A stretch of 11,224 bases of DNA. Origin: Candidatus Hydrogenedentota bacterium. GTDB lineage: Bacteria; Hydrogenedentota; Hydrogenedentia; Hydrogenedentales; SLHB01. Location of the stretch: assembly GCA_034408725.1 (NCBI GenBank), contig JAWXCN010000090.1:1-11224 (forward strand), in the 5' to 3' direction. The number at the start of each line of letters is the position of its first letter. Position 1 is the stretch's first letter. Position numbers and translations under genes: made by a program. Positions 1 to 11,224 of this stretch are shown here, piece after piece. The notes below the pieces were generated by a model. That model was not told where the DNA came from. It saw only the letters and a program-made list of their open reading frames with translations, and did no database searches.

Positions 1-263
1 GCGGAAACGCTGCGGATGGTGTACTGTCAAAGGAGTTTCCCCCGCCCGGCATCGTGAACAACTGGGCCGAGTGGCTACGGACGGAGAACGAAGACGATGC
101 GGCACGCATTCGCACCACCACACGCACTGGCCGCCCCTGCGGTGGAAAGCAGTTTCTCGTCCAACTCGAAAACCTTCTTGGGCGGGTTCTACGTCCCAAG
201 AGGCGTGGTAGGAGACCAAAACCCGCATCGGAAAACGACCTTGCAAAAAGGATTAATTCGTAG
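1..263 (+). CDS. REP-associated tyrosine transposase (RAYT / Y1 HUH family), C-terminal part; 5' end lies outside the window
   Basis: The frame is open from base 3 (GNAADGVLSKEFPPPGIVNNWAEWL...) to TAG at 261-263. The tail 'ARIRTTTRTGRPCGGKQFLVQLENLLGRVLRPKRRGRRPK' matches the typical RAYT C-terminus (IR..T.TGRP.G...F...LE..LGR.L.P.KRGRP). The HUH and Tyr catalytic motifs are not in the window. Confidence 0.8.
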   Translation, partial: GNAADGVLSKEFPPPGIVNNWAEWLRTENEDDAARIRTTTRTGRPCGGKQFLVQLENLLGRVLRPKRRGRRPKPASENDLAKRINS

Positions 264-276
264 TCTGTCCCTGAAT
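255..276 (-). repeat. Degenerate inverted copy of the REP-like motif (copy 1), overlapping the transposase stop codon
   Basis: The minus strand reads ATTCAG-GGACAGACT-ACGAAT, keeping the GGGACAG core and a 4-bp ATTC/GAAT stem. RHS homology starts immediately after it. Confidence 0.6.
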
Positions 277-279
277 ATC

Positions 280-1956
280 CATGACTATACGTATGACGAC
301 GGCGATAACGTGCTCACCAAGGTCGAGCCGTTCTTCGATGATTTTAATGACGGCAATACCACGGGTTGGACGGTCAGCGGCACGTGGTCGGCGTCGAACA
401 ACATGCTCGAAAGCACCGGCACGGGCGCGCCATTCCTTTCCAAATCCAATACCGACGCGGACAACGAAGTTTCACTACGTTACCGAATCAACAACACTTC
501 CAATAGCCAGACAAGGGCGTATATTTATCCGCGCTTTACAGACTGGAATAACCATATCTGGGTGCGGATTTTCCCTGGCTCGATTGATATTTACAAAATC
601 GTGGGCGGCACTCCAACGCAACTGGCATCAGCCAGTACTACTTCCACGCAAGATACCTGGTACAACCTGCGCATCGTCAGCGATGGGAACAATGTCGATG
701 TCTACCGCTGGGCCGACGGCGCGATGCCAACCAACGTCGTTTCCACAACAGGCGCAAACTATACGTCAACTAGTGAATTCAAGATAAACGTCCAAACCGG
801 GTTCCTCTACGACTTTGACGATATTCGAGTGCTGGCCGATGGTTTGAGCAACACCACTACATTCGCCGTCAATAACGCGAACGAACTTACCTCGATGACA
901 GACTTCAACGGGACAACCAGCTTCGGATACGATGACTGGGGCCGCATGACCTCGAAATCCCGCGGCTCCCACTCCGCTGCCTACGGCTATCGATATGGCC
1001 AAATGCTGCATTCGGTAACGAGCAATTGGCCTGGCGAGGATAACGCTACCTACCAATTCGGCAGCGATGAGAAGAGACGCGCAAGAACCGTGGGGGGGAA
1101 CACGACAATATACAATTGGGATAGCGCATGGAATATTATTTCCGAAGAAAATGCGACGGGAGGATTGACTAGCCCGTATATATTAAGACGAAACACTCTC
1201 AGTTCACACCTACTAGCGAATATATCGGGATCAAACCCAACCTCCGGTGTAGCAGCATATTCATTTCACGATACGTTATCATCTCCACGCAGTACCCGCG
1301 ATGCGAGCAAAAATTCTATCGGCGAATACGAATATGATCCATATGGAAGCATGTTTTCACAGTCTGGAACAACTCCCGATTTTGGCCTTGCAAGATATTC
1401 ATGGGACGGGACCAGTGCAATGTACTACACCGCATTTCGCAACTACATTCCAACTCTCGGGCGTTGGGCCAGTCGTGATCAACTCTTTCCATTGACAGGC
1501 CCCAATTCGTATGTGTATGTCAATGGGTCTCCGATCAATCACACGGATGTTTTAGGGCTTTTTGAGAACTATGGTTGTCTCGACTGGCAACTTGGCAATG
1601 ATACTCAACCTAACCAAAATGTAATTGCTTCTCTGCGATGTATTAGTTCCCACATTGGCATGTGTTTGACTGTTTCAGGAGGAACGAGTCCTGAAACAGG
1701 TAGTCAGCACGGCGAAAATAGCGAACATAATACAGGCAACGCTGCTGATGTCCATCCTCCTGTGGGTGCAACCGGGGATACGTTCTGGTGTGCCGCGAGC
1801 GATTGTGGATTCACGTTCGGACTTGACGAAGATGATCATTATCATGTGGATTTCGGTCCAGATAGAGGCAAGCCCACTAATCCAGACGGTACCGTAACTA
1901 ATCAAATCCAAACGGCAAATTGCGATCCAGATTGTCCAGCGTATCCTGCGAATTAA
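280..1956 (+). CDS. 5'-truncated RHS-repeat protein (orphan RHS core plus C-terminal toxin) with an M15/LAS-type Zn-peptidase tip
   Basis: YD repeats are present (YTYDDGDN, FGYDDWGRMTS, YEYDPYG). The core end reads 'MYYTAFRNYIPTLGRWASRDQL...NSYVYVNGSPINHTDVLGL' (PxxxxDPxGL-like, ending at 1560). The first ~60 aa of the listed ORF 97..1956 are an off-frame reading of the transposase tail, so no native start is evident and it may be a silent or pseudo cassette. Confidence 0.85.
   Translation, partial: HDYTYDDGDNVLTKVEPFFDDFNDGNTTGWTVSGTWSASNNMLESTGTGAPFLSKSNTDADNEVSLRYRINNTSNSQTRAYIYPRFTDWNNHIWVRIFPGSIDIYKIVGGTPTQLASASTTSTQDTWYNLRIVSDGNNVDVYRWADGAMPTNVVSTTGANYTSTSEFKINVQTGFLYDFDDIRVLADGLSNTTTFAVNNANELTSMTDFNGTTSFGYDDWGRMTSKSRGSHSAAYGYRYGQMLHSVTSNWPGEDNATYQFGSDEKRRARTVGGNTTIYNWDSAWNIISEENATGGLTSPYILRRNTLSSHLLANISGSNPTSGVAAYSFHDTLSSPRSTRDASKNSIGEYEYDPYGSMFSQSGTTPDFGLARYSWDGTSAMYYTAFRNYIPTLGRWASRDQLFPLTGPNSYVYVNGSPINHTDVLGLFENYGCLDWQLGNDTQPNQNVIASLRCISSHIGMCLTVSGGTSPETGSQHGENSEHNTGNAADVHPPVGATGDTFWCAASDCGFTFGLDEDDHYHVDFGPDRGKPTNPDGTVTNQIQTANCDPDCPAYPAN
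1561..1956 (+). other. RHS C-terminal toxin domain: peptidase M15 / Hedgehog-DD-peptidase (LAS) fold, putative peptidoglycan hydrolase
   Basis: 131 aa follow DVLGL. They contain S-x-H-x2-G-x-A-x-D (SEHNTGNAAD, H-x6-D, 1720-1749) and H-x-H (DHYHVDF, 1837-1845), the LAS zinc-ligand signature. Confidence 0.7.
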
Positions 1957-2054
1957 ACTACTGTGTGATTCCGCATAGCTCTGAAGCATTGATGTTATTA
2001 GATTTGACATTTATCGGTTGCTGTTTCTTCTAAAACGAACGGAAAAAATTCTAT

Positions 2055-3020
2055 ATGTTGAGCCTACATCTTGGATTGTCTAGAAGAAAGGTGGCACCTC
2101 TCATTTTCTCCATCTCAACGCTTTTTTCGACAACTAATCTATATGCGAATACGACCGTTGGTGTAATAGAAAAACCCATGTCACTAAATGAAAACTCGCA
2201 AGCACTGTTCAGGCCAATTGCGACTTTTCGTGATGGGAAATGGGATTCGGCGGGCCGCTATGACGGGACGATGACTGGAAAATATGCAGCTCCAAAACCA
2301 GAGGAATCAGAAGCATACTGGGAATTACTAACCTCGCAGCCATTCCATGCCGTGTATGATGCCAATATCAAACTTATGGGGCAGGAAACAGCGGACATTG
2401 AAGGCCCCAACCGCGAGAGAATACGAGCCATCCGTGGGCAAATAGGTGGTAGGTTGAGTCAAGAATATCCTATTGTATTGTGGAATAGAGAATCGGTCAC
2501 TTCAACTCCAGAGCGCAAAACGACGACTCCCTTGGACCAGCAGGTTTTGCAGTTTTGCAAAACAGAAATTCCTAAAATGGAGGATCAGGCGAGTTCCAAA
2601 CCGTCAGGGCGCGGATTCGATTCGGAATTGGCGCAAGGATTTGTCGTAACGCAAGCGATCTCATTTCCTTTTGCACCGGGGCAAACTGCCTACTGGATCA
2701 CTGTGGTCCAAGAGTATTCAGCAACCGATGTCAACGAAAAGCCTCATTGGTCGGCCACCTGCCACGTGATCGCATCTACTGTTAATCAGGGGTCCGATAG
2801 TGAGAATCTCAATATTCTTTGGAGTTCATGTACACTTGATAATGGATACAAAAATGTCGGAGTTTTTTATAAATTTATTGCTGCGCTGGATGTGACTGGC
2901 GACGGAGTGATGGAAGTCATAATGCAAGAACGGTTGTTCGAGCTTTCGCGGTACTACATGTTCGAGGTCAAGAGCGGGAAATATATTGTTGTCGCTGCGG
3001 GTTGTGAACGGGGCATATAG
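2055..3020 (+). CDS. Secreted/periplasmic hypothetical protein, putative immunity protein for the RHS tip
   Basis: 321-aa ORF directly downstream of the toxin, with similar AT-richer composition. It has a Sec-like signal peptide (RRK, hydrophobic stretch, LYA|N) and a C-terminal DVTGDGVMEV Ca-binding-like loop. The immunity role is inferred from position only. Confidence 0.6.
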   Translation: MLSLHLGLSRRKVAPLIFSISTLFSTTNLYANTTVGVIEKPMSLNENSQALFRPIATFRDGKWDSAGRYDGTMTGKYAAPKPEESEAYWELLTSQPFHAVYDANIKLMGQETADIEGPNRERIRAIRGQIGGRLSQEYPIVLWNRESVTSTPERKTTTPLDQQVLQFCKTEIPKMEDQASSKPSGRGFDSELAQGFVVTQAISFPFAPGQTAYWITVVQEYSATDVNEKPHWSATCHVIASTVNQGSDSENLNILWSSCTLDNGYKNVGVFYKFIAALDVTGDGVMEVIMQERLFELSRYYMFEVKSGKYIVVAAGCERGI

Positions 3021-3022
3021 TA

Positions 3023-3047
3023 TCAATAGGGGACAGCCACCTATTGA
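3023..3047 (+). repeat. REP-like stem-loop (copy 2)
   Basis: TCAATAGG-GGACAGCCA-CCTATTGA, a perfect 8-bp stem starting 2 nt after the TAG of 2055..3020. Confidence 0.85.
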
Positions 3048-3084
3048 ATCCCGCAAAAATTTGCACCAAATAAAGACAACGTAT

Positions 3085-3099
3085 GACAGACCCCTATTT
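3085..3099 (+). repeat. Partial REP-like motif (copy 3, loop plus right arm)
   Basis: GACAGACCCCTATTT matches GACAGCCACCTATT at 12/14 positions. RHS homology begins at 3102. Confidence 0.6.
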
Positions 3100-3101
3100 A
3101 G

Positions 3102-3587
3102 CTAACCAGCGTCACGGACGAGATCAGCAAGGTGACGAAGTATTTCTATGACTCGCTTGGGCATATGACCAAGGTCGGCGCGGGCTCTTCGGGAACGACG
3201 GACCCGACGGAGTATTTCTACAGTTCGACCACGGGATTATTGACGAAGGTGCGGTACACATCCGGATCGAATACATACGACGCCGATTACGAATATGATG
3301 GGATTGCGCGCCTGACGAAAATCACCGACTGGATCGACGATACGAATTGGAACGGTTATGTCGATGGGCTGCGTTACGGATATGACGCGGCGGGCCAACT
3401 CACGCGGATCACGGATTACGATGATTCGTATCTAACATACGAGTATGATGACGCTGGTTTGGTGACGTCGATGACCGATTACCACGGCAACGAAACTACG
3501 TACACGGCCGCGAACCGCCTGAGCACGTTGACCGCGCCGGGTTCCCGTGTGTGGGATTATGATTACAACGCTATTGGACAAGCGACA
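3102..3587 (+). pseudogene. Internal RHS/YD-repeat fragment truncated at both ends
   Basis: The frame opens right after TAG 3099-3101 with LTSVTDEISKVTKYFYDSLGHMTKV, followed by YEYDGIARLTKITD, YGYDAAGQLTRITD and YEYDDAGLVTSMTD. YD character stops at YNAIGQAT, where repeat copy 4 begins. The rest of ORF 3132..3713 is read-through. Confidence 0.85.
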
Positions 3588-3590
3588 CCG

Positions 3591-3661
3591 GAAATAGGCG
3601 ACAGCCACCTATTTCTTAACATTCCGGCCCCGCTTCCCGAACGCTTCCACCCATGCCGCGG
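3591..3661 (+). mobile_element. Orphan RAYT-element left end: REP-like stem-loop (copy 4), decayed promoter and first codons (ATG CCG CGG)
   Basis: GAAATAGG-CGACAGCCA-CCTATTTC forms an 8-bp stem (3591-3615). The 71 nt align without gaps to 11120-11190, 56/71 identical by manual count. Confidence 0.75.
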
Positions 3662-3856
3662 ACACGTCACGATGTCCCCGTCGAACCTGCCCGTCGTGAG
3701 GTCCCAGTTCTGATGCTTGCGGCTAATCTCCGTCGCGAAAAACACCCCGTCCGCATCCCGGAAAATCGCCACGTTCCGCGCGAGCCACGAATACTTGCGG
3801 AAACGCAACCCCTCGAACTCCGACACCTTCGCAATCTTGACGTACTTCGATTCCAT
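3644..3856 (-). pseudogene. Rieske [2Fe-2S] ferredoxin (NirD / dioxygenase-ferredoxin-like), inactivated
   Basis: Typical N-terminus (YVKIAKVSEF...VAIFRDADGVFFA) and box 2 (VTCPRHGWK). Box 1 CxH reads R-K-H (CGC at 3721-3719 instead of TGC). The expected C-terminus (F/YD..TG) is replaced by antisense repeat sequence. Confidence 0.8.
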
Positions 3857-3863
3857 GCCGCCA

Positions 3864-3872
3864 ATAGTAACA
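3864..3872 (-). promoter_or_regulatory. Extended -10 promoter (TGTTACTAT), probable leaderless transcript of the Rieske gene
   Basis: TGn-TACTAT ends 7 nt upstream of ATG 3856, and there is no convincing Shine-Dalgarno sequence. Confidence 0.5.
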
Positions 3873-3981
3873 AAAGTTCTACTATGGACGATTGGCCTCG
3901 CCGATTCGCACTTGCGACAAAACGGCGCCTTTGACCGTTTTTGAATAGCGCACTTCGATATTGGGCCTTGGGCCGAACGCC

Positions 3982-6900
3982 TTACGCTTCAATTAGCTCC
4001 GATGCTCGTTTATCGACTTGAGATCCCGCTCCCGGTAGTAGGAAATAAAGGATTGGCAGGAGGAACAAAGTCAACAGCGTACCCGAGACCATCCCTCCAA
4101 CGACGACCGTGGCCAAGGGCCTTTGCACCTCGGCGCCAACTCCCGTTGAGAGCATCATAGGAATGAAACCGACCACGTCGGTGATGGCGGTAGCGAGTAC
4201 GGGCCGCAATCGTTGTTTACCGCCTTCCAAGATGGCTTCTTTTAACCCAAGGCCTTGTCTGAGCATGTCCCGGAACGCTTCGATCATGACTTGTCCATTT
4301 AGCACGGCGATGCCGGCGAGCGCGATAAAGCCCACAGTCGCGCTTACGCTCAAGGGAATGCCGCGGACGTACAACGCGAACACGCCGCCAATGACGGCGC
4401 AGGGAATGCCCGTGTAGATGATCAACACATCGCGCAGGCTACGCATGCTAAGAAACAGCAAAACGAAAACGAGCAGCAGCGTAAGCGGCACGATGATAGC
4501 GAAGCGAAGCTGCGCGCGCTGCAAGTTCTCGAACTGGCCTCCCCAATCGACGATGTAGCCATCCGGTATGTCTACCTGCTCGGCGATGCGGCGTTGCGCT
4601 TCCGCCACAAATGACCCGACGTCCCGGCCGCGCACGTTTGTTTGGACCCGAATCAGCCGGCGCCCCCACTCCCGATTGATCGTTGCTGGACTGTCGACCA
4701 CTGCAATATCGGCGAGTTGCGACAATTCCAGTACAGCGCCCGATTCCATCAGGATAGGGAGCGTTGTCAGCCGCTCCATTTCCTCGCGGTACGCGTCATC
4801 AAGGCGAAGCACCAACGGGAAAACCCGTTGCCCCTCAAACACCGAACCAACTTCGATACCACCCAGTGCGTCTATGCTGCTCAAGACCTCGTCGGACGAC
4901 ACGCCGTGCCGCGAGGTGAGTGTGCGATTCACCTTGACCTGCAACGTAGGCTGACCGGTAATTTGGTCCGTCGATATGTCTTGAGCGCCTTCGATATCAA
5001 GCAACACGCGTTGCACTGCGTCCGATAGCCGCACCAGCTCCTCGAAATCGTCCCCATAGATTTTGATGCCAACGTCGGATCGTATGCCCGCCGCCATTTC
5101 GTTCATTCGCATTTCGATCGGCTGCGTATACGCGATATTGAGGCCGGGAAGGTCGCGAAGCGCCTTTTCAATTTCCACCACCAACTCCGACTGGGTGTGT
5201 ACGCGTTTCCACTGTTCGCGCGGATGGAGCGTCATGAAAATGTCGGTCAATTCGGTCCCCATCGGGTCCGTCGCGACTTCCGCAACGCCAATTCTGCTCC
5301 AGGCATATTTGATCTCGTCCGGGAATTCGTCCAGCAGCAACCGCTCGATACGTGTGTTGTACTCCGTTGAGGTATCAATGGAGACGCCCGCCAGCCGAAT
5401 TACATTCGCCACCAGGGAACCTTCGGCCAGGCGGGGTGTAAATTCGGTCCCGAGACTGGTCGCGAGCCATGCCGAAACGGAAAGCAACGCCGCTGTAACC
5501 GCAAGCACCGGCCAACGCACCCGGAGCGCGATTTTCAACAATCCCGCATAGGCCACCGTAAGCAACTGGGCAATTCCTCGACGCTCCGGGCGTGCGTTCC
5601 GCGGTAGCGCGTAGAAGGACAGGACCGGAGCAAGAAAGAGCGTAATCAACAGGGTAGCGACCAGCGCGAGCATGAAGGTCAATGCCATGGGACGAAACAT
5701 CTTGCCTTCAACACCTTCCAGAGCAAGGATTGGAACAAATACGATTATAGTTATGAATATTCCGAACGTAATGGGCCGAACAATTTCGCGTGTAGACGTA
5801 AGTATTACTTCGAGCCGTTCTTGCCGGGTGAGCAAACGCCCTAAAGCCTGCTGCTTTTCGCGCAAACGCCGCAGATTTACTTCTGTGACGACGACGCCCC
5901 CATCCGCAATCATGCCGAAATCGACGGCGCCAAGACTCAAGAGGCTTGCCGCTATGGCCATCTCGAACATGCCAAGGATCACAAATAACATCGCAAGCGG
6001 AATCGTTAATGCCACAATCAGACCCGCACGCAAATTACCTAACAGGACAAAAAGCACGACGATGACGAACAGCGCCCCAAGCAATAGATTGTTCTTTACG
6101 GTGCCTATGACTTGCGCGATCAACTCGGTGCGGTCGTACACCACGTCCAAAACGATATCGTCTGGTAACGCGTGGGCCGCCAACGCGAGCCGATCACGTA
6201 ATGCCGCGGTGACTTCGTTGCTGTTCTCACCGAGAAGCATGAAGCCCAGCCCCAGAACAACTTCCCCTTGGCCTTGAAAAGTAACTGCCCCGCGACGGAT
6301 TTCCCTATCGAGCCTTACGTCCGCCACGTCTCCAACGCGGATAGGCACGCCCTGATGCGCGCGGATAACGATGTCTTTGATTTCCTGAATCGTGGAAACA
6401 CGACCCAGGCCGTGCACAAGCAATGACTCACCGGATCGGTGCAATTGGCCGCCACCCGCATTGCGGTTGTTGCGTTCAAGCGCTTCCCGCAACTCGCTCA
6501 TCCGCAAACCGTATTTGATTAGAGAATCAGGCGACGCAACCACATGAAACTGTTTTTCATCTCCACCCCACGAGTTCACTTCGGCCACACCCGGCACTTT
6601 GAGCAACTCGGGTTTCACGACCCAATCATGAAGTTCGCGAATCTCCGCGAGTGTCCGGGTTGGGCTGTCCGACCGCAGCACATAGTGGAGGACTTCACCC
6701 AGGCCGGTGGCTATCGGGCCCAATTGCGGGCGGCTGATTCCTGCCGCTAGTTCGACGGTATTAAGGCGCTCGGAAATGAACTGGCGAGCGTCGTATACAC
6801 TCACCCCATCATGGAAAACGGCCACTACCTGTCCGAAGCCAAATTTGGATACGGAGCGTACTTCATCCAGTCCCGGCAGCCCGGAAATCGCCAACTCGAT

Positions 6901-7104
6901 AGGATGCACGGTCTGCTGTTCGATCTCCGCGGCGTTAAGAACTGGGGCCGTGATGTTGATCTGCACTTGGATGGGCGAAGTGTCCGGAAAAGCGTCAATG
7001 GGCAATTGGAACAGACGCCACGCACCCATGCCCGCCGCGAGGGCGAACAACAGGACCATCAACAAGCGATTTCGGAGCGCGAATTCAACAGATTTTTCGA
7101 GCAT
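3982..7104 (-). CDS. czcA: CusA/CzcA-family heavy-metal efflux RND permease
   Basis: 1040 aa. Motifs include LPIDAFPD, GPIATGLGE, VAEVNSWGG, TM4 'SLGAVDFGMIADGGVVVTE', EGKMFRPMA, RLRPVL and GAEVQRPLATVVVGG. The DFG-type TM4 points to the CzcA-like (divalent metal) group; the metal is not determined. Confidence 0.95.
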   Translation of the reverse strand: MLEKSVEFALRNRLLMVLLFALAAGMGAWRLFQLPIDAFPDTSPIQVQINITAPVLNAAEIEQQTVHPIELAISGLPGLDEVRSVSKFGFGQVVAVFHDGVSVYDARQFISERLNTVELAAGISRPQLGPIATGLGEVLHYVLRSDSPTRTLAEIRELHDWVVKPELLKVPGVAEVNSWGGDEKQFHVVASPDSLIKYGLRMSELREALERNNRNAGGGQLHRSGESLLVHGLGRVSTIQEIKDIVIRAHQGVPIRVGDVADVRLDREIRRGAVTFQGQGEVVLGLGFMLLGENSNEVTAALRDRLALAAHALPDDIVLDVVYDRTELIAQVIGTVKNNLLLGALFVIVVLFVLLGNLRAGLIVALTIPLAMLFVILGMFEMAIAASLLSLGAVDFGMIADGGVVVTEVNLRRLREKQQALGRLLTRQERLEVILTSTREIVRPITFGIFITIIVFVPILALEGVEGKMFRPMALTFMLALVATLLITLFLAPVLSFYALPRNARPERRGIAQLLTVAYAGLLKIALRVRWPVLAVTAALLSVSAWLATSLGTEFTPRLAEGSLVANVIRLAGVSIDTSTEYNTRIERLLLDEFPDEIKYAWSRIGVAEVATDPMGTELTDIFMTLHPREQWKRVHTQSELVVEIEKALRDLPGLNIAYTQPIEMRMNEMAAGIRSDVGIKIYGDDFEELVRLSDAVQRVLLDIEGAQDISTDQITGQPTLQVKVNRTLTSRHGVSSDEVLSSIDALGGIEVGSVFEGQRVFPLVLRLDDAYREEMERLTTLPILMESGAVLELSQLADIAVVDSPATINREWGRRLIRVQTNVRGRDVGSFVAEAQRRIAEQVDIPDGYIVDWGGQFENLQRAQLRFAIIVPLTLLLVFVLLFLSMRSLRDVLIIYTGIPCAVIGGVFALYVRGIPLSVSATVGFIALAGIAVLNGQVMIEAFRDMLRQGLGLKEAILEGGKQRLRPVLATAITDVVGFIPMMLSTGVGAEVQRPLATVVVGGMVSGTLLTLFLLPILYFLLPGAGSQVDKRASELIEA

Positions 7105-7117
7105 GCAAAGTCTACTG

Positions 7118-8713
7118 TCAGTGGTCCGTACAGCCCGCGCCCAGGCGACCCTTCAACAATTCCGATTTCACGACGTAACTACCCTGCGTAACAATGAGGT
7201 CTCCTTCCGCAAGCCCCGCCAATACGACAACTTGACCATCGGTCTCCGCACCGAGTTCGACTGGGAGCGTTTCGTACAAATCGTCTTCCAGCTTGCGAAA
7301 GATAACCGGCCGCCCGTCGACGTCCTGTATCGCCGACTCCGGCACGCTGAGTCCGGCATTGGTCATAGCTCCACGAATCGTGACGCGGGCGAACAAGCCA
7401 TCCTTTAATATGCCCTGGGAATTCGCGAGGACGGCCCGCGCTTTGACCATGCGCGTCTGTGTGTCGATCGATGCGCCGATCCATTCGACCTCGCCGTCGA
7501 ACGAGAGACCGGGATAGGCGTCAAATCGTACGTCGATTGTTGTGCCGGTGGATACCACCGCAATTTGATTTTCGGGTATGGAAAACTCCATCCACATAGT
7601 CGAGAGATCGGCTATTTGAAACAGAGCATCTCCGGAGCGAACGGATTGACCGCGCGTCGCATTTCGCTCAACAATTGTGCCCGCGAATGGCGCTCGCACC
7701 GGGAGCGTAGGCGAGTCCGTTTTTTCACTTAGCAGCGCCGCCACTTCCTCTTTTGTAAGGCCAAGTGCGAGCAAGTGCTGGCGCCCTTCCTCAATCGCGC
7801 TTTGATACACGGCAACTTCAGCTTGCGCGGCTTCGACATCCTGACGCGGAGAAATCTTGCGCACATGCAAATCCTGTTCGCGCGCGAGCGTCTGGCTTGC
7901 CCGCCGGCCTTCCGCCTGCGCTTGCTGAATTTCGCGTCGTACGGTCGCGATCTCCGTAGATTGCATTGTGGTGAGAACCTCTCCCATCTCGACCCTTTGC
8001 CCGACGTCTTTGAGAACTTCGAGCACAACACCTTCGGCAAGCGGTGTAACGTCTGCGAACTGATTGCGGTTAAACGTCACCTGGCCGAGAAATTGTGCCG
8101 CCGGGGAACGCGCGGCGGAAATTGGAGAGCCGATCGCCACGCCGGCCTTGTTCGTCGATTCACCCGACGCAAAACGGACTTTTAGCCCTTTTCCGACAGG
8201 AAGGTTGGCCACTGCTTCCGGTCTGCAATTGCCGCATTCGGATTCCGGCAGTTGATGCTCCTTGCAGAACAACCCGGATGTTTGCACCGCCCCACCTTCG
8301 GTGGTTGCAGCTTGATTTGGTGTAGCAGTTGAACCGGCCTCTTTCTTGCCCTTCAACTCGGGATGGCAAATATAGCACTCATCTTCATAGACGCCATGCT
8401 CGTTACACCACAACCGGTTCGAATCGCGCGCTTCCGCGGACACAGGTTTCTTGTTCGCAATCTCTGGGTGACAAATAACACATTCATCTTCGTAGAGGCC
8501 GTGCTCGTTGCACCACAACCGGTTAGGGTCGCGATCTTTGGGGCTTATCGCCTGACCACTTTGTTGCGCGGGCGCACTCGCTTTACGTTCAGAACCTGGT
8601 GCCCGTTCATCAGGGACCGTGTTTTCACTGGAAGCACCACAACCAGACAATGCGATCGTCAAGAAGAATGCTGCTGCTAGGACATTCGTCAACTTGAAAA
8701 TCCTGGCTATCAT
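7118..8713 (-). CDS. czcB: RND efflux periplasmic adaptor (CzcB-like membrane fusion protein), lipoprotein with N-terminal Cys/His repeats
   Basis: Lipobox LSG|C. MFP motifs include VRAPFAGTIVER, LFQIADLSTMW, IDTQTRMVKAR, VPESAIQ and GLAEGDLIVTQGS. It lies 13 nt upstream of czcA, with AAGGAG RBS at 8721-8726. Confidence 0.9.
   Translation of the reverse strand: MIARIFKLTNVLAAAFFLTIALSGCGASSENTVPDERAPGSERKASAPAQQSGQAISPKDRDPNRLWCNEHGLYEDECVICHPEIANKKPVSAEARDSNRLWCNEHGVYEDECYICHPELKGKKEAGSTATPNQAATTEGGAVQTSGLFCKEHQLPESECGNCRPEAVANLPVGKGLKVRFASGESTNKAGVAIGSPISAARSPAAQFLGQVTFNRNQFADVTPLAEGVVLEVLKDVGQRVEMGEVLTTMQSTEIATVRREIQQAQAEGRRASQTLAREQDLHVRKISPRQDVEAAQAEVAVYQSAIEEGRQHLLALGLTKEEVAALLSEKTDSPTLPVRAPFAGTIVERNATRGQSVRSGDALFQIADLSTMWMEFSIPENQIAVVSTGTTIDVRFDAYPGLSFDGEVEWIGASIDTQTRMVKARAVLANSQGILKDGLFARVTIRGAMTNAGLSVPESAIQDVDGRPVIFRKLEDDLYETLPVELGAETDGQVVVLAGLAEGDLIVTQGSYVVKSELLKGRLGAGCTDH
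8216..8524 (-). repeat. Three intragenic C-x-E-H-x5-E-C-x2-C-(H/R)-P-E repeats
   Basis: NRLWCNEHGLYEDECVICHPE (8524-8462), NRLWCNEHGVYEDECYICHPE (8419-8357) and LFCKEHQLPESECGNCRPE (8272-8216). Confidence 0.9.
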
Positions 8714-8878
8714 CCGAAGTCTCCTTATCTGATGCAGTTCACCTCAGGATAGTCGTTTCGCGCGTTTGCATCAGCTCACAAGCCAAATAGAATTTTGCAA
8801 CTTCACCTTCTGAATACCAACAGGCAAAAGGCAGAACTAGGTGCGCGGGTTCAGACGTAATGAAGACGAGGGTTGGTC

Positions 8879-9292
8879 TCAGACTTGGATGACGACAAGT
8901 CCTCGTAAAGGACGGGTGGGTGATGGATCGCAGACTTTGTTTCGGAGCGCTTCGCCAGAGATGATCGGAGTTTGAATCGCTTGCTCATGAGACCAAGCGA
9001 TCATTGCTGGGGCAGACTGGACAAGAGTTCTACATTGCTGCGCTGTAAAAACCGCGAAGCCTTGAGAAAGCGCCGTAATGACACACTCGGAGCACCGAAC
9101 GGGCTCGATTTTTTTTGTGGGGACCGCGATATCCGATTGCATTTCTGACGAACAACACTCGATTGACTCGCACGGCACATCAATCGGGCCAACGGTCCCA
9201 GACTGACACACGATGCGAAAGTGCTCGCCGCCGGAAGAGGCCAGTGCGGCAATGAGTAACAGTGCAGACAACTGACTAAGCGTGATTTTCAT
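8879..9292 (-). CDS. Small exported Cys-rich hypothetical protein heading the czc operon
   Basis: Hydrophobic N-terminus (LSALLLIAALA), Cys motifs (VC, PC..IECC, CSEC) and a Pro-rich end. It resembles the small Cys-rich genes often found upstream of metal RND operons. The start is probably ATG 9292 rather than 9301, based on promoter geometry. Confidence 0.55.
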   Translation of the reverse strand: MKITLSQLSALLLIAALASSGGEHFRIVCQSGTVGPIDVPCESIECCSSEMQSDIAVPTKKIEPVRCSECVITALSQGFAVFTAQQCRTLVQSAPAMIAWSHEQAIQTPIISGEALRNKVCDPSPTRPLRGLVVIQV

Positions 9293-9299
9293 CAGGCGC

Positions 9300-9340
9300 A
9301 TACTACGCTACAAGCCAATTGCGAGTCAAAGATTTGACTC
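9300..9340 (-). promoter_or_regulatory. Sigma70-type promoter for the czc operon with an overlapping palindromic operator
   Basis: The minus strand reads TTGACT (9329-9324), 18 nt, TAGTAT (9305-9300), 7 nt, ATG 9292. A perfect inverted repeat GAGTCAAA-GA-TTTGACTC spans 9323-9340. Confidence 0.55.
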
Positions 9341-9499
9341 CGGCACGCTATGCATATCCGCCGCGATCGTGTCCGATGAACGGCGTCTGCTTCATGGCCG
9401 CGAGAATGGTCCGGGCCCCTTGTAGGACGAACGTTTGCGAAATTGGCAACAGAAAAGGTCGTGGCAGATGTTTGCGCATGGTTGAGGTAGAATCGGTGG

Positions 9500-10543
9500 G
9501 TGACGAAAGGTACGACACGCGAATTTCAGCGCATGATCAGCCGTGCTGTCGATGGACGGAGTGTGTTTGGGTGTTGTGTCAGGATGACGCGCGGGGACGG
9601 TTCGCAGGACTGGTCTGGAGCGGCCGGTGACCTGGACGTCGATACCCAGTACTTCATCGCCAGCACTACGAAACTCTACACCACAGCGATCATTCTCTCG
9701 CTTCAAAACGAAGGCGCACTGGCTTTAGACGAGCCCGTGTCGCGGTATCTGGACAGCGCGGCGGTGTCGGGGATTCACGTGTATCGCGGCGTTGACTATT
9801 CGCAGGCCATCACCATCGCCCAGCTACTGGCGCACACGTCGGGCCTTCCGGATTATTTTCAGCAGCGGGTCAACGGCAGGAGTCTGCTCGCGGCGCTTAC
9901 CAAGGGCGAGGATCAGCACTGGACCTTCGAGGATGTGGTGGAGAAAACACGCGCCATGCCGCCGAAATTCGCGCCGGGGACCAAAGGCAGGGCGCTTTAC
10001 GCGGACACCAACTATCAGATTTTGGGAAAGATCATTGAAACAATCTGTGGCAAGTCATTCAGCAGTGTATTGCACGAGCGCATTTTCGAGCCGCTGGGAT
10101 TGAACCAAACCTATCTGTTCACGGACGCAGATGACACAAGGCCACGAACGCTCTATTACAAGCACACACCGCTTCGCATTCCAGAGGCGATGGCGTCGTT
10201 TGGTCCGGACGGCGGTATCGTATCCACCGCGAATGAAACGTTGCGGTTTCTGCGCGCGTTCTTCACGGGGGAGTTATTTCCGGAGAACGCACTGGAACCG
10301 CTCAAGACGTACAACCGCATTTTCTTTCCTCTCGAGTACGGCATCGGTTTCATGCGCTTCAAATTGCCGTGGATATTTTCGCCGTTCCGGCCGTTGCCGG
10401 AGCTTTTGGGTCATTCCGGGCTATCGGGCGCGTTTGCATTCTACTGCCCGGAGAAAGACCTGTATGTCGCCGGAACGGTGAACCAGATTGCAAAGCCGCG
10501 GTTGCCATACCGTCTCATGATGAACATGGTGATGAAAGGATAG
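9500..10543 (+). CDS. Serine hydrolase, beta-lactamase / AmpC-PBP-like family
   Basis: SxxK (IASTTK), LLAHTSGLPDY, YADTNY (YxN position), GGIVST and GHSG triad; no signal peptide. The start is uncertain (GTG 9500 or ATG 9533). Confidence 0.9.
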   Translation: MTKGTTREFQRMISRAVDGRSVFGCCVRMTRGDGSQDWSGAAGDLDVDTQYFIASTTKLYTTAIILSLQNEGALALDEPVSRYLDSAAVSGIHVYRGVDYSQAITIAQLLAHTSGLPDYFQQRVNGRSLLAALTKGEDQHWTFEDVVEKTRAMPPKFAPGTKGRALYADTNYQILGKIIETICGKSFSSVLHERIFEPLGLNQTYLFTDADDTRPRTLYYKHTPLRIPEAMASFGPDGGIVSTANETLRFLRAFFTGELFPENALEPLKTYNRIFFPLEYGIGFMRFKLPWIFSPFRPLPELLGHSGLSGAFAFYCPEKDLYVAGTVNQIAKPRLPYRLMMNMVMKG

Positions 10544-10652
10544 CGGACGCGCCTGGCTACGCACTATGGAAATTCAAGTGAATATGGAATTCACGATCCA
10601 CATTCTGACTTATGCGGTCCCCGCCATCCATCCAAAGCAGTCCCGCCATACC

Positions 10653-11096
10653 CTAGCGGGCGGGCTCGTAACCCTCGACCTGTACGGACACGCGCGTTTT
10701 ACCCAGGTCTTTGCTAACCAGGATCACGGCCTTGGCCGGGCCTTTGGTATAAACCAACTCCTCAGCACCCCCGCCGCCCTGCGCCGGATCAGTTCCTTCG
10801 ATCCAGCCCTTTACCGGCATGCGATCCCGATAAAACGAAATAACTTTTGGGATATCGTCGTCCGTGACCCCGTTTACGACTAGCAACGGCCCTGAGTCAC
10901 TGACATAGTCCTGCACGAGCCCTTCATACACCGGAAAGTCTTCTGGAAACCCACCGGCCTTGGCAGCGGGCGGTGACGCTGCAGAAGGCGATGCTGTAGA
11001 CGGCGGCGCGCCGCACCCGATTGTTCCGCCGGTAATCACGACGGCAAACAGGAACAGGCTCACAAGATGCCGTGCTGGACGATGTATTCGTGCCAT
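10653..11096 (-). CDS. Hypothetical lipoprotein
   Basis: Basic N-region, hydrophobic core and TIG|C lipobox, then a Pro/Ala/Ser linker and a small domain (FPEDFPVYEG...VISFYRDRM...GW). GGAGGAG RBS at 11105-11111. Confidence 0.75.
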   Translation of the reverse strand: MARIHRPARHLVSLFLFAVVITGGTIGCGAPPSTASPSAASPPAAKAGGFPEDFPVYEGLVQDYVSDSGPLLVVNGVTDDDIPKVISFYRDRMPVKGWIEGTDPAQGGGGAEELVYTKGPAKAVILVSKDLGKTRVSVQVEGYEPAR

Positions 11097-11120
11097 TCGA
11101 TGAACTCCTCCATTCTAGTA

Positions 11121-11143
11121 AAATAGGGGACAGCCACCTATTT
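11121..11143 (+). repeat. REP-like stem-loop (copy 5) upstream of the second transposase
   Basis: AAATAGG-GGACAGCCA-CCTATTT, a 7-bp stem. Confidence 0.85.
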
Positions 11144-11144
11144 A

Positions 11145-11174
11145 TTGACTTTTCAGTACCGATTCCGGTACGCT
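11145..11174 (+). promoter_or_regulatory. Promoter of the second transposase (leaderless geometry) with an internal palindrome
   Basis: TTGACT (11145-11150), 18 nt, TACGCT (11169-11174), 7 nt, ATG 11182. A GTACCG-ATTC-CGGTAC palindrome spans 11156-11171. Confidence 0.55.
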
Positions 11175-11181
11175 ACCTCCC

Positions 11182-11224
11182 ATGCCACGGCACGCGCGCA
11201 TCGTCATACCCGGCCTATCCCACC
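11182..11224 (+). CDS. REP-associated tyrosine transposase (RAYT), N-terminus; runs off the window
   Basis: Translates as MPRHARIVIPGLSH(H..), matching the characteristic RAYT start MPRxARxVxPGxPHHVTQRGN. It is not in the ORF track, and only 14 codons are visible. Confidence 0.75.
   Translation, partial: MPRHARIVIPGLSH

Follow-up and report, generated by a model that had tools for sequence, protein, structure and literature searches.

REP-type hairpins of IS200/RAYT-like transposase elements at the edges of RHS toxin-immunity cassettes in Hydrogenedentota

IS200/IS605 elements such as IS608 and ISDra2 move as single strands by 'peel and paste', with mechanistic features described for IS608. 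REP sequences are found as join points of chromosomal rearrangements, and the Rhs elements of E. coli are rich in insertion sequences (H-rpt). To our knowledge, neither of the latter two shows RAYT-type hairpins at the 5' edges of orphan cassettes across genera. Arrays of Rhs orphans are reportedly formed by C-terminal displacement. In the literature consulted, including passages of 10.1101/2024.07.17.603846, we found no published link between REP/RAYT and RHS cassettes.

Here, we studied a contig of 11,224 nt (JAWXCN010000090.1; the window in the following) from the metagenome-assembled genome of a Candidatus Hydrogenedentota bacterium. A preliminary description had listed four copies of a GGACAG-core repeat within it and proposed that a transposase shuffles RHS toxin-immunity cassettes at these sites. 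Table 1 provides the respective features. In short, two transposase copies enclose an orphan cassette of RHS toxin and immunity gene as well as a decayed piece of RHS core. There is no main RHS gene on this contig, i.e., the orphan is free-standing. An unrelated metal-efflux operon is found beside the transposase-cargo-transposase block.

Table 1. Features of the window with position, strand and remarks
Feature	Position	Strand	Remarks
RAYT/IS200-like Y1 transposase, 3' end	3..263	+	Last 86 codons, belonging to the C-terminal extension beyond the Pfam Y1_Tnp domain; gene truncated by the contig start
REP_B hairpin	250..280	-	Right-end hairpin of the 3..263 transposase unit; overlaps the stop codon (261-263) and adjoins the RHS orphan
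Orphan RHS C-terminal module	280..1956	+	No start of its own
Putative immunity protein	2055..3020	+	ORF, 321 aa; N-terminal signal-like segment
REP_A hairpin	3025..3045	+	4 nt past the immunity stop (3020)
REP-like right half (GACAGACCCCTATTTA)	3085..3100	+	1 nt ahead of the RHS fragment
Internal RHS core fragment, YD repeats	3102..3587	+	Without start, without toxin tip
REP_A hairpin, leader and first transposase codons	3592..3666	+	Left-end remnant; remaining gene gone
Rieske-protein gene, 5' part and 38 nt upstream	3647..3894	-	Cut after CPRHGW
REP_A hairpin (11122-11142), leader and transposase start	11121..11224	+	ATG at 11182; contig ends inside

The repeats come in two hairpin variants, namely REP_A (AAATAGG-GGACAGCCA-CCTATTT; at 3025, 3593 and 11122 plus the half copy 3085-3100) and REP_B (AATTC-AGGGACAGACTAC-GAATT; 250-280, opposite strand). 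The four copies described earlier are thus only partly the same repeat. Copies 2 and 4, together with an additional copy, represent a single 21-nt palindromic motif, AATAGGGGACAGCCACCTATT, with no mismatch at 3025-3045 and 11122-11142 and one at 3593-3613. Copy 1 is another variant; its core is CAGGGACAGACTACGAATT in reverse complement, a sequence of which 6 good copies exist genome-wide. Copy 3 covers the motif's right half only (13-14/16 bases) and, as family D3, matches the corresponding halves of the three complete copies with 81-88% identity. A related ATGACAGACCC is found in the relative G104 between hairpin and RHS orphan. The hexamer GGACAG by itself is not significant (7 sites vs. 4.4 expected; 7 reached in 33/200 shuffles), while AATAGGGGACAGCCACCTATT was matched in none of 200 shuffled sequences. 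With regard to folding, we obtained -7.2 kcal/mol (z -4.8) for the REP_A copy at 3025-3045, a weak fold of -2.2 kcal/mol (z -1.05) for REP_B at 250-280, and no fold for copy 3. Read from the sequence, the REP_A stem holds stop codons in two frames.

Genome-wide, we count about 15 REP_A and 6 REP_B copies; the exact 19-mer of REP_B recurs at C171:9880 (C denotes contigs of this genome, G genomes), and one REP_B copy lies 39 nt upstream of the transposase start on C106. Within the order, REP_A is present in 28/133 and REP_B in 50/133 genomes, both scattered over families; respective reversed-pattern controls gave 0 and 1 matches.

These GGACAG-core repeats are REP-type hairpins, i.e., ends and solo remnants of IS200/RAYT-like Y1 (HUH) transposase elements. 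In G037, an intact 244-aa transposase gene is located between inverted REP_A copies, and the same arrangement is observed for a Y1_Tnp-carrying copy on C157. The proposed tie of REP-type hairpins to RAYT/IS200-like Y1 transposase genes, which the motif was said to flank, is therewith supported. The G037 protein scores 42 bits against Pfam Y1_Tnp and 63 bits against its best NCBIfam match, REP_Tyr_transpos, which is below the family cut-off of 80. The hairpin-plus-leader unit recurs at 3592 and 11121 of the window as well as on C195, C171 and C157. That is, 3592-3666 (hairpin, leader and first transposase codons) shows about 80% identity to 11121-11194 (likewise 3592-3661 to 11121-11190) and 83% to C195:3108-3181.

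The transposase genes of this genome are multi-copy, divergent and mostly truncated, including the copies beside RHS pieces. For the 3..263 piece, which alone has no Pfam match, tblastn gave identities of 62% (C98), 44-46% (C32 and C74) and 37% (C157), and blastn of 62-276 gave 73% to C98; a Logan contig carries this gene 261 nt further upstream. At the other end, the last 26 nt of the window equal the first 26 nt of C173, where the transposase frame stops after about 60 codons, i.e., before the HUH motif. The frame at 3592..3666 is lost after MPR. Since fragments are spread over 12 contigs, no uninterrupted copy was found in this genome using the intact G037 protein as query, and the REP distribution is patchy, we read the elements as decaying insertion sequences.

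Both RHS pieces were aligned to a full-length RHS relative (P0001, 2214 aa), which served as reference for edge mapping and showed the edges to be real: 280-1560 corresponds to residues 1644-2063 (46% identity) and 3102-3587 to residues 1405-1562 (70% identity). The orphan comprises a YD repeat, a LamG-like (3-keto-disaccharide hydrolase-like) insert, an RHS core ending in DVLGL and a toxin tip, with matches to Pfam RHS_repeat and 3keto-disac_hyd as well as NCBIfam Rhs_assc_core (51 bits). The tip (133 aa, 1555-1953) has no Pfam or PDB match; we note the motifs SxHxxGxAxD and HxH by eye and an Atlas lead to a cluster with Peptidase_M15_3 in 32% of its members (score 0.94). The immunity role of the downstream ORF, which is specific to this cassette, is putative and deduced from its position. 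It has no Pfam or NCBIfam family and no match among the genome contigs; its only matches elsewhere are three sibling metagenome contigs with 100% identity. The core fragment 3102..3587 matches Pfam RHS_repeat (2e-19). Since a sibling contig (L098) holds a variant of it with a 14-nt deletion and the RHS fragment on C171 is frameshifted, such fragments are considered neutral relics. The RHS family is found in 64/133 genomes of the order, and full arrays, in which orphans come after a main gene of 2100-2450 codons, occur commonly there.

A repeat had been claimed for every RHS breakpoint, and this holds for the window: the three internal edges (280, 3102, 3587) are 0-6 nt and the immunity stop is 4 nt away from a repeat. 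The junctions are no product of chimeric assembly, since they are spanned: a single Logan contig from run X2 covers 243-3676, pieces from X1, X3 and X4 cross the junctions therein, and the metagenome contigs L097 (34-3736) and L099 (2462-5498) agree with 99.97-100% identity. The assembly graph branches at 243-272 (one in-edge, two out-edges), 3647-3676 and 3865-3894. The region 3647..3894 (Pfam Rieske match) is 96.4% identical to C106:4596-4843, where the Rieske gene is complete. At junction 3647, found in contigs of X1, X2 and X3 as well as in L097 and L099, 14-20 nt are common to both parents, i.e., the transposase remnant and the Rieske copy. This is a microhomology join, not a hairpin cut.

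For this genome, we tested the proximity of repeats and RHS-like DNA by permutation. Five of the 20 REP_A/REP_B copies are within 100 nt of RHS-like DNA, compared to a mean of 0.076 and a maximum of 3 in 20,000 permutations. Order-wide, we investigated 19 RHS array loci (244 kb) picked without regard to repeats. Here, 7/12 repeat matches are located at most 100 nt upstream of an RHS-piece 5' edge (0.24 expected), i.e., the repeats are enriched at RHS 5' edges across genera; both enrichment figures overstate the number of events, since neither kin genomes nor tandem duplicates represent independent cases. By the same motif test, 37 of the 44 RHS-piece 5' edges are repeat-free. The G131 locus holds one weak REP_B-like match away from RHS 5' edges. 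In a cross-reading, at least 11 of 39 other genomes having both show a repeat and an RHS match on one contig within 3 kb, counted among the places listed, with 71 further REP_B places outside.

In our preferred reading, which we consider about evenly probable, mobile REP/RAYT elements colonise RHS arrays and supply breakpoints. An RHS orphan array would have received element insertions both within its modules and between them, such that RHS pieces would end at hairpins for two reasons: element ends were inserted in RHS DNA, and the elements or their surroundings later underwent deletions and joins, namely recombination of hairpins in like orientation and, at least once, joining by microhomology. 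This would result in the observed block of transposase 3' end, toxin-immunity orphan, hairpin, core relic and transposase 5' remnant. Insertion into RHS DNA is seen directly in two cases. In G037, a hairpin is joined to a 60-nt orphan stub (82% identical to the start of the neighbouring orphan), and a second, truncated transposase copy cuts this stub with its end hairpin; on C171, an RHS fragment ends 2 nt ahead of a left-end hairpin, behind which the N-terminal part of a transposase is encoded. Transposase-cargo-transposase blocks may occasionally take RHS cassettes to new sites. Respective support comes from one filled/empty site pair: the G037 island of about 3.8 kb (transposase, ORF, RHS cassette, second transposase remnant) is placed between two transporter genes that are 145 nt apart in the sister genome G078, and on either side of it there are direct copies of a different hairpin, which is dispersed over G037 with 33 copies.

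Taken together, this suggests that toxin-immunity cassettes are fragmented and relocated with the help of the elements. Their causing the RHS breaks is inferred, as is the reaction involved. The earlier claim that the transposase itself captures or rearranges RHS pieces stands in part: the recurrence across genera and the filled/empty site support it, while repeat-free RHS fragments in the same genome (C135), the microhomology at 3647 and the truncated adjacent transposases do not. Simple colonisation leaves two observations unexplained, for which a cassette-linked site is the better fit: the hairpins of G006, G021 and G009 keep 24-99 nt distance from the upstream stop codon but 3-22 nt from the RHS 5' edge, and 6/7 edge-associated hairpins are on the RHS coding strand.

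A clearly less probable, tentative alternative is active mobilisation. Here, a Y1 transposase acting in trans would cut like-oriented hairpins and release single-strand circles of hairpin, RHS core piece, toxin and immunity gene. The circles would then enter either another hairpin or, by Campbell-type homologous recombination, the RHS core. Every orphan displaced in this way would have a hairpin right at the 5' edge, an arrangement that would look like an integron array but arise by a different mechanism. Beside the strand bias and the hairpins being closer to the RHS edge than to the preceding stop codon, this is in accordance with hairpins 0-22 nt from orphan 5' edges in G000, G006, G009, G114, G037 and G112 and 18-60 nt upstream in G021 and G104, with free-standing cassettes lacking a nearby main RHS gene (here, G037, G104), and with the G037 island between direct hairpin copies and its empty G078 counterpart. 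Furthermore, a G104 block is located between direct repeats of more than 200 nt, each starting with a hairpin, and 33 nt of the window (REP_A 3025-3045 plus the next 12 nt, which are identical) recur with 91% identity at C171:9644-9676 after a different, unrelated RHS-immunity cassette. On the other hand, most RHS 5' edges have no repeat, whole arrays (e.g., G069, G092, G131) are without a strict-motif repeat at any of them, and the transposases next to RHS pieces are truncated. The 3647 join is by microhomology, the C171 orphan adjoins a group II intron remnant, i.e., other mobile debris, instead of a repeat, and no cassette was recovered twice in different contexts. Neither circles nor alternative joins or other events were seen in the contigs of four runs, which cannot show rare forms; this counts against the colonisation reading as well.

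An improbable third explanation is a role at RNA level: the hairpins would be kept as terminator, insulator or 3'-end stabiliser of the toxin-immunity transcript, and their closeness to RHS edges would be a mere consequence of very short spacers in orphan arrays. REP sequences stabilise mRNA in E. coli. The position of REP_A directly past the immunity stop agrees with this, as do the copy 16 nt past a gene stop on C97 and those overlapping the stops of a presumed immunity ORF in G098 (read by eye) and of a truncated RHS core in G092. The stop codons within the stem and the strand bias are compatible as well. However, the G006, G021 and G009 hairpins are far from the upstream stop and near the RHS edge, hairpins also follow non-coding RHS relics (3593 here; C171:10658), and the half copies and transposase remnants that accompany them suggest DNA events.

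That a chimeric contig or chance matches produced the pattern is very improbable and largely refuted. The location of the contig ends in repeats, the graph branches and the non-enriched hexamer speak for it; they are outweighed by the spanning contigs from another run and the siblings, the 21-mer's absence from shuffles, the permutation maximum and the reversed-pattern controls.

Compared to REP/RAYT (TnpA_REP) systems and REPINs, our preferred reading of colonising elements shares the Y1 HUH transposase gene flanked by inverted short palindromic repeats, the best NCBIfam match, and the 13-mer core GGGGACAGCCACC, which is common to a REPIN-like palindrome (46 nt, about 55 copies) dispersed in this genome. 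It differs in the score below the REP_Tyr_transpos cut-off, the low number of hairpin copies, and a gene that occurs in multiple, divergent and often truncated copies with a patchy distribution among relatives, whereas RAYTs typically occur once per genome according to Bertels et al. 2017 (PMC5581495). With IS200/IS605, the elements share the Y1 transposase (Pfam Y1_Tnp) and subterminal hairpins in place of inverted terminal repeats; they likewise have several copies in a genome, decay to fragments and are seen inserted inside other genes. Unlike IS200/IS605, no conserved 4-5 nt target is visible by eye left of the listed hairpins, the protein has a C-terminal extension of about 100 aa, and the end hairpins are mutually inverted as in REP/RAYT loci rather than IS608. 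The missing target and the inverted hairpins also count against the colonisation reading.

Integron arrays likewise present a row of promoter-less cassettes in one orientation with a folded single-strand site at one boundary. The integron-like array suggested earlier is nevertheless not supported: we find no IntI tyrosine recombinase, no attI, no attC-like 57-141 nt site with characteristic arms and no uniform cassette boundary, the site is 5' of the cassette, and most cassettes of relatives are without it. There is no need for a dedicated integron-like capture mechanism. The window's orphan corresponds to Rhs orphan arrays in its partial core, toxin tip and immunity gene, accompanied by core relics; it differs in being free-standing between transposase copies and in the hairpin repeat at every edge. 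Finally, it shares with REP join points and the H-rpt of E. coli that short palindromic repeats or insertion sequences are at the end points of duplications and deletions, and with the IS-rich E. coli Rhs elements that mobile elements are embedded in Rhs loci.

At the RHS edges of the window lie hairpin repeats of REP type, which form the ends of RAYT/IS200-like elements. As the preliminary description had proposed, they lie at RHS breakpoints and are tied to transposase genes; their association with RHS pieces is far above chance and recurs across genera. The window is one entire contig (C90, 11,224 nt) of the 280 (5.17 Mb, 57% G+C) of the source MAG, G000, and the runs containing it carry the label microbial mat metagenome. 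Its features are listed in the following table, along with those of an interval from G037, a genome of the same order.

Features of the window and order of features in the G037 interval
Locus	Feature	Position	Strand	Remark
Window	Transposase gene, last 86 codons	3-263
Window	Weak hairpin across the transposase stop	250-280	other strand	REP_B
Window	RHS C-terminal module without own start (orphan)	280-1956
Window	321-codon ORF, signal-like N-terminus	2055-3020		immunity role from position only
Window	REP_A, perfect 21-nt palindrome	3025-3045
Window	Half repeat (copy 3)	3085-3100		right half only
Window	RHS core fragment, 486 nt	3102-3587
Window	Repeat, then transposase leader and first codons	3592-3666
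Window	5' part of Rieske gene, 248-nt copy	3647-3894	opposite strand
Window	Two large ORFs	within 3982-8713	minus	metal-efflux genes by eye only
Window	Small ORF without family, then beta-lactamase-fold gene	between efflux ORFs and 10653
Window	147-codon ORF without family	10653-11096	minus
Window	REP_A, third copy	11122-11142		transposase start at 11182
G037	End hairpin, intact transposase, other end hairpin, 144-codon ORF	first part
G037	Hairpin variant directly before RHS orphan, ankyrin-repeat ORF	middle
G037	Hairpin variant again and 60-nt stub of second orphan	last part
G037	End hairpin and about the last 90 nt of second transposase copy	end		cuts the stub

The REP_A 21-mer (AATAGGGGACAGCCACCTATT) folds into a stem of 7-8 bp with a 9-nt loop. 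It matches the window three times with at most one mismatch, and none of 200 shuffles contained any match. The bare GGACAG hexamer, named in the preliminary description as the core of the repeats, is not enriched in the window. That the four repeats numbered there are copies of one motif holds only in part, i.e., copy 1, which lies on the other strand, represents a second variant termed REP_B (AATTC-AGGGACAGACTAC-GAATT), and copy 3 consists of the right half only. In the whole of G000, REP_A has 14 copies with up to 3 mismatches (17 with 4) and REP_B 6 good ones. The 13-mer GGGGACAGCCACC, the common head of REP_A and a 46-nt REPIN-like palindrome, occurs 75 times in G000 when one mismatch is allowed; the palindrome (GGGGACAGCCACCGGCAWCCAAAACGCGWTGCCGGTGACAGTCCCC), which is found on many contigs, accounts for about 55 of them (e.g., at C153:20967, C163:2447 and C156:16023). 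Since the 13-mer of REP_A is part of this dispersed palindrome, the repeats belong to a genuine REP superfamily.

Among the 133 genomes of the order, REP_A is found in 28 (92 copies) and REP_B in 50 (221 copies, summed), with a patchy occurrence over families and genera. Respective controls with reversed patterns gave 0 matches and 1 match. A third variant, REP_C (core TRGGGACAGTAACCA), surfaced at orphan edges in the genomes G006 and G114 after a first pass had scored 17/20 array loci as repeat-free. G006 has 47 copies of it, and seven other genomes carry 13-40; the control is noisier than for the other variants (0-2 matches per genome), so that REP_C counts of 1-2 mean nothing. 'Repeat-free' RHS loci lack only the tested motifs; still more diverged variants may have been overlooked. 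In another genome of the order (L014, G015:C685:4600-4690), a transposase 3' end is closely followed by three perfect REP_A copies in tandem with a period of 35 nt. Two further repeats of G000 were observed. About 100-180 nt downstream of an xerD-like gene on contig C206, there is a palindromic repeat of about 76 nt, present in both orientations on at least 30 other contigs. The other, of about 120 nt (C171:6655-6774), is unrelated to the GGACAG family. Over 150 further sites have it, often in tandem and at the ends of contigs, and it is probably one of the chief reasons why the G000 assembly is fragmented.

The RHS family is present in 64/133 genomes, where orphans and core fragments commonly follow a main gene of 2100-2450 codons. 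The enrichment of repeats was assessed on 19 array loci (244 kb) from the list of RHS matches, chosen regardless of repeats. These contain 12 repeat matches, of which 7 are located at most 100 nt upstream of one of the 44 RHS-piece 5' edges, compared to 0.24 expected if the 12 matches were evenly spread within the 19 loci. Six of the seven are on the RHS strand. A few further RHS edges are preceded by looser, diverged look-alikes, and conserved junction sequences of other kinds are found in some lineages. The array of G006 has REP_C 4-22 nt upstream of all three orphans, with the preceding ORF stopping 43-99 nt away. An about 90-nt conserved element upstream of some orphans of genus g6 does not qualify as a dispersed repeat, given only 3 copies in 5 genomes. 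In a contig of genome G104 (L094, G104:C20), a glycosyltransferase-like gene together with an RHS orphan array is enclosed by direct repeats (reverse-strand 340-600 and 4762-4990). The repeated unit exceeds 200 nt and begins with a REP_C hairpin; its first copy is tandemly duplicated.

Next, we mapped the RHS pieces of G000. Compared to P0001, a full-length RHS relative of 2214 aa, the orphan (280-1560) covers residues 1644-2063 and the fragment residues 1405-1562. A single insertion splitting one RHS gene was rejected, since the fragment stops at residue 1562, with the orphan beginning at 1644, and the two are in reversed order on the contig. The orphan scores 51 bits for Rhs_assc_core and its P0001 alignment reaches the core end DVLGL, while the tips of relatives differ. 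Contigs C88, C226 and C135 were rejected as source of the missing 5' part, for they end within YD repeats of other RHS families. A parallel layout is found on contig C171, where an orphan (1560-2084) is followed by an unrelated small ORF, REP_A, REP_B, a frameshifted fragment (1016-1255), REP_A and an N-terminal transposase fragment; the first of these REP_A copies has the 12-nt extension also found at 3025. The 5' edge of the C171 orphan is about 200 nt away from a truncated group II intron domain V/VI (C171:6774-6846, minus strand; Rfam RF00029, 60.6 bits). On contig C97, an RHS-like gene precedes one of 390 codons; REP_B follows 16 nt past the stop of the latter, and a duplicated piece of the RHS-like gene comes next. 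On C135, two small ORFs separate an RHS gene from an internal RHS fragment, and no repeat is present. The cassette of the window is found in no contig of the other genomes and in only three sibling metagenome contigs, all from the same population.

By sequence, the 133-aa toxin tip (1555-1953) matches neither a family in Pfam nor a solved structure in PDB. By eye, it shows SxHxxGxAxD and HxH, motifs of zinc D-Ala-D-Ala peptidases. Its second-ranked Atlas cluster (score 0.94) has Peptidase_M15_3 in 32% of the members. As a lead rather than a finding, the tip may be a cell-wall-directed toxin and the ORF behind it encode a periplasmic immunity protein. Elsewhere in the window, the ORF of 531 codons that lies upstream of the large efflux gene contains a tandem 92-nt duplication (8342-8433 and 8447-8538, minus strand; 76% identity) encoding two Cys-rich copies of NRLWCNEHG.YEDEC.ICHPE, which may be a metal-binding module.

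The junctions of the window are found in independent assemblies, which largely rules out the chimera considered in the preliminary description. A single Logan contig of run X2 extends over 243-3676, pieces from runs X1, X3 and X4 cross the same junctions, and sibling metagenome contigs cover 34-3736 and 2462-5498. The assembly graph branches at 243-272, i.e., at the end of a transposase copy with two contexts, and at both ends of the Rieske copy. In one sibling contig, 14 nt are deleted from the RHS fragment, as would be the case for a relic without selective constraint. As to the junction at 3647, the transposase leader can be followed by homology up to 3666 and the Rieske gene (complete on contig C106) from 3647 on, and both parents have CCACCCATGCCGCGGACACG; judged from this overlap, the junction is a microhomology join and not a hairpin cut. 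The Rieske duplication is limited to the 5' 248 nt (96% identity, 3647-3894 vs. C106:4596-4843), and a REP_B hairpin and transposase start are found about 700 nt away from the complete gene. Alternative joins or circles at the repeats, as implied by the shuffling formerly proposed, are absent from the contigs of the four runs, which cannot show rare forms. A recombinase gene is beside the efflux operon in sister genomes and in another context, on C206, in G000; thus, no empty site can be defined for the window.

Such a site is available for the G037 interval. Here, two transporter genes are about 4.1 kb apart, and the same genes are separated by 145 nt in the sister genome G078. The block lies between direct copies of another dispersed hairpin (33 copies in G037). 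That is, a block bracketed by transposases can contain an RHS cassette and be present or missing as a whole; moreover, one transposase end is inserted in an RHS orphan. The order transposase-cargo-transposase is common to this block and the window.

Transposase pieces are located on 12 contigs of G000, many at contig ends and the rest N- or C-terminal fragments; the window itself has only the last 86 and the first 14 codons. The most complete copy (C157) is split over three frames. For the intact relative of G037 (244 aa), which contains HVH and RYVERNP, Pfam reports Y1_Tnp with 42 bits (cut-off 23). Its best NCBIfam family is REP_Tyr_transpos (NF047646) with 63.2 bits, under the equivalog cut-off of 80, and the fragments reach 34-45 bits. 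Both the G037 and the C157 gene have inverted REP_A copies on their two sides. The unit of hairpin, leader and start, found at 3592 and 11121 of the window, recurs in C195, C171 and C157. A second transposase subfamily has REP_B as its end hairpin, with a start on C106 and ends on C98 and on the window's own contig.

The simplest account of the RHS-edge hairpins is element insertion along with trimming of arrays at the elements. The elements would insert into and between RHS modules, i.e., tolerant, non-essential and often foreign DNA, and the arrays would then be trimmed and rearranged at the elements, sometimes moving along with them. Less probably, hairpin-bounded cassettes are instead excised and then installed by recombination. 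The hairpins fit the RHS 5' edge tightly rather than the upstream stop, and they have a common orientation; both fit excision and agree less well with the insertion account. We consider it unlikely that RAYT-type transposases and their hairpins go as far as forming a vehicle of polymorphic-toxin exchange, in which single-strand circles of core, toxin and immunity gene would be installed by recombination in RHS genes or at dispersed hairpins, building arrays with a hairpin at the 5' edge of each displaced cassette and seeding free-standing cassettes. The integron-like array put forward in the preliminary description is not supported in the strict sense of an integron, given that 37/44 cassette edges (RHS-piece 5' edges in the 19 array loci, strict motif test) are without repeat, that the window's repeats are hairpins of only 21-31 nt, and that Pfam finds no tyrosine recombinase among the ORFs of 280-3856 and 8879-11096, those of 3982-8713 being assigned by eye only.

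In the literature searched, we found no link between RAYT or REP and Rhs cassettes, nor between REP-associated tyrosine transposases and polymorphic toxins; the accessible text of one relevant paper covers RAYT and rhs, each separately (10.1101/2024.07.17.603846). Homologous recombination accounts for the installation of toxin tips in RHS and other polymorphic-toxin loci, not for their delivery. The reproducible link of hairpins and orphan 5' edges in several genera is a testable candidate for delivery or array remodelling, and it bears on the function of RAYT-like genes. If the link only reflects colonisation of tolerant DNA, RHS arrays would still be the preferred habitat of the elements in the order, with arrays breaking at hairpins.

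Finally, we compared the locus with known systems. The RHS piece qualifies as an orphan toxin-immunity module. Its partial core closes with a motif of the PxxxxDPxGL type, the tip is variable, a small ORF follows downstream, and there is no start of its own. As for IS200/IS605, the elements have several copies with hairpins. In contrast, both end hairpins of the transposase unit are inverted copies of each other, while IS608 has distinct left and right ends on the same strand. With regard to the fixed tetra-/pentanucleotide of the IS200/IS605 type, no common short word was seen left of those REP_A hairpins of G000 whose flanks were inspected by eye. Compared to REP/REPIN populations of tens to hundreds of copies, REP_A (about 15) and REP_B (about 6) are low, and the related 46-nt palindrome reaches about 55. 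The RAYT likeness consists in the HUH/Y1 fold and a gene between inverted REP copies that are also dispersed in the genome. RAYTs are typically found with one copy per genome, according to Bertels et al. 2017 (PMC5581495). In contrast to such single-copy, vertically inherited genes, the transposase is multi-copy here (12 contigs with fragments) and its repeats are patchy. That is, the gene layout is that of RAYT loci, while copy number, decay and patchiness are those of an insertion sequence.
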